64,000 bases of DNA. It comes from Escherichia phage vB_EcoM_P54. Shown here in pieces: positions 1 to 64,000 of this stretch (positions within the stretch are counted from its first letter, which is position 1; the number at the start of each line of letters is the position of its first letter). The position numbers and the translations under genes were made by a program. The DNA lies in sequence record PV390658.1; one strand, 5' to 3'. The notes under the pieces were generated by a model. That model worked only from the letters and a program-made list of their open reading frames with translations, did no database searches and was not told the DNA's origin.

Positions 1-20
1 GGAACTTAGAAGGTAGCGAA

Positions 21-485
21 ATGAAAATTAAAGAAGTCGTTCAAAAAGCAATGCTTGGCAACTCAACTAAACATGAAATGTACATAGAGATTTGTGATAA
101 GTTGAATTGTTCAAGACATGCTGCTAAGGTACTCGTGCATTGTTTTATCTGGGAATGCTCAGAAGCTTATATGCAACATGTAGCTTTTGAGAGTTCTCAC
201 TTACTAGGTGATGTAGAAGTTGGTGAGAAACTAAAAGAACCTGAGATGAAAACAGTCCCTAAAGTTGGTAATGTATACCCTCTTAAAGACTTCAAGACTG
301 GAAAGATTGTTGCAAAAGGTGTAGTAGAATCTGTTTACCATGATGGTAAATACTTACTTAAAATATTTGAGTATGATAGCAGATATACACACTTGTGTGG
401 TCTTACATTCTTAGTAACAGAAGAAGACCTCATTAAGAACAACAACAACAAGTTTGCAGTACCAGATTACCAAGTTTTACGATAA
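21..485 (+). CDS. hypothetical protein (154 aa)
   Basis: ATG at 21 preceded by GAAGGTAG SD-like sequence; open frame to TAA at 483-485. Confidence 0.55.
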   Translation: MKIKEVVQKAMLGNSTKHEMYIEICDKLNCSRHAAKVLVHCFIWECSEAYMQHVAFESSHLLGDVEVGEKLKEPEMKTVPKVGNVYPLKDFKTGKIVAKGVVESVYHDGKYLLKIFEYDSRYTHLCGLTFLVTEEDLIKNNNNKFAVPDYQVLR

Positions 486-498
486 TGGTGTGATAGAT

Positions 499-1047
499 AT
501 GGAAAAAGATAACTTAAAAGATGTTGAAGGTAACTATCTAGTCCTTGACTGGAATGATATTCGGGAAGGACTCTCCGAAGAAAATTTTGACTGGTTCCAA
601 CAAATTATCTTTGCAGTACGGCATAACAGAGAAGTTGAAAATGGTAAAGAGCCACTTGAAGGAATCTTTGTAGAAAGGTCTTATCCGTTCTATGAAGACA
701 CTTTGCAGAAAGTTAAGATGTACTTTAGACAGAAGAACCGTAAAGTAGTCACTATGGTATCTCTTGGTGGACAGAGTATGTCTGTGATGGAAGATATCAA
801 TCCTAAGAGACCGAGTAAAGGTATCTGTATAAAAATCACAGGGCATGAAGAGTATATTTCAGTGGATGACTTTAGTTCATTCTGTAATGGTTCTGCTGTC
901 TTTAATGGGTTTCACTATGATATCCGAGTGTACCCAATCAAGGGAGATGATATCATGATGCAGGTATTCGATAACAACAATGGGTTTACTCATTTTTATC
1001 AGACAACCAAGTCATCACTGAAGACAGTTCTGGAAACACTGGTTTAA
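499..1047 (+). CDS. hypothetical protein (about 182 aa)
   Basis: ORF-track frame 454..1047 begins with TTG; first in-frame ATG is at 499; followed by hairpin terminator. Confidence 0.5.
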   Translation: MEKDNLKDVEGNYLVLDWNDIREGLSEENFDWFQQIIFAVRHNREVENGKEPLEGIFVERSYPFYEDTLQKVKMYFRQKNRKVVTMVSLGGQSMSVMEDINPKRPSKGICIKITGHEEYISVDDFSSFCNGSAVFNGFHYDIRVYPIKGDDIMMQVFDNNNGFTHFYQTTKSSLKTVLETLV

Positions 1048-1056
1048 AATATCTTA

Positions 1057-1085
1057 AGAGCCTCCTTAATTGGGGGCTTTTTAAT
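1057..1085 (+). terminator. rho-independent terminator (plus strand)
   Basis: AGAGCCTCC-loop-GGGGGCT hairpin followed by TTTTT; the same motif recurs inverted at 37758-37781. Confidence 0.55.
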
Positions 1086-2630
1086 TTTTATAAAATTTCA
1101 TCGGTTGTCCCAACCTCTGGGTCACCATCATATGTGAATAAAATATCTATCCTTCTTAACAACCTTCTTAAGCTTACTCTCTATATATAGTTATATAGTA
1201 CTATATAGTATCTTAGTATCTATCTAGTGGTCTTAATAGCCCTCTGTATAAACCTTCTAAATAGCCTTCTAACAAGCCTTCTTAACAACCTATACAATCA
1301 CCTTAACCATCCCTCTATACCCTCTTAGAAGCTCCTATACACCTCTTAATCTCTAGGTTACCTATGTTACCCTCTATAGGTGTTCACTAGGTATTACTAA
1401 GCCTCTATATAGACTGTTTTAACAAACTTAACAGGAATATCTTTACAGACCTTATCTCACAAGGTCTAACACGGTATTAACAAGGTATCTTATAAGCCTG
1501 TTTATGCCTGTATTTTTAAAAGACTGTCTAGGTAATTATTCAGAATTTTAAAATTTTTATAAAATAGGACTATCAAGTCATTTTTAGGGTCTTTGAAGGA
1601 ACTCAAAAATATCTGTAGAAGATGTATATCTGCTTGGTAGCCCTTAACATCCCTGTAACATCCCCTTTGCAGAATTTTAAAATATCATTAACAATCTCTT
1701 AACAACTCTCTCAAGCTCTTAACATCTCTTCAGAGGTCTTAACAGATTCTTAACAGAACTAACAAGGCTGTAATAAGTTCTTAACAGTCGATACATGGTC
1801 TTTATAGTCTCTTAACAGATGACTAACAAGAGCTAACAAGTTAATTTTTAAGAGTTATTTTGTTAAGATAATTAACAAGTTCCTAACAAGTGTTTAACCT
1901 TTTTAACAAGCTATTAACATGGTCACTATCTCTTTTCTTATCGTTCCCTTTCTTTCTTAGTGATTCTCTAAATAGCCCTCTTAAAAGCCCTCTATAGCTC
2001 CTTGTAAGCTCTTTTAAGCCTCTTCCTAGTAATTACACCCCAACTATGCAGACACCTTTTTATAAGGCTTTACAGGAGCTTTAAAGGCTATGTCAAAGAC
2101 TCTTACAAGGCTTTTACGTGGTATTAACAGAGATTTAACAAGGGGCTAACAAGTTGCTAACAAGTGCCTTAAAAGCATAACTATGTAGGGTTTGTTAAGA
2201 AATTGTTAAGAAAATGTTAAGGGGGCTAGCATTTACGTAACTTTATAGCTTCTTTTACGTAACTTTGAAGTGACTTTATAGCCCCTATAACATACTTTTT
2301 AGTTACTATCAAGTGGCTTGTTTAGTAGTTCACAAGATAGCTAACGAGATAATAAAGCTTATAACCTTATAAGATTCTTTTAAGCCTCTATAAAGCCCTG
2401 TAAAGAGTTTTTTAAGGTGAGTTAATGCAATCCCTTAAGTTAGGTTGATAAGGCTGTTATAGAGCTTTATAGAGCGTTTAAACGGTTGCCCTTCCCTTTC
2501 GGGTTATGGGCTTATATTTAAGTTGATTTGATAAAAGGTTATAGAGTAAGCTATAGAGTTATTGCTTTTAAGGTCTAGTAAGATTCTGGAAAGGTGAGGG
2601 AAAGGGATTGTATAAGGATTCAATAGACGT
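1086..2630. repeat. ORF-free repeat-rich region: more than 20 copies of YTAACARG-like octamers (both orientations) plus CTCTATA and TTTATAGC repeats
   Basis: No ORF of 60 aa or more on either strand; octamers cluster at 1269-1289, 1689-1921 and 2123-2222 (three inverted copies TTGTTAAG at 2191-2222); bounded by terminators at about 1057 and 2631. Confidence 0.7.
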
Positions 2631-2655
2631 AAAAAAGCCCCTTTAAATAGGGGCT
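2631..2655 (-). terminator. rho-independent terminator (minus strand)
   Basis: A-run 2631-2636 then AGCCCCT-TTAAAT-AGGGGCT hairpin, i.e. hairpin plus U-run on the minus transcript; a second hairpin GGGGCT-ATTT-AGCCCC at 2669-2684. Confidence 0.6.
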
Positions 2656-2694
2656 GTAAAAGGTATCTGGGGCTATTTAGCCCCGTTGCGTCGA

Positions 2695-2943
2695 TTAGTT
2701 GTAACCTTGTTTATTGTAGTACAGTGAGATAATCAAGTCACCCCAGTAATGATAGTGATGCTCGTCGTTTAATGCCTCTTTTACAGCGTCTTTCCAGAAG
2801 TCATCAGTAGGGTTATAATCTGGGATAACTTGCTTGATAACTGTCTTCACTAATGAAAAACACTCATCAGTTCCACCAATATCAAATTTAACGTCCAGAG
2901 TATAACAGCCATAAGCATTGACAGTTGCGCGGATAGTTGCCAT
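2695..2943 (-). CDS. hypothetical early protein (82 aa)
   Basis: ATG at 2943 directly downstream of a type A cassette with AGGAG SD. Confidence 0.6.
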   Translation of the reverse strand: MATIRATVNAYGCYTLDVKFDIGGTDECFSLVKTVIKQVIPDYNPTDDFWKDAVKEALNDEHHYHYWGDLIISLYYNKQGYN

Positions 2944-3037
2944 TTTTGAATCTCCTAGTTTAAGGACTTTACTTAGTGGGGAAGGTCATTCCCTCCCCGT
3001 TGATTGACAATTTACAGATTTTTGATTGTCTCGTCAA
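2944..3037 (-). promoter_or_regulatory. type A cassette: sigma70-like promoter, 5-prime-UTR hairpin, SD
   Basis: Minus strand: TTGACG (3032-3037), 17-nt spacer, TAAATT (3009-3014), then GGGGAGGGAATGACCTTCCCC hairpin and TAAACTAGGAGATTCAAAA-ATG. Confidence 0.55.
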
Positions 3038-3542
3038 TATCTTTTTCAATATCTTTTAAAGTTTTTTCTAAGTTCTTGATATTGAACGTTAAACCTTCAC
3101 CGAGAGTCTTAGAGTAACCGCTAGGGCGTAAATCATGCAGCTTGATTTCTTCCACTTCAAAGAGACTCACCGCCTCACCATTTACATCGTAGGCCATTGA
3201 TACAGTATTTTCAGGTGCGTTGTAAAACTTGTTTAAGGACTTGATAGAACGTTCATAAGCCATTTTATAGCTATTTAAAAGGTTTTTAACGTGGCTGTGA
3301 ACGTTTTTACACTCATCTAAATAAAGACCTAAAAACATCGGGAGAAGTTCCGCGACAGCTTGCATAAAGTGAGAGACTACAACGGTTGCAACATTACGAC
3401 GATGAACGTAATAAGCCCCGTTTTCTGATTTGGTAATGGTTGCAAAGTGTACCCCATTACAACGAAATTCATAGGTATCTTTAACAGGCTTAGACATTAC
3501 ATTATTTGAACGAATATAGTTGATAGCTTTGAATTTGTTCAT
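3012..3542 (-). CDS. hypothetical early protein (about 177 aa)
   Basis: ORF-track start 3635 reads through the cassette (translates as KVLKLGDSKM); start moved to ATG at 3542 abutting the cassette SD. Confidence 0.55.
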   Translation of the reverse strand: MNKFKAINYIRSNNVMSKPVKDTYEFRCNGVHFATITKSENGAYYVHRRNVATVVVSHFMQAVAELLPMFLGLYLDECKNVHSHVKNLLNSYKMAYERSIKSLNKFYNAPENTVSMAYDVNGEAVSLFEVEEIKLHDLRPSGYSKTLGEGLTFNIKNLEKTLKDIEKDIDETIKNL

Positions 3543-3635
3543 TTTAGAATCTCCTAGTTTAAGGACTTTACTTAGTAGGGAGGTTATTGCCTCCCCGTTG
3601 ATGAGTAATTTACTTGTTTTGATATCTGATTGCAA
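3543..3635 (-). promoter_or_regulatory. type A cassette
   Basis: TTGCAA (3630-3635), 17-nt spacer, TAAATT (3607-3612), conserved hairpin and SD. Confidence 0.5.
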
Positions 3636-3764
3636 GCAATTTTTTAAGTCTATCTATAAAGAATCTTTTAAGTTAATCCCTTTTAGATAAACCCCCTCGA
3701 ACAAAGTTACCAATGTCAAGAGGGATTGTCAACATCTTTTTAAAAGTTTTTTGTAAGTTATTGA

Positions 3765-4106
3765 TTAACTGATGAATATTTTTTCAGGTTTTACATAGCT
3801 GATACGCTGTCTTTTTAGCAGGTCATCCCAGATTAACGCGGCGATATGGGAGTAACCGGATTCACGTAAAAGTTTCATTGTTTTACTTCTCGTTTCAAAA
3901 CGGCTTACATAGTGCTCACTATTCAGCGTCGTTTTATTCCCTTCGTTGTCTACATGGATAATCTGCATCACTTGAAAGGGGCTTACATCCTCACCTTTAT
4001 TCCACTGCTCAAAGTATTTTAGGCACTGCATAGGTGACATCTTATCGCTTACTTGAGTTGACCAAGATGCGCCAGCTTTATCGGTAATTACAGTTACATA
4101 AGCCAT
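3765..4106 (-). CDS. hypothetical early protein (113 aa)
   Basis: ATG at 4106 abutting a type A cassette. Confidence 0.6.
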   Translation of the reverse strand: MAYVTVITDKAGASWSTQVSDKMSPMQCLKYFEQWNKGEDVSPFQVMQIIHVDNEGNKTTLNSEHYVSRFETRSKTMKLLRESGYSHIAALIWDDLLKRQRISYVKPEKIFIS

Positions 4107-4200
4107 TTTAGAATCTCCTAGTTTAAGGACTTTATTTAGTGGGGAAGGTCATTCCCTCCCCGTTGATTGACAATTTACAGACTTTTATCAGGCTTGTCTA
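4107..4200 (-). promoter_or_regulatory. type A cassette
   Basis: TAGACA (4195-4200), 17-nt spacer, TAAATT (4172-4177), GGGGAGGG-AATGA-CCTTCCCC hairpin and SD. Confidence 0.5.
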
Positions 4201-4431
4201 GTCTTTTTCAATGATAATTTCATATTGACCATCGACACTGTCAAAATAGACGCCGTCTTCGTCTTCTGTCTTAAAGTAGCATTGAATATCATCACTGGCG
4301 GGATAGTCTTGTCTTGCTATCTGGCAAACTTGAATAGCATTTTCTTTACTCCCTGTAAACTCCTCAAGCCCTTTAAAATCACATGAATGACCATTACAAA
4401 TAGAAAGGATAAGATAAACGGTTGTAAGCAT
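4198..4431 (-). CDS. hypothetical early protein (77 aa), hydrophobic N-terminus
   Basis: ORF with ATG at 4431; N-terminal MLTTVYLILSICNG looks like a signal or anchor segment. Confidence 0.5.
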   Translation of the reverse strand: MLTTVYLILSICNGHSCDFKGLEEFTGSKENAIQVCQIARQDYPASDDIQCYFKTEDEDGVYFDSVDGQYEIIIEKD

Positions 4432-4494
4432 GATTTAAGCCCTTTAAATGGCCCTGTATGGGCCTTAAGTTGGAAGTTGGTGTCTTTGTACTGA

Positions 4495-5058
4495 TTAACC
4501 TAAAAAGTCTTTTAAATTGCGTTCTGTGATGTTTGCCGTGATTTTATCCAGCAAGTCACAAAACACGGAACTATCACCGCTATTCTGTACAATTTTCGCC
4601 ATACTTAACAAATCATCGTCAACATAGCCTAAATTGCGGTTAGTTGCATCTGGTACAAAGAAAGGTGCATACATCGCACTAAATTTCGTCGAGTGAAGGC
4701 CAATAATCCAACCTTTATCAAAGTGTCCGGTAAAGCTGGCGATATTGCTCATGTTGTCACAAGAATAATCATCCTCTAGCTCTTCCTCTGGGATATCCAT
4801 CTCAATGACAATTACGTCCTGCGTTTCCATTTGGAAAGCTGCCGTAATAAGCCCAGATTCTAAAGCGTTTTGAATGCAGCGTTCACGAATGTAAGAATCT
4901 TCCTCATCTTCCAGACATTCCGTTTTGATAATCTTGTTCATTGGGTAAACGTAGAAACAATCATCCATGTATGAGCAGTTCCAGATTCCTTCCGGCTTGT
5001 CGCCACCATTCAGCAGGTTTACAAAGTTTTTGAGGGTAGTTCCGTGATAGCATTTCAT
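4495..5058 (-). CDS. early protein (187 aa), candidate PARP/diphtheria-toxin-like ADP-ribosyltransferase
   Basis: N-terminus MKCYHGTTLKNFVNLLNGG matches the HG[ST]-x3-N-h-x2-hL NAD-binding motif of H-Y-E class transferases; Tyr cluster CFYVY and acidic stretch VIVIEMDIPEEE downstream; motif-level only. Confidence 0.3.
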   Translation of the reverse strand: MKCYHGTTLKNFVNLLNGGDKPEGIWNCSYMDDCFYVYPMNKIIKTECLEDEEDSYIRERCIQNALESGLITAAFQMETQDVIVIEMDIPEEELEDDYSCDNMSNIASFTGHFDKGWIIGLHSTKFSAMYAPFFVPDATNRNLGYVDDDLLSMAKIVQNSGDSSVFCDLLDKITANITERNLKDFLG

Positions 5059-5138
5059 TTTTGAATCTCCAGTTTAGGATTTAGTGGTAAAGCTCTTTAT
5101 CTGGGGCTTACTTTATCGAACTATAAGCCCCTTGTAAA
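5059..5138 (-). promoter_or_regulatory. type B cassette: promoter embedded in a palindrome
   Basis: Minus strand: TTTACA (5133-5138), 17-nt spacer that is the 5-prime arm GGGGCTTA, TAAAGT (5110-5115) in the loop, 3-prime arm TAAGCCCC, then AGATAAAGAGCTTTACC and SD. Confidence 0.5.
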
Positions 5139-5143
5139 GTACT

Positions 5144-5392
5144 TTATTTAACTTTTTTTGAGAAAATTAGTTTAACTGCAACTGTAGGAATCTCGTCAGC
5201 GGTTGTAACCAGCATTACTTTTTGAGTGACCAACTTATAACCGTTCTTTGCAGCGTATGCGGTAAAACGGTTGACATTGTAACTATAAGTTTTTGGTGTG
5301 TTGTCTGGCATGTGGTAAAGAAAAGGTTTACCCAAGTTTTCTTCTTGTGTCAATAGTCGGCAGGTATCAGGGACATTGAAATAGTTCATCAT
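5144..5392 (-). CDS. hypothetical early protein (82 aa)
   Basis: ATG at 5392 abutting a type B cassette. Confidence 0.6.
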   Translation of the reverse strand: MMNYFNVPDTCRLLTQEENLGKPFLYHMPDNTPKTYSYNVNRFTAYAAKNGYKLVTQKVMLVTTADEIPTVAVKLIFSKKVK

Positions 5393-5472
5393 TTTTTAAT
5401 CTCCTAGTTTAAGGACTGTGTAAAGCTCTTTATCTGGGGCTTAAGATACCAACTTTTTAAGCCCCTTGTAAA
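5393..5472 (-). promoter_or_regulatory. type B cassette
   Basis: TTTACA (5467-5472), GGGGCTTAA...TTAAGCCCC palindrome with TATCTT in the loop, SD. Confidence 0.45.
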
Positions 5473-5484
5473 GTACTTTATTAC

Positions 5485-5682
5485 TTAATTTTTGACAACT
5501 TTTAAAACTGCAAGATAACCTAAGCAATAAGAATCACCGAAGAGAGTTCTACCCATGAAAGAATCCTCTTTGATATCCTTTGCAGTGACAGTTTTTTCTA
5601 CGCCGTGGGAAAGGACTACATCACCAACTTTGATATCTTTGATGTGTGTTGTTTCAATGGTTAAGCCGTTAATAATAGCCAT
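5485..5682 (-). CDS. hypothetical early protein (65 aa)
   Basis: ATG at 5682 abutting a type A cassette. Confidence 0.55.
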   Translation of the reverse strand: MAIINGLTIETTHIKDIKVGDVVLSHGVEKTVTAKDIKEDSFMGRTLFGDSYCLGYLAVLKVVKN

Positions 5683-5776
5683 TTTAGAATCTCCTAGTTT
5701 AAGGACTTTACTTAGTGGGGAAGGTCATTCCCTCCCCGTTGATTAGTAATTTAATCTATCTAAAAATCAGTGTCAA
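5683..5776 (-). promoter_or_regulatory. type A cassette
   Basis: TTGACA (5771-5776), 17-nt spacer, TAAATT (5748-5753), hairpin and SD. Confidence 0.6.
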
Positions 5777-5783
5777 CATCTTT

Positions 5784-6188
5784 TTAAAGTTCTGCGTAGA
5801 TTGCATCACAGACATCACGGAAATCATGATTTGTTAAGTTACGTTGTAACCAAGTGGCAAAGAAATCAGCGATTGCAAAATTAGCGTCATACTCGACGGA
5901 TAGCCACACTTTAACAGCAAATCGGAACATCTTTAAATCCAGCTCTTTATTCATTACCTTTGATTTGCCTAACATGTCGGCCATCTCATGTTGTGCACCG
6001 TCTAGCGTGATACCGGCTGCAACGTCAGCCAATGAGTTTTTTACGCTTTCAACGTCTAAGATAACACTTTGAATCTTCCCAATAATGTTTTGCAGTGTTT
6101 CATCCGGTGCTGCTGATGTGATAACATTAATCCGGTTAACGGTCAAACGTGCTTTTAAGATAGATAACTCACGATTATTAATAGCCAT
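5784..6188 (-). CDS. hypothetical early protein (134 aa)
   Basis: ATG at 6188 abutting a type B cassette. Confidence 0.6.
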   Translation of the reverse strand: MAINNRELSILKARLTVNRINVITSAAPDETLQNIIGKIQSVILDVESVKNSLADVAAGITLDGAQHEMADMLGKSKVMNKELDLKMFRFAVKVWLSVEYDANFAIADFFATWLQRNLTNHDFRDVCDAIYAEL

Positions 6189-6268
6189 TTTTGAATCTCC
6201 AATTTAGGATTTAGTGGTAAAGCTCTTTATCTGGGGCTTACTGTACAGACTTATAAGCCCCTTGTAAA
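6189..6268 (-). promoter_or_regulatory. type B cassette
   Basis: TTTACA (6263-6268), 17-nt spacer, TACAGT in the loop of the GGGGCTTA/TAAGCCCC palindrome. Confidence 0.45.
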
Positions 6269-6273
6269 GTACT

Positions 6274-6546
6274 TTATGCTAAATGCAGCTTTTTGCCTTT
6301 TACTATGATGTAACTTGATGCGCTATTGCCGCATACATCTTGATAAATTCTACGCAAACGGCCTTCGTAGTATACTTTCCAGCTAGTTGGAATCTTTTTC
6401 CCGTATCCGGTAGCAGTTTTTTGGAATCCTGCAAGTTGCCAATCCAAAATGTGCTGTTCAGCTTGTAAATCCTCGAAGTGCATTACACCGTTCACATAGT
6501 GGCGTAGGGTTACGTTTAAGGTGCGACCGTTGTTAGTAGTGTACAT
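6274..6546 (-). CDS. hypothetical early protein (about 90 aa)
   Basis: ORF-track start 6588 is a read-through of cassette sequence (KVLKLGDSKM); ATG at 6546 with AGGAG SD. Confidence 0.5.
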   Translation of the reverse strand: MYTTNNGRTLNVTLRHYVNGVMHFEDLQAEQHILDWQLAGFQKTATGYGKKIPTSWKVYYEGRLRRIYQDVCGNSASSYIIVKGKKLHLA

Positions 6547-6571
6547 TTTTGAATCTCCTAGTTTAAGGACT

Positions 6572-6730
6572 TTATTTTGACAGTTCACTAATTAAGACAT
6601 CAAAGATTATATCATTATCTGCTACAGTTGCAACACCAGTGATATAATCAATTTCTAAGATAACAACAACTTTCGTACATAAACCGTCATCTATATCATT
6701 CCAGACAACTTTATCACCTGCACAAAACAT
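6572..6730 (-). CDS. small hypothetical protein (52 aa, MFCAGDKVVWNDIDDG...)
   Basis: Not in the ORF track (under 60 aa); ATG at 6730 sits exactly at the conserved position after a complete type A cassette. Confidence 0.45.
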   Translation of the reverse strand: MFCAGDKVVWNDIDDGLCTKVVVILEIDYITGVATVADNDIIFDVLISELSK

Positions 6731-6825
6731 TTTTAGAATCTCCTAGTTTAAGGACTTTATTTAGTGGGGAAGGTCATCCCCTCCCCGTTGATGTGTAATT
6801 TAACCTATCTAAAAATCAGTGTCAA
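6731..6825 (-). promoter_or_regulatory. type A cassette
   Basis: TTGACA (6820-6825), 17-nt spacer, TAAATT (6797-6802), hairpin and SD. Confidence 0.6.
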
Positions 6826-7154
6826 ACACTTTGTTTCCGTTTGCTCAATTCTTGAACAATTACAGCGTGATAGTCTTTCAAGTCACTGATGTTTAAAGCA
6901 TTTATCAGAGAATTATAATCATCAACTAACTGGAAATCATCTTTGAAGATGTCACTTATCTGATAGGTTTTCGCTTTATATCTGAAGCTCATCTCTAGCC
7001 GCTTTATTTGCTCATCACTTAAACGCCCTAGAAAGCTCTCTACAAGGTTATTGCTAACTTGCTGTGTGATTGCCTTATTTGCTAGATTATAGGCTTTATA
7101 TGCCTTATATAGCGCGAAAATGGCAATGATTGCAGTGATACCAGTCATTAACAT
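6822..7154 (-). CDS. hypothetical membrane-anchored protein (110 aa)
   Basis: N-terminal hydrophobic helix MLMTGITAIIAIFALY; start overlaps the upstream stop (ATGTTAATGA). Confidence 0.55.
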   Translation of the reverse strand: MLMTGITAIIAIFALYKAYKAYNLANKAITQQVSNNLVESFLGRLSDEQIKRLEMSFRYKAKTYQISDIFKDDFQLVDDYNSLINALNISDLKDYHAVIVQELSKRKQSV

Positions 7155-7444
7155 GGTGTTTCCTCTTTACGTGATACTTTGCCATTTACAGTTATCTCAT
7201 AGGATTCTAATAAATCGCTTTTAGACTTTACAGGACTTTTAAAAGTATCATCATAAACATTAATTTGCAATACAGGCTTTTTATACTCCCTGCAACTATT
7301 CCATAAGCAAATCACTACACGACGGCCTTTTATTTTGCCGTGTAACCATTCCATAACATCATGACTATTCCTTGATGTCTCTATAAAATCAATTTTGTTG
7401 AGTAATTTGCTAAGGTTTTCTCTAACTTTATTTGATAATTTCAT
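7148..7444 (-). CDS. hypothetical early protein (98 aa)
   Basis: ATG at 7444 abutting a type B cassette. Confidence 0.55.
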   Translation of the reverse strand: MKLSNKVRENLSKLLNKIDFIETSRNSHDVMEWLHGKIKGRRVVICLWNSCREYKKPVLQINVYDDTFKSPVKSKSDLLESYEITVNGKVSRKEETPC

Positions 7445-7527
7445 TTTAGAATCTCCTAGTTTAAGGGCTTTATTTGATAAATCTCTCTATCTGGGGCTAT
7501 CATATCCGCTTGTTAGCCCCGTGTAAA
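7445..7527 (-). promoter_or_regulatory. type B cassette
   Basis: TTTACA (7522-7527), 17-nt spacer, TATGAT (5/6 match) in the loop of the GGGGCT/AGCCCC palindrome. Confidence 0.5.
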
Positions 7528-7536
7528 GAAATCTAT

Positions 7537-8049
7537 TTAGTTCTTAAAGATATTCATCACTGAATCTTTCAACGATTCCAAACGTTCTAATACTTCAGTT
7601 TCTGCGTCTGAATTGTTCACCTCTTCTTTTAGTCTATCCTCTAAATCATCGCCGTCACGATAGCACCAATCGAAAGCATAACCAAGATAAAAACTTTCTA
7701 AAACCGTGTTACCGTTTGCATCCACAACTTTCGCGGCAAGGTTGTACTCTGAAGCCTCTAAATCTCTTTCTAGTTCTTTTTGTAAGCTTGCGTAAGCCTC
7801 TTTTGATGGATTTTCCCGGCCTTGTTTTGCATAGTCACTTGAAAGCTGTTTAAGGCTGTAATGCAAAGGGATTGCATATTTAAAATCATTATGCTGACAG
7901 TTAGGATTTTTAACAGTCACACCGCCTTGATGGTCGTTTGTAAACTCCCAATTATCGAGATTATGGCTTGCTTCGTAGAAATTTACCGCTTCGTAGATGA
8001 TGGAAAATTTTTCTTTTACAACTTCAAAGGTAGCGTCTACAGTTTTCAT
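7537..8049 (-). CDS. hypothetical early protein (170 aa)
   Basis: ATG at 8049 abutting a type B cassette. Confidence 0.6.
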   Translation of the reverse strand: MKTVDATFEVVKEKFSIIYEAVNFYEASHNLDNWEFTNDHQGGVTVKNPNCQHNDFKYAIPLHYSLKQLSSDYAKQGRENPSKEAYASLQKELERDLEASEYNLAAKVVDANGNTVLESFYLGYAFDWCYRDGDDLEDRLKEEVNNSDAETEVLERLESLKDSVMNIFKN

Positions 8050-8131
8050 TTTTGAATCTCCTAGTTTAAGGATTGAGTGGTAAAGCTCTTTATCTGGGGC
8101 TTAAGATATCAGCTTTTAAGCCCCCTGTAAA
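8050..8131 (-). promoter_or_regulatory. type B cassette
   Basis: TTTACA (8126-8131), GGGGGCTTAAAAGCTGATATCTTAAGCCCC palindrome with TATCTT. Confidence 0.45.
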
Positions 8132-8139
8132 GTACTTTA

Positions 8140-8397
8140 TCAGATTAAATTGCCAGTTAATGATAAGTGCATTTTATAGCCTTTTTTGGTAAACACGTTT
8201 ACTTTACCGAGTGATTTTACACCTTTAAAAAGGTTGTTTGAATTACGTTTTAAGGTTAATTGTTTATCAGCCTTCACGCCCCATCTTACAGTGTATTGTT
8301 TTCCGTTGTCAACCACTTTTCCGCCTAACTTTTTCGCCATGATGCGAGCGTCATCACGAGTTTTTGCAGGAATTACAACGTTTTTGATAATAGCCAT
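8140..8397 (-). CDS. hypothetical basic protein (about 85 aa)
   Basis: ORF-track start 8412 is TTG inside the cassette; ATG at 8397 after SD. Confidence 0.5.
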   Translation of the reverse strand: MAIIKNVVIPAKTRDDARIMAKKLGGKVVDNGKQYTVRWGVKADKQLTLKRNSNNLFKGVKSLGKVNVFTKKGYKMHLSLTGNLI

Positions 8398-8478
8398 TTT
8401 TAAGTTCTCCAATTTAGGATTGAGTGGTAAAGCTCTTTATCTGGGGCTTACTTTATCGAACTATAAGCCCCTTGTAAA
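8398..8478 (-). promoter_or_regulatory. type B cassette
   Basis: Near-identical to the cassette at 5059-5138; TTTACA at 8473-8478. Confidence 0.5.
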
Positions 8479-8486
8479 GTACTTTA

Positions 8487-8867
8487 TCAGTTAATTTTGA
8501 AAATTGTCACATAGCCGTCACTGCCGATTATTTGAGACACTCCAGCTTTTTCCACTGAATAGCCCATATTTTCAAGATGATAAACAGCATCATCATAACC
8601 ATATGCGCCACCCTGATAACGTCTCTTATCGCATCTTATCAGGTTTTTACCACGTCCTGCAAGTGCATTCAGTACAGCTTTTTCACTTGATAGCGTACCA
8701 TCTAACATGGTTGCTGTGTAATGGTTGATTCTATTCCCGTTTACATCATACTTAAAATTGAATGCGTGAACAACAATCAATTTGCCGTTAAATTTTTCAT
8801 CAAGTGACTTCTCCAGTGCGTTGCGGAAGTTGTCTTTGTTAATGAATTTCGGTGCACGATAAGCCAT
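8487..8867 (-). CDS. hypothetical early protein (126 aa)
   Basis: ATG at 8867 abutting a type B cassette. Confidence 0.6.
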   Translation of the reverse strand: MAYRAPKFINKDNFRNALEKSLDEKFNGKLIVVHAFNFKYDVNGNRINHYTATMLDGTLSSEKAVLNALAGRGKNLIRCDKRRYQGGAYGYDDAVYHLENMGYSVEKAGVSQIIGSDGYVTIFKIN

Positions 8868-8950
8868 TTTTGAATCTCCTAGTTTAAGGGTTAATTTAGT
8901 AAAGCTCTTTATCTGGGGCTTAAGATATCAGCTTTTAAGCCCCCTGTAAA
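8868..8950 (-). promoter_or_regulatory. type B cassette
   Basis: TTTACA at 8945-8950; palindrome GGGGGCTTAA...TTAAGCCCC. Confidence 0.45.
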
Positions 8951-8957
8951 GTACTTT

Positions 8958-9164
8958 TTATATATCGTAATAGTAAACCGCTGTCTGTTTTATATGTCGC
9001 TTTGTATTCTTCGTAAGGTAGCAATTAGAATTGATTGCCGTTTCTACATAGTTGCAATAATCAGCTTCTGATATTCTACGCCATGCGCCGCACACTTGCA
9101 TGTAAAAACGTTTTACCTTTGTATTAACGTTGGTTGTAACCATCAATTCACGGCTGTAAATCAT
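8958..9164 (-). CDS. hypothetical early protein (68 aa), first gene of the leftward array
   Basis: ATG at 9164 after TAAACTGGAGATTTAAAA SD region. Confidence 0.5.
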   Translation of the reverse strand: MIYSRELMVTTNVNTKVKRFYMQVCGAWRRISEADYCNYVETAINSNCYLTKNTKRHIKQTAVYYYDI

Positions 9165-9213
9165 TTTTAAATCTCCAGTTTAGGAAGTAGGCTTGTTTGC
9201 CTGTCTGATGCAA

Positions 9214-9242
9214 ATACTAAATAACCATAGTCAGAGAGTCAA
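9214..9242 (-). promoter_or_regulatory. candidate sigma70-like promoter for the leftward early array
   Basis: Minus strand TTGACT (9237-9242), 17-nt spacer, TAGTAT (9214-9219). Confidence 0.4.
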
Positions 9243-9404
9243 TAGGAATTTTAAAAATATTTTTGCAAAAAACTGTAATGAAACGGGCGCACGCGACTAC
9301 CACAAAACAGAACTACAATCAAGAATTATTTTTCAATCCGCTACAAATTTTTCTGTTGACTTTTCTTTTCAGATGTGGTAGCCTTGTGAGAAATGGCGAC
9401 ATCC

Positions 9405-9600
9405 CCACCTGCACCCACCTACCTGCACAATTCTAAAATGATTTTTCTTGCCCGACCTGAGCGGGGTCTGCACGTTTTGAAAATGAAAAAGCTCTTTGGA
9501 GATTACCTGCACAGTTTGAAAATGAATTTTCTCTTTGGAGTTCAAAATTTTCTCTACAGATTTCTGTCCAGAACTCTACCTGCACAATCCTGAAATGAAA
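9405..9600. repeat. four degenerate direct repeats, core ACCTGCACA-N-TTYTRAAATGA
   Basis: Copies at about 9418-9440, 9466-9490, 9502-9527 and 9575-9600; CTCTTTGGAG also repeated at 9491 and 9531. Confidence 0.6.
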
Positions 9601-9671
9601 AAGCCCTCCTTACCTGAAAAATTTACCAGATAAGAAAGGCTTAGCCTATTGTGAATATTCTACAGAGTTTC

Positions 9672-10457
9672 TTAGTTCTTTGCGTCTAAGAAGGTTACTT
9701 CCGGTGAAGAGAAAATCTCCTCAACATCCTCATCAGTTCTTGCATAGATATATGTATCTGCATCGCTGCCAAATGTTACTGCAATTCTGTGATTGCTCTT
9801 CGACAGGTGGGTAACTAGAGCGTTACTTAGAGACATCTTTTCAACCGGAGGGTTACTTTGATGTATCTTGCCTTTTCTTCGTCTGAAGAGGGTAACTACA
9901 TCATTAGTGAACACTACTACACCAGCAAAGTATTCTGGTTCACAGTAGTTCTTCCAACCTGAGCGTAACTTGTGGTACATCTCTCCTTCATAGACATACA
10001 GATACACATCTACACTCTTCATCACCTGATTAATGATGACTGTGACGGCTTGAGAGTCTAGTCCACCGATACCTGCACCAATCATAGGTAACCCAACTTT
10101 CTTCAACTGATTGACTTCACAGTATCTGTTAAGCTGTTTCAAAGATGACTCTAAAGCACTGTATCGGGCATCTTTACCAGTCTTAAGCTGAGTGTAAAGG
10201 TTAGCTATACGGCCTTGTTCTAAACGTGCTACAGAGAAATTGCCTAGTAAATTTTCACAGGGTTTGTGACCTATACCACCTGCATACAGATAGACTTCTG
10301 TATCAGTCTCATATGCTTTTGGGTAAAGTTTAGAAATCTTGTCAGCGATACCTGCACCCATTAAATTCATACAGTTGCAACCGTGACCAATAATATCAAA
10401 CTTACCTTTATCAAATGCGGAGAAGATATCCCCATTGATGATTTTTACAATACCCAT
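9672..10457 (-). CDS. macrodomain-like protein (261 aa), putative ADP-ribose binding or hydrolase
   Basis: N-terminal VKIINGDIF...FDIIGHGCNCMNLMGAGIADKI and GLPMIGAGIGGLD resemble macrodomain motifs GDIT...DAIVNAAN...GGGV and ISTGIYG; extra C-terminal region of about 110 aa. Confidence 0.5.
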   Translation of the reverse strand: MGIVKIINGDIFSAFDKGKFDIIGHGCNCMNLMGAGIADKISKLYPKAYETDTEVYLYAGGIGHKPCENLLGNFSVARLEQGRIANLYTQLKTGKDARYSALESSLKQLNRYCEVNQLKKVGLPMIGAGIGGLDSQAVTVIINQVMKSVDVYLYVYEGEMYHKLRSGWKNYCEPEYFAGVVVFTNDVVTLFRRRKGKIHQSNPPVEKMSLSNALVTHLSKSNHRIAVTFGSDADTYIYARTDEDVEEIFSSPEVTFLDAKN

Positions 10458-10658
10458 TTAGCATCTCTCCCAAGATTCTTTATCTTCTGAAGGTTTTACA
10501 CGTTGTCCTTCGTGGTCTACCCAGATACATCCACAACCTTCACAGATTACTGGCATTGCATAGCCAGCTTTAAAGTCATCTTCAGTGATAAGACCTTTTA
10601 AGTCACCTGTATCACGTCCGAACATTTCGATAGCACAGTCTTTGCAGAAGTCAGCCAT
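10458..10658 (-). CDS. small Cys-rich protein (about 66 aa)
   Basis: CKDC ... CEGCGC motifs; start moved to ATG at 10658 with AAGAGG SD. Confidence 0.5.
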   Translation of the reverse strand: MADFCKDCAIEMFGRDTGDLKGLITEDDFKAGYAMPVICEGCGCIWVDHEGQRVKPSEDKESWERC

Positions 10659-10878
10659 GAATAATTGCCTCTTGAATGATGATACCTTTACCACAACGAC
10701 TTTTAAAGTCTTCTAATGGTTCAGAGATAAAGCCACGTAAACAGTCAGTGAATACTAAGTTCTTCCGGTAAGCTATCACATCATTTGCTGTAAATGGTAT
10801 GACCTCATTTCGTCCAATGAACACCGCTGAACTGATAAGTTTCCGTGTCTTTTTATCTCTGGCTAGTATTACTTTCAT
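10651..10878 (-). CDS. hypothetical protein (75 aa)
   Basis: ATG at 10878 with GAAGGT SD. Confidence 0.5.
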   Translation of the reverse strand: MKVILARDKKTRKLISSAVFIGRNEVIPFTANDVIAYRKNLVFTDCLRGFISEPLEDFKSRCGKGIIIQEAIIHG

Positions 10879-11179
10879 AGTTTACCTTCTCAGTTAGCTC
10901 ATATAAATCAACATGCTCAATACTATCAATGTTGATACTAATCTTTTTGAAGCGTTCTATCACTTCGTTGTCAGTCATCCATATCAGACACCAATGATTG
11001 TGGATGGATTCTTCAAGAAGGTCAACACAGTCTTTAAAAGTTTTTGTATCACTTCTTGTTCCGACTACTGCGATTGTCCCATACAACCACTTACCATTGC
11101 CATAAGATACTTGTGCTACGCCAACTTCTTTATCTTTCTCGTAGTAAACGGCTACAAAATCTCTTCCGTTAATCTGCAT
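10853..11179 (-). CDS. hypothetical protein (about 108 aa)
   Basis: ORF-track 10853..11218; ATG at 11179 has AGAGGA SD. Confidence 0.45.
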   Translation of the reverse strand: MQINGRDFVAVYYEKDKEVGVAQVSYGNGKWLYGTIAVVGTRSDTKTFKDCVDLLEESIHNHWCLIWMTDNEVIERFKKISINIDSIEHVDLYELTEKVNYESNTSQR

Positions 11180-11477
11180 TTGTAAGTTCCTCTGTTGGTA
11201 ATTCACCATTTTCAGCAAAGTACTGAAGGTATGGCAATAACTCTTTCACCTGTTCTTGGTTGAGTTTCATTCTTTGGTTACCTACAAAATCTTTGCCTAC
11301 TAATGCTGGGATATCAAGTGTTTTCCAGCCACCATCTAGGTACTGAACAGAGACCTCTTTAGCACCTAACCAGATACACGGTTCATATGATGAACTCTCT
11401 TGTAAAGTACAAATTTCCCCTTTAGCATCTTTAAATTCTGCATAAGAAAATCCACGATTTGTTGGCTGGAATTGCAT
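11169..11477 (-). CDS. hypothetical protein (about 102 aa)
   Basis: ORF-track start 11483 is GTG; first ATG at 11477. Confidence 0.5.
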   Translation of the reverse strand: MQFQPTNRGFSYAEFKDAKGEICTLQESSSYEPCIWLGAKEVSVQYLDGGWKTLDIPALVGKDFVGNQRMKLNQEQVKELLPYLQYFAENGELPTEELTNAD

Positions 11478-11479
11478 AA

Positions 11480-11749
11480 TCACTTCCTCGTTTTAAGAAC
11501 TGCTAAGATTTCTTTAGAGTCTGGTAAGAACCATGTGTAGTGATTCTCTTTGATTTCTGGATGAGTGTCAACCTTTATTTTGCACTCTTTACCAACATGC
11601 TTAAGCTGTGCTGTGACACCTTGCATAAAGATATGACACATCACGTTATCCATAATGGTTGGTGAGAAATCAACCCGCATATAAGTTTCTTTTGGTCGTG
11701 GTAGCAGTAAGTACCCTTCTACATAGAAAGTATCTTCATTCTCTGTCAT
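11480..11749 (-). CDS. hypothetical protein (89 aa)
   Basis: ATG at 11749 overlaps the upstream stop by ATGA. Confidence 0.5.
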   Translation of the reverse strand: MTENEDTFYVEGYLLLPRPKETYMRVDFSPTIMDNVMCHIFMQGVTAQLKHVGKECKIKVDTHPEIKENHYTWFLPDSKEILAVLKTRK

Positions 11750-12015
11750 TGCTGTTTGTTTCCTAATAAAATCATATCAATAAGGTTATTAGCTTTGATT
11801 GTGCACTGGTAAAAACCATCACGATAAAACTCAAGGGCTGCTGCCACATCACTACCAGTATTACCTTTGACAGTGAATCTTGACTCTTCTTGAGTGTACT
11901 TGTCACTCTCACTTACTTGGGAGTTTTTGAATGTACTGTTCACTTTGTTCGTTGAACACCCTGACATAATTATCAGTAACACAAACATTATAAAACTCTG
12001 GCTTAGTCTTTTCAT
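11746..12015 (-). CDS. putative o-spanin (outer-membrane lipoprotein, 89 aa)
   Basis: N-terminal signal peptide ending in a Cys lipobox-like site (LIIMSGC); lies in a different frame overlapping the 3-prime end of the i-spanin-like ORF. Confidence 0.5.
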   Translation of the reverse strand: MKRLSQSFIMFVLLIIMSGCSTNKVNSTFKNSQVSESDKYTQEESRFTVKGNTGSDVAAALEFYRDGFYQCTIKANNLIDMILLGNKQQ

Positions 12016-12256
12016 ATGTTAGTACCTCTTTTGTGTGCTTATTCTTAGCAAGCACGTCTTTCAAATCATTTTTGTAATTGGTGCTGAGTGTGGCTAAACC
12101 TTCCTGATAAGCATCTTTAGCAACACTTATTAGTTTCTCATTATTTAGCTCAGCTTCAGCAACTTGGTAGTCTCTGTAAGAGTATCCTCCCCAGACACCT
12201 GCTCCAACTAAGAAAACAATTATGAAAGTAGCTTGGCAGAACTCTTTAAATGTCAT
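11909..12256 (-). CDS. putative i-spanin (115 aa)
   Basis: Single N-terminal transmembrane segment then charged helical region; AGGAG SD before ATG at 12256. Confidence 0.5.
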   Translation of the reverse strand: MTFKEFCQATFIIVFLVGAGVWGGYSYRDYQVAEAELNNEKLISVAKDAYQEGLATLSTNYKNDLKDVLAKNKHTKEVLTYEKTKPEFYNVCVTDNYVRVFNEQSEQYIQKLPSK

Positions 12257-12275
12257 TTAACAATCTCCTGAAATG

Positions 12276-12296
12276 AAAAAGGCTCCCGAAGGAGCC
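12276..12296 (-). terminator. rho-independent terminator (minus strand)
   Basis: A-run then GGCTCC-CGAA-GGAGCC hairpin. Confidence 0.6.
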
Positions 12297-12308
12297 TGTA
12301 TCTTAACC

Positions 12309-12773
12309 TTAACTGAGGACTTTAGCAAGGATATTCGCAGCCATCGAAGAAGCTTTTGCAGCAGCAACTACGCCAGCTTTGACAGTGCCATCCTTAATAG
12401 CAGATACCGTTGCAGCATCAGTAAAGAGGTAAGTGATTGTTTTAGAACCACTTGTAAAGGAAAGCATAAGAGTAGTTTCCAGATTGAAAGAGCGATACGG
12501 AGCACCTTCTTTAACGATACCTTCAGCACCTAACTCTGAAGCCTTACCCATATCATAGATAGTCATCAGGTTTTCTTTGTGTGCAGTCGTTGAACCAGCA
12601 CCTTTTACGTGCTTTTTAACATTCAACAATGCACGGTATTCACGAATGCTGCCATCAGCTTTTACATTAACAGCACGAAAAATTTTACCTTCAAAATTAC
12701 CTTGAATCATTTTACGAACTACTTCAGATTTGTTTGCCGTATCGTCCAGTGCTACCGTAATGATATTGTTCAT
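12309..12773 (-). CDS. hypothetical protein (about 154 aa)
   Basis: ORF-track start 12788 is TTG; first ATG at 12773. Confidence 0.45.
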   Translation of the reverse strand: MNNIITVALDDTANKSEVVRKMIQGNFEGKIFRAVNVKADGSIREYRALLNVKKHVKGAGSTTAHKENLMTIYDMGKASELGAEGIVKEGAPYRSFNLETTLMLSFTSGSKTITYLFTDAATVSAIKDGTVKAGVVAAAKASSMAANILAKVLS

Positions 12774-12784
12774 AAGTTTTTCTC

Positions 12785-13480
12785 TCAATGTTTAACTAAC
12801 ATGGTTTTAATGTGTGGAAGGATTCTGTTTACCTTCTGAACATTCTTCTCTGTATCTTCTATAAAACATACTATATTAAAGTAAGGTAGAATGCAAGACT
12901 GAATCATCCTCACTTTCAAACTTTCTGCACTTATAGAGTTAGTTCCAAAACCACGCATAAAAAGCATGTAATCATGCTCTATGTAATGCCTTAAAAACAT
13001 CTCAGTAGGTACTCTCTGAGATTCACCCCTCGCTGTCAAGAGTCCAATGGCAGCATGATTAGAGATTGCATCAATAATATTGAAAACATATGTTGGTTTT
13101 GCACTTACAGAGTCAAGCAAATTAGTGTACTGTGAAAATGACCCATCAATCAGTTCCGTTGAGCAATCTTCGTGATTAAAATTTGTAAGAACACCATCAA
13201 TATCTGCTAAGATGAGGTTACCTTTTTCTACAAGGTCTTTATTGACTATGACTAAACTGTCACGTCTTACACCTATAGATTGCCCAGTCTCTTTATCCAC
13301 AACGTTCACAATTGGTTGTAATGTGTGGAACTCTTCAAGTGAACATACAACCTCTCTTGCAATGTCTTCAAAATCCCTGCACTGTTCTGGAGTCCATACA
13401 CAGTAATCGAGACCTAACTCATGAGGATGCAAGTCATAAGCATGGCACAATACTTCATCAGACTTTCTTAATTTTTTCAT
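12785..13480 (-). CDS. HAD-superfamily hydrolase-like protein (231 aa)
   Basis: Motif LILADIDGVLTNF matches the HAD motif I (hhhhDxDGhL). Confidence 0.5.
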   Translation of the reverse strand: MKKLRKSDEVLCHAYDLHPHELGLDYCVWTPEQCRDFEDIAREVVCSLEEFHTLQPIVNVVDKETGQSIGVRRDSLVIVNKDLVEKGNLILADIDGVLTNFNHEDCSTELIDGSFSQYTNLLDSVSAKPTYVFNIIDAISNHAAIGLLTARGESQRVPTEMFLRHYIEHDYMLFMRGFGTNSISAESLKVRMIQSCILPYFNIVCFIEDTEKNVQKVNRILPHIKTMLVKH

Positions 13481-14006
13481 GGTTTACCTTAGAAATGTTT
13501 GTTGCAAATTCACATTGAGCAATGACTTTCATATTGTTGTAGACATCTTGAGAATATTTCTTAGCTTTAGGGATTTTGTACGAATACCCAGCATTATATG
13601 ATGCTAAAACTTTTTGTAAAGTCTTCTTTGACTTTGGTTGACCATGTACCTTCGTCCAAAACTCAAGCTCTTTGTGTGTTTCCTTTGCAGCATAGTCAAA
13701 ATCTTTTAAGAGTTTCTTTTTAGCCACATTAGGACTGATTTTGTTACGCTTTACAACAGTCTTCAAGTGATTCTGGAAGATACCATAGTCATGGGTCTTT
13801 TTATTCTCTACCTTCAGACCTAACTCTGACTCTTGTAAGGCTATAGCAGCTAGAGTGATACCCCAACCTTTACCCATATTATTCTCACCATATTGGTAAG
13901 CTTTTAACATGTTTACTTTTTGGCTAATTGATAGCTCTGGGCAGTCAACTGCATAAGATAAGTGTGCTGTAAACATTAAGCACAAACCTAGAATCAACTT
14001 CTTCAT
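13458..14006 (-). CDS. secreted lytic transglycosylase-like protein (182 aa)
   Basis: Cleavable-looking signal peptide MKKLILGLCLMFTAHLSYA; QESELG...YGIFQ resembles the SLT ES...GLMQ catalytic motif; AGGAG SD. Confidence 0.45.
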   Translation of the reverse strand: MKKLILGLCLMFTAHLSYAVDCPELSISQKVNMLKAYQYGENNMGKGWGITLAAIALQESELGLKVENKKTHDYGIFQNHLKTVVKRNKISPNVAKKKLLKDFDYAAKETHKELEFWTKVHGQPKSKKTLQKVLASYNAGYSYKIPKAKKYSQDVYNNMKVIAQCEFATNISKVNHEKIKKV

Positions 14007-14065
14007 TGGTTCTCCTGTTTAGTTTATCGTGACAACAATTATACAGCACTCTGCACAAAATACAA

Positions 14066-14095
14066 ATAAAAAAGGCCGCCGAAGCAGCCTTTTAA
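14066..14095 (-). terminator. hairpin terminator after rIIB
   Basis: AAAAGGC-loop-GCCTTTT inverted repeat with flanking A and T runs. Confidence 0.5.
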
Positions 14096-14106
14096 GAAAT
14101 TACTTA

Positions 14107-15216
14107 TTAGATTTCACGTTTACGTTGAGAGATAAGTTCACCAGCAGTGCCAACGATGACATGCAAAGCTTCAGTCTTACCGTCCCATGCTTTCAGCACT
14201 TTACGCTGATTATCAACGATTGCTGCAACTTCATAACGGGATGAGCGCATCTTCATATCGTTGTAATCAGTCGGAACAGATACAACATCTCGTGGATGGA
14301 CACGAACCTTCAGGATTGTATCACCTGAGAAGCAACGAACATAATCCCAAGCACCAACATGAAGACCCTGAGAGCAAGTTACGTTACGGTTGTTGTCAAC
14401 CATCCAACGTGGCATTTCTACAATGTTACCCAAATCATTAGGTACTTTGTAGGTGTGGGAGTCAACCAACTTGCCTTCACGAGTAGAGACTTTCTTCCAA
14501 CCAATGATGTAACCTTCTTCATCAATTTCAACATCAAGGTGAGATACGAATCCCCAAAGTTGTTCTACAGAATCTTTAGATGGGTTTTCCATCAGTTTTT
14601 CGAAGAACATTACAAGTCGTTCAAAACCTTTATCACCAGTCTTCATCATGTGAAGAATACGGTCAACCAGAGTAGAACGCATCTCAACAGCACCGTAGAA
14701 TAACTTGTCACCTTTGATTGTGATAGCACCCTGAGTGAAGTTTTCGATAGACTTACGAATGTTCATCAGTTCAAATGCTTTCTTGAACTCACCTTTCACA
14801 ACATGAACTACAATTTCTTGATAGTTCGGATGAGTAGACTCAACAATTTCAGATTCTGAACCATAAGTCATAATTACAGAGTCACCAGTAATCATGTACT
14901 CAATCTTGTCATCTTTCTGCATAGCTTCGTGCAGTTTATTTACTGGAACTTTCTGTACAGTGTCTTTAACAACCTTTTCAACTGGTTTTCCAGCTTTCTT
15001 TTTAACTGACTTAGCAACTTGCTTCAAAGTCTTCTTAGCTGCTGTCGAAGTTGCCTTTTTCTTACCCTTTAAGGTTGCTTCATGACGCTCTACAGCACGA
15101 CCAACTGAACGGGTTGAAGTGTTGAACTTCTGTGCAATAGCTGTTTTAGTCAGCTTGCCTTCTTTAACCAGTTTGTAAATTTCTGCGTCAATCTGTGCTT
15201 TAGTTTTAGTAGTCAT
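14107..15216 (-). CDS. rIIB: rIIB-like protein (369 aa)
   Basis: C-terminal VRVHPRDVVSVPTDYNDMKMRSSRYEV and TCSQGLHVGA match T4 rIIB as I recall it; adjacent to rIIA. Confidence 0.8.
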   Translation of the reverse strand: MTTKTKAQIDAEIYKLVKEGKLTKTAIAQKFNTSTRSVGRAVERHEATLKGKKKATSTAAKKTLKQVAKSVKKKAGKPVEKVVKDTVQKVPVNKLHEAMQKDDKIEYMITGDSVIMTYGSESEIVESTHPNYQEIVVHVVKGEFKKAFELMNIRKSIENFTQGAITIKGDKLFYGAVEMRSTLVDRILHMMKTGDKGFERLVMFFEKLMENPSKDSVEQLWGFVSHLDVEIDEEGYIIGWKKVSTREGKLVDSHTYKVPNDLGNIVEMPRWMVDNNRNVTCSQGLHVGAWDYVRCFSGDTILKVRVHPRDVVSVPTDYNDMKMRSSRYEVAAIVDNQRKVLKAWDGKTEALHVIVGTAGELISQRKREI

Positions 15217-15260
15217 CTTATTACTCTCTCTTGTTAGTTAATAAATCATTTTGTAAGGCT

Positions 15261-15290
15261 ATTCTAAGGGGCTTCAAAGCCCCTTGTCAA
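15261..15290 (-). promoter_or_regulatory. candidate promoter for rIIB
   Basis: TTGACA (15285-15290), 18-nt spacer that is the palindrome AGGGGCTTTGAAGCCCCT, TAGAAT (15261-15266). Confidence 0.45.
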
Positions 15291-15295
15291 ACACT

Positions 15296-17662
15296 TTAAT
15301 CGTAAATTGTAGTCCCTTCTGGAACACACTTCACATCAAAGCCTAAGAACTTACTCACTTCGATGGGTGACACTTTATTCCAATCTAAATGAGAAAGCAA
15401 GAAGTTTTCTTGTTTTCTTTTTGAAAGATAGTTTGTCACCTTAATGACCATACGGTCACCAGCTTTCTTGATTTTCTTGTACAGCTTTGTATCGTTGTCA
15501 AGGCATTCTTTCAAAGTTTGCAACCTGCTAACAGTGTAAGTGTATGCAAACGGTGCAGCAACGTATTGGATTTTACCAAACATTGCCTCAACAGCATCTT
15601 CATTACCTTCTAAGAAGATAGTTTTGTTTGTGTCTCGTGAATAGCAATAACCACGAGAAATCTTCCTGTTATTGAACGTAAAGTTTCTGGCAATAATCCA
15701 ACTGCTTGTCAGGTCTAGGACACCATTCATATAGATACGTGTCATATACCTGTTATGATTAATCCAGTGAACATCAGTTAAGCTGTCGTTCAAGAGCTTC
15801 TCATCTACTTCAATCCAGTCTTCTGGTATCTTTTTCCAATTTGCTTTTCGGAAAACATATACTGTCTTTCCAATGACATTGGCAACTGACTTAGCTACAT
15901 CTTCTGGAGATGAGCAAAAACATTCGCCATCAACTGTGTCGCCTACTGCCTTAATATAAAGCTGAGGCTCTTCAATCGTATCTAAGTCTTCTGACACCTC
16001 TTTGTATGAAGCTACACCTTCTGCTGGAACAGCTTTCCAAAGTTTTACAACACCTCTTACAGCTTCTTTACGCTGATAATGATGTTCCTTATCAGACATC
16101 TTCACAATCTTTAACAAGCTTTTATCAAGTTTGTGCAGATTGATTAGGTTGTCTAACTCTTTTTCAGTCGAGAATACAAAGACGATACCATTGTATCTGT
16201 GAAACAGACTAGACTCACTGGCATAGTCTCGACATGCACCACGCAGAATCTGATTGCGTCCTACAGTCTTCTCAGTACCATTTTTATTGCGACGGTCGTT
16301 TATAACAAACAAAAACTGCTCAATTTGACTTTTACGCATTGCGCCAAAGATATTGAACATACTTGCCTCTTGAGTGTAGGAAAGTGATGTTGCACGAATC
16401 TTACTCTCTAAAGAGTTGAACTTGACATAAGCAACTGGGTCATAAAGATAATCTACTTTAGGGATGTTGTTTCCGTTTCTATCAACCTTAATATTACCTT
16501 TGCCGTCACGTTCATAGATGACTGAGCCGTCTTCTGCGTAGATAATCCCACGACGAATGTTTAGTAATTCTTCTTCCAGAGAATCAAGCTTAACACCTCC
16601 CCACTCTAGCTTTGGACACACAGCATTAAACATCTCTCGTGAGTTTAAACGTAACTCAGCATAAGCCTGTGCAGCATCCATGAGTGTAGGTTGGCTATTA
16701 ACTTTCTTGATAACATCCTTTGTAATCGCTTCAGTTATCTTTTTAGTAGCCTCAATGATAACATTTTTTGTCGTATCATTCATCTGCAATGCTTCACGAG
16801 AAGCTGCAATAGCAACTGAACCAATAGGCATGTAGATGTTTACAAGGTCTACGCTCCTACGGAAAAATTCTGGCAAGACTTTGAAGAAATCATCTCCAAG
16901 TAATGCTTCCATGTTGACTGGATAGGCGATATTACCCATCACCACATTAAACTCTGTCCTGTTACCACTAGAACGCCAGCTTTGCTTATGAATCATGGCA
17001 TCATAGACACCTTCTTCACGGGCAATGACATTCATATCTGCTAATACATCGTCATACTCGATGTTACTTTCTGGTTTTACAGCAAAGTATGAGTATACAT
17101 GACCAGCTTCTTCAAAGAACTTTGAGATACGGTGGTCAGCAACTGCTACACGTACAGCTAAACCATTAGGCTCTTTTGTTGAGTTGGTGGTCAGCTTAGT
17201 TACTTGAGGGATACCATTCTCAAGGTAAACAGAGTACTTATTAACAACACCATCAACATAACTAGATACTGTGAATGACTGAGCAATTGCAAATGGAGAT
17301 TTTGAACCGATACCCATTGCACCAATGTAGTCATTAGAGTCATTCTTCGTAGAAGCCCCGTAATTTAGGTACAAACTCATAACTTTATCATGAGTCAATC
17401 CAGTTCCAAAATCACGAACTTCAAAGTAAGGTTCAAAACGAGTAGGTAAATGCACATGGAACGGGATGTTCTCTTTTCCAGCTTCTTTCTGAGCATCTAC
17501 TGCGTTACATGACAGTTCACGAATAACTGCCCTTTCTTTAAAGGTATATACACCAGAACTCAAAAGGCTGAACATTTCAGGTGTCATTGTAATCTGTGCT
17601 TGAGACGTCTCTAAAGAAGTTGAACTCTTAATCACTTCTGCGTGGTCGTTTACCATGCGCAT
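15296..17662 (-). CDS. rIIA: rIIA-like protein (788 aa)
   Basis: N-terminal GHKL-ATPase-like motifs (ELSCNAVDAQ, RDFGTGL, GAMGIGSKSPF); size and position upstream of rIIB. Confidence 0.75.
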   Translation of the reverse strand: MRMVNDHAEVIKSSTSLETSQAQITMTPEMFSLLSSGVYTFKERAVIRELSCNAVDAQKEAGKENIPFHVHLPTRFEPYFEVRDFGTGLTHDKVMSLYLNYGASTKNDSNDYIGAMGIGSKSPFAIAQSFTVSSYVDGVVNKYSVYLENGIPQVTKLTTNSTKEPNGLAVRVAVADHRISKFFEEAGHVYSYFAVKPESNIEYDDVLADMNVIAREEGVYDAMIHKQSWRSSGNRTEFNVVMGNIAYPVNMEALLGDDFFKVLPEFFRRSVDLVNIYMPIGSVAIAASREALQMNDTTKNVIIEATKKITEAITKDVIKKVNSQPTLMDAAQAYAELRLNSREMFNAVCPKLEWGGVKLDSLEEELLNIRRGIIYAEDGSVIYERDGKGNIKVDRNGNNIPKVDYLYDPVAYVKFNSLESKIRATSLSYTQEASMFNIFGAMRKSQIEQFLFVINDRRNKNGTEKTVGRNQILRGACRDYASESSLFHRYNGIVFVFSTEKELDNLINLHKLDKSLLKIVKMSDKEHHYQRKEAVRGVVKLWKAVPAEGVASYKEVSEDLDTIEEPQLYIKAVGDTVDGECFCSSPEDVAKSVANVIGKTVYVFRKANWKKIPEDWIEVDEKLLNDSLTDVHWINHNRYMTRIYMNGVLDLTSSWIIARNFTFNNRKISRGYCYSRDTNKTIFLEGNEDAVEAMFGKIQYVAAPFAYTYTVSRLQTLKECLDNDTKLYKKIKKAGDRMVIKVTNYLSKRKQENFLLSHLDWNKVSPIEVSKFLGFDVKCVPEGTTIYD

Positions 17663-17690
17663 AATACTTTCCTCTTAATTTACTGTTGAA

Positions 17691-17867
17691 TTACTTATTA
17701 AACATTTTACCAGAACCGCCACACATAGGGCAACAACCTGCTCTTGTATAACCTTCTCCATTACAGTAGTCACATTTTTTGTGCTCTGCAAAGTACTTAC
17801 AAAGAAGGTAAACAAACACTGCTACACTACCAAGTGATAGCAAAATTTCTATCCAATATGCTTGCAT
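17691..17867 (-). CDS. small membrane protein with C-terminal CxxC-x-CxxC zinc-ribbon (58 aa)
   Basis: Not in the ORF track; ATG at 17867 after GAGAGGTGAG SD; hydrophobic N-terminus then CDYCNGEG...CCPMCGGSG. Confidence 0.4.
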   Translation of the reverse strand: MQAYWIEILLSLGSVAVFVYLLCKYFAEHKKCDYCNGEGYTRAGCCPMCGGSGKMFNK

Positions 17868-18184
17868 GACTCACCTCTCATATTCTTGTAAAGGATAAAG
17901 CTTCTGTCATGGACGATACTTGTAGACACTGCAAAGTTACTTTCAAGCATCTGTTTGTTTGGATTGTAGAAGCTCTCTTTAAACTCGTCAAGTGCAAATT
18001 GGTGATTGTCTGGAAGACCTTTTACACAGACCTTTATTGTGATTGCTGCTGCAATCTTACCAGTCAGTTCTTCTTTAGCTGCTACTAAAATTTTGTTAAG
18101 GAACTTATGACCATTTTCAGGTTTCTTAATGTTCTCCCAGCGTTCTTCTAAGACAATATTGATGTTCATTTCTTTGATTTTCAT
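17849..18184 (-). CDS. hypothetical protein (111 aa)
   Basis: ORF from the track; first gene after the terminator at 18202-18222. Confidence 0.5.
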   Translation of the reverse strand: MKIKEMNINIVLEERWENIKKPENGHKFLNKILVAAKEELTGKIAAAITIKVCVKGLPDNHQFALDEFKESFYNPNKQMLESNFAVSTSIVHDRSFILYKNMRGESCKHIG

Positions 18185-18201
18185 AATCTTCTCCAGAAAT
18201 T

Positions 18202-18222
18202 AAAAAGGCTCCCGTAGGAGCC
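18202..18222 (-). terminator. rho-independent terminator after the NAMPT-like gene
   Basis: A-run then GGCTCC-CGTA-GGAGCC hairpin. Confidence 0.6.
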
Positions 18223-18237
18223 TCTTATCATATACTT

Positions 18238-20019
18238 TTAAAGCTGCTTGTCAATATTATTTCGAATATCACCAAGAGTTGTGTAACCGAACTGCTCAGA
18301 GTCACTAAAGACTAAACGTAAAGCACAAGCTGGATGTTCAAGCACATCTGCAAAGCTCTGGAATCCATAGCCATCTACAGCTTTCAGCTTATCGCCATCC
18401 CACATAGGTGCTACACCACCAAAAGCAGACTTCTTAACACCGCTATCTGTTTTAGGGTCTTTTGCAAGCATAATCTCTTTACCACCAATGCTTGCAAGAG
18501 TTGCTTTGACAGCAAATGCAAAGGTGTCACGAGTCATGTACTGGTAAGTGTAAGAACCTACACCAAACACTACGTTAGAGCTTGCAAAACCCATTTCATA
18601 CAAACGCTTCAGGATTTCGTTTGCACGTTCCAACGTGATAGAGTCACCATAGATAAGGCCAATGTGCTCATCCAGTACCTTAAAGCCTTTAGAGTTGATA
18701 GTCCCTCCAAAGATGTTATACAGGGTCTTAATAGCCCCATCAATCTCTGCTACAGGACGTGTTACAACGTTTGCAGAGCCGTTGATGTAGGCATCTTTCA
18801 GAAGCACTGTATCAGCTACTTCAAAGTCTTCTCTGTCAACCACCATTTCATAGCCTTCTGTACGTAACCACCCAGCCATAATATAGTGAATGTCTTCAAG
18901 ATTCATGTTCAGAACAGCATTCAACATTGTGTCGCTGGCTTCCAGCTTGCTTAGGTGTTCGTAATAAGCCTTTTTAGCACACTCTAAGTGGATTGCTTTA
19001 TAGCCTGTGACAATATGTACAGGGTCTCCAGAGTCAGGACGAATTACCAGTTTACCATCACGTTCCATAATCTCTTTACGGAGTTCTGGTAATATAACTG
19101 ATACAGTTCTCCAGAAGTTATAAGTATCTGAAACAACACTTGCAATACCAGTTGGGTAAGTTTCTGTTAAGAAACGACGGAAGGTTTGTAACTCACCTTT
19201 AAAACGTCTTTCATCTTCAATTAACTCATTACCACCTTCCCAAGCAATGTTTGCACACATTACAGAGTGTTCAGTGGCTGGCACAGAACTACCAATATCA
19301 GAGATTGGGTAGGACTGTCCATAGATGCGTTTAGCTGTATACACAGCAGGGAAGCTGTCAGTTCCTTTAAAGCTGGTTAAGTGACCTACAGCGTTAAATG
19401 CGTCATCAGTAAAGCCAGACATACCACGCATAGCAAAGTCATGGCACTGATAAGGTAAATGCAAGTCGTTGTCACAAGTAAGGTCAGCCCACTTCTTACA
19501 GATACGTTTGTAGTGCAATGCAATAGTTGCAATGGTACAAGCCTTCCAAATCTCAGCAGAGAAAGCATCTTCCAGATACCCCGCTACCCAATGGAAACCT
19601 GAAACAGTGTTCTGGAAGACAATCATTGGCACACGCATAGGGACAACTGTACCTTCTTCTACAGCGTAGACTTCAACTGGTAGATAACCTAAGTCGTGGA
19701 GTGCTTCCCAATGTTCTCGACCAATAGCATCTTTACCCAGAACGCCGTTCATGACTTCTAAGATTTCATCAATTGCTTCTTTTTTGTCACGTTCGAAGAA
19801 GGTGGCGTTCCAGTGGTCTATCAGGTAATCTTTAACAAAACGTTGAATACCAAAAGCAACTACACCGTCAATTGCTAAAGGGCTGTTAAACCATTTATCA
19901 CTACGTGGTGTCAGGTTGAACATTAGGTACTCTGTTGCACTAGGATACTGATAAATATGGCCAGATTTGTAAGCATCCGCGTTTAAACCTGCTGGTACTG
20001 CATAAAGTGATTTAGTCAT
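18238..20019 (-). CDS. nicotinamide phosphoribosyltransferase family protein (about 593 aa)
   Basis: N-terminal NADAYKSGHIYQYP resembles the NAMPT DSYK-x-THY motif; ORF-track start 20070 is TTG, start moved to ATG at 20019. Confidence 0.7.
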   Translation of the reverse strand: MTKSLYAVPAGLNADAYKSGHIYQYPSATEYLMFNLTPRSDKWFNSPLAIDGVVAFGIQRFVKDYLIDHWNATFFERDKKEAIDEILEVMNGVLGKDAIGREHWEALHDLGYLPVEVYAVEEGTVVPMRVPMIVFQNTVSGFHWVAGYLEDAFSAEIWKACTIATIALHYKRICKKWADLTCDNDLHLPYQCHDFAMRGMSGFTDDAFNAVGHLTSFKGTDSFPAVYTAKRIYGQSYPISDIGSSVPATEHSVMCANIAWEGGNELIEDERRFKGELQTFRRFLTETYPTGIASVVSDTYNFWRTVSVILPELRKEIMERDGKLVIRPDSGDPVHIVTGYKAIHLECAKKAYYEHLSKLEASDTMLNAVLNMNLEDIHYIMAGWLRTEGYEMVVDREDFEVADTVLLKDAYINGSANVVTRPVAEIDGAIKTLYNIFGGTINSKGFKVLDEHIGLIYGDSITLERANEILKRLYEMGFASSNVVFGVGSYTYQYMTRDTFAFAVKATLASIGGKEIMLAKDPKTDSGVKKSAFGGVAPMWDGDKLKAVDGYGFQSFADVLEHPACALRLVFSDSEQFGYTTLGDIRNNIDKQL

Positions 20020-20040
20020 CTTTTTAATCTCTCTCAAAAT

Positions 20041-20056
20041 GGGGCTTTGAAGCCCC
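20041..20056 (-). promoter_or_regulatory. intergenic hairpin between the Prs-like and NAMPT-like genes
   Basis: GGGGCTTTGAAGCCCC palindrome preceded by TTTATA and followed by ATTTTGAGAGAG SD region. Confidence 0.45.
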
Positions 20057-20066
20057 CTATAAAGTT

Positions 20067-20948
20067 TCAATCAATGGTAATTACAGTAACTTGGGCATAA
20101 TGTGTTAAGCCACGGTCTTTAGCTTCCCCTAAAGAGTTTGTAGTGTAGATATGGTCAATACCATTGTCAAGTAAGTTTTCAACACCTTTAGAGAAAATGC
20201 CATGAGTTACATAGAGTTCCACACGTTTTGCACCTGCTTCACGAAGATGTTTAGCTGCTTCTATGAAGGTTCGACCTCCATCACAGATGTCGTCCAGAAT
20301 CATGACAGTTTTATCTGTCAAATCAACATCATCGAGGATTCGCATACCGGTAATCTCACCAGTCTTAAGGTTACGCACTTTAGACATTGTGATGTATGGT
20401 TTATCCACCTCTTTAGCGGTCTCTGCAATCTTCTTAGCAGCACCTGCATCTGGGGCTACTAAGTAATCAACCAGTGGGTCATTCGCATAGTGGACTGCAA
20501 TCTCCTTTTGGGGGATACTCTGGAAGCAGTTAAACAGGTTATCTGGTACATAACTGTGAGAGTCAACTGCACAGACTGCATCGAAACCCATTGCATTAAC
20601 CTGTTGTGCAAACACTTTCAAAGCTGCTGCATCACCTTTAAACATGTGACGGTCGTAACGTGCATTTGGCAAATAGTAAAAGATGACAGTCTTCATAGCA
20701 AACTTATGGGGCACTAAGTTGTCAACCGCCTCTTTAGCAAGTGCCACAGCAAACAATGTATCTTTATCATAACCTTTTACAATCATAATCACATTGTTGA
20801 TAGATGATGCTGCATAAGCAGTGAAGTCAACAAACTCTGGTGAAAAGTGTCCACCAATCTCACCAGAAGGGAATTGGATGATGTTAAACTCTTCTTCATG
20901 AGTCCCTTTAGTTGGTGAATGAACTGTAACACGGATAGATGTTTTCAT
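20067..20948 (-). CDS. ribose-phosphate pyrophosphokinase (Prs) family protein (about 293 aa)
   Basis: Type I PRTase PRPP-binding loop VMILDDICDGGRT; start moved from TTG at 20963 to ATG at 20948. Confidence 0.7.
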   Translation of the reverse strand: MKTSIRVTVHSPTKGTHEEEFNIIQFPSGEIGGHFSPEFVDFTAYAASSINNVIMIVKGYDKDTLFAVALAKEAVDNLVPHKFAMKTVIFYYLPNARYDRHMFKGDAAALKVFAQQVNAMGFDAVCAVDSHSYVPDNLFNCFQSIPQKEIAVHYANDPLVDYLVAPDAGAAKKIAETAKEVDKPYITMSKVRNLKTGEITGMRILDDVDLTDKTVMILDDICDGGRTFIEAAKHLREAGAKRVELYVTHGIFSKGVENLLDNGIDHIYTTNSLGEAKDRGLTHYAQVTVITID

Positions 20949-20959
20949 AGTTTTCTCTC

Positions 20960-21238
20960 TCAATCAAAAGTTACGTTTGTTACTGCCATTGCAGATTTGC
21001 ATTTTGCAGGGTCTACAACGTGATAAAGTACACTACAGTTACCTGTGCTGTCTGGTACAGGTTTAACCCATTGTTGCTTGACAGTTGGTTCTCCTAAATC
21101 TTTGTAAGAACCATCTGTAAAATTGTTTACCATCTCAAGTGCAATTGGTTCTGGAACATGACCTCGTATCATGTACATTTCACAACCATTACCACCCTCA
21201 CTGACTAGTGGTAAAATCTCCCACTTCTCTTTAGCCAT
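20960..21238 (-). CDS. hypothetical protein (about 92 aa)
   Basis: ORF-track 20960..21265 starts with TTG; ATG at 21238; no clear SD, start uncertain. Confidence 0.35.
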   Translation of the reverse strand: MAKEKWEILPLVSEGGNGCEMYMIRGHVPEPIALEMVNNFTDGSYKDLGEPTVKQQWVKPVPDSTGNCSVLYHVVDPAKCKSAMAVTNVTFD

Positions 21239-21746
21239 TGTAAGTTGCCCTATAAACTGTCTCAAACTTCAACAGGAGAGATATTGCCAAATCTGTATAG
21301 TTGTTGTCAAGCACATCTGGCATATTATTTTTGATATATTTCTCTTGCTCTTCATAGGTCATCTTAGGGATGCTTAGGAGTCTATCTCCTTGCTTCTGGT
21401 TATCAGCTTTAGTTTGGATAAACCAGTTCGCACAGTGATGTTCACCACCTTTTGTAACAGGCTTGTGGTGGCCTAATGTGAATGTTTGCTTACCTGTATA
21501 CCTGCAAAGATTGTTCAGTGTTGCAATAGTGTTCTTCACGACACACCATTCATACAGGTTATCTATTGTGTAGTGTGGGTAATAACGGACAAGTGCTCTT
21601 TCACGGAAGTTATCACGATTCCAGAGAATCATGTGATTTGAGTTAGAAGGGTCGTATTGGTGGGAGTCAATGAACTCTTGACGTTCCTCAAAGCTCAGTC
21701 TTAGGACAGACATTGCAGCAGAACGTTTCAGATTTGACAGATACAT
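21231..21746 (-). CDS. HNH endonuclease-like protein (171 aa)
   Basis: GHHKPVTKGGEHHCANWFIQTKADNQKQ matches the HNH motif pattern; GGAG SD. Confidence 0.55.
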   Translation of the reverse strand: MYLSNLKRSAAMSVLRLSFEERQEFIDSHQYDPSNSNHMILWNRDNFRERALVRYYPHYTIDNLYEWCVVKNTIATLNNLCRYTGKQTFTLGHHKPVTKGGEHHCANWFIQTKADNQKQGDRLLSIPKMTYEEQEKYIKNNMPDVLDNNYTDLAISLLLKFETVYRATYNG

Positions 21747-21797
21747 ATTATCTCCAAAATAAAAAGGGAACCTTTACAGTCCCCTTATAGTATCTGT

Positions 21798-22118
21798 TTA
21801 CTGAGCTACTTTCAAGATGCTTGTGAATGAGATTTCACTCTCATCCATAAACTCTTTTGCTTCTCCAGTAACTTTTACAAAGTTATCTAGGCAGATAATC
21901 TTCTTATCTTTCTTGCTGTAGGTTAGCTTAACCTTTTCAATATCTTTCTTAGAGCTTTTCTCTTCATTGAAGAGTTTTACAGCCTCTTTGAATGGTAGAT
22001 ATGAGCCATCATTGTCACTAATGAATCCTGTACCGCAATAGTAGTAGTTATATTCTTTAGCCATAAACTGGCACAGTACGAAAATCTGTAATTTACGAGT
22101 ATTATAAACTTTGCTCAT
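21798..22118 (-). CDS. hypothetical protein (106 aa)
   Basis: ORF with ATG at 22118 next to the upstream stop. Confidence 0.5.
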   Translation of the reverse strand: MSKVYNTRKLQIFVLCQFMAKEYNYYYCGTGFISDNDGSYLPFKEAVKLFNEEKSSKKDIEKVKLTYSKKDKKIICLDNFVKVTGEAKEFMDESEISFTSILKVAQ

Positions 22119-22120
22119 GA

Positions 22121-22378
22121 TTATTTAGCCTTCTTGTTACGTTTACGGTTACGAGCTTTTTTAGCTGCACGTTTAATTGCTGCTGCACCAGTTGGTCGAT
22201 GTGCCTGTTTTTTACCACCTTTGCCACGGCCTACGTAGATACTTTTCATAATCTCATTAGCCAGCTTCTCATCCATCTTGAAGTTCTGCATGAGATGAGT
22301 CACATCCACACCAGTAAGCATACCTAGTGATGCCAGTGCTGCTTTTACTTTTGATTTAAAACTATTCCAGATTCCCAT
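22121..22378 (-). CDS. hypothetical basic protein (85 aa)
   Basis: Lys/Arg-rich C-terminus (KKARNRKRNKKAK). Confidence 0.5.
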   Translation of the reverse strand: MGIWNSFKSKVKAALASLGMLTGVDVTHLMQNFKMDEKLANEIMKSIYVGRGKGGKKQAHRPTGAAAIKRAAKKARNRKRNKKAK

Positions 22379-22647
22379 TTAGTATCTCTCTCAATCTTTT
22401 CACAAAATGTTTTGAGTTCTTCTTCAGTGACACCAACAACACTGTCACCAACGTTTAAATTTGTTTTGTAGAACATTGTAAAGTGGCCTTTACCAACAAC
22501 TTCGAATGTTCCAGCCTTCTCAATCTCTGCTAAGGCTTCCATTCCAACATTACCAAAAAGTGAGTTTGTATACTTTTTCCACTCATTAAGGAGTTCAGTC
22601 TTAACCTTATAAGTGCCTAATAAAGCACTATTAAAAGAGATAATCAT
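22345..22647 (-). CDS. hypothetical protein (about 100 aa)
   Basis: ORF-track start 22803 would overlap nrdG by 118 nt; ATG at 22647 has AAGGTGAG SD. Confidence 0.45.
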   Translation of the reverse strand: MIISFNSALLGTYKVKTELLNEWKKYTNSLFGNVGMEALAEIEKAGTFEVVGKGHFTMFYKTNLNVGDSVVGVTEEELKTFCEKIERDTKWESGIVLNQK

Positions 22648-22684
22648 TATCTCACCTTTCCCGTAGCCAATTTTACGACGAGAT

Positions 22685-23170
22685 TTACTCTGCTCGCCAT
22701 TGACAATCACCTTGCCACCCATACTCTTTTCTCCAGAGGTTTTGGTTATCAGAACCACGATATGGTTTAACTGTTGGTTTAGATGAATCATACTTACCAT
22801 CAATCACCACGTCAACATATTTCATCACATCTAGGTGGATTTTTTCATGTAACTGAAAACCTGTCCAAAGCCAGATAGATTTTTCTGGGTAAACAGTTCT
22901 AATACGTTTACATATGTTGGTGACTTCTTGAATGTTTCTATCATCAAGAGGCTCTCCACCAAGTATTGACAACCCACTGATGGCCTCATCATCCATTAAC
23001 TTAATGATGCCGTAAAGGTTTGCATAAGTAAACACTTTACCAGCATTAAACTTCCAAGACTCCCTGTTAAAGCAGCCTTCACAGTGATGTTTACAACCAG
23101 CTACGAAGAGGCTTACACGAACCCCTTCACCATTGGCTGTATCAAATGGTCGAATCTCCATGTAATTCAT
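22685..23170 (-). CDS. nrdG: anaerobic ribonucleotide reductase activating protein
   Basis: Radical-SAM Cys cluster CKHHCEGC near the N-terminus; size; just downstream of nrdD. Confidence 0.8.
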   Translation of the reverse strand: MNYMEIRPFDTANGEGVRVSLFVAGCKHHCEGCFNRESWKFNAGKVFTYANLYGIIKLMDDEAISGLSILGGEPLDDRNIQEVTNICKRIRTVYPEKSIWLWTGFQLHEKIHLDVMKYVDVVIDGKYDSSKPTVKPYRGSDNQNLWRKEYGWQGDCQWRAE

Positions 23171-23205
23171 CTAGTTACCTCACCAATATTATTTAATTGT
23201 TTTAC

Positions 23206-23601
23206 TCATTCAAACACTACCTGACAAGGAACCTGTTTAGTAATAAACTCTTCACAGTGTTCTTTAATGAAGTCCTGTAGTGGCACACAGTCTTGTGCAC
23301 AAGTCATTAGCATAATGTACTCTGGATTCATGATGTTTTCAAGGGTGTAGAAGACAACATCACCAGATAGTTCATGACCATCTTCTTCAGACCAAGTTCC
23401 AGTGACTACAGCTAATTTGTCAAGTAATTCATTAGGTAACGCTACACCGTCTTCTACGGAATCACTTAGAACGTTGTCACTGATATACAATGTGAAAACT
23501 GTATGGAATGTTGAGTACCTTACGTGATTCTTCTCACAAGAGCCACACTCTGAGGCATAATCTTTAATCCACTCTAACTGTTTCTGGTTGAGCTTAATCA
23601 T
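23206..23601 (-). CDS. hypothetical protein (131 aa)
   Basis: ATGA start/stop overlap with the upstream gene. Confidence 0.5.
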   Translation of the reverse strand: MIKLNQKQLEWIKDYASECGSCEKNHVRYSTFHTVFTLYISDNVLSDSVEDGVALPNELLDKLAVVTGTWSEEDGHELSGDVVFYTLENIMNPEYIMLMTCAQDCVPLQDFIKEHCEEFITKQVPCQVVFE

Positions 23602-23798
23602 AATTTCACCTTAGTTGGTAATGCACTGAATGCTATAGCTAACCCTAAAAATGGTTTGAAGCATGACCATAAATCCATCTGACCATGATATGCAAAACTC
23701 CATTGTGGGTCTGAAAAACCCCATACCATAACACTAACCCCAAAGAAGAAGATTAGAATGTGGAGTATGTATATCAATGTTTTTGATATTTTAAACAT
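23598..23798 (-). CDS. small membrane protein (66 aa)
   Basis: Two hydrophobic segments. Confidence 0.45.
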   Translation of the reverse strand: MFKISKTLIYILHILIFFFGVSVMVWGFSDPQWSFAYHGQMDLWSCFKPFLGLAIAFSALPTKVKL

Positions 23799-23952
23799 TT
23801 TAACTTATCTCTCAACTCACAATAAGAGAGTCCTAAAAAGAACCCTAGTAAAACAGAACCTATGAACAGGCCAATGATGCTCTCTGCCATATCTAACATC
23901 CAATAAAAAAGGTGATGTAAGCCTATCAAGACCCACACCACCTTGTCAAGTT

Positions 23953-26097
23953 TTACATAGAAACCCTGTCACGAATCTCAGCAATTTTTGCATCATTCAT
24001 TCGGGATTCACCTTTAATCTTAGTCCACCCAAGATACCCACACACTCTGTTAATCACAGAGATGTCATGTGAATGGCAAACCTCACATTCTTCAACATCA
24101 GCCTTTGGTCTGTTACCACAATGTTCACAGATTGCTAAGTCAAAGTTAAGTCCCTGATAAAAACCTTTCAACATGCCTCTTGTAATACAACTTTTAAGTG
24201 CTGGTAAGTTTTCTGGGTTAGCTACCCTTACATACTGGATTCTGCCACCTCTACAGATATGGAAGAATGGCTCTTCTAAGTCCTGCTTCTCAAATGGTGA
24301 GATGTCTGCTGCAACATTCATATGGAAACTGTTTGTAAAATATTCCTTATCAGAAACGCCTTTGATAACGCCAAACATATCTCTGAACTGTTTTAGCTGA
24401 GTTCCACACAATGACTCTGCTGGAGTGCCATATACTGCATACAGGAAGCCATCTTCATTCTTAAACTCTTCAGTTTTCATGTTAATGTATGCCAGAACAT
24501 CGTATGCAAAACTAGAACTTCCAACTTCATGAAGTCGTTTACCTTCAGCAAGAACAGATAGTTCATCAAGCGCAGTAACCCCAAAAGAAGCTGTGAAGGA
24601 CTTCACGATATCCCAACCAACCTTGTCAGTAGGTTTCTTAGTCCCTTTGTACAGACCACCTTGTGTGAATGCAAGAGGGTTAGAACTTGCTGGCATATTA
24701 GCAATCATTTCGTAGCGTTTCTTGTGGAAGCTGCGAATCATCTCTAGGTACTTATCAAGCTCTTTCCAGAAATCTAAACCATTCTCTTTAGAATACTGGT
24801 AAATCATTGGCAAGTTCAAAGATACAGCACCAATGTTAGCACGTCCAACGTAGAACTCTTCTCCATTCTCGTTAAGATATGGGGATAAGAAAGCTCTGCA
24901 ACCCATCGGTGAAATTACCTTGCCAGAACGCTCAAAAGCCTCTGCTACAGCACCATGACCAGATACACTTAAGAAGTCTGGATACATTGCTTTAGAGCAA
25001 CACTCAATAGCTTTACTGTACAGTTGGCCTTGACAGATATTCTCATTGTGTCTCTTCTGGTCATGAATATAAACCAGTTTAGGGAATACAACAGGCTTCT
25101 TGCTCTTACCTTGTCCATTCATGCGAACATCAAGAATGGTGTTTGCAATCATGTATTGTAGTCGGTTGTCTTCATTAGACATGTCTGAGTCAAGTAAACC
25201 AAATGTTAAAGTTGTGAATGCGAAATCACCACGGCTACAAGGTACAGTGTTTAGCTTCATCTCTAGTGACTGGAAGCCCTGAGTTAATTCAAGCTGTAGC
25301 TGCTCCATGACATAATTATGGTAATGTTCTTTAGGAATACCGTAAGATGCTGCTTTCTCAGCATGATAGCGTAGAGACTTCTTAGCATACGGTACAAGCA
25401 CCTTATCAATCTCTGCTAAAGTAAAACCACCAAATTGCTGTGCAGTTGCTGAAAGAACTACATCACCGATAACTTGTAAGGCTGACAGTACAGACTTCGG
25501 TTCACAGTATTCGATGCCAGACATTTCAAAACCACCTTTCAGTACTTTACCAATGTCAAACAGGCAACAGTTGATACCACCAAAAATTAGGTCTCTTAAG
25601 TCATGGATGTAGATAAACCCTTTTTCAATGGCTTCGAGTTCCTCTGGTGTTAAATGGTATTGTTTAAAGATTTCTTTAGTCAGATAGCCACGAATAATTG
25701 AACCTTTTGTAGAAATTAAACTGCTGTCAAAGTTAGCATTTTCACGGTCACCTAAGAAGAGTGTGTCTTTAGTCTTTTGGTAAAGCTCATCCCAATTTTG
25801 AGCAACCTCTTTACGGTAATTTCTATATGTTGAGTAAGACTCATAAATCTCGTGATTGACTTCTGCCAAAGCACCCTCAACAATACTGTGAATGTCATTT
25901 ACCGAGATGAGCAAATTATTCTGCTTAGTGGACTTTACCAGAATCCTCATAAATGCTGACTCAAGAGCTTGGGTAACATCTGGTGGAAGTTCTTTATACC
26001 CAACCCTGTTAGCTGACTTAGTTACTGCTGCTAAAACTTTTTTGATATCAGGTTCTTCAAGTGAGCCATTCTTTTTAATAATCTGTACTTTGTTCAT
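23953..26097 (-). CDS. nrdD: anaerobic (class III) ribonucleotide reductase
   Basis: C-terminal glycyl-radical motif RVCGYLG; 714 aa; Cys-rich region CEHCGN...CEVC. Confidence 0.85.
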   Translation of the reverse strand: MNKVQIIKKNGSLEEPDIKKVLAAVTKSANRVGYKELPPDVTQALESAFMRILVKSTKQNNLLISVNDIHSIVEGALAEVNHEIYESYSTYRNYRKEVAQNWDELYQKTKDTLFLGDRENANFDSSLISTKGSIIRGYLTKEIFKQYHLTPEELEAIEKGFIYIHDLRDLIFGGINCCLFDIGKVLKGGFEMSGIEYCEPKSVLSALQVIGDVVLSATAQQFGGFTLAEIDKVLVPYAKKSLRYHAEKAASYGIPKEHYHNYVMEQLQLELTQGFQSLEMKLNTVPCSRGDFAFTTLTFGLLDSDMSNEDNRLQYMIANTILDVRMNGQGKSKKPVVFPKLVYIHDQKRHNENICQGQLYSKAIECCSKAMYPDFLSVSGHGAVAEAFERSGKVISPMGCRAFLSPYLNENGEEFYVGRANIGAVSLNLPMIYQYSKENGLDFWKELDKYLEMIRSFHKKRYEMIANMPASSNPLAFTQGGLYKGTKKPTDKVGWDIVKSFTASFGVTALDELSVLAEGKRLHEVGSSSFAYDVLAYINMKTEEFKNEDGFLYAVYGTPAESLCGTQLKQFRDMFGVIKGVSDKEYFTNSFHMNVAADISPFEKQDLEEPFFHICRGGRIQYVRVANPENLPALKSCITRGMLKGFYQGLNFDLAICEHCGNRPKADVEECEVCHSHDISVINRVCGYLGWTKIKGESRMNDAKIAEIRDRVSM

Positions 26098-26116
26098 TAT
26101 TGCCCCTTTACATGCT

Positions 26117-26137
26117 AAAAAGGTCTCCGAAGAGACC
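26117..26137 (-). terminator. rho-independent terminator
   Basis: A-run then GGTCTC-CGAA-GAGACC hairpin. Confidence 0.55.
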
Positions 26138-26145
26138 CTTTCATT

Positions 26146-26352
26146 TTAAATCTTTTTAGAAAACTTCGAAAAGAGTTCTCTTAGTTTTTCAGTGATGCCT
26201 AACTGTATCTCTAATATTTCAAAGATAACCCATATTAGCATGGCTCCAAACAATGAACCTTGTTCAAAATCAGCAAATAGGTTAATAACAAGCATACCAA
26301 TCACAATAACTGGTGCATCAACAACCAAACCTTCCCAAAGGCGTTTAAGCAT
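26146..26352 (-). CDS. small membrane protein (68 aa)
   Basis: Hydrophobic core VVDAPVIVIGMLVINLF. Confidence 0.45.
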   Translation of the reverse strand: MLKRLWEGLVVDAPVIVIGMLVINLFADFEQGSLFGAMLIWVIFEILEIQLGITEKLRELFSKFSKKI

Positions 26353-26587
26353 TGTTCACCTCTGACATAAAATTCTGTAGCGTTCCAACAGGTTCTAGGT
26401 TTTGACCATCAGTTTTCATGATGAGTGGCATCTGACGAACTGGCATCTGTGCAATATCCATCAGGTCTGACAGTTCATAATCCTGCCCTAACATTCTCAC
26501 AACATGGTCAATACCACGAGCTTTTGCAAAATTCTTTGCAGTCTCACACTGAGGGCATCCAGTTTTGGAGTAAATTACATAAGTCAT
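26345..26587 (-). CDS. glutaredoxin / NrdH-like redoxin (80 aa)
   Basis: CPQC active-site motif at residues 11-14; adjacent to nrdB. Confidence 0.7.
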   Translation of the reverse strand: MTYVIYSKTGCPQCETAKNFAKARGIDHVVRMLGQDYELSDLMDIAQMPVRQMPLIMKTDGQNLEPVGTLQNFMSEVNNA

Positions 26588-27660
26588 TAAGGAACCTCTA
26601 AAAATCCACTATTCAAATCATCTACAACAGTATTCAATAAATACGCACCGTTCTGTTGCTCCTGATTAGCATTCTGCTCTTTATCAATTTCCATCTTCTT
26701 AATCATATACTTCAAAGGTGGTTCTTTAGGAGCTACAAAATCTCTGGGAATGCCAAACATATCATACAGTGGGGCAGCATTATAGTAAACCCACTCATGA
26801 AGAAGCTTTGTATTTAATCCAACTACAGCGCGTCCTTCGGAGAAGATATAATACGACCATTTCTCTTCGCTTTCAACTACTTCATCTAAGATTACTTTAA
26901 TCTCTGGAAGAATTTGTTGGAAAGCTTTTTGCCACTCATCATCTCTTAAAGTTTCTTTTAAAACTTCAATATCAATTTTAGTGTGAAGGATTTCATCAAG
27001 CATAATTTTCTGGACAGCTTGAGCAATACCCTGAAATTTATCTTGAGCATCAAGTGCAAAAGTACATGCAAAGGATGCCATAAAGGATATACCTTCCAGT
27101 GCAGTCACTGCAAATAGACCTTTTAGAATCACTTTATGGAAGTGCAAAGGGTCTTTATCCAGAAGTGAGTCACGGACATAACTCAGTCGATAGTTTATGC
27201 CTTCATCTAGTAATTCTTCAAGAACACGATTCACAGTTTTTAATCGGTCTTGCACAGCAATATTCTGGTTAATCTCATCTAAGATTGTTTCAGGGTTTTT
27301 AATACATTGCCTTACAATCTCCGAGTAAGTGAGGGCATGTAGGTTTTCAATCTCAGACTGCTTCATAATTGCAGTTGCATAAATGTCATCAGAGATGAAT
27401 GGTGCAAAGGCAAACGCTAAACTTTTAGCAACTTGAGTATCTGCTTCCCATTGCCACTTAAGAATCTCAAGCATTACACCTGACATTGATGCTGGTACAC
27501 TCTCAAAATCAAGACGTGATTGTTCAAAAGGGAACTCATCTTCTGACCAGTCTTGTGCTTTTTGTTGTTTATATAGTTCAAAGATTTTTGGGTAGTGTTT
27601 ATTAAGTGAGTCGAATGTTTTTCTCTCACCACCTAAAAAGATTGGGTGTTGGTTAATCAT
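26587..27660 (-). CDS. nrdB: ribonucleotide reductase small subunit
   Basis: Size and position next to nrdA; start moved to ATG at 27660 (ATGA overlap, AGGAG SD). Confidence 0.8.
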   Translation of the reverse strand: MINQHPIFLGGERKTFDSLNKHYPKIFELYKQQKAQDWSEDEFPFEQSRLDFESVPASMSGVMLEILKWQWEADTQVAKSLAFAFAPFISDDIYATAIMKQSEIENLHALTYSEIVRQCIKNPETILDEINQNIAVQDRLKTVNRVLEELLDEGINYRLSYVRDSLLDKDPLHFHKVILKGLFAVTALEGISFMASFACTFALDAQDKFQGIAQAVQKIMLDEILHTKIDIEVLKETLRDDEWQKAFQQILPEIKVILDEVVESEEKWSYYIFSEGRAVVGLNTKLLHEWVYYNAAPLYDMFGIPRDFVAPKEPPLKYMIKKMEIDKEQNANQEQQNGAYLLNTVVDDLNSGFLEVP

Positions 27661-27914
27661 AGCGTGATTTCTCCTTTCTTTATCATCTCTAAGGCTTGTT
27701 TTCTGTCTAAAACTTCCCAATTTTCTTTGTTAAACATGTCATAAGGTCTTGCATAGATTTTACCATCTGCTGTAGAGATGTAAGAGACACCAGCGACCCA
27801 TGAGTCATCATTCTGTTTTATCATCATATCTGTGCTACTCACATAGTACAGCGTTTTCCGAGGTTTGTGGAGCAAGTATATGGGTCTCTCATGTTTTTCT
27901 ATTAAGTCTTTCAT
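27657..27914 (-). CDS. hypothetical protein (about 85 aa)
   Basis: ATG at 27914 with GGAG SD; the longer ORF-track start 27998 lacks an SD. Confidence 0.45.
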   Translation of the reverse strand: MKDLIEKHERPIYLLHKPRKTLYYVSSTDMMIKQNDDSWVAGVSYISTADGKIYARPYDMFNKENWEVLDRKQALEMIKKGEITL

Positions 27915-27969
27915 AGTTTCTCCAAAGTTAATTTTAGAGGGTCTTTTACGACCCTCGTAGTTATTAAAA

Positions 27970-30204
27970 CTAAACACCACAACCCTCGCAATAAGCATCT
28001 TGCAGTGCAGATTTACCTACACCAATGCGGCTGTTGAGATAGTACATGGTTTTCATACCTACTGAGTTGGCATAAATCATATACTTCAAAGCTTGAGCCA
28101 ATGATACCTTCTTAGCTTTTGCGTAGTCAACATAGAAATCTGAAGAGATAGCTTGACCAGTGAACTTTTGAACAATTGCATAACAATCAATCAGGTCAAA
28201 GGTGTCAATATCCCAAGCAATTTCATAGACATACTTCAACTCTTCATAATCTGGAACAATAAACAGTACGTTACCAGTTGCAGACTTTTTAGTTAAAATA
28301 AAGTCACGAATTGGATACAAGCCATTTGTCGTATTAGTTGCCAGTGAAGAACTCTCATTAGGCATGTAAGCTTCTAATACAGAGTTACGGATTCCACCAT
28401 TTTCTTTAATACGTTGTGCTAAGTCATCCCAATCATAACGAAGTTTTGCATCATGCTTCTCATCAATCTTCCTGTTAGCTGTCTTCGGAGGAACCCAACC
28501 TTCAGGATACTTAGTGAACTGCATATACTCAGGTACACCACGTTCTTTAGCAAGTCTTAAAGAAGCTTCGTGTAAGTAGTAAGAGTGCATTTCAGCAAGC
28601 TCATGAAGCTTCGTCTTACCTGCTCTTGAAGAATAGTTCACGTAATTTTTTGCAAGGTAATGAGCCACATTTGTAAGGCCAATACCAACAGAACGACGCT
28701 TCTGAACATGGTTGCGCATCGACGGATACGGATAATCCATAAGGTCAATAACGGAGTCAACCATTGCAAGAGCATAATAAGCAACGTCAGCGTATTCATC
28801 TTCTGAAATTCTCCCTGCAACCAAACTAGCTAGGAAGCAAAGAGCTACCTCACCATCCTCTTTCACAGCATCATCTCTGTAAAGGTCTGTCTCTTTCTCA
28901 AAGCCGTACACTGGCAACACAATTTCCATACAAAGATTTGACATCTTCAAAGGTTCTTTAAATGGTGTATGTGTGTTTGCATTATTTGTGAAGAATGGGT
29001 ACACACGTCCTGTTGCATAACGCTGCTGGATAAACAGTTTAGCAATTTCACGAGCCTTCACCCGTCTGTGCTTCACACCTGAATGCACTGCATGACCAAC
29101 TGCCATAGCAAACTCATCAGCAGATGCTGTGTAGAACATGTCATAGAGTTTTGGTGCATCCTTGTAAGAGAATAGCAACCAGTCTGTATCATATTGAACA
29201 CACTGCCAGAAATAATCATTTGTACCAAATGAGTAGTCCATCTCGTTAATACGTTTCGAAGGAACCGTTGTAGGGTGCTTCAAACGCAGTAAATCTTCAA
29301 TCTGCGGGTCTAGAGCGGTGTAGAAGTTGTTAGCTGAACCACCACGGCTCTTTTGTTTGTTTGCCTCTACAGATGAACGTACAAGCTTGTAATAAGGTAG
29401 TTTACCCATATGCTCAATAGTATTTTGACGGATACCATCACCAATAGTGCGAGTCTCCATCAGCATCCCAATACCAGCTTGCTTTGTAGTCATATCATAA
29501 GCAACCTTTGCAGCAATACCTAGAGATTCAGCAGTATCATTCGCCTTAATCAAACAGCATGACGCATAACCTGATTTAGTAGCTCTTAAACCATTCAGAT
29601 AAGGCGTAGGAGCATTAATCTTAAGGTCAGATAGGTAAGTGTATAGCTTGATAACATCTTGCAGTCTACGGTGCTTTGGTTGCTTCTCAAAGGCTTTCAT
29701 AGCCATACCCATAAACATAAACTGTGGTGACTCAAAAAGTCTTCCCGTTTTAATATCACGGATACCATACTTGTCTCTGAACTGTTTCAGGACTGCATAA
29801 CCATAAGAGATATCTTTTGAGTGCACAATGTATCCTTGCAGGTATTCAAGCTCTTCCTGAGAATAGTCCATCTTCTCCCAAAGTCCTGCTCTCTCCATAT
29901 TTTTAACGAAGGTAACCAGCGTAGGAACCTTAGTAAAGCCTCCAAAGGCTTCTTTGTAGATAATCCCTAGAAGTAGCCGTCCAGCCATGTCTGAGTACTC
30001 TTGAGTTTGTTTATCAACACAAACATCAATCATAGCTTGGTGCATCTCTTTTGTAGTGCAACCTTCATAGACACGTTTCATGGCTTCCATAGTGACTTCT
30101 GACCAAATAATACCACGCTTATCTGCCCATGATGCCCACTTATTCAGTCTTTCTGGGTCAAAGCTTACTACTGTACCGTTTGATTTTTTAATTGTCTTAA
30201 TCAT
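27970..30204 (-). CDS. nrdA: ribonucleotide reductase large subunit
   Basis: 744 aa; active-site SNLCMEIVLP (compare NrdA SNLCLEI); N-terminal ATP-cone-like region. Confidence 0.9.
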   Translation of the reverse strand: MIKTIKKSNGTVVSFDPERLNKWASWADKRGIIWSEVTMEAMKRVYEGCTTKEMHQAMIDVCVDKQTQEYSDMAGRLLLGIIYKEAFGGFTKVPTLVTFVKNMERAGLWEKMDYSQEELEYLQGYIVHSKDISYGYAVLKQFRDKYGIRDIKTGRLFESPQFMFMGMAMKAFEKQPKHRRLQDVIKLYTYLSDLKINAPTPYLNGLRATKSGYASCCLIKANDTAESLGIAAKVAYDMTTKQAGIGMLMETRTIGDGIRQNTIEHMGKLPYYKLVRSSVEANKQKSRGGSANNFYTALDPQIEDLLRLKHPTTVPSKRINEMDYSFGTNDYFWQCVQYDTDWLLFSYKDAPKLYDMFYTASADEFAMAVGHAVHSGVKHRRVKAREIAKLFIQQRYATGRVYPFFTNNANTHTPFKEPLKMSNLCMEIVLPVYGFEKETDLYRDDAVKEDGEVALCFLASLVAGRISEDEYADVAYYALAMVDSVIDLMDYPYPSMRNHVQKRRSVGIGLTNVAHYLAKNYVNYSSRAGKTKLHELAEMHSYYLHEASLRLAKERGVPEYMQFTKYPEGWVPPKTANRKIDEKHDAKLRYDWDDLAQRIKENGGIRNSVLEAYMPNESSSLATNTTNGLYPIRDFILTKKSATGNVLFIVPDYEELKYVYEIAWDIDTFDLIDCYAIVQKFTGQAISSDFYVDYAKAKKVSLAQALKYMIYANSVGMKTMYYLNSRIGVGKSALQDAYCEGCGV

Positions 30205-30222
30205 TTTTAAATCCTACAGGTG

Positions 30223-30244
30223 AAAAGAGCCTCCGAAGAGGCTC
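30223..30244 (-). terminator. rho-independent terminator
   Basis: A-run then GAGCCTC-CGAA-GAGGCTC hairpin. Confidence 0.55.
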
Positions 30245-30250
30245 CCTAGT

Positions 30251-30589
30251 TTAAATCTTGAAAATTTGCTCATTCTGCCACATATCGTAAAACTTATCAC
30301 TTACTTTTGTGACTGAAGAAGTGTGCATACAATTCAGGAAGAACCATGATGATGTATTATTCTCCATAAGTGTTTCAAGTTTTTGTGTAACGTTCACATC
30401 CATGTCTGCAACAACGTAATTACCTCGCATCTTGCAAACAATTCTTCCAAACAAGATTGCACTTCTGCCTCTTCGGTCATCACAGTACATAACTGTGTCT
30501 CCGTGCTTAACGTCTTGTCCGATACTGTCAACACCTAACTTAGCACCTGAGATAATGTCATCATAAGATAACTTTTTTGCTTTAGACAC
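30251..30589 (-). CDS. hypothetical protein (112 aa)
   Basis: ORF from the track. Confidence 0.5.
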   Translation of the reverse strand: MSKAKKLSYDDIISGAKLGVDSIGQDVKHGDTVMYCDDRRGRSAILFGRIVCKMRGNYVVADMDVNVTQKLETLMENNTSSWFFLNCMHTSSVTKVSDKFYDMWQNEQIFKI

Positions 30590-30914
30590 GGTATTTCTCC
30601 AAGTTTCTTTTTAGATATAACCAACCATAGTCAGTTCTTTCTACACCCATGAAGAGTGGAGCCATCACAACTTTCCCAAAAGTATTTCTGTGTAGGCAGA
30701 TTTCAAAGGAATACTCTTTCTCGATATCAATCCCATATTTGTACAGGACTGCTTTTAAAACTTGTTCATTATCCAGAAGTGTATCTGGAGTCTCACCATA
30801 CTTCTCAAGTAACGGGTCATACATAAACACCGTCATAGAGATATTGTAGTTTGAGAAGTGGCTCTTCTGAGCCACACCTTCTTTATTAATGTTCTGTGAA
30901 TCCATTATAACCAA
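30582..30914 (-). CDS. hypothetical protein (110 aa)
   Basis: ORF from the track. Confidence 0.5.
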   Translation of the reverse strand: MVIMDSQNINKEGVAQKSHFSNYNISMTVFMYDPLLEKYGETPDTLLDNEQVLKAVLYKYGIDIEKEYSFEICLHRNTFGKVVMAPLFMGVERTDYGWLYLKRNLEKYRV

Positions 30915-31641
30915 CCCCTTTTAACCAGCACTTCAGGTTATTAGCATCATAATTCAGTTTCGGGTATGAGGTTACATGGAACTGCTCACCATCATAGTAG
31001 ACAATATCTGCAATCCATAGCCCATTCTCTTTACAGAAATCTTTATCTGCTTTAGAGGTAATTGGATTAACTTCTACAAAACCATCTACACCCAAATCCT
31101 TTAAGCTACCTACAATACCTTTGCAGATAACGCATGTCTCAGATACTACCACAAAAAGTTCTTGGCTTTCAAGCTCTACAATGTATTCACCAAGCTGTAC
31201 TTTAGGGAGATTTGATTGCTTCATAATCTTCCCATCTGCTGCACGGACAATTGCATACCATTCTTTACCATCAACTACTGACATTCTGATGATACACTCT
31301 TGACCAGTACGCTTCTCAATATCTGCAAGACGTTTTAAAGCTTCTTCATAGTCGTCTGTGTACTTTAGGTCATTATTATGGCAAACAGCTTCCATAGCGC
31401 CATTGTGGTCATGTTGTGACAGATAAATTAGACCGTCAAGAACATATTGCAAATCTGCCTGAGCATCCAGTGTCTCAATGGGGTCTTTCTCTTCAATTGC
31501 TTTTACAAGCTCTTTTGCTTCTTCAAGCATACACAGAGACTGGGATTTCAAAGATTCCCAATACTCATCACTGTAAGGTTGCTTTTGGGTGTTTCCGCAA
31601 CGAAGATTCCAGTTTTTTACTGATTCTCTTGAGTTAAACAT
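30886..31641 (-). CDS. MazG-like nucleotide pyrophosphohydrolase domain protein (251 aa), tentative
   Basis: LEEAKELVKAIEEKD...DAQADLQYVLDGL resembles the MazG EExxEL...D helical motif. Confidence 0.35.
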   Translation of the reverse strand: MFNSRESVKNWNLRCGNTQKQPYSDEYWESLKSQSLCMLEEAKELVKAIEEKDPIETLDAQADLQYVLDGLIYLSQHDHNGAMEAVCHNNDLKYTDDYEEALKRLADIEKRTGQECIIRMSVVDGKEWYAIVRAADGKIMKQSNLPKVQLGEYIVELESQELFVVVSETCVICKGIVGSLKDLGVDGFVEVNPITSKADKDFCKENGLWIADIVYYDGEQFHVTSYPKLNYDANNLKCWLKGVGYNGFTEH

Positions 31642-31879
31642 TCGGACTCCTTAAAAATCTGTTAACTTTTAGCTCTCGTGTTTCAATATATTCCAGATGC
31701 TCACGTAACTCTTGACGTTTAAGCATTAGGTGCTGCATTTGAGATTCAACAGCTTCAACTTCTTTAATTATTGACTCTCTGGCATTTGCAAGAATGCGCT
31801 CAAGTTCTTCAATCTTGCTGTCAACCTTTGCTACATGACTCACAGCTTTACTTTTGTTAAACATTTTATTCTCTCTCAA
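31634..31879 (-). CDS. hypothetical coiled-coil protein (81 aa)
   Basis: ORF from the track. Confidence 0.45.
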   Translation of the reverse strand: MRENKMFNKSKAVSHVAKVDSKIEELERILANARESIIKEVEAVESQMQHLMLKRQELREHLEYIETRELKVNRFLRSPNV

Positions 31880-31885
31880 TAGTTA

Positions 31886-32383
31886 TCAAGCACAATTTGC
31901 TTTCATTACCTTATGGATTCTTTTTTCAGCATCTTCATAAGTTTCTTTAGTGATAAACTTAATTGCTGCAATATTGGCATTGTAGAAGAGTCTGAGCTTA
32001 GAGTCAATCCTTTTTGTCATTACATCGAATTTATGTTGAAGGTTTGCTTCGCCATAAACTAGACCGCCTTTTGTGTAGTAGGTTTGAATAATGTAAAAGT
32101 CAAAAAATTCTTTTCCAAAGCTCTCAATATCTTTTTTAATATACTCAGAAGAAGTCTCATAAGTCATCCAATCACTCTCCTTAGTGACTACCTTCTTCCG
32201 AGTCTTACCAGCAACTTTTCTTTTGGTCACGCTATTAAGCTGTTTCTTTCCAATATAATATTGTCCGGTTTTCTTACAGTATACTAAATAGACAAAACCA
32301 AAATGTTTAGCGGGGTCAACTTCCCCGCATAAAGATATCCAATGACCATAGGTAGGACAATTGCCAAATCCTTTAATCTTCAT
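31886..32383 (-). CDS. GIY-YIG nuclease domain protein (165 aa)
   Basis: GFVYLVY...GQYYIGKK matches the GIY-x10-YIG motif. Confidence 0.55.
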   Translation of the reverse strand: MKIKGFGNCPTYGHWISLCGEVDPAKHFGFVYLVYCKKTGQYYIGKKQLNSVTKRKVAGKTRKKVVTKESDWMTYETSSEYIKKDIESFGKEFFDFYIIQTYYTKGGLVYGEANLQHKFDVMTKRIDSKLRLFYNANIAAIKFITKETYEDAEKRIHKVMKANCA

Positions 32384-33413
32384 TCATACACGGCTCCCAA
32401 TTATATTTCTTAAAAGAGAAATTATCTTTTGGATTTCTCTCTTGATATGCTATCCAGAAATGCTGTTCCATTAACTCTAATGGCGTTTTGGTAACAGTCT
32501 GTCCATCCCATGACACATAGGTATAAGAGTCTTTTTTAGCATAGAGTTCATAGATAGCATCAAGGCACTCTTTATATGTCTCTTTACCATCTAAAGCATT
32601 CATTACAGCTACTTTGCCAGCACCTTTAAGGCCGAAGTAGTTGTCTGCATTATCTCCAGCAACAGCCTGATAACACAAGAATTTAAAACCTACACCAACT
32701 GTTTTTGCAGCTTTTGGTTTTGATTTGATAGGACAATCCCAGATATCACCAACATTATTGTCAGCAATAAAAATTAGTGGTGACTTTTCATAAGTCATAT
32801 CAATACAATAAGTCCCTTCAGCTTGTCGAAGGTCTTTGTCAATACTCATAAGAGCAGCTTTTTTACCCATCTTTTCAGCTTTAGCAATTACGATTGAATC
32901 AGCTTCGAATCCACCCTTTAAGAGTTTGAACTCTGGTCTGGATAAAAGATATTCACGACAAGCGACTAAATGTGTTGGTGTGACAGCATCTTTACGGTTA
33001 CCTTGATATTGGTGCTCAAGACCTTTAACGTCTTTATGTTTATGTACACCTTTCTCTGTTAAGTAACCTACCCAAGTTCTTTCTTTGCCAACAATCTTAA
33101 GCCATTCCTGAAGAACCTGCTGAGTAGCCATGATAGCTTCTTTTTCACTCTTAGCTTCTTTCCAAGTCTGTCTTTCCCATTCATCTTCATCAAATGCTAG
33201 GCCAAGCTCTTCTACAAGGGTTCTCTGGTCTGCTAACCATCTTGCAGCATCTTTTGCGTTATCAAATGATTCAGATTCTTCTGCTGTGAGCTTATTGACA
33301 TATTTATATTTTGCTTTCTCAACTACACAAGCACCTTTATAGGCAATACTGTCAGAGTCAATAAAGACATGTGTAACTGAATCGGGAAGTTTTTTTAATG
33401 TGTACTTCTCCAT
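32373..33413 (-). CDS. 5-prime to 3-prime exonuclease / RNase H (FEN family)
   Basis: THVFIDSDSIAYKG, GFEADSIVIAKA and LMSIDKDLRQ resemble T4 RNase H motifs (ICLIDFSQIA, YEADDHIA, IISSDGDFTQL). Confidence 0.6.
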   Translation of the reverse strand: MEKYTLKKLPDSVTHVFIDSDSIAYKGACVVEKAKYKYVNKLTAEESESFDNAKDAARWLADQRTLVEELGLAFDEDEWERQTWKEAKSEKEAIMATQQVLQEWLKIVGKERTWVGYLTEKGVHKHKDVKGLEHQYQGNRKDAVTPTHLVACREYLLSRPEFKLLKGGFEADSIVIAKAEKMGKKAALMSIDKDLRQAEGTYCIDMTYEKSPLIFIADNNVGDIWDCPIKSKPKAAKTVGVGFKFLCYQAVAGDNADNYFGLKGAGKVAVMNALDGKETYKECLDAIYELYAKKDSYTYVSWDGQTVTKTPLELMEQHFWIAYQERNPKDNFSFKKYNWEPCMNED

Positions 33414-33428
33414 TGTGACTCTCCATAT

Positions 33429-33457
33429 GAAAAAGCCCCATACTAAGTACAGGGCTT
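33429..33457 (-). terminator. rho-independent terminator
   Basis: A-run then AAGCCC-loop-GGGCTT hairpin. Confidence 0.45.
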
Positions 33458-33475
33458 TAAAGTAACTTTTAGAGA

Positions 33476-34333
33476 TTAGTCTTCTGTATCGAAGTCTTCA
33501 TCTTCTTCGTCATCTGGGTCTGGCAAGTCTTCATCGTCACCATCATCAGAATCATTCGAAGGTTTGTGGTCTTTTGCGTCTTCTTCAGTGATTTCACCAT
33601 TATCTTCAACACCATCAAGACCAAGCATAGCCAGTTCGTCTTCATCCAGTTCAGGTTCACCGTTAGCACCGTTACCACCAGTGTAAGGTACAAGGGTGTC
33701 AATGATAAACTGTTCCTGAATAGGTTTTGTCAGAACATTGTTCTCAAAAGTGTAGAAGTGAGTAGAAAGAATCACACTACCAAAAGAACCGTTACCAACT
33801 GCAATATCTGGATGAATTACATCATAGTTCTTGTCATCTTCATGTTTATCGGATGCTTGAGCTTTGATTTTCTTCATCGGCTGTTTAACAGCTACACGTT
33901 TACCATTTACTTCTTCAATCAGCATTACAGGGAATGACTGTTTAGCTGTCCACACAGCACCATCTTTATAAGCTGCTGCACGACTTACTTTCAAGATGTA
34001 GTAAGTGTCTGCTTCAAATGGTGGTTTGCAACCAAACTTCTCTTCGAAGTCATCTGCATCAACCGCTTCAGTAGTAACTTTATCCCAACCTTCTGGGTTT
34101 TTCTTAGACTTAGTGAACTCTTTAAACAGTTTGTTACCATCTTCTGCCAGAATTGAAACACTGTAGTTGCAGTCTTTGCCTGGGAATTTCTTATCAATGG
34201 ATTTACCTTTTCCCGGACGTGGTGAAGTGTTCAGGTAATAAAACCAGACATCTTTCAGAAGGTAACGCAGAGTTTGACGTTCAGTACCATTGTACTTCTC
34301 TACCGGAGCTTTCATTTTAACAACTTTAGACAT
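33476..34333 (-). CDS. putative single-stranded DNA-binding protein (285 aa)
   Basis: Strongly acidic C-terminal tail ending DEDFDTED (as in T7 gp2.5 / SSB tails); lies between the exonuclease and primase-helicase. Confidence 0.4.
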   Translation of the reverse strand: MSKVVKMKAPVEKYNGTERQTLRYLLKDVWFYYLNTSPRPGKGKSIDKKFPGKDCNYSVSILAEDGNKLFKEFTKSKKNPEGWDKVTTEAVDADDFEEKFGCKPPFEADTYYILKVSRAAAYKDGAVWTAKQSFPVMLIEEVNGKRVAVKQPMKKIKAQASDKHEDDKNYDVIHPDIAVGNGSFGSVILSTHFYTFENNVLTKPIQEQFIIDTLVPYTGGNGANGEPELDEDELAMLGLDGVEDNGEITEEDAKDHKPSNDSDDGDDEDLPDPDDEEDEDFDTED

Positions 34334-34405
34334 TATTTAAACCTCTATCTCAATTTATGAAGAGTACCAATTCTAATTTGTTGATACTCTATTGTCAAAC
34401 ATTAA

Positions 34406-34555
34406 TTACTGGAAGTTGTGCTTATCTTTAGAAGCTGCTTTACGTGCAGTTTTTCCAGTTCTTACACGCTTCTCTTCATAGTATTTTGCTGGTTTTCCAG
34501 CAGTGGCTTTTAAGGAATCCCCAAAAACTTTTTCAAATGCTTTAGAGTGTTTCAT
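34406..34555 (-). CDS. small basic protein (49 aa)
   Basis: Not in the ORF track; ATG at 34555 forms an ATGA overlap with the upstream stop. Confidence 0.3.
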   Translation of the reverse strand: MKHSKAFEKVFGDSLKATAGKPAKYYEEKRVRTGKTARKAASKDKHNFQ

Positions 34556-34845
34556 GATATTCTCCGATATACTTGATATTCAAACACATTTTCTTTAATT
34601 ATAAAGAGCCAACCAATATTATGTCGAGGTATAGTAATAGTGACTGTTATCATACTGTGATGGAACTTTTCTTCTACCTCAACACCTCCATCACATTTCA
34701 TGTAGAGCATTCTATAGAACCTATCAACCTTTGTCAAACACTCTTCCTGAAATTCATTTAAACTTTTTTCTTCAAAGAATGGTATGAACCCCTCTCTTTT
34801 ATAACTATCACTCAGTTTCAAACGGGCAGTCATCTGCATCCTCAC
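34552..34845 (-). CDS. hypothetical protein (97 aa)
   Basis: ORF from the track. Confidence 0.45.
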   Translation of the reverse strand: MRMQMTARLKLSDSYKREGFIPFFEEKSLNEFQEECLTKVDRFYRMLYMKCDGGVEVEEKFHHSMITVTITIPRHNIGWLFIIKENVFEYQVYRRIS

Positions 34846-36793
34846 TTAATACAGGTGGAATCGTTGAGCTTTGACGCTGTTCTTCAGTATAGACTTCACC
34901 AGTCTCACGGTCAAACACTTCATCCTCATAATGAGGTAAAGAGTCATCGTAATGGTCTTCAGCTTCACCAATACCAAACTGTTGACGAATATTTTCTGCT
35001 GCACCATCAATGTCAACACCACATCCAGAGGCTTTGATAAGACGTCCTGTATCTGGATTGTACCAAGTATGACCAGCAATACCTGTTGACTTACCATGAC
35101 GACGACACTTAGTTAACTTGATTTTTGTCAAGTTTTTCTTAACAGGGTCTGGGTCAACCTTGTTACGCATTAACAGAATGTTGTTCATGGAAATCTGGAA
35201 ATACGCACCAGAACCTTTAATGTCCTCTTCAGAGATATCTCCACCTTCAGAGTTAGCTTTCTGACCACCTGCACTCTTACGAACGTGACATACGTTTACC
35301 TGCGCATACTGGTAGCGTTTGCAACGACGCAATAGTTCAGACAAAACTTCCTCTTCATCCGTATCGGAACGTGACAGAGCCAATGTAATAGGGTCAAGAA
35401 TAATAATCTTACAGTCTAAACTGTTAACAAGATAGTCAACAAACTCCAGCAAATTATCTTGGTCAATTGCCCCTTGATGGTCTACGATATGGATACGACG
35501 ACCTTTAGATAGCTCTGCGTGTGCTTCCTTCAATTCATCCCAATCACGTTCGTCATAAGGAATCTCAGAAATCTGCTTGCTTAGATGAATTGCACAGAGC
35601 ATCTCCATCAACTCTTCATAGGTATCTTCTACAGGAATTACACCGATATTATAATCAGTTTCCTTCCAAGCAGTGTAAATCATTTCACGGGTATATGCTG
35701 ATTTACCTACTGAAGATGGTGCTGCCAGAGTTGTAATCTCACCTAAACCGTAACCACCATAAGTCAACCTGTTCAAATCCCCGAAAGATTCTGGGAAAGG
35801 AATCAATGGAATCTGACCACGATTCTTCATTGCCTCAAAACCATCTGCAAAGTTCTTGATACCAGCAGGGCAGTAACGAGGTGCGTTGTAGATACGCTGC
35901 TTAAATCCTTCCAGAACTGTATCTTTCTCTTTATAGAACTTTGTCCACCATTCGTTAAGGTCTTTTACACCTTCTGGATACTGGAATAAACGAACCTTCT
36001 CAATAGGTAGGATACCAGCAGCCTCTTTGGTAGCTTTAGCACCTGCTTCATCATTATCAAAGCACAAGTAAATCTCATCAAATGATGTGATGTACTGATA
36101 GTTGTCTTTGATAGACTTAATGTTTGCACCTGATGGAACAGATACGTGGCAGTAATTCTTACGACGAGACTTATCTTTAATCGCCAGAGAAGTCATGTAG
36201 ATTGCTGTAGCGCATTCCATCTCACCTTCCCAGATGAATAAACGGTTACCACCTTCTGGAGCAATCCATGAACCGAACATTGCCAGTTCACCTTTAATAT
36301 CTCCGACACCACCTGAAAAGTCTTTTAGCTTACCACGTAGGTGTTCTTTTGGATGGTCTTCTGGGTAACGGTGACGAACACGGTAGCCAACATGTTCTAG
36401 CTTGCCATCTTCATTACGTTTGTAAGTTGGATAGAAATGTGCATCAATTTCACCATCACTATCAATGTCAACCTTGATACCTAAACGTTCAAGGACTTTT
36501 GCAGGAATCTTCCTATCTTTCAAGTCCATTGCTTCTAGGTTTTCTTTTACATCATCTAAATCCATTCCACGGAAAGTACGGTTTTTATTATCTGAACCAG
36601 TAGAATAAGTGCTCACGATTTGTCCTTTATCAAAATCCCACTCTGGGAAACCTTTGTTACAGCTAAAGCAAGTCATCGAATAAGAATCATCGTCATGATG
36701 GTAGATTGAACCAGCATCTGATGAACCACAACGTGGACATGCACAATGACCAATAAACTGACCAGCCTCTTTCAATTTACGACCTTTAGACAT
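34808..36793 (-). CDS. DNA primase-helicase (T7 gp4-like)
   Basis: N-terminal zinc ribbon CACPRCGSS...CFSCNKGF; Walker A APSSVGKS in the C-terminal helicase half; start moved from GTG at 36799 to ATG at 36793. Confidence 0.8.
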   Translation of the reverse strand: MSKGRKLKEAGQFIGHCACPRCGSSDAGSIYHHDDDSYSMTCFSCNKGFPEWDFDKGQIVSTYSTGSDNKNRTFRGMDLDDVKENLEAMDLKDRKIPAKVLERLGIKVDIDSDGEIDAHFYPTYKRNEDGKLEHVGYRVRHRYPEDHPKEHLRGKLKDFSGGVGDIKGELAMFGSWIAPEGGNRLFIWEGEMECATAIYMTSLAIKDKSRRKNYCHVSVPSGANIKSIKDNYQYITSFDEIYLCFDNDEAGAKATKEAAGILPIEKVRLFQYPEGVKDLNEWWTKFYKEKDTVLEGFKQRIYNAPRYCPAGIKNFADGFEAMKNRGQIPLIPFPESFGDLNRLTYGGYGLGEITTLAAPSSVGKSAYTREMIYTAWKETDYNIGVIPVEDTYEELMEMLCAIHLSKQISEIPYDERDWDELKEAHAELSKGRRIHIVDHQGAIDQDNLLEFVDYLVNSLDCKIIILDPITLALSRSDTDEEEVLSELLRRCKRYQYAQVNVCHVRKSAGGQKANSEGGDISEEDIKGSGAYFQISMNNILLMRNKVDPDPVKKNLTKIKLTKCRRHGKSTGIAGHTWYNPDTGRLIKASGCGVDIDGAAENIRQQFGIGEAEDHYDDSLPHYEDEVFDRETGEVYTEEQRQSSTIPPVLSEDADDCPFETE

Positions 36794-36986
36794 TAGCACC
36801 TCTTCGTTGTAGTTCTGCCTTCAATCCATTTTCAATCTTGTCCAGTTCATGAATCTCATCTGCAATCTCTTTCCTTCGTGATTCAACTCTCTTAAGACGT
36901 TCAATCATTACCTCATTGGAAAGAGATGAGAGTTCCACTAAACGATGGTCAATAACCTTAAAATTATCTTTTACTCTCATCTTCAT
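36786..36986 (-). CDS. hypothetical coiled-coil protein (66 aa)
   Basis: ORF from the track. Confidence 0.45.
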   Translation of the reverse strand: MKMRVKDNFKVIDHRLVELSSLSNEVMIERLKRVESRRKEIADEIHELDKIENGLKAELQRRGANV

Positions 36987-36994
36987 TCTCTCTT

Positions 36995-37738
36995 TTAAAT
37001 TTTCAGGATAGCTCTTAGCTTGCTTTCAAGGTCTGCAAGAGTACCATTATTATGGATAATGTCACGCGCATATTTAGTAGAAATCCCATTTTCTGAAACA
37101 TGTGACGAAACCTTATCCACATTGTCTCTTTTTACTTCAATAATCTGGTGTGCAAATCTACTCAGCCACTCAGCTTCAGAGTCAAACCTTAAGTCACTGA
37201 TTAAAACAACACCCTCTTGATTCATAAGTGAACAAGATTCAAAGAAGCGAGCCATTCGTTTTTCAAGGTCTTTAGCCCAGAATTTGTCACCCATAACTTT
37301 ACGGATTACTTCAGTGCCCCAAATCTGTTGAATTTGTCTTGATGAGAATTTATACTTCTTGCTAAATCCCAGACGTGTCAATAGAGTTGGCTTAGCAACC
37401 TTCTTAAGTTCCATGATTAATCGTCCGGTTAACTCCGACATAAGCTTAAAGTCCATATGGTAACGTTCATCTCTGAAGGTGAACTCCATAGCTTCCGTAA
37501 CTTTACCCATAAGTTCAGAGTATGATAAATCAAAAACCTGTGGAGTCTCTTTAGTTTCACCGTACAGGTCATTCCACGTCAAGTCAAATATCTTTGATGC
37601 AGATAGCTTGAGATTGTCTGCATAGGCCATTACTGCAACATTGTAGCCATACTCATCTTCTAGGATATTCTTAACAATAGAGCATGAGGTATCTTTTCCA
37701 GAACGTGCCTTTCCAGTAAATGCGATAATATTACTCAT
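36995..37738 (-). CDS. deoxynucleoside monophosphate kinase
   Basis: P-loop FTGKARSGKDT; C-terminal NNGTLADLESKLRAIL resembles T4 gp1 NDGSLEELFSKIKNTL. Confidence 0.75.
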   Translation of the reverse strand: MSNIIAFTGKARSGKDTSCSIVKNILEDEYGYNVAVMAYADNLKLSASKIFDLTWNDLYGETKETPQVFDLSYSELMGKVTEAMEFTFRDERYHMDFKLMSELTGRLIMELKKVAKPTLLTRLGFSKKYKFSSRQIQQIWGTEVIRKVMGDKFWAKDLEKRMARFFESCSLMNQEGVVLISDLRFDSEAEWLSRFAHQIIEVKRDNVDKVSSHVSENGISTKYARDIIHNNGTLADLESKLRAILKI

Positions 37739-37757
37739 TTTGCCTCCCTTAATTACT

Positions 37758-37781
37758 AAAAAGCCCCCAACTAAGGAGGCT
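37758..37781 (-). terminator. rho-independent terminator
   Basis: A-run then AGCCCCC-AACTAA-GGAGGCT hairpin; inverted copy of the motif at 1057-1085. Confidence 0.55.
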
Positions 37782-37799
37782 TGTAAGATTTATAAAGAC

Positions 37800-38612
37800 T
37801 TAGTGCAGTTGGTCACTAGTAATTTGTGAGTGCTCTTTTTCAGCCATAGCTGAGATTTGCTTCACAAAATCATCGCCGAAGTTAATGCGAAGCTTCTCTT
37901 CAATGATTGAAGCACCGATGCTTACCAAAACATCATTGATTGCTTGCATACTCACACCACCAGTCATGCTCTCAATGAACTCAATGCTTGTACCCATCAT
38001 CTGTGAAAGTTGGATTAGTGCAACGATATTCATCATCGTAGAGATAGCTGGAATCATCAATGCAACTTTCACCTGTAGTGGCTCTACATCAGCTACAGAG
38101 TCATCTTTCACAGCTTCTGCTAAAGAGTCTTTAGTTTGCTGGATAATCTCTTTGATTCGTGGGTTTAACTCTTCTACACCCCAATCAAGTTTTTCATATC
38201 GTGACAGCTTCTCTTCCATTCGCTTCTCAAGAGCAGCCATAACAGCACTCGTTGACGAAATTAACAGGTCAACTAGCTCATTATTATCTAAGAGCAGTAG
38301 CGAGTCTTTTTCTTCAGGTGTCATGGCAATATAGTCATTTTTCTGCATCTCATAAAAAATGAACTCTGCAAGAGCATCAACACCTACAACAATAGATGCT
38401 AAGGCAAGCTTTTTGTCACACAGCATCATATTAACCTGTTCTGCAAAAGCACCGTTATCAGACTTGTCTTTAGGCAAGTTATAGCTTGCAGGCATAAACT
38501 GTTCTGTGTAGTTGTTTCCACGAAGAATCATAGCCATGCTTTCTACGGCATTGATTAAGAATGCTTCGTCAATACCTTTTTCTTCAAGCATCTGGTCTAC
38601 AGTAGTGTTCAT
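37800..38612 (-). CDS. hypothetical protein (270 aa)
   Basis: ORF from the track. Confidence 0.55.
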   Translation of the reverse strand: MNTTVDQMLEEKGIDEAFLINAVESMAMILRGNNYTEQFMPASYNLPKDKSDNGAFAEQVNMMLCDKKLALASIVVGVDALAEFIFYEMQKNDYIAMTPEEKDSLLLLDNNELVDLLISSTSAVMAALEKRMEEKLSRYEKLDWGVEELNPRIKEIIQQTKDSLAEAVKDDSVADVEPLQVKVALMIPAISTMMNIVALIQLSQMMGTSIEFIESMTGGVSMQAINDVLVSIGASIIEEKLRINFGDDFVKQISAMAEKEHSQITSDQLH

Positions 38613-38613
38613 A

Positions 38614-39036
38614 TTATTTCTCTCTCAGTTGGTTAAGTTTCTTTCTAGAACATTTTAAGTTTTCTGATGAAGAAAAGTCAAGTGTCTTTTCAGAACGTGG
38701 ATAGTAATGTCTATCCCAAGAAGTTTCAACATCGTTAATCAGTGACGCTAGATTACACAGGTCTGTACCACTTTGCAACCTCTTTTTAAGAGAATCTAGT
38801 AAAGCAACTGTGTCTTTAGCTTTACGTCTCGCTGTAGCAACATCTTTCATATGCTCAAATACAGAGCATTTTAAGTCATCTTCATAGTTTTCAGACAACT
38901 CTATTTCATGTTGTATATCAACCATTCTCCTGTGATGGTGAGCATATTCCCGTTGAGCAGCAATGTCAAGTTCTTCCAACTTCTGCAAAGCTCTAACAAA
39001 GTCAGCTATGTCTGGGTGAACAAACATTTTCTGCAT
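38614..39036 (-). CDS. hypothetical protein (140 aa)
   Basis: First gene of the leftward unit leaving the divergent region. Confidence 0.55.
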   Translation of the reverse strand: MQKMFVHPDIADFVRALQKLEELDIAAQREYAHHHRRMVDIQHEIELSENYEDDLKCSVFEHMKDVATARRKAKDTVALLDSLKKRLQSGTDLCNLASLINDVETSWDRHYYPRSEKTLDFSSSENLKCSRKKLNQLREK

Positions 39037-39293
39037 GTAAGCCTCTTTTAAGTAACTATTAAGTTTTAATCTTTTATCTTAACGTATTCTATACGTTATA
39101 CTTTAAAGCTTTTTAAAAGCTATTAAATAATCTTTTAAGAGTTTTAAAGTATCTGTATAGTTAAACTGTTAAGTAACCTTTTAAGTAAAAACCCACTTCG
39201 CAAAGATTAACACCTTGTCAAGTACATTGTCAACTTGCTTTTTATAATTTTTTGCAGTAATGTATGAGGTTAATGATTTTAGAGGGAGTAAAA
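39037..39293. promoter_or_regulatory. divergent intergenic control region
   Basis: 257-bp AT-rich spacer between leftward and rightward units; TATAAT at 39243-39248, two TTGTCA copies at 39215 and 39227 at non-canonical spacing; AGAGGGAG SD before the polymerase ATG. Confidence 0.4.
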
Positions 39294-41993
39294 ATGGAAA
39301 ACGTAGATTTTAAAAACTTACATTTAGTTGGTGATACAGAAACTGATGGTTTACTCCTTGAGTTCACTAAGGTGCACGTAATGGCTTTCGCAGACTATAA
39401 ATCTGACGACGAAGAGCCACCTGTATGGGTCTTTACAGATGAACCTATCCTCGGTCACAAGTATACCAAGTACATTAAGGGTGGTTTGCGTGAAGGTATT
39501 GAGTTTGCGTTAAAGGCAAAACGACTTTGCATCCATAATGGTTTAGGATATGACTGGTGGGTTTTCAATCACATTGCACCTGATTTGTGGAACTTTGATA
39601 ATCCAAAGTGTAAGCCGTGGAGTAATTTCTTTCAGGATTCTCTTATCCAGTCTCGTGTTCAATGGATGGATAGACCAACTCCAAAAGGCTATAAAGGTGC
39701 TCATGGCTTGGCAGCATGGGGTGCTCGTGTTGGTGTCCGTAAACCAGAGATTGAACATTGGGGTGTGTGGAATGCAGAAATCTTCACTCGTGTTGTGGAA
39801 GATATCCGTATTAACGCCAAAACTAAACGTGCACTGGATAATGAATATCTCAAGCTGAAGAAGTGTGGCGTAGATACTTATGAAACCTACATGCGAGCTA
39901 AAGAAACATCTTTCTGGATGAGTCAACAAGCTATCAATGGTTGGAAAGCTGATAAAGAGCTTATGGAGTTCCATGTAAAGGAACTTGACAAGTTGACTAA
40001 TGAGCTTGCTTCAGAAGTTGAACCACATCTTCCTCCAACTATTAAGACCAAAGGTAAAGTCACTGGAGAAGAATTTGCAAAAGCTTGGAATGAGTATGTT
40101 GAAGCATTCGGTCATGCAGATGGACTGAAGAGAATTACTAAGTACCCTAAGACAAAGTATCGTCAGCAGGTACGTAATGGTGAGATGCAGACATATGAAA
40201 TCAAGCCATTTGGTAAACCAACTACCAAGATTTTTAACATTGAAAAGCGGAATTGCTATACACCAACCAACTCTGTAACTGGTGAAGAGTACAAGGAAGG
40301 CTTTGTAGCAATGAAGGATGCTCGTGCAATTTGCAATGAGTTGAATGCAAAGATTGGTAAGAAGTGCAAAGACTGGAAGCCAGTAAAAACAGTTAAAACT
40401 GTGAAGTACTATAACAGCCATGTTGTTAACCACTTTGAGCTTGAGTCAAGTCGCTACACAGGTTTGATTGATGCACCATATACACCAATTGAGTTCGAAG
40501 TTTCTCGTATGACTCAGGTAGCAGTTGTTAAAGACTACTTGAAATCAGTTGGTTGGATTCCAGATGACTGGAACTATAAGAAAGACTCTGATGGTCGTCC
40601 TGTTAAGGTTTGTCGCTTCAAAGACAACAAAAAGATGATTACAAAACATCCTAAGTGGGATGAGATGGTGGAACGGTGTGGTTTGAGTTATGTTGAACAC
40701 GAAGGTGTCCAGTACATTGAACATAACTGGTCTGTGAAGAAGTACACAGATTTGCTTGAGCCTTGCTTAATCCGTACTTCACCAAAACTTACTGAATCAT
40801 CTTATGATACAATTGAAGGTGAGCTTGGACAGAAGATTGCGAAATACTATACTTTGATGCACCGACGCAGAACTATTGAGAACTCAAAGGATGATGAAAA
40901 AGGTTGGTTGAACCAGATTCGTCCTGACGGTCGCCTTAGTGCTGGTGCAATGGTGTTTGGTACTTCAACTGGACGTATGACACAGTATGGTATTGTAAAC
41001 GTACCGTCTGGTGCTGCTGTCTATGGGGAACCAATGAGGGCAGTGTGGATTTGTGAAGAAGGTACTAACGTTGTCTCTGTAGACATGAACTCAGCCCAGC
41101 TAGTTCTTCTTTGTAACTTTATGGGTGACAAAGACTTCACTAAAGCGGTAACGCAAGGTAAAGAAGAGATTGAGTTTATTCGTCAAGAAGATGGACGCTA
41201 TTACTGCAAACATTTTGATGAGTACCTCAACCCAGAGATTGATAAGTACCTTCGCTATGACTCTGAGAATGACCTTTACGTTGTCTATTCAGGGACTGAT
41301 GCACACACACTGAACAGTATTTACTTTAGCTTGAATGATGAGCAGGATATCTTGACTTGTCGAGCTACTCAGGATGAGAACCTTCTCCATGAGATTAGCA
41401 AAGGTCGTAAGAAAGCTAAGAATGGTATCTATGCACTGCTGTTCGGTGCAGGTGATGAGAAGTTTGCTAAGACAATTAAGGCTGCAACTACTCAGGAAGG
41501 TGCACTGACTAAGCAGACTTACTTTATCCGTTTGCCTAAGATTAAGAAGCTGCTAGATGACTTGGAAGCTGACTACAAAGCAACTAAGAAGGCACTTGAA
41601 GAGGTGTTTGGTAAGACCGCTGCAATCTCTAAAGGGGGTTTTGTAAAGGTTGCTGGAGCTTGGTTGTGGTGTAAATCTCCACACAAACTGTTGAACTATC
41701 TTTTGATGGGTTCAGAGGCTCAGATTCAAAATGAGGCGATTAACCTTGCTTGTCGTCGTATGATTGACGAAGGTTTGATGAAGTTGAATGGTCGTCAACC
41801 AGCTATTGGTGCTCGTTTGCTCTGCGCATATCACGACGAGACGAGTTGGGAATGTCCAGAGAGTATGACGGCAGATGTGAAAGCAGTTACTGACTGGTAT
41901 TATGGGCAAGCTTCTAAAAACTTAGGTCTTAAGAAAGAAACGCTTGTTACAGGCACTGGTAAGGTTGGCAAAAGCTGGCTTGAAGTACACTAA
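39294..41993 (+). CDS. DNA polymerase, family A, with 3-prime to 5-prime exonuclease domain
   Basis: Exo I motif VGDTETDG; motif A-like VDMNSAQLVLL; motif B-like RKKAKNGIYALLFGAG; motif C YHDE; start moved to ATG at 39294. Confidence 0.85.
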   Translation: MENVDFKNLHLVGDTETDGLLLEFTKVHVMAFADYKSDDEEPPVWVFTDEPILGHKYTKYIKGGLREGIEFALKAKRLCIHNGLGYDWWVFNHIAPDLWNFDNPKCKPWSNFFQDSLIQSRVQWMDRPTPKGYKGAHGLAAWGARVGVRKPEIEHWGVWNAEIFTRVVEDIRINAKTKRALDNEYLKLKKCGVDTYETYMRAKETSFWMSQQAINGWKADKELMEFHVKELDKLTNELASEVEPHLPPTIKTKGKVTGEEFAKAWNEYVEAFGHADGLKRITKYPKTKYRQQVRNGEMQTYEIKPFGKPTTKIFNIEKRNCYTPTNSVTGEEYKEGFVAMKDARAICNELNAKIGKKCKDWKPVKTVKTVKYYNSHVVNHFELESSRYTGLIDAPYTPIEFEVSRMTQVAVVKDYLKSVGWIPDDWNYKKDSDGRPVKVCRFKDNKKMITKHPKWDEMVERCGLSYVEHEGVQYIEHNWSVKKYTDLLEPCLIRTSPKLTESSYDTIEGELGQKIAKYYTLMHRRRTIENSKDDEKGWLNQIRPDGRLSAGAMVFGTSTGRMTQYGIVNVPSGAAVYGEPMRAVWICEEGTNVVSVDMNSAQLVLLCNFMGDKDFTKAVTQGKEEIEFIRQEDGRYYCKHFDEYLNPEIDKYLRYDSENDLYVVYSGTDAHTLNSIYFSLNDEQDILTCRATQDENLLHEISKGRKKAKNGIYALLFGAGDEKFAKTIKAATTQEGALTKQTYFIRLPKIKKLLDDLEADYKATKKALEEVFGKTAAISKGGFVKVAGAWLWCKSPHKLLNYLLMGSEAQIQNEAINLACRRMIDEGLMKLNGRQPAIGARLLCAYHDETSWECPESMTADVKAVTDWYYGQASKNLGLKKETLVTGTGKVGKSWLEVH

Positions 41994-42054
41994 TTAGTAT
42001 TGACAAGGTGCTCATGGAAGAGTACCTTATACTATATCTTGTATAGGAGGTCAC

Positions 42055-42273
42055 ATGACACTTTCAGAGATTGAAGTTCAGTTGCAATGTGCAGGTTATT
42101 CTCAAAAAGAGATTGAAGGGATGTTTATTGTTCTTTGCAGTAGCTGTAGGAATTTGAAGGTAAACCCTGAAGTTCTACGTAGAGTAGATATCTTTATTGC
42201 TGGAGATAAAATCGCAAAAGATAAGACAGGCTACTTAAAAGGTGAGCGTGTAAATATTGAGAGTTTACTATGA
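42055..42273 (+). CDS. small protein (72 aa), paralog of 42476..42694
   Basis: AGGAGG SD; C-terminus GDKIAKDKTGYLKGERVNIESLL. Confidence 0.55.
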   Translation: MTLSEIEVQLQCAGYSQKEIEGMFIVLCSSCRNLKVNPEVLRRVDIFIAGDKIAKDKTGYLKGERVNIESLL

Positions 42274-42479
42274 GCCACCGTGGAAGAACCCATGCAGCGA
42301 TGATGAAAGGTGCTTCAAAGGAAACTATCAAGAACCGTAAGCAGAAGTTGTTTGAGAGAATGAACAGGTTAATTGACAATTCATCTCTTTCAGGTTCTGA
42401 GAAGGTTTTCTTGAAAGGTAATCTGAAAAGCATTGCACAAGAACTTATTGATATTGAATATTGGAGACATCAAAAATGA
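42270..42479 (+). CDS. hypothetical protein (69 aa)
   Basis: ATGA overlaps at both ends. Confidence 0.5.
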   Translation: MSHRGRTHAAMMKGASKETIKNRKQKLFERMNRLIDNSSLSGSEKVFLKGNLKSIAQELIDIEYWRHQK

Positions 42480-42694
42480 CACTTGCAGACGTTATTCAGC
42501 AACTTCACGATAATTGCTACACTCCTGAGTTGATTCAAGAGATGCTTATTGTGGTGATGCCTAGTAAGTTCTTAAAAGGTTTTAATCGTGAGGCTTTAAA
42601 GGTCGCACATATCCTTATCGTTGACGGTAAGATTGCAAGAGACCGTACAGGTGTTCTTAAGGGTGAACGCATTGATATCTTGGAATTGTTATGA
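42476..42694 (+). CDS. small protein (72 aa), paralog of 42055..42273
   Basis: ORF-track start 42461 is TTG; ATG at 42476 after GGAG; C-terminus DGKIARDRTGVLKGERIDILELL. Confidence 0.55.
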   Translation: MTLADVIQQLHDNCYTPELIQEMLIVVMPSKFLKGFNREALKVAHILIVDGKIARDRTGVLKGERIDILELL

Positions 42695-42870
42695 ATAGGT
42701 TATATAGTCTCTGGGGAAGGATGGGTAAAGACTCTGATTGGAACCTACTAAAAACAAACGTAAAAAGTAATGAGATAGCGTACTACAAAATTCATTACTA
42801 CAAAACTTTCAGAGAGCTTGAGTATCGTGAACAACAGACAGGAGAAGTATTATGTGGAAATCAGTAATTG
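42691..42870 (+). CDS. small hypothetical protein (59 aa)
   Basis: Not in the ORF track; ATGA overlap with the upstream gene; 3-prime end overlaps the next SD. Confidence 0.3.
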
Positions 42871-43088
42871 TGCTTGGTGTTATTTTTCTAGCTGGCTGCA
42901 ACCCTTCTTATGAAGATAAAAATGCTTCTTATAGCCTCCCACCAGAGATGCAAGATTGCAAAGTCTATAAGTTGCATGGTGATGCCATAAGTAGAGATAT
43001 TGTTGTTGTCAGATGTCCAAACTCTCAAACAACAACATCTTATAGTTATGGAAAAAATGGTCAATCACACACTACGGTTATTGAGTGA
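42852..43088 (+). CDS. small lipoprotein (78 aa)
   Basis: Signal peptide VIVLGVIFLAGC with lipobox LAGC; strong AGGAGAAG SD. Confidence 0.55.
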   Translation: MWKSVIVLGVIFLAGCNPSYEDKNASYSLPPEMQDCKVYKLHGDAISRDIVVVRCPNSQTTTSYSYGKNGQSHTTVIE

Positions 43089-43098
43089 GGTTTTCACG

Positions 43099-43305
43099 AT
43101 GGAAGTCCTAGTAAACTATATCTATTGTTATGATGTTGTTCACTCCACTACAACCGTAGCTCAACGTAACCCAATTGTCCCACGAGAAGGTGAATTGGTT
43201 CGCATTGAGGGTTGGACTTACACTGTGGAAAGTATCATTCATAAGTTTGATGTTGCTGGTGATGTTCAAGTTATCGACGTAGAGATTGGTGGTAAGAGAA
43301 AATGA
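43099..43305 (+). CDS. hypothetical protein (about 68 aa)
   Basis: ORF-track 43000..43305 overlaps the lipoprotein gene; ATG at 43099 has GTGAGG SD. Confidence 0.4.
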   Translation: MEVLVNYIYCYDVVHSTTTVAQRNPIVPREGELVRIEGWTYTVESIIHKFDVAGDVQVIDVEIGGKRK

Positions 43306-43461
43306 AACCTAAGCAAACAATGACAGATGCAACCTTCACAGTACACAGCTTCGAAAGGTTGCACATCAAAGATACAAAAGATACACCAAAATGCGTTGTA
43401 CATTTTATTAAAAGGAGTAGTAACATGTCCTATATGAAATCTGACAAAGGCAATAGCACAA

Positions 43462-43653
43462 ATGAATAAAGAAGACAAGCATAAAAATGCTGTACGGACT
43501 CCTGATGGAAAGGTTCAATCCTTCATCCTGACAGTTGGTGGAAAGCCGTTTCGTTGCCACTGCGGAGCAAACTGTTTTCATAAACCAGATAAAAATGACT
43601 TAGAGCTTTACGCATGTAATGCTTGTAATACTTGGTATCACTCAGAGGAATAA
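43462..43653 (+). CDS. small Cys-rich zinc-ribbon protein (63 aa)
   Basis: CHCGANC ... CNACN motifs; stop immediately before the ligase SD. Confidence 0.45.
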   Translation: MNKEDKHKNAVRTPDGKVQSFILTVGGKPFRCHCGANCFHKPDKNDLELYACNACNTWYHSEE

Positions 43654-43654
43654 A

Positions 43655-44758
43655 ATGACAATACTGTACAAACAAAATAAAGACGGCTCTTTTAACGTCT
43701 GGTCATGCGTTGCTGTAGGTGACAAAGTTATTACAACCTACGGTAAAGAAAATGGCAAGATGATGTTTGAAGAGTACACAGCAGAACCTAAAAACATCGG
43801 TAAAAAGAATGAGCGTAACGCTGAACAGCAAGCTCTCTTTGAAGTTGCTGCTAAGTATAAAAAGCAGGTTGACCGTAAAGGCTACGCTTACACAAAAGAG
43901 TCTGCACAGAATACTGAGAAGGTAGGTGTACAGCTTGCTCATGATGCTGCAAAGGTTAGTCATGCAAAGTATCTGAAGTTCCCTGCTGATGCTCAACCGA
44001 AACTTGATGGTGTCCGTTGTAGGATTTCAAGGCACTTGAGTATTGGCAGTGTATTTACAGCATATTCTCGTGAGAATACTGTTTACAAAATCCCTACTGA
44101 ACTAATACCTGACATTATGGCAATGTTAAGGCTCCACAAAGATGTTGATGAATTTGATGGAGAGATTTATGCTCATGGGTGGGACTTAGAAGATATCGTC
44201 TCCATGATTAAAAATGAAGACAATCCTGACAGACACTTGCTCAAGTTTTACTGGTACGATATCTGTGACAGTACTAAGACGTGGCCTGAGCGTAGAGATA
44301 TTATTGAGACTTCACCATTGAATGACTTTAGAGATGGCTGTAAAGTTGTTCCTGTTAAGTCTCGTCGTGTAAATTCTTGGGAAGAGTTTGATGAAGCCCA
44401 TGATAAGTGGGTTGAAGCTCAGTTTGAAGGTGCAATGTACCGTTCAATCTCTGAAGACTCCTTCTATGAGTGTTGTCACCGTTCATACTTCTTGATTAAG
44501 CACAAGAAGATGCACACTGAAGAGTTTAAAGTGACTGGTGTAAAGACTGATAAGCGTGGTCATGGCAAGTTCGTTGTAGAGACTCTTCCTAACGTCTTTG
44601 TAGATGTCTCATGGAAGACTACTCATGAGAAGAAACAGTATCTTGCTGAGCATCCTGAAGAGTTTATCGGGAAACCTTTAACGGTTCAGTTCCAGAAGAT
44701 GACTCGTAAGGGGTCTTTACAGTTCCCTGTTGGGCTGGTTATACGAGATTATGAATAA
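43655..44758 (+). CDS. ATP-dependent DNA ligase
   Basis: Adenylation motif I KLDGVRC (KxDGxR); size typical of T7-type ligases; start at ATG 43655 after AGAGGAA SD. Confidence 0.8.
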   Translation: MTILYKQNKDGSFNVWSCVAVGDKVITTYGKENGKMMFEEYTAEPKNIGKKNERNAEQQALFEVAAKYKKQVDRKGYAYTKESAQNTEKVGVQLAHDAAKVSHAKYLKFPADAQPKLDGVRCRISRHLSIGSVFTAYSRENTVYKIPTELIPDIMAMLRLHKDVDEFDGEIYAHGWDLEDIVSMIKNEDNPDRHLLKFYWYDICDSTKTWPERRDIIETSPLNDFRDGCKVVPVKSRRVNSWEEFDEAHDKWVEAQFEGAMYRSISEDSFYECCHRSYFLIKHKKMHTEEFKVTGVKTDKRGHGKFVVETLPNVFVDVSWKTTHEKKQYLAEHPEEFIGKPLTVQFQKMTRKGSLQFPVGLVIRDYE

Positions 44759-44764
44759 AAGTTG

Positions 44765-44792
44765 TTGACATAGAAAATTTGGTGAGTATACT
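44765..44792 (+). promoter_or_regulatory. sigma70-like promoter
   Basis: TTGACA (44765-44770), 16-nt spacer, TATACT (44787-44792). Confidence 0.55.
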
Positions 44793-44798
44793 GAGCAG

Positions 44799-44977
44799 CA
44801 TAAACCAACGGGTACTCACCAGCATCACTTAAGAGTCTTCTAAGAAGGTTTTTAAGTGATGCTCGGTCAGGTATGGTGCGGTGGTGTAAGGTGGTGTCAG
44901 GTGTAGTATGGTGCGGTGATGTGAGGTATGGGTAGTTAGTCTCAGCTACATTAAAATGAGACTTACCTTTTTAAAAG
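44799..44977 (+). ncRNA. candidate small structured RNA (about 175 nt)
   Basis: Downstream of the promoter at 44765; 12-bp stem AGCATCACTTAA/TTAAGTGATGCT (44821-44863); GGT-phased tract; hairpin AGTCTCA-GCTACATTAAAA-TGAGACT (44938-44963) followed by a T-rich run; no ORF. Confidence 0.35.
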
Positions 44978-45760
<783 letters not shown>

Positions 45761-45762
45761 TT

Positions 45763-46203
45763 ATGAATACAAAAGCATTAGCAGCAAAGTTTAGTTACGG
45801 TGACACTGTATCACATTCTGAGATGGATACCTTCTTAGGTATTGCGAAGCCAACTTATCAAGGTGACATTGTTAAGTACGAAGATGAAATGAAGGCTTAT
45901 GCACTTACACGTCTAAACCGACTTGAGAAGTTTATTGAGAAGCTCCTTAAAGAAGAGAAGATTTATCTGGTTGCTTCAATGGGTGTTGGTTATCGTGTGG
46001 TTGAGCCTAAGCATCAAGCAACTATTGCAAAACGCAAAATGTCTGGTAAGATTGGTCGTGCTTTAAAGCAAGCCACTCAAGCAATTGAGAATGTGAACAC
46101 TATGGCACTTAGCCATCAAGAACGTTCACGACTGATTGAACAGCAAAACCATTTAGCTGCTATGAAAGCTAACATTAACAAGCAACGTAGAAAACCTTTC
46201 TAA
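45763..46203 (+). CDS. hypothetical protein (146 aa)
   Basis: ORF from the track, followed by a terminator. Confidence 0.55.
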   Translation: MNTKALAAKFSYGDTVSHSEMDTFLGIAKPTYQGDIVKYEDEMKAYALTRLNRLEKFIEKLLKEEKIYLVASMGVGYRVVEPKHQATIAKRKMSGKIGRALKQATQAIENVNTMALSHQERSRLIEQQNHLAAMKANINKQRRKPF

Positions 46204-46212
46204 GTTGACTAG

Positions 46213-46238
46213 GTAGCCTCTTCGGAGGCTCCTTTTTA
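46213..46238 (+). terminator. rho-independent terminator (plus strand)
   Basis: AGCCTC-TTCG-GAGGCT hairpin followed by TTTTT. Confidence 0.65.
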
Positions 46239-46500
46239 AAAGGTCTTTAAGAGGGTCTTTTAATAAGGCTCGGCAATGTTCGGCATGGTCTGGTATAGTC
46301 CGGTGCTGTTCGGCGTGGTAAGGTGAGGTATGGGTAGTTAATCGGAGCTACATTAAAATTCGATTACATCACTTAAGAGTCTTCTAAGAGGATTTTTAAG
46401 TGTTGTGAGGCGAGGTACGGTCGGGTATGGCTATGTCTGGTATGGTTTGGTATGGAAGGATGGCAGCAGCCTTATAAAAAATCTGCCAAATAAGCTATAA
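46239..46500 (+). repeat. paralogous copy of the GGT-phased structured module
   Basis: Shares with 44799-45157 the box TTAAAAGGTCTTTAA.AGGGT.TTTTAATAAGG, GGT-phased tracts, GGTATGGGTAGTTA...GCTACATTAAAA and CACTTAAGAGTCTTCTAAGA; hairpin stem changed compensatorily (AATCGGA/TTCGATT versus AGTCTCA/TGAGACT). Confidence 0.55.
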
Positions 46501-46579
46501 AATCTGTTGACAAGTCAGGTGTTATAGCTTATTTTTATACTCAATGTAATACAAAATTTAATATAACTTTGAGGTCATT

Positions 46580-46963
46580 ATGAAAAAGATTTTATTAGCT
46601 GCTGCAATGGTTATGGCAATGAATTTACCAGTCAATGCAACAGAACTCCCAAATGTGGACTTATCAGGTGTTCCAGAAGACACTTGCCAGATTGTTAAAG
46701 GTGTTGCTCTAGCTAATGGTGAGCTACTTAAACCAATCTCTGAAGAATCTTTGACAGAGATGACTGATAAGGTAACTGACTATCAGTATCGTGTTCTTGC
46801 AGAGTATTTCCTGCAATCTGCAAACATTAAAGAGAAACACCGTGATGATATTGATGTACAGGCTATGCTCAACCACCGTATCCAGTTTAAAGAAGACTTG
46901 ATGCAAAAAGCTATGTATGGTGTTGAGTATTTCTTAGAAAACAGAAGCTGCACAGGTATTTGA
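46580..46963 (+). CDS. secreted/periplasmic protein (127 aa)
   Basis: Signal peptide MKKILLAAAMVMAMNLPVNA; TGAGGT SD. Confidence 0.55.
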   Translation: MKKILLAAAMVMAMNLPVNATELPNVDLSGVPEDTCQIVKGVALANGELLKPISEESLTEMTDKVTDYQYRVLAEYFLQSANIKEKHRDDIDVQAMLNHRIQFKEDLMQKAMYGVEYFLENRSCTGI

Positions 46964-46964
46964 T

Positions 46965-47177
46965 ATGGCTCTTAAAAAGTTACATCCCAGAAGCGGTTAT
47001 GGTAAGATAATTGACGATACAGACGGCTTTACAGTCTTTACAGTTATCTGTCAAGATGATTCACAGATTGAAAAGGCTCTTGATGATTATCTTAACGATG
47101 AACGTGAAAAGGTTAGAGCTACAAACATAGATTCATTGATTGACACTTCACGCAAACGGAAGAAGAAAGATGAATGA
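46965..47177 (+). CDS. hypothetical protein (70 aa)
   Basis: ORF from the track. Confidence 0.45.
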   Translation: MALKKLHPRSGYGKIIDDTDGFTVFTVICQDDSQIEKALDDYLNDEREKVRATNIDSLIDTSRKRKKKDE

Positions 47178-47469
47178 GACTTTTGACCCTTATGCTCCAC
47201 AAGATGATTGGGAGGCTGACAGAGAGGCTGAAATGGAGAGTTATATTTGCCCAATGGATGTAGACGAAATGAGAGACTTCGTTGCACATCGTTTTAAGAG
47301 AGAGATTAAATCCAGAGGTCTTTCTCAAGAACAAGTTGCTAAAATTTGTGGTATCTCTCAAGCTCGTGTATCCAACATAATCAACCTCACTGGTAATGTC
47401 TCTCTTGAGTTTATGTTGGAAGTATGTGAAAAATTTGGTGTTAACTTTAATTTAAGGCTGGCAGATTAA
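47170..47469 (+). CDS. helix-turn-helix (XRE-like) DNA-binding protein (about 99 aa)
   Basis: LSQEQVAKICGISQARVSNIIN matches an HTH motif; start moved to ATG at 47170 after GGAAG. Confidence 0.55.
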   Translation: MNETFDPYAPQDDWEADREAEMESYICPMDVDEMRDFVAHRFKREIKSRGLSQEQVAKICGISQARVSNIINLTGNVSLEFMLEVCEKFGVNFNLRLAD

Positions 47470-47470
47470 T

Positions 47471-47830
47471 ATGAAACGTGAAAACATTATCCACTCTGAA
47501 AACTTCGCATTAGGCTTTTATGGTGTACCTACTCACCTTGAAAAGTATTACGGTGTAAAGATTCTTTCCAACCTCATTATGGCTTACAAAGATGGTAAGA
47601 TTAAGCATACTGAGAAGAAACGTGTCATGGGTTACATGGCTGTAGGTTCAGCAATCTCAAACATTAAGCTGGAAACAACTAGCAGTAAGATTGTGAAAGA
47701 CCACTTCATCAAAGAGCTTTACCAGAATCTTGATGGTGTAGATGTTCAGGCTGTTTGGCTGGATGTTGATGGTCATAACTACACAAGTTTCGTTTTCAAA
47801 AACGATGACATCAAGTGTCTGTTCCCATAA
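47471..47830 (+). CDS. hypothetical protein (119 aa)
   Basis: ORF from the track. Confidence 0.5.
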   Translation: MKRENIIHSENFALGFYGVPTHLEKYYGVKILSNLIMAYKDGKIKHTEKKRVMGYMAVGSAISNIKLETTSSKIVKDHFIKELYQNLDGVDVQAVWLDVDGHNYTSFVFKNDDIKCLFP

Positions 47831-47843
47831 TAGGTGATGAATT

Positions 47844-48359
47844 ATGATTGATATCTACTTGCAAGATGCTCATGCAGACTTCCTTAAATTGATGCTTAAA
47901 AAGTTTATGGCTTCACAGTATGAGAATGAAGCATCTTTTAAAATAGTTACATGTGGCGACGAAGCTGGTTTTGTTGAGATTGAACATGAAGGCACTGGAA
48001 AGACTGTTTGCAAGTTACCTGATAGCATGTTCTCTAGCACATTCTTAGCAAAGACTAGCATAAATGTTAAGCTTGTACCTCAGATTGAAACATACTCTGG
48101 TACAGATTACCCTAAAGGTTTTAAGTCACTGATGAAGTACTTCTTAGATGACTTTGTGAGTAATCTTCTGAGAGAGGTAAAAGAAAGCCGTACAGTGTTG
48201 ACTGTAGAGAATATGGGAGGCACTATAAGGGTTACTTCTGACTGCTTTGTTATGAGCCTTTTCGACTTCGTTCCTAAGAACTTTGATGGTATTCTGGATG
48301 AAGAAGATGACTGCGTAGACTTTATATTGGTTCTTGAACCAGTTTTTGAGGTTAAATAA
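47844..48359 (+). CDS. hypothetical protein (171 aa)
   Basis: AGGTGA SD; ORF from the track. Confidence 0.55.
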   Translation: MIDIYLQDAHADFLKLMLKKFMASQYENEASFKIVTCGDEAGFVEIEHEGTGKTVCKLPDSMFSSTFLAKTSINVKLVPQIETYSGTDYPKGFKSLMKYFLDDFVSNLLREVKESRTVLTVENMGGTIRVTSDCFVMSLFDFVPKNFDGILDEEDDCVDFILVLEPVFEVK

Positions 48360-48620
48360 ATGAAAATTGAGCACTGCTATGAGTCTGATGGAACACCTAT
48401 ACGTTGTCCACATTGTGGGTGTACAGACTTGCAAGGTGAAGTTCATGTGATTGTTAATGGTCATATAGCTGAAGAAAGTACTACATGTGTTGGTTGTGGT
48501 GAGCATCTATCATTCTGGGCTTACGGTTCATACCAACCTACACCGCACTTAATCTACCATAGCAATAAAGCTGTGAAGAGTGTTATCAACTGGTTCATTA
48601 AGAAAGGATTTACAAAATGA
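48360..48620 (+). CDS. small zinc-ribbon protein (86 aa)
   Basis: CPHCGC ... CVGCGEH motifs. Confidence 0.5.
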   Translation: MKIEHCYESDGTPIRCPHCGCTDLQGEVHVIVNGHIAEESTTCVGCGEHLSFWAYGSYQPTPHLIYHSNKAVKSVINWFIKKGFTK

Positions 48621-49162
48621 TTAAATTAATCTTTGCAAGTGGTGAAAATGGTGAGTTTGGTACTCCAACTGGTATGCCGTGGCCTCGACATAAACAGGAC
48701 ATGCAAGAGTTTAAGAGACTCACTAAAAATAACTTAGTAGTTATGGGTAATGAGACTTTTAAGACTCTGGGAAGTAAGCCTTTACCAGAACGTGCAAACC
48801 TCATCTTAACAAACTCTGTACCATATTTAGGCATAGATTTTGGCAAAGATGATGTAATGTATGCTAAGGCCAACAAAGAATCCTTTGGAGCATTTTTGAA
48901 GTATCTTGATAGTTCTATTGATGAAGATGTCTTTGTAATTGGTGGTGCAGGTGTTCTTGTCGATGCTTTGCCGTATGCTGATGTAGTTTTCCATACAGTT
49001 TTCCATAAAGTTACTGAAGAGGCCACTGTGTATTTACCTTTTGAAAACTTCTTCGATAAACTGTATGATAACCGTGTATTTGCAAAGGTGCAGTCAAGAC
49101 CCTCAGATGATGGTAAAGCAACCTTTGAAATCTATGTTCCACAAGTAAAAGGACACTTTTGA
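48617..49162 (+). CDS. frd: dihydrofolate reductase
   Basis: N-terminus IFASGENGEFG...MPWPRHKQDMQEFKRLT...VVMGNETFKTLG resembles FolA (AMPW...F...IMGR.T..S.G); directly upstream of thymidylate synthase. Confidence 0.85.
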   Translation: MIKLIFASGENGEFGTPTGMPWPRHKQDMQEFKRLTKNNLVVMGNETFKTLGSKPLPERANLILTNSVPYLGIDFGKDDVMYAKANKESFGAFLKYLDSSIDEDVFVIGGAGVLVDALPYADVVFHTVFHKVTEEATVYLPFENFFDKLYDNRVFAKVQSRPSDDGKATFEIYVPQVKGHF

Positions 49163-49163
49163 T

Positions 49164-50063
49164 ATGTCACAAGCTGATTTGAGTTACAAAAATATCCTGA
49201 ACCATGTTTTATCCGTTGGTGAACTGCGTACTACACGAACTGGAGATGTTATCTCTGCATTTGCTCCACCACAGTTTCGTTTTGATATGAGAACTGGTTT
49301 CCCACTCTTAACATCTAAACAGGTGTTTACAAGGCAAGTTATTGGGGAAGCTTTATGGTTCATGAATGGTGAGAACAGGCTTGGTGAACTCCGTTATCGC
49401 ACTTGGGGTGAAAATGATGGAGAACGCTGGACTATCTGGTCAGATGATTTTAAACGCTGGTTAAGCTCTAACTATTCTTCTGAACAAGATTGGTTAGAAG
49501 ATGCAGGCGGAAGAATCTATGGAGTTCAGTGGAGAAACTTTGAAGGTCATAATGGTTGTGTTGTAGACCAGTTAGAAACCTTAGTAACGAAGATGAAGGG
49601 TGATATTACAGACCGCTACATGCTTGTTAATGCTTGGAATGCAGCAGATATTGCAGCTAACTCAATGGCTTTAGCACCTTGTCATGTTCTGTTTCAGGTT
49701 TATATCACTAATGAGGGTGAAGTTGACTTGCAATGGTATCAGCGTTCTGTAGACACCTTTTTAGGACTTCCGTTTAACATTGCATCTTATGGTTTTATTC
49801 TGGAAGTTCTTTGTAAGATGACTGGATACACTCCACGGTACTTGATAGGTGTCTTTGGAGATACTCAGATTTATCAGAACCATATGAAGCAGGTTTATGA
49901 ACTGATGAACAATGAAGAGTTTCATGCACCGACTTTTGAGATTGGTGTCCCACTTAACACTTTAAGTGACTTAAAACATCTCACTGCAAGTGATTTTATC
50001 GGTGGTATTAATAATTACCAACATGCAGGAAAGATTGAAGCACCTTTGTCAGTAGGTAAATAA
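49164..50063 (+). CDS. thyA: thymidylate synthase
   Basis: ALAPCHVLFQVY active-site Cys motif, RTGTG-like RTGD, FLGLPFNIASY, GDTQIYQNH; near-collinear with E. coli ThyA. Confidence 0.92.
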   Translation: MSQADLSYKNILNHVLSVGELRTTRTGDVISAFAPPQFRFDMRTGFPLLTSKQVFTRQVIGEALWFMNGENRLGELRYRTWGENDGERWTIWSDDFKRWLSSNYSSEQDWLEDAGGRIYGVQWRNFEGHNGCVVDQLETLVTKMKGDITDRYMLVNAWNAADIAANSMALAPCHVLFQVYITNEGEVDLQWYQRSVDTFLGLPFNIASYGFILEVLCKMTGYTPRYLIGVFGDTQIYQNHMKQVYELMNNEEFHAPTFEIGVPLNTLSDLKHLTASDFIGGINNYQHAGKIEAPLSVGK

Positions 50064-50065
50064 AA

Positions 50066-50098
50066 CAAAAAAGGCTCCCGTAAAAAGGAGCCTTAAAC
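50066..50098. terminator. bidirectional terminator between convergent units
   Basis: AAGGCTCC-CGTAAAA-AGGAGCCTT hairpin flanked by an A-run and a T-rich run; convergent genes end at 50063 and 50100. Confidence 0.6.
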
Positions 50099-50099
50099 T

Positions 50100-50471
50100 T
50101 TACTTTTCAGTATTCTTTGTGTTCTTTTCAGTAATAGCTTGGAGGGCTGATACTGATTGAGCCAGATTGTTCACACTATCAGAGAATTTATCAAGAGTCT
50201 TAGTAAGTTTTGCGTTCTCACCCTTAACATTCTCTAACTGGACTTTCTGGTTCTCCATCCCTAGCTGAAGCAGCCTCATATCAGACTGTAAATCACGAAT
50301 AGCTGAATAATTACTTTTGGAATAATTATCTAACTGCTGTAACTTTGTTGTGATAGACACTTCTTGCTTACCATCCGAGACTTGCATGGTGGTATACATC
50401 CCAATAACACTAAAAATACCAACTACAATTGCACCAATATTATTTTTAAAAGCTTCCTCTAGCCACTTCAT
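50100..50471 (-). CDS. membrane-anchored coiled-coil protein (123 aa)
   Basis: N-terminal transmembrane helix IGAIVVGIFSVIGMY then heptad-rich region. Confidence 0.5.
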   Translation of the reverse strand: MKWLEEAFKNNIGAIVVGIFSVIGMYTTMQVSDGKQEVSITTKLQQLDNYSKSNYSAIRDLQSDMRLLQLGMENQKVQLENVKGENAKLTKTLDKFSDSVNNLAQSVSALQAITEKNTKNTEK

Positions 50472-50665
50472 TTATTCTCCCCCTTAAAAGCTTTTTCTAA
50501 GTTATCTACGAACTCATCATCAATAGGTGTGTCTGTTTTACTCGCAAGGTATCTTGCAAGCCTAAAGAACACTTTCTCAATCATGTATTCACTTAGAAGG
50601 GATAAAATGAGTTTCCAGAAGAAGCTACCTAGATTTTTTAGAAGAATTGCTAGGATTGTAGGCAT
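50468..50665 (-). CDS. small membrane protein (65 aa), holin-like topology
   Basis: Hydrophobic N-terminus and charged C-terminus; just downstream of the tail fiber genes. Confidence 0.4.
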   Translation of the reverse strand: MPTILAILLKNLGSFFWKLILSLLSEYMIEKVFFRLARYLASKTDTPIDDEFVDNLEKAFKGENK

Positions 50666-50743
50666 TTAATCACCTCATCAGCCAAGATGGTGAGAATACC
50701 CATAAAAATATTAACACCATCTTAACAATCAGTCAACAAGGGA

Positions 50744-53131
50744 TTAAGCAGTTCTTACCCAAGCCATTAACTTATAGAACTGGTTAGTAACACTAAATGC
50801 TGAACCAGAACCTGTACTACCAGTGTTACCACTAACTGTGTGGCTGTGAGCACCAATACCTACAGAGTGGGAATGGTCACCAGCACCGCTTGTAGTACCA
50901 GACCATGTGTGTGTATGGTTACCAGTTGTGTTAGTGTTAGGGAACTTGTTATCTCTTCTATCAAGCCAGTCAAGCGTTCTAGGGAGGCTGTTACCAACTG
51001 TTGTATATCCGTACAAAGCATCACCACCATTAACCAATAGCAGACCTAAGTGGTGAGCGTGGTTACCAGCAGCACTTGTTGTACCACTTACAGAGTGAGT
51101 ATGACCACCAGTACTATTAGTGCCCTTCGTACCATAATCAAAAGATGAAGTGGTAGCAGAGAAACTGTGAGTGTGTGATGGTAAGTTACCAACAGCTAAC
51201 GTCACAGAATCTGAACCACCTGTTGTAGCAACATCTGAACCGTTTGCTGCTGCGATTCTGATAGTTCTACCAACACCATTGTTCAGGTACGTCCAAGTTA
51301 GACCAGGAAGTGCTGTATTAGGGTCAACATTACTGTTAAACCACGTTACAATACCTACTGGATAGATTTTATTAAGGTCTGTAGAGTCACTAATTGCTGT
51401 TGCAATTTTCTGGTCAGTTTCTGCTTTAGTGTATGCACCAATCTCTGAAGGGGTTGGTCTCTGAGCTTCGGTGTAAACCTTAGACCATACATCCTCAAAA
51501 CCAAGTGCATCTCTGGCTGTTCTGTACCACATCCCACCATTTTTGTACCTAAACTTTAATTGTGCAGATGGTGTAGAGGCTTTCGTATTACAAAACAGGT
51601 TTAAGACTAAGAGTTCTGCCCCACCATCACTTGTTGATTCAGTGTAGATTCCTGAAGGTTGGTTCCAAGCTACACCACCTTCAGTCTCTTTTACCAGACC
51701 TCTGGATGCTGACCAGAAATACTTCGAATCAGTTTCTGATTTACCGTAGTATCTTGCATCAATGTTAGCCCAATCAGAGGGTTGAACTTGACCATTGATT
51801 TTCACTGTTTTATTTAGAAAAAAGTCATCTTGCATAAAAATAGTGGTCCCAGCTTTATCATTGTGGATAATGAGTTTAGATGGGTTTTCTACCTCGCCAT
51901 TCCCGATGTACCATCTTCTCACATTATCAGCGTTATAACCAGCAAAGTATAGTGCATTATCCTGAACAGTGTTTCTTAGCTGTAACGATAGGTCATCTTG
52001 GAGAATAACTTGTGTAGACCTGAAAATGTTCATGTCACTGAGTTTAGCAAGATTACTCAAAGTAGCTGCTGGAATGTATCTAGAGTCAATGTTAGTCCAA
52101 TCAGAAGGTTGAACTTGACCAGTGATTCTCACAGTCTTAGTAGCACTAATCACATCTGACAAAGAGATGGTTGTGCTTGTGCTGTAGTTGTGCAGATTAA
52201 CTACAGAGTCAGAAGTATCAGTCCCTAAGTAGAATTTGCTTGTACCATCAGCCTTCACTCCAAGTAGGTATAGTCCGGTTGCATTAGAGGCATTCTTAAT
52301 AACTAACGCAGCATTATTTCTGGTAATTTTGAACTCACCTACAAAATTATTAATACCACTAAAGGTGTTATCACCAGCTAGCTGTGCAAATCTCTGATTA
52401 GCTACTGTCTGAGTAAAGTATCTAGCATCTAAGTTAGAGAAGTCAGAAGGTTGAACTTGACCCATGACTCTTAGTGTCTTGTTAAATGACGCTGTTGCGT
52501 CAAGGGTTAACATTGAGCCAGTGGCATGATTGTACAGATAAACATTAGTGTTGTTTGCATTTCCCTGTCCAACATACCACGTTTGCTGGTTATTAGCATC
52601 TCTACCCTGAATATATGAAGCTCCTGCATTCGTTGCTTTCTTAAGGGTTAACTGCTCACCATCAGTTACAATTGCTTGCCTAATGTTGAAGTTATTTGTT
52701 ACAGCCAGCCTTGCATATCTTGCATCATTCTCTTCATTAGTTCTCATCCCAAGTTCATTAGGGCTTGGTTTATTCAGAGTATGATAAACAGTTGCCGACC
52801 TTGAAGCATCTGCAATAGTCAGTTTAAGGCCATTTGCGTTGATTTTAAAAGTCTTTAAAACATCCCCAATAGTAACCTCAGAAGAGCCTGTTGGGTTAAA
52901 GACTACCTTACCACCATAAAGTAACTTAACAATCCCTAAATCACCCGTCATGGTACTACCAGCAATCTGAACAAACCTTTCAAGTTTAAAAGATGCTAAG
53001 AAGTCTTGATAGGTCATTCGACGGTCTTCATCACCCAGCATTTCAGGTCTCTTTTTAACTCTGACATGAAGAAGGTCATCTGAACGGATTGTGTCGATTG
53101 AGTTTAATTCACTCAACTTGTAATCTGCCAT
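50744..53131 (-). CDS. long tail fiber protein (795 aa)
   Basis: Three internal repeats GQVQPSD(F/W)xN(L/I)D(A/S)RY; C-terminal Gly/Ser/Thr/His-rich region with GHTHS/GNHAHH/GDHSHS His-x-His boxes. Confidence 0.75.
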
Positions 53132-53145
53132 TATAAATTTTCCTC

Positions 53146-53168
53146 TTAAAAGGGGCTATAAAGCCCCT
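53146..53168 (-). terminator. hairpin between the two tail fiber genes
   Basis: Minus strand TTTACA then GGGGCTTTATAGCCCC then UUUU. Confidence 0.45.
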
Positions 53169-53177
53169 GTAAAGAAA

Positions 53178-54365
53178 TTAAGCTGTTCTCTGCCATACAT
53201 ACAGTACGAAGGATGGCTGTTCAATGTTGAAAGCTTGTCCACCACCAACACTGTTCGTGTTTCCACTATGCGTATGCTCAGAAGAAGAAACTGTCACAGT
53301 ACCATTGTGCGTATGTGAACCAATACCAACTGTGTGACTGTGAGCACCAATACCCACCGTATGGTTGTGGTTACCAGTTGTATTAGTGGTAACGCTAAAA
53401 GAGTGGGTGTGTGCACCAGCGACTTCACAGACAACATCTGCTGAGTACCATGATTGGTCATTCCTTGAAGACCAGACCATTGCAGGTCTTTCCGATAGAC
53501 CACCACCCGATTCATAGGTCAATCTGTGGTTGTGAGCACCAGCAGCACTTGTTGACCCACTACCAACGTGATTGTGGTTACCAGTTGTGTTAGTAGTCTT
53601 TGTTCCATAGTCAAAAGAGTTGGTAGTCTTAGTCCCATAATCAAAAGCTGAAATTGAAACAGTTGCATTATGAGTATGACCACCACCACTAAGAGATACA
53701 GAGTGTGAGTGTTGAGGCATGTTATTAACTGACAAAGTGACAGTTGAAGCACCAAATACAGAACCTGCTGGCCTTGTATCAGAGTCATAACCAACCAACG
53801 CCCTACCTTTTGAAACTAACTCCCAAGTACCTCCACAAATTAAGTATGTAGAAGGGTTTGCAGAGTTCATAGAAAGATGGATAGTACCTACTGGATAAGA
53901 AGCCTGAACAGCCTTGTACAAGTTATTTACTGCTCTTGCTGTAGCATACTTATCTGCATCTTCATTATAAAGGTTAGATGTTGTCCAGTTCTGAACATTA
54001 CTTAAACCAACCTGTGCCTTAGTTGTATTGTGTGGGTTACTCTTGTCCTTGATATGTTGCTGGACAAGGTTATTAACCTCTTCTGAAGACATAATCTGTA
54101 GATTTGCTCTTGCCTCAGCTACATTAACAATATCTGATAAGTTATTTGCAGCAACTAACTGAAGAGCATTAATAACATTATCTAAACCAATTTGTGTTTT
54201 AGTAACACCATGAGGGTTATTTTTTAGGCTTGCGTGTGGAGCAAGTAATTGCTCAAGAGTACACCTCTTATCCTCAATACCCTGCTTAAGATGGAAGATA
54301 TCACTAAGGTCAATTGGTAAGGCTGCTTGAGGCAAGGCACTAATTTGAATTTCACCTACTGCCAT
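53178..54365 (-). CDS. tail fiber protein (395 aa), paralogous C-terminal domain
   Basis: C-terminal His-x-His boxes (QHSHSV, GGHTHN, GNHNHV, GAHTHS, GAHSHT, GSHTHN) and ending WQRTA like the 795-aa fiber (WVRTA). Confidence 0.7.
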   Translation of the reverse strand: MAVGEIQISALPQAALPIDLSDIFHLKQGIEDKRCTLEQLLAPHASLKNNPHGVTKTQIGLDNVINALQLVAANNLSDIVNVAEARANLQIMSSEEVNNLVQQHIKDKSNPHNTTKAQVGLSNVQNWTTSNLYNEDADKYATARAVNNLYKAVQASYPVGTIHLSMNSANPSTYLICGGTWELVSKGRALVGYDSDTRPAGSVFGASTVTLSVNNMPQHSHSVSLSGGGHTHNATVSISAFDYGTKTTNSFDYGTKTTNTTGNHNHVGSGSTSAAGAHNHRLTYESGGGLSERPAMVWSSRNDQSWYSADVVCEVAGAHTHSFSVTTNTTGNHNHTVGIGAHSHTVGIGSHTHNGTVTVSSSEHTHSGNTNSVGGGQAFNIEQPSFVLYVWQRTA

Positions 54366-54367
54366 TA

Positions 54368-62383
<8,016 letters not shown>

Positions 62384-62384
<1 letters not shown>

Positions 62385-62623
62385 TACATTTTTCCTGCTC
62401 TTCTAAGTTCGTTGTAAGCAATTTCCTCTTTATACGACCTCTGAATTTCAAGAAATTGTCTCAATGATAATAAATCAGAGAATGTCATAGCAAAGAGTTG
62501 GTCAAGTGTTTCTTTACACCCTTCCATACCATAAATAGCAAGCACAAATTTCATCTCGTCTGCTTCTTCATAGGTTGCCTCTACAGCAGCATCAGTCAGT
62601 GGTGTCTGTAGAGTGTTACCCAT
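62384..62623 (-). CDS. tail assembly chaperone, frameshift extension ORF (79 aa)
   Basis: Lies in the -1 frame of the upstream ORF; that frame is open from the slippery site. Confidence 0.5.
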
Positions 62624-62625
62624 GT

Positions 62626-63024
62626 TTACTGAGAAGTTAGGCTTTTGAAAATGCTTGCTTCGAAAAAACTTCCGAAATTTGCCTCCAGCGCAAATGCTAA
62701 GTAATCAATAAATTCACCATAGTTTGCTTGGAAGTATGTATCAATATTAAGTGGGAAGTCATCAACAGTTGCCCCTTGAAATAATAGGGTAGCCATTTCT
62801 TCAAGGTTAATTTCTTCAATTCTGTCAAAACAAGCTTCAACAAGTTCTTTAAATGGAACCATTGGAGCTTCTTTCTTATCTTTATCAGTCAGACTTGATA
62901 GCATCTGTGCAAAGGTTGGAACAACAATCTTACCCAACTTCATAGACATCTTAATACCATCTCTTGCCCCAAGCAGAACGATATTTACTTTCTTACCATT
63001 AATTACTCTAGATTCTGTTTTCAT
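62626..63024 (-). CDS. tail assembly chaperone (132 aa)
   Basis: Position between tube and tape measure genes; slippery heptamer near its 3-prime end. Confidence 0.55.
   Translation of the reverse strand: MKTESRVINGKKVNIVLLGARDGIKMSMKLGKIVVPTFAQMLSSLTDKDKKEAPMVPFKELVEACFDRIEEINLEEMATLLFQGATVDDFPLNIDTYFQANYGEFIDYLAFALEANFGSFFEASIFKSLTSQ
62662..62668 (-). other. candidate -1 programmed ribosomal frameshift site T_TTT_TTC
   Basis: Heptamer in the 0 frame (AGT TTT TTC) 12 codons before the stop; -1 frame is stop-free into ORF 62384..62623. Confidence 0.5.
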
Positions 63025-63053
63025 TGTGATTCCTTAATACTTTTAAAAGAAAC

Positions 63054-63086
63054 AAAAAAGGGGAAGACCTTTTAAAGTCTCCCCCT
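63054..63086 (-). terminator. hairpin terminator after the tail tube gene
   Basis: A-run then GGGGAAGAC-loop-GTCTCCCC hairpin with one mismatch. Confidence 0.45.
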
Positions 63087-63097
63087 TATAGGATTTA

Positions 63098-63544
63098 TTA
63101 AACACTTGACGCTGGAATTGTTGAAGTGTAGTCTAGCTTCTCACAACCAAAAATCCAAGTTTTAGAGTTCTGGTCACGACCAAGTTCAATCTGTGGTAAT
63201 TCCTGCAACCAAGCATTAATACCAGTTGCCAGAACAGAGCCTGATGGGTCGTAGATTACGAAGTTAGAAGAGATATCTTCTTCAAGTTCCATATTGTCTT
63301 GTTTAGCTTGAATTGCAGAAAGCATCTGGTTAGAGAGAGAAGTCTGCATTAGCTCAATCTCAATAGTACCTGTCTTGTCTGCATTTCTTGTCAGAGCAAC
63401 TTGACCACCTGCACCAACAACTGGTGTGATAAGTGGTGATGTTCTCTGTAGACGTAAGAATGAATCTGGAGCAAAGCCTTCAATAGCAATGCCGTTCCAG
63501 CTACACACAACGTCTTTAGGGGAATATTGCTGATACATAGCCAT
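63098..63544 (-). CDS. putative tail tube protein (148 aa)
   Basis: Size and position upstream of the chaperones and downstream of the sheath-like ORF. Confidence 0.5.
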   Translation of the reverse strand: MAMYQQYSPKDVVCSWNGIAIEGFAPDSFLRLQRTSPLITPVVGAGGQVALTRNADKTGTIEIELMQTSLSNQMLSAIQAKQDNMELEEDISSNFVIYDPSGSVLATGINAWLQELPQIELGRDQNSKTWIFGCEKLDYTSTIPASSV

Positions 63545-63559
63545 TCCAATTTACCTCTA

Positions 63560-64000
63560 TTATTCGTAAGCCACTGTACCTTTCAAGTCAACATCCAAGA
63601 TAGCCCCTGCTAAGATACCTGCGAAGGTAACATCTTTCAGGATACGAGCTTTCTTGTCTGCCAAAGCAACTTGAGAGGCTTTAGGAACATTAACTGTGTA
63701 AGATGACAGGAAGTTTCTGTTGACTGCTCTTTGTAGAGAGGTTTCAATGACTTGACGAATACGGGTAATACCAGTATCATCATAAGTAATCTTACCACCC
63801 TTCTGGTTAATTAGCAAGTCTCTCAGAGAAGTTTTCAGGTCTGATTCCAACCAGTCAACGCCACGGATGATATCAATCCATTCCCCACCAGAAGTAATCC
63901 CTCTACGAACCACTGGAACACCACCATCAAGGTCAATAAAGTTACAGTGACGTGCATCTAAAGCTGACTTCTGAATACTTGTCAGAGGTCTCTTATTAGC
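63560..64000 (-). CDS. partial CDS (C-terminal part), putative tail sheath protein
   Basis: Frame stays open to the window edge upstream of the ORF-track GTG at 63913, so the N-terminus lies outside the window. Confidence 0.45.
   Translation of the reverse strand, partial: ANKRPLTSIQKSALDARHCNFIDLDGGVPVVRRGITSGGEWIDIIRGVDWLESDLKTSLRDLLINQKGGKITYDDTGITRIRQVIETSLQRAVNRNFLSSYTVNVPKASQVALADKKARILKDVTFAGILAGAILDVDLKGTVAYE

Follow-up and report, generated by a model that had tools for sequence, protein, structure and literature searches.

Two adjacent minus-strand genes in a 64,000-nucleotide stretch of Escherichia phage vB_EcoM_P54 (PV390658.1; hereafter the window) encode the short and long tail fibre pair of a Felixounavirus, a Felix O1-like myophage (Table 1). 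Each gene, SF (short tail fibre) and LF (long tail fibre), is an open reading frame occupying exactly the interval first proposed for it. SF matches PHROG 2097 ("tail fiber protein") over its full length (residues 1–394 covered, E = 1.4e-137), and LF matches PHROG 4277 (also "tail fiber protein") over residues 1–795 (1280 bits). The region matches 261 phage records, for the most part from Felixounavirus. LMP25, LMP33 and LMP34 are the top relatives across the two genes (91% nucleotide identity over 94% of the length), and the nearest counterpart of SF is the tail fibre of Shigella phage Z31 (99% amino acid identity).

The surrounding gene order is that of annotated Felixounavirus records, running wedge 2, wedge 1, platform, short fibre and long fibre. 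The sizes of the two wedge proteins (489 and 285 aa) and the order gp23–gp27 agree with phage Bas63 (PMC12609058), and the upstream platform and wedge genes match PHROG 4141 and 4017. The gene directly upstream of SF is assigned as the long-fibre platform (Bas63 gp25) by synteny only. SF corresponds to Bas63 STF gp26, VpaE1 gp74 and Felix O1 ORF76, and LF to Bas63 LTF gp27, VpaE1 gp75 and Felix O1 ORF77; the two sets of orthologues are distinct throughout the Ounavirinae. Downstream of LF lie reading frames of 65 aa (PHROG 402) and 123 aa (PHROG 4038, termed "holin" in some records). Neither the SF–LF gap nor the sequence immediately beyond LF contains a terminator, and promoter-like matches between and after the fibre genes were at or below shuffle expectation. 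A "cos site" annotated under the LF gene in KhF phages proved to be a 10-bp pattern match within coding sequence and was set aside as irrelevant.

Table 1. Fibre genes, their domains and the neighbouring baseplate genes in the window
Feature	Window coordinates	Strand	Description
LF gene (long tail fibre)	50744..53131	-	795 aa
LF N-terminal region, aa 1–136	52724..53131	-	Mean identity 0.80–0.94 to 33 relatives
LF three tandem repeat units, aa 137–461	51749..52723	-	PF20744 in three copies
LF gp37_C/Mu gpS-like domain, aa ~477–584	51380..51703	-	PF12604, 54.9 bits (cut-off 22.5)
LF collar, aa ~585–648	51188..51379	-	Alignment to SF and T4 gp37 collars
LF needle-head-needle	50747..51187	-	Ascending HxH at 653, 677, 691; head ~697–736; descending HxH at 739, 753, 762; AWVRTA end
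LF head cassette common to a T4-like phage	50835..51154	-	FDYGTK/HxH coding sequence on one side, GIGAHxHTV on the other
SF gene (short tail fibre)	53178..54365	-	395 aa
SF N-terminal region, aa 1–142	53940..54365	-	Conserved genus-wide, mean identity 0.90–0.98 to 34 relatives
SF collar, aa ~143–215	53721..53939	-	PF21939; T4 gp10 and 2XGF matches
SF ascending needle strand, aa ~216–283	53517..53720	-	Four HxH (219, 230, 264, 278); FDYGTKTTN motif duplicated
SF head (tip), aa ~284–316	53418..53516	-	Hypervariable; aligns with T4 gp37 segment between HxH sets
SF descending needle and C-terminus, aa ~317–395	53181..53417	-	Five HxH (319, 333, 342, 351, 364); VWQRTA end
Gene directly upstream of SF	54368..54670	-	100 aa; putative long-fibre platform
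Wedge 1 gene	54670–55527		285 aa; precedes the platform-position gene
Wedge 2 gene	55530–56999		489 aa; precedes the wedge 1 gene

The N-terminal parts of the two proteins show no significant similarity by BLASTP. In SF this region contains the motif NPHxxTKxQxGLxNV twice, at residues 50 and 110; by analogy with the description of Bas63 (PMC12609058), residues 1–142 probably provide baseplate attachment and short helix-and-turn linkers. The N-terminal region of LF closes with a degenerate 18-residue linker (residues 122–139). The LF shaft that follows contains three copies of GQVQPSD(F/W)xN(L/I)D(A/S)RY, at residues 224–238, 338–352 and 447–461 (window positions 52418–52462, 52076–52120 and 51749–51793). 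These are the ends of three units of about 105 residues (137–238, 239–352 and 353–461), delimited with a self-HMM and pairwise BLASTP; the units, the second taken as 249–352, are 34–36% identical to one another (BLASTP E = 2e-19 to 3e-22). Pfam gp37_trimer (PF20744) matches LF in three tandem stretches (E = 1.5e-52; 176 bits against a cut-off of 21.7), and a DNA repeat family, D2 (67 nt, 76–84%), underlies the protein repeats. Residues 158–226 weakly match T7 gp17 (4A0T). The gp37_C domain beyond the repeats also closes with an 18-residue linker, and LF residues 477–580 are homologous to residues 330–430 of the phage Mu tail fibre S (PDB 8JU3; E = 8e-20). LF differs from Mu S in that its gp37_C domain lies inside the protein, ahead of a T4-type tip. 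No homologues of the Mu chaperone are reported for the genome of a related phage, Sf14 (PMC11821841).

Across relatives, the bodies of the shaft modules are variable and the linkers are conserved. The modules of the window LF differ in their nearest relative, and the switches fall near linkers. LF as a whole is closest to that of LMP25 (84% amino acid identity), its tip is identical to that of Z31, and repeat 2 is 98% identical to TH10. LF combines known modules in a new way.

The C-terminal ends of both proteins are rich in HxH boxes, six in LF and nine in SF, divided between ascending and descending strands as 3 + 3 and 4 + 5, respectively. Residue shuffles of the C-terminal segments (n = 5000) gave averages of only ~1.0 (LF) and ~1.6 (SF) boxes, with maxima of 6 and 7, so that the observed counts are roughly six-fold above expectation. 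Gly, Ser and Thr make up 0.44 and 0.41 of the two tips against 0.25 and 0.20 of the remainder of each protein, and His makes up 8–10%. The proteins terminate in LMAWVRTA (LF) and LYVWQRTA (SF). BLASTP with compositional adjustment aligned LF 590–795 with SF 157–395 at 35% identity and 25% gaps (E = 2e-23). In sequence searches, LF 646–775 (E = 4e-19) and SF 146–367 (E = 5e-26) each matched the structure of the T4 gp37 tip (2XGF). An alignment of T4, LF and SF contains six invariant HxH pairs in common register, three before and three after a variable segment (T4 residues H883/885, 915/917, 929/931, 966/968, 980/982 and 989/991), and the motifs FDYGTK and GIGAHSHTV are likewise invariant in register. 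The SF collar matches Pfam Gp10_C (PF21939; E = 1.3e-18; 68.7 bits against a cut-off of 27), the T4 gp10 structures 2FKK and 5HX2, and the collar of 2XGF. The LF collar scores 23.7 bits, below the Gp10_C cut-off of 27, yet aligns to the SF and T4 gp37 collars nonetheless. Predicted as a monomer from its sequence alone, the SF tip (residues 145–395) gave an AlphaFold2 model with a mean pLDDT of 32, too low to be informative.

Judged by sequence, both C-termini are homologous to the receptor-binding tip of T4 gp37, with its collar, needle and head. By the same homology, the HxH boxes of LF and SF would bind metal, the tips would form trimers and the heads would contact the receptor. Much of this layout had been anticipated in the original prediction, which described two fibre genes with Gly/Ser/Thr-rich, HxH-rich ends, C-terminal tails that are alike (WVRTA and WQRTA), N-termini that differ and a three-fold repeat in the longer protein. 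These features are all borne out, every box quoted (GHTHS, GNHAHH, GDHSHS, GAHSHT and GSHTHN) is present, and the C-terminal alignment reveals homology beyond low complexity with conserved His spacing.

Folding of T4 gp37 needs gp38. A tblastn search with T4 and BYEP01 gp38 detected no homologue in the 64-kb window (best E = 0.8), so LF and SF must either fold in another way or rely on a factor encoded elsewhere than in the window. A gp38-type neighbour gene is a mark of the T4 system, not of the tip fold.

Comparison of 40 related loci, with relatives drawn from a phage collection and from IMG/VR, placed the variation in the head, which separates the ascending from the descending HxH set; the HxH scaffold is not the variable part. 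The variable segments span residues ~676–750 of LF, with mean identity to relatives of 0.22–0.48, and ~276–325 of SF (0.31–0.41); the flanks have values of 0.86–0.95. Around 45 loci yielded 58 distinct head cassettes. The SF proteins of relatives fall into several cassette families with 6 to 10 HxH boxes, and the window SF head type recurs in Z31, LMP25 and L014–L017. The head varies between phages and is therefore probably the carrier of specificity; SF residues ~284–316 are the probable receptor-contacting part. The original suggestion that the shared domains may carry host specificity must accordingly be refined: the shared HxH needle is a conserved scaffold, and it is the variable head between the HxH sets that probably carries specificity.

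We propose that the N-terminal attachment region and the shaft are particular to each fibre, and that both fibres end in a T4 gp37-type receptor-binding tip. The tip chain would leave the collar along the needle, reach the small head and then return. As homology suggests, HxH boxes from both the outgoing and the returning strand of each of three chains would pile up along the needle axis and coordinate metal ions there, which predicts six metal sites in LF and nine in SF. The HxH scaffold and collar are conserved, whereas the head between the HxH sets is variable and would be the specificity-carrying cassette. The LF shaft consists of the three clear ~105-residue β-helix modules and further, more divergent ones, with conserved linkers (19 protein letters) between them. 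The stretches encoding FDYGTK/HxH, GIGAHxHTV and the shaft linkers may serve as exchange joints. Cassettes are exchanged from phage to phage, between SF and LF within a genome, and even with T4-like phages.

Recombination between SF and LF is well evidenced in relatives, and the crossovers may lie at these joints. The same head cassette occurs in both fibres of Felix O1, Si3, BPS17L1, L026, L027 and L033, and the SF and LF genes of BPS17L1 share an exact match of 189 nt. SF–LF fusion genes are present in Meda and 35FD; the Meda junction was searched with 1301 nt, since a 651-nt query was too short to tell fusions from normal LF 3′ ends. A 32-residue duplication occurs in 35FD. Both fusions might instead have arisen when a repeat was collapsed during assembly. 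In the window, the two tips are 36% identical in protein sequence; at the nucleotide level their top HSP reaches 75% over 81 nt, and no exact match is longer than 20 nt. With an identical stretch of at most 20 nt, exchange between the window's own SF and LF is not recent. The prediction that the tips recombine between the two genes thus finds its support in relatives (shared cassettes, the long exact match and fusions), but not as a recent event in this genome. Over 320 nt, the window LF head cassette is 91% identical (~98% in amino acids) to gp37 of the Tequatrovirus BYEP01, whose flanks are T4-like, and VpaE1 and REP10 have LF heads that closely resemble the one of T4. The literature searched, including two Felixounavirus comparative papers, contained no report of paralog exchange or gene conversion between the fibre genes, and no mention of SF–LF fusion genes. 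We consider the evidence evenly poised on whether the head is a free-moving cassette that is copied at His-box joints from one fibre gene of a genome to the other and is also traded there with T4-like phages. If it is, a phage could switch among one specificity on two fibres (Felix O1 and BPS17L1), two specificities on two fibres (the window) and a single fused fibre (Meda and 35FD).

We regard it as highly probable that the locus encodes a Felixounavirus fibre pair with T4 gp37-type tips, a conserved HxH scaffold, variable exchangeable heads and a modular LF shaft. The resemblance between the tips could in principle be purely compositional, two Gly/Ser/Thr/His-rich low-complexity ends with no common fold; 41–44% G + S + T, 8–10% His and a gapped alignment of just 35% identity would fit this. 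However, both tips match the T4 gp37 tip at E values of 1e-19 to 1e-26, the HxH columns, FDYGTK and GIGAHSHTV hold an invariant register, the BLASTP similarity persists after compositional adjustment, and shuffles do not reproduce the HxH counts. These results refute the compositional account, to which we assign practically no weight. It is scarcely more credible, and still very improbable, that a tandem duplication recently produced SF and LF in this genome, with ongoing gene conversion keeping their tips alike. The genes are adjacent on the same strand with tips and tails in common, and conversion between the two is evident in relatives, but the low identity of the tips and the brevity of the nucleotide matches between them are difficult to reconcile with such an origin. 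Furthermore, the LF tip has more in common with T4 gp37 (45%) than with the SF tip (36%), no sequence relationship links the N-termini, and SF and LF persist as separate orthologues throughout the subfamily.

A more serious alternative, although one we consider unlikely, is that one fibre alone sets host range, with SF acting like T4 gp12 in secondary, irreversible attachment to a conserved element of the LPS core, so that its tip is no specificity cassette. The SF of Bas63 is the shorter fibre and is attached to a different wedge protein (PMC12609058), the N-terminal and collar regions of SF are highly conserved, and the collar itself is gp10/gp12-like. Against this, the SF head varies as much as the LF head (0.31–0.41) and occurs in several cassette families with 6 to 10 HxH boxes, Felix O1-type Salmonella phages bear the same head on SF and LF, and a single SF-based fibre seems to suffice for Meda and 35FD.

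A fibre pair with T4-type HxH tips is an already known architecture, published for VpaE1 in 2015 (PMC4690856) and by cryo-EM in 2025 for Sf14 (PMC11821841) and Bas63 (PMC12609058); the window finding is thus correct but ordinary. In Bas63 both fibres end in a collar, an HxH needle and a head tip, and HxH metal binding in the T4 tip is summarized in the same report (PMC12609058). The fibres of Bas63, VpaE1 and Felix O1 resemble those of the window in gene order after the wedge and platform genes, in size and in a T4 gp37-like collar, needle and head with HxH boxes on both fibres. Felixounavirus LF proteins likewise have β-helix repeat modules with helix-and-turn linkers, and variability is concentrated in tips and shaft modules. 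The window differs from Bas63 in having nine HxH boxes in SF (seven are reported for the Bas63 STF) and HxHH (GNHAHH) in LF where Bas63 has HHxH. The T4 gp37 tip (2XGF), like the lambda Stf tip, consists of a collar, a needle of six strands along which HxH boxes are stacked, and a head at which the outgoing strands turn into the returning ones. It shares with the window tips the six in-register boxes, FDYGTK, GIGAHxHTV and a (V/I)R(T/L)A tail. Unlike the four-protein long fibre of T4, each window tip sits on a one-protein fibre; the HxH count is six or nine rather than seven, and the heads are unlike T4's own.

Work on T-even distal fibre genes by Tetart et al. in 1996 and 1998 reportedly showed that variable adhesin segments lie between conserved stretches encoding GxHxH, at which crossovers take place. 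The SF–LF fusions of Meda and 35FD, like the 32-residue duplication of 35FD, resemble the products described there. In contrast to the T-even case, the partners here include paralogous fibre genes in one genome and phages of a different family.

The window result itself merely confirms published architecture. The range of bacteria to which a Felix O1-type phage can attach is set by its fibre tips, and such phages serve in diagnostics and biocontrol of Salmonella and E. coli. The practical value lies in the mapped cassette boundaries, FDYGTK/HxH upstream, GIGAHxHTV downstream and the shaft linkers (15 protein letters). Natural chimeras show that heads are movable between fibres and between phage families, so these boundaries are sensible junctions for host-range engineering.

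The window is a segment of a Felix O1-like myophage genome. Its fiber region has matches in 261 phage records, the majority from Felixounavirus of Escherichia, Salmonella and Shigella; phages LMP25/33/34 are closest (91% nucleotide identity across 94% of the region). The short (SF) and long (LF) tail fiber genes are separated by 46 nt, and the two small genes following LF belong to the same transcription unit. The succession of fiber, small and holin-like genes recalls gp37-gp38-t of T4, and the PHROG 4038 protein is labeled 'holin' in several records. A hairpin likely terminates this late operon and is possibly bidirectional. GC skew is positive between ~38–40 kb and 50 kb and negative in the rest of the window, in agreement with a plus-strand (early/metabolic) gene block between minus-strand blocks.

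Coordinates of fiber-related features (window positions unless a residue range or another phage is named)
Feature	Position	Strand	Remarks
Genes upstream of fiber pair			489, 285, 100 aa; sizes and order as Bas63 wedge 2, wedge 1, long-fiber platform
SF gene	53178–54365	minus	395 aa
SF motif NPHxxTKxQxGLxNV	~54174–54218; ~53994–54038		aa 50–64; 110–124
LF gene	50744–53131	minus	795 aa
LF repeat units	aa 137–238; 249–352; 353–461
LF GQVQPSD motifs	aa 224–238; 338–352; 447–461
Divergent LF linker motifs	aa 122–139; 559–576
LF stretch shared with BYEP01	50835–51154		LF nt 1978–2297
Gene after LF	50468–50665	minus	65 aa, hydrophobic N-terminus, PHROG 402
Next gene	50100–50471	minus	123 aa, N-terminal membrane segment and coiled coil, PHROG 4038
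Hairpin	50071–50094		strong, then T-run; between late operon and thymidylate synthase
Thymidylate synthase gene	49164–50063	plus	convergent with minus-strand late operon
BPS17L1 (locus L044)	SF 3902–5068; LF 5120–7642
Felix O1 (locus L045)	SF 992–2158; LF 2209–4557
Meda fusion gene (locus L009)	3501–4607		Salmonella phage, MH586731
vB_Si_35FD fusion gene (locus L043)	2402–3604		MZ327261
Split LF, Si3 (loci L007/L029)	4718–6079; 6126–7061
Split LF, locus L025	5723–7348; 7314–8093
BYEP01 gp37 (locus L046)	660–3869
KhF2 'cos site' (locus L047)	1940–1949		KT184314

The original prediction described two fibers with differing N-terminal parts, a shared C-terminal domain rich in His-x-His (HxH) boxes and in Gly/Ser/Thr, near-identical ends and a threefold repeat in LF; every listed feature was found in the window. 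BLASTP aligned LF 590–795 with SF 157–395 (35% identity, E = 2e-23) and detected no relationship between the N-terminal parts. The tips are 41–44% Gly+Ser+Thr and carry 6 (LF) and 9 (SF) HxH boxes, compared with ~1.0 and ~1.6 after shuffling of the same segments, and the proteins end in AWVRTA (LF) and VWQRTA (SF). Each of the three GQVQPSD motifs closes a complete repeat unit. These units are 34–36% identical (E = 2e-19 to 3e-22) and correspond to three Pfam gp37_trimer stretches (E = 1.5e-52); LF has two further, more divergent linker motifs. A different motif occurs twice in the N-terminal part of SF; tblastn with this region finds fiber-like proteins from distantly related phages, among them SPbeta YomR and proteins of Klebsiella and Serratia jumbo phages.

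Each C-terminus has a match in the crystal structure 2XGF, the receptor-binding tip of T4 gp37 (E = 4e-19 for LF, 5e-26 for SF). When T4, LF and SF are aligned, six HxH pairs (T4 His 883/885, 915/917, 929/931, 966/968, 980/982 and 989/991) are invariant and in register, as are FDYGTK and GIGAHxHTV. The His spacing is therefore conserved, and mere low-complexity similarity between the tips is ruled out. Of the two fibers, only SF shares the seventh T4 box, and it has two more besides. The T4 chain ascends the needle, forms the head and then returns, and its His pairs bind iron (PMC12609058). By homology, the LF boxes would lie three and three around a head at ~697–736, and the SF boxes four and five around one at ~284–316. 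The SF collar has a further match in T4 gp10 (and in Pfam Gp10_C), and LF aa 477–580 is homologous to Mu fiber protein S (8JU3, E = 8e-20; Pfam gp37_C).

This architecture is already known. Both Felix O1-like fiber proteins were reported as C-terminally homologous to the T4 gp37 adhesin in 2015 (VpaE1; PMC4690856), and the 2025 Sf14 structure has two fibers with a T4 gp37-like tip (PMC11821841). Cryo-EM of Bas63, also in 2025, revealed the collar, HxH needle and head on short and long fibers alike, with 7 and 6 di-histidine motifs, respectively, five β-helix repeat domains joined by helix-and-turn linkers in the long fiber, and variable tips and repeats (PMC12609058). The SF of phage Z31 is 99% identical to that of the window.

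Variability was assessed across 12 GenBank and 29 IMG/VR loci, each compared with the window. SF is conserved at aa 1–275 and 326–395 and variable only at aa 276–325, the head (mean identity 0.31–0.41). In LF, the N-terminus, first two repeat-linker motifs, collar and needle flanks are better conserved (0.63–0.95), and the module bodies (0.25–0.57) and head (0.22–0.48) are variable. The sampled loci contain 58 distinct head cassettes. SF has 6–10 HxH boxes; LF usually has 4 or 6, with 7 at one locus. Some short fibers have only two ascending HxH boxes but three to four tandem FDYGTK-type repeats (L006, L032, L035, L036 and L038, heid/Bas63-like; L010, L037, L040 and L042, Mooglevirus), so the ascending strand varies in repeat number as well as the head in sequence. 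LF is split into two ORFs at the Si3 loci and L025 by a stop codon or frameshift within the shaft, reflecting either a broken fiber or a sequencing error; the Bas63 study also flagged the Si3 protein as incomplete (PMC12609058). The 'cos site' annotated within the long fiber coding sequence of KhF phages is no more than a match to a 10-bp pattern, apparently an annotation artifact.

The window LF is a mosaic. Repeat 1 resembles LMP25, VpaE1 and locus L028 (96–100% at aa 151–200, 90–100% at aa 201–250), repeat 2 has its sole close match in phage TH10 (98%), and the tip is identical to that of Z31; the changes of nearest relative sit near linkers. Sharing extends to T4-like phages. The gp37 of BYEP01 (Tequatrovirus) is 91% identical in nucleotides (~98% in amino acids) to one LF stretch and T4-like on both flanks of it. 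A gp38-type assembly gene follows BYEP01 gp37; the 64-kb window contains no gp38 homolog. Almost the same head as in T4 gp37, GEHSHYIEAWNGTG...GGSNTNAAGNHSHTF, caps the LF of VpaE1 and REP10 (loci L003, L019 and L022, REP10 and VpaE1-like).

Recombination between the two genes had also been proposed. In the window, there is no sign of recent exchange: the longest exact SF–LF match is 20 nt, the tips are 36% identical (best nucleotide HSP 75% over 81 nt), the heads are unrelated, and T4 gp37 is nearer to the LF tip (45%) than SF is. The proposal holds in relatives. The cassette VGG(R/H)YGGDSIGGKxRVQxSGTxQxSS is present in both SF and LF of Si3, L026, L027, L033, BPS17L1 and Felix O1, and only in SF of NJ12; between genomes that are not near-duplicates, it is 78–95% identical. 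Within BPS17L1, SF and LF share 189 identical nt and are 99% identical over the 171-nt cassette; in Felix O1 they are 81% identical over 270 nt. Salmonella-type Felixounaviruses have the same head cassette on both fibers of a genome. In 2 of 231 records, Meda and vB_Si_35FD, a single fusion gene resembles SF to ~aa 315 and finishes with the LF-type terminus (LMAWVRTA), and ~2.4 kb of LF body is absent. In Meda the crossover is clean and lies within the cassette common to both genes; in 35FD, 32 aa are duplicated where the two parts join. Either unequal crossing-over really took place, or the assemblies collapsed across the repeat that SF and LF have in common.

Of all these points, only cassette sharing between the paralogs and the fusion genes of relatives did not turn up in the literature searched. 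The observation behind the original prediction is confirmed and its interpretation supported with one refinement, which concerns where specificity resides. Within the shared domains, originally suggested as its possible carriers, the HxH regions are the scaffold and probably also the crossover joints; the variability among relatives points to the head between the two HxH sets as the specificity cassette.
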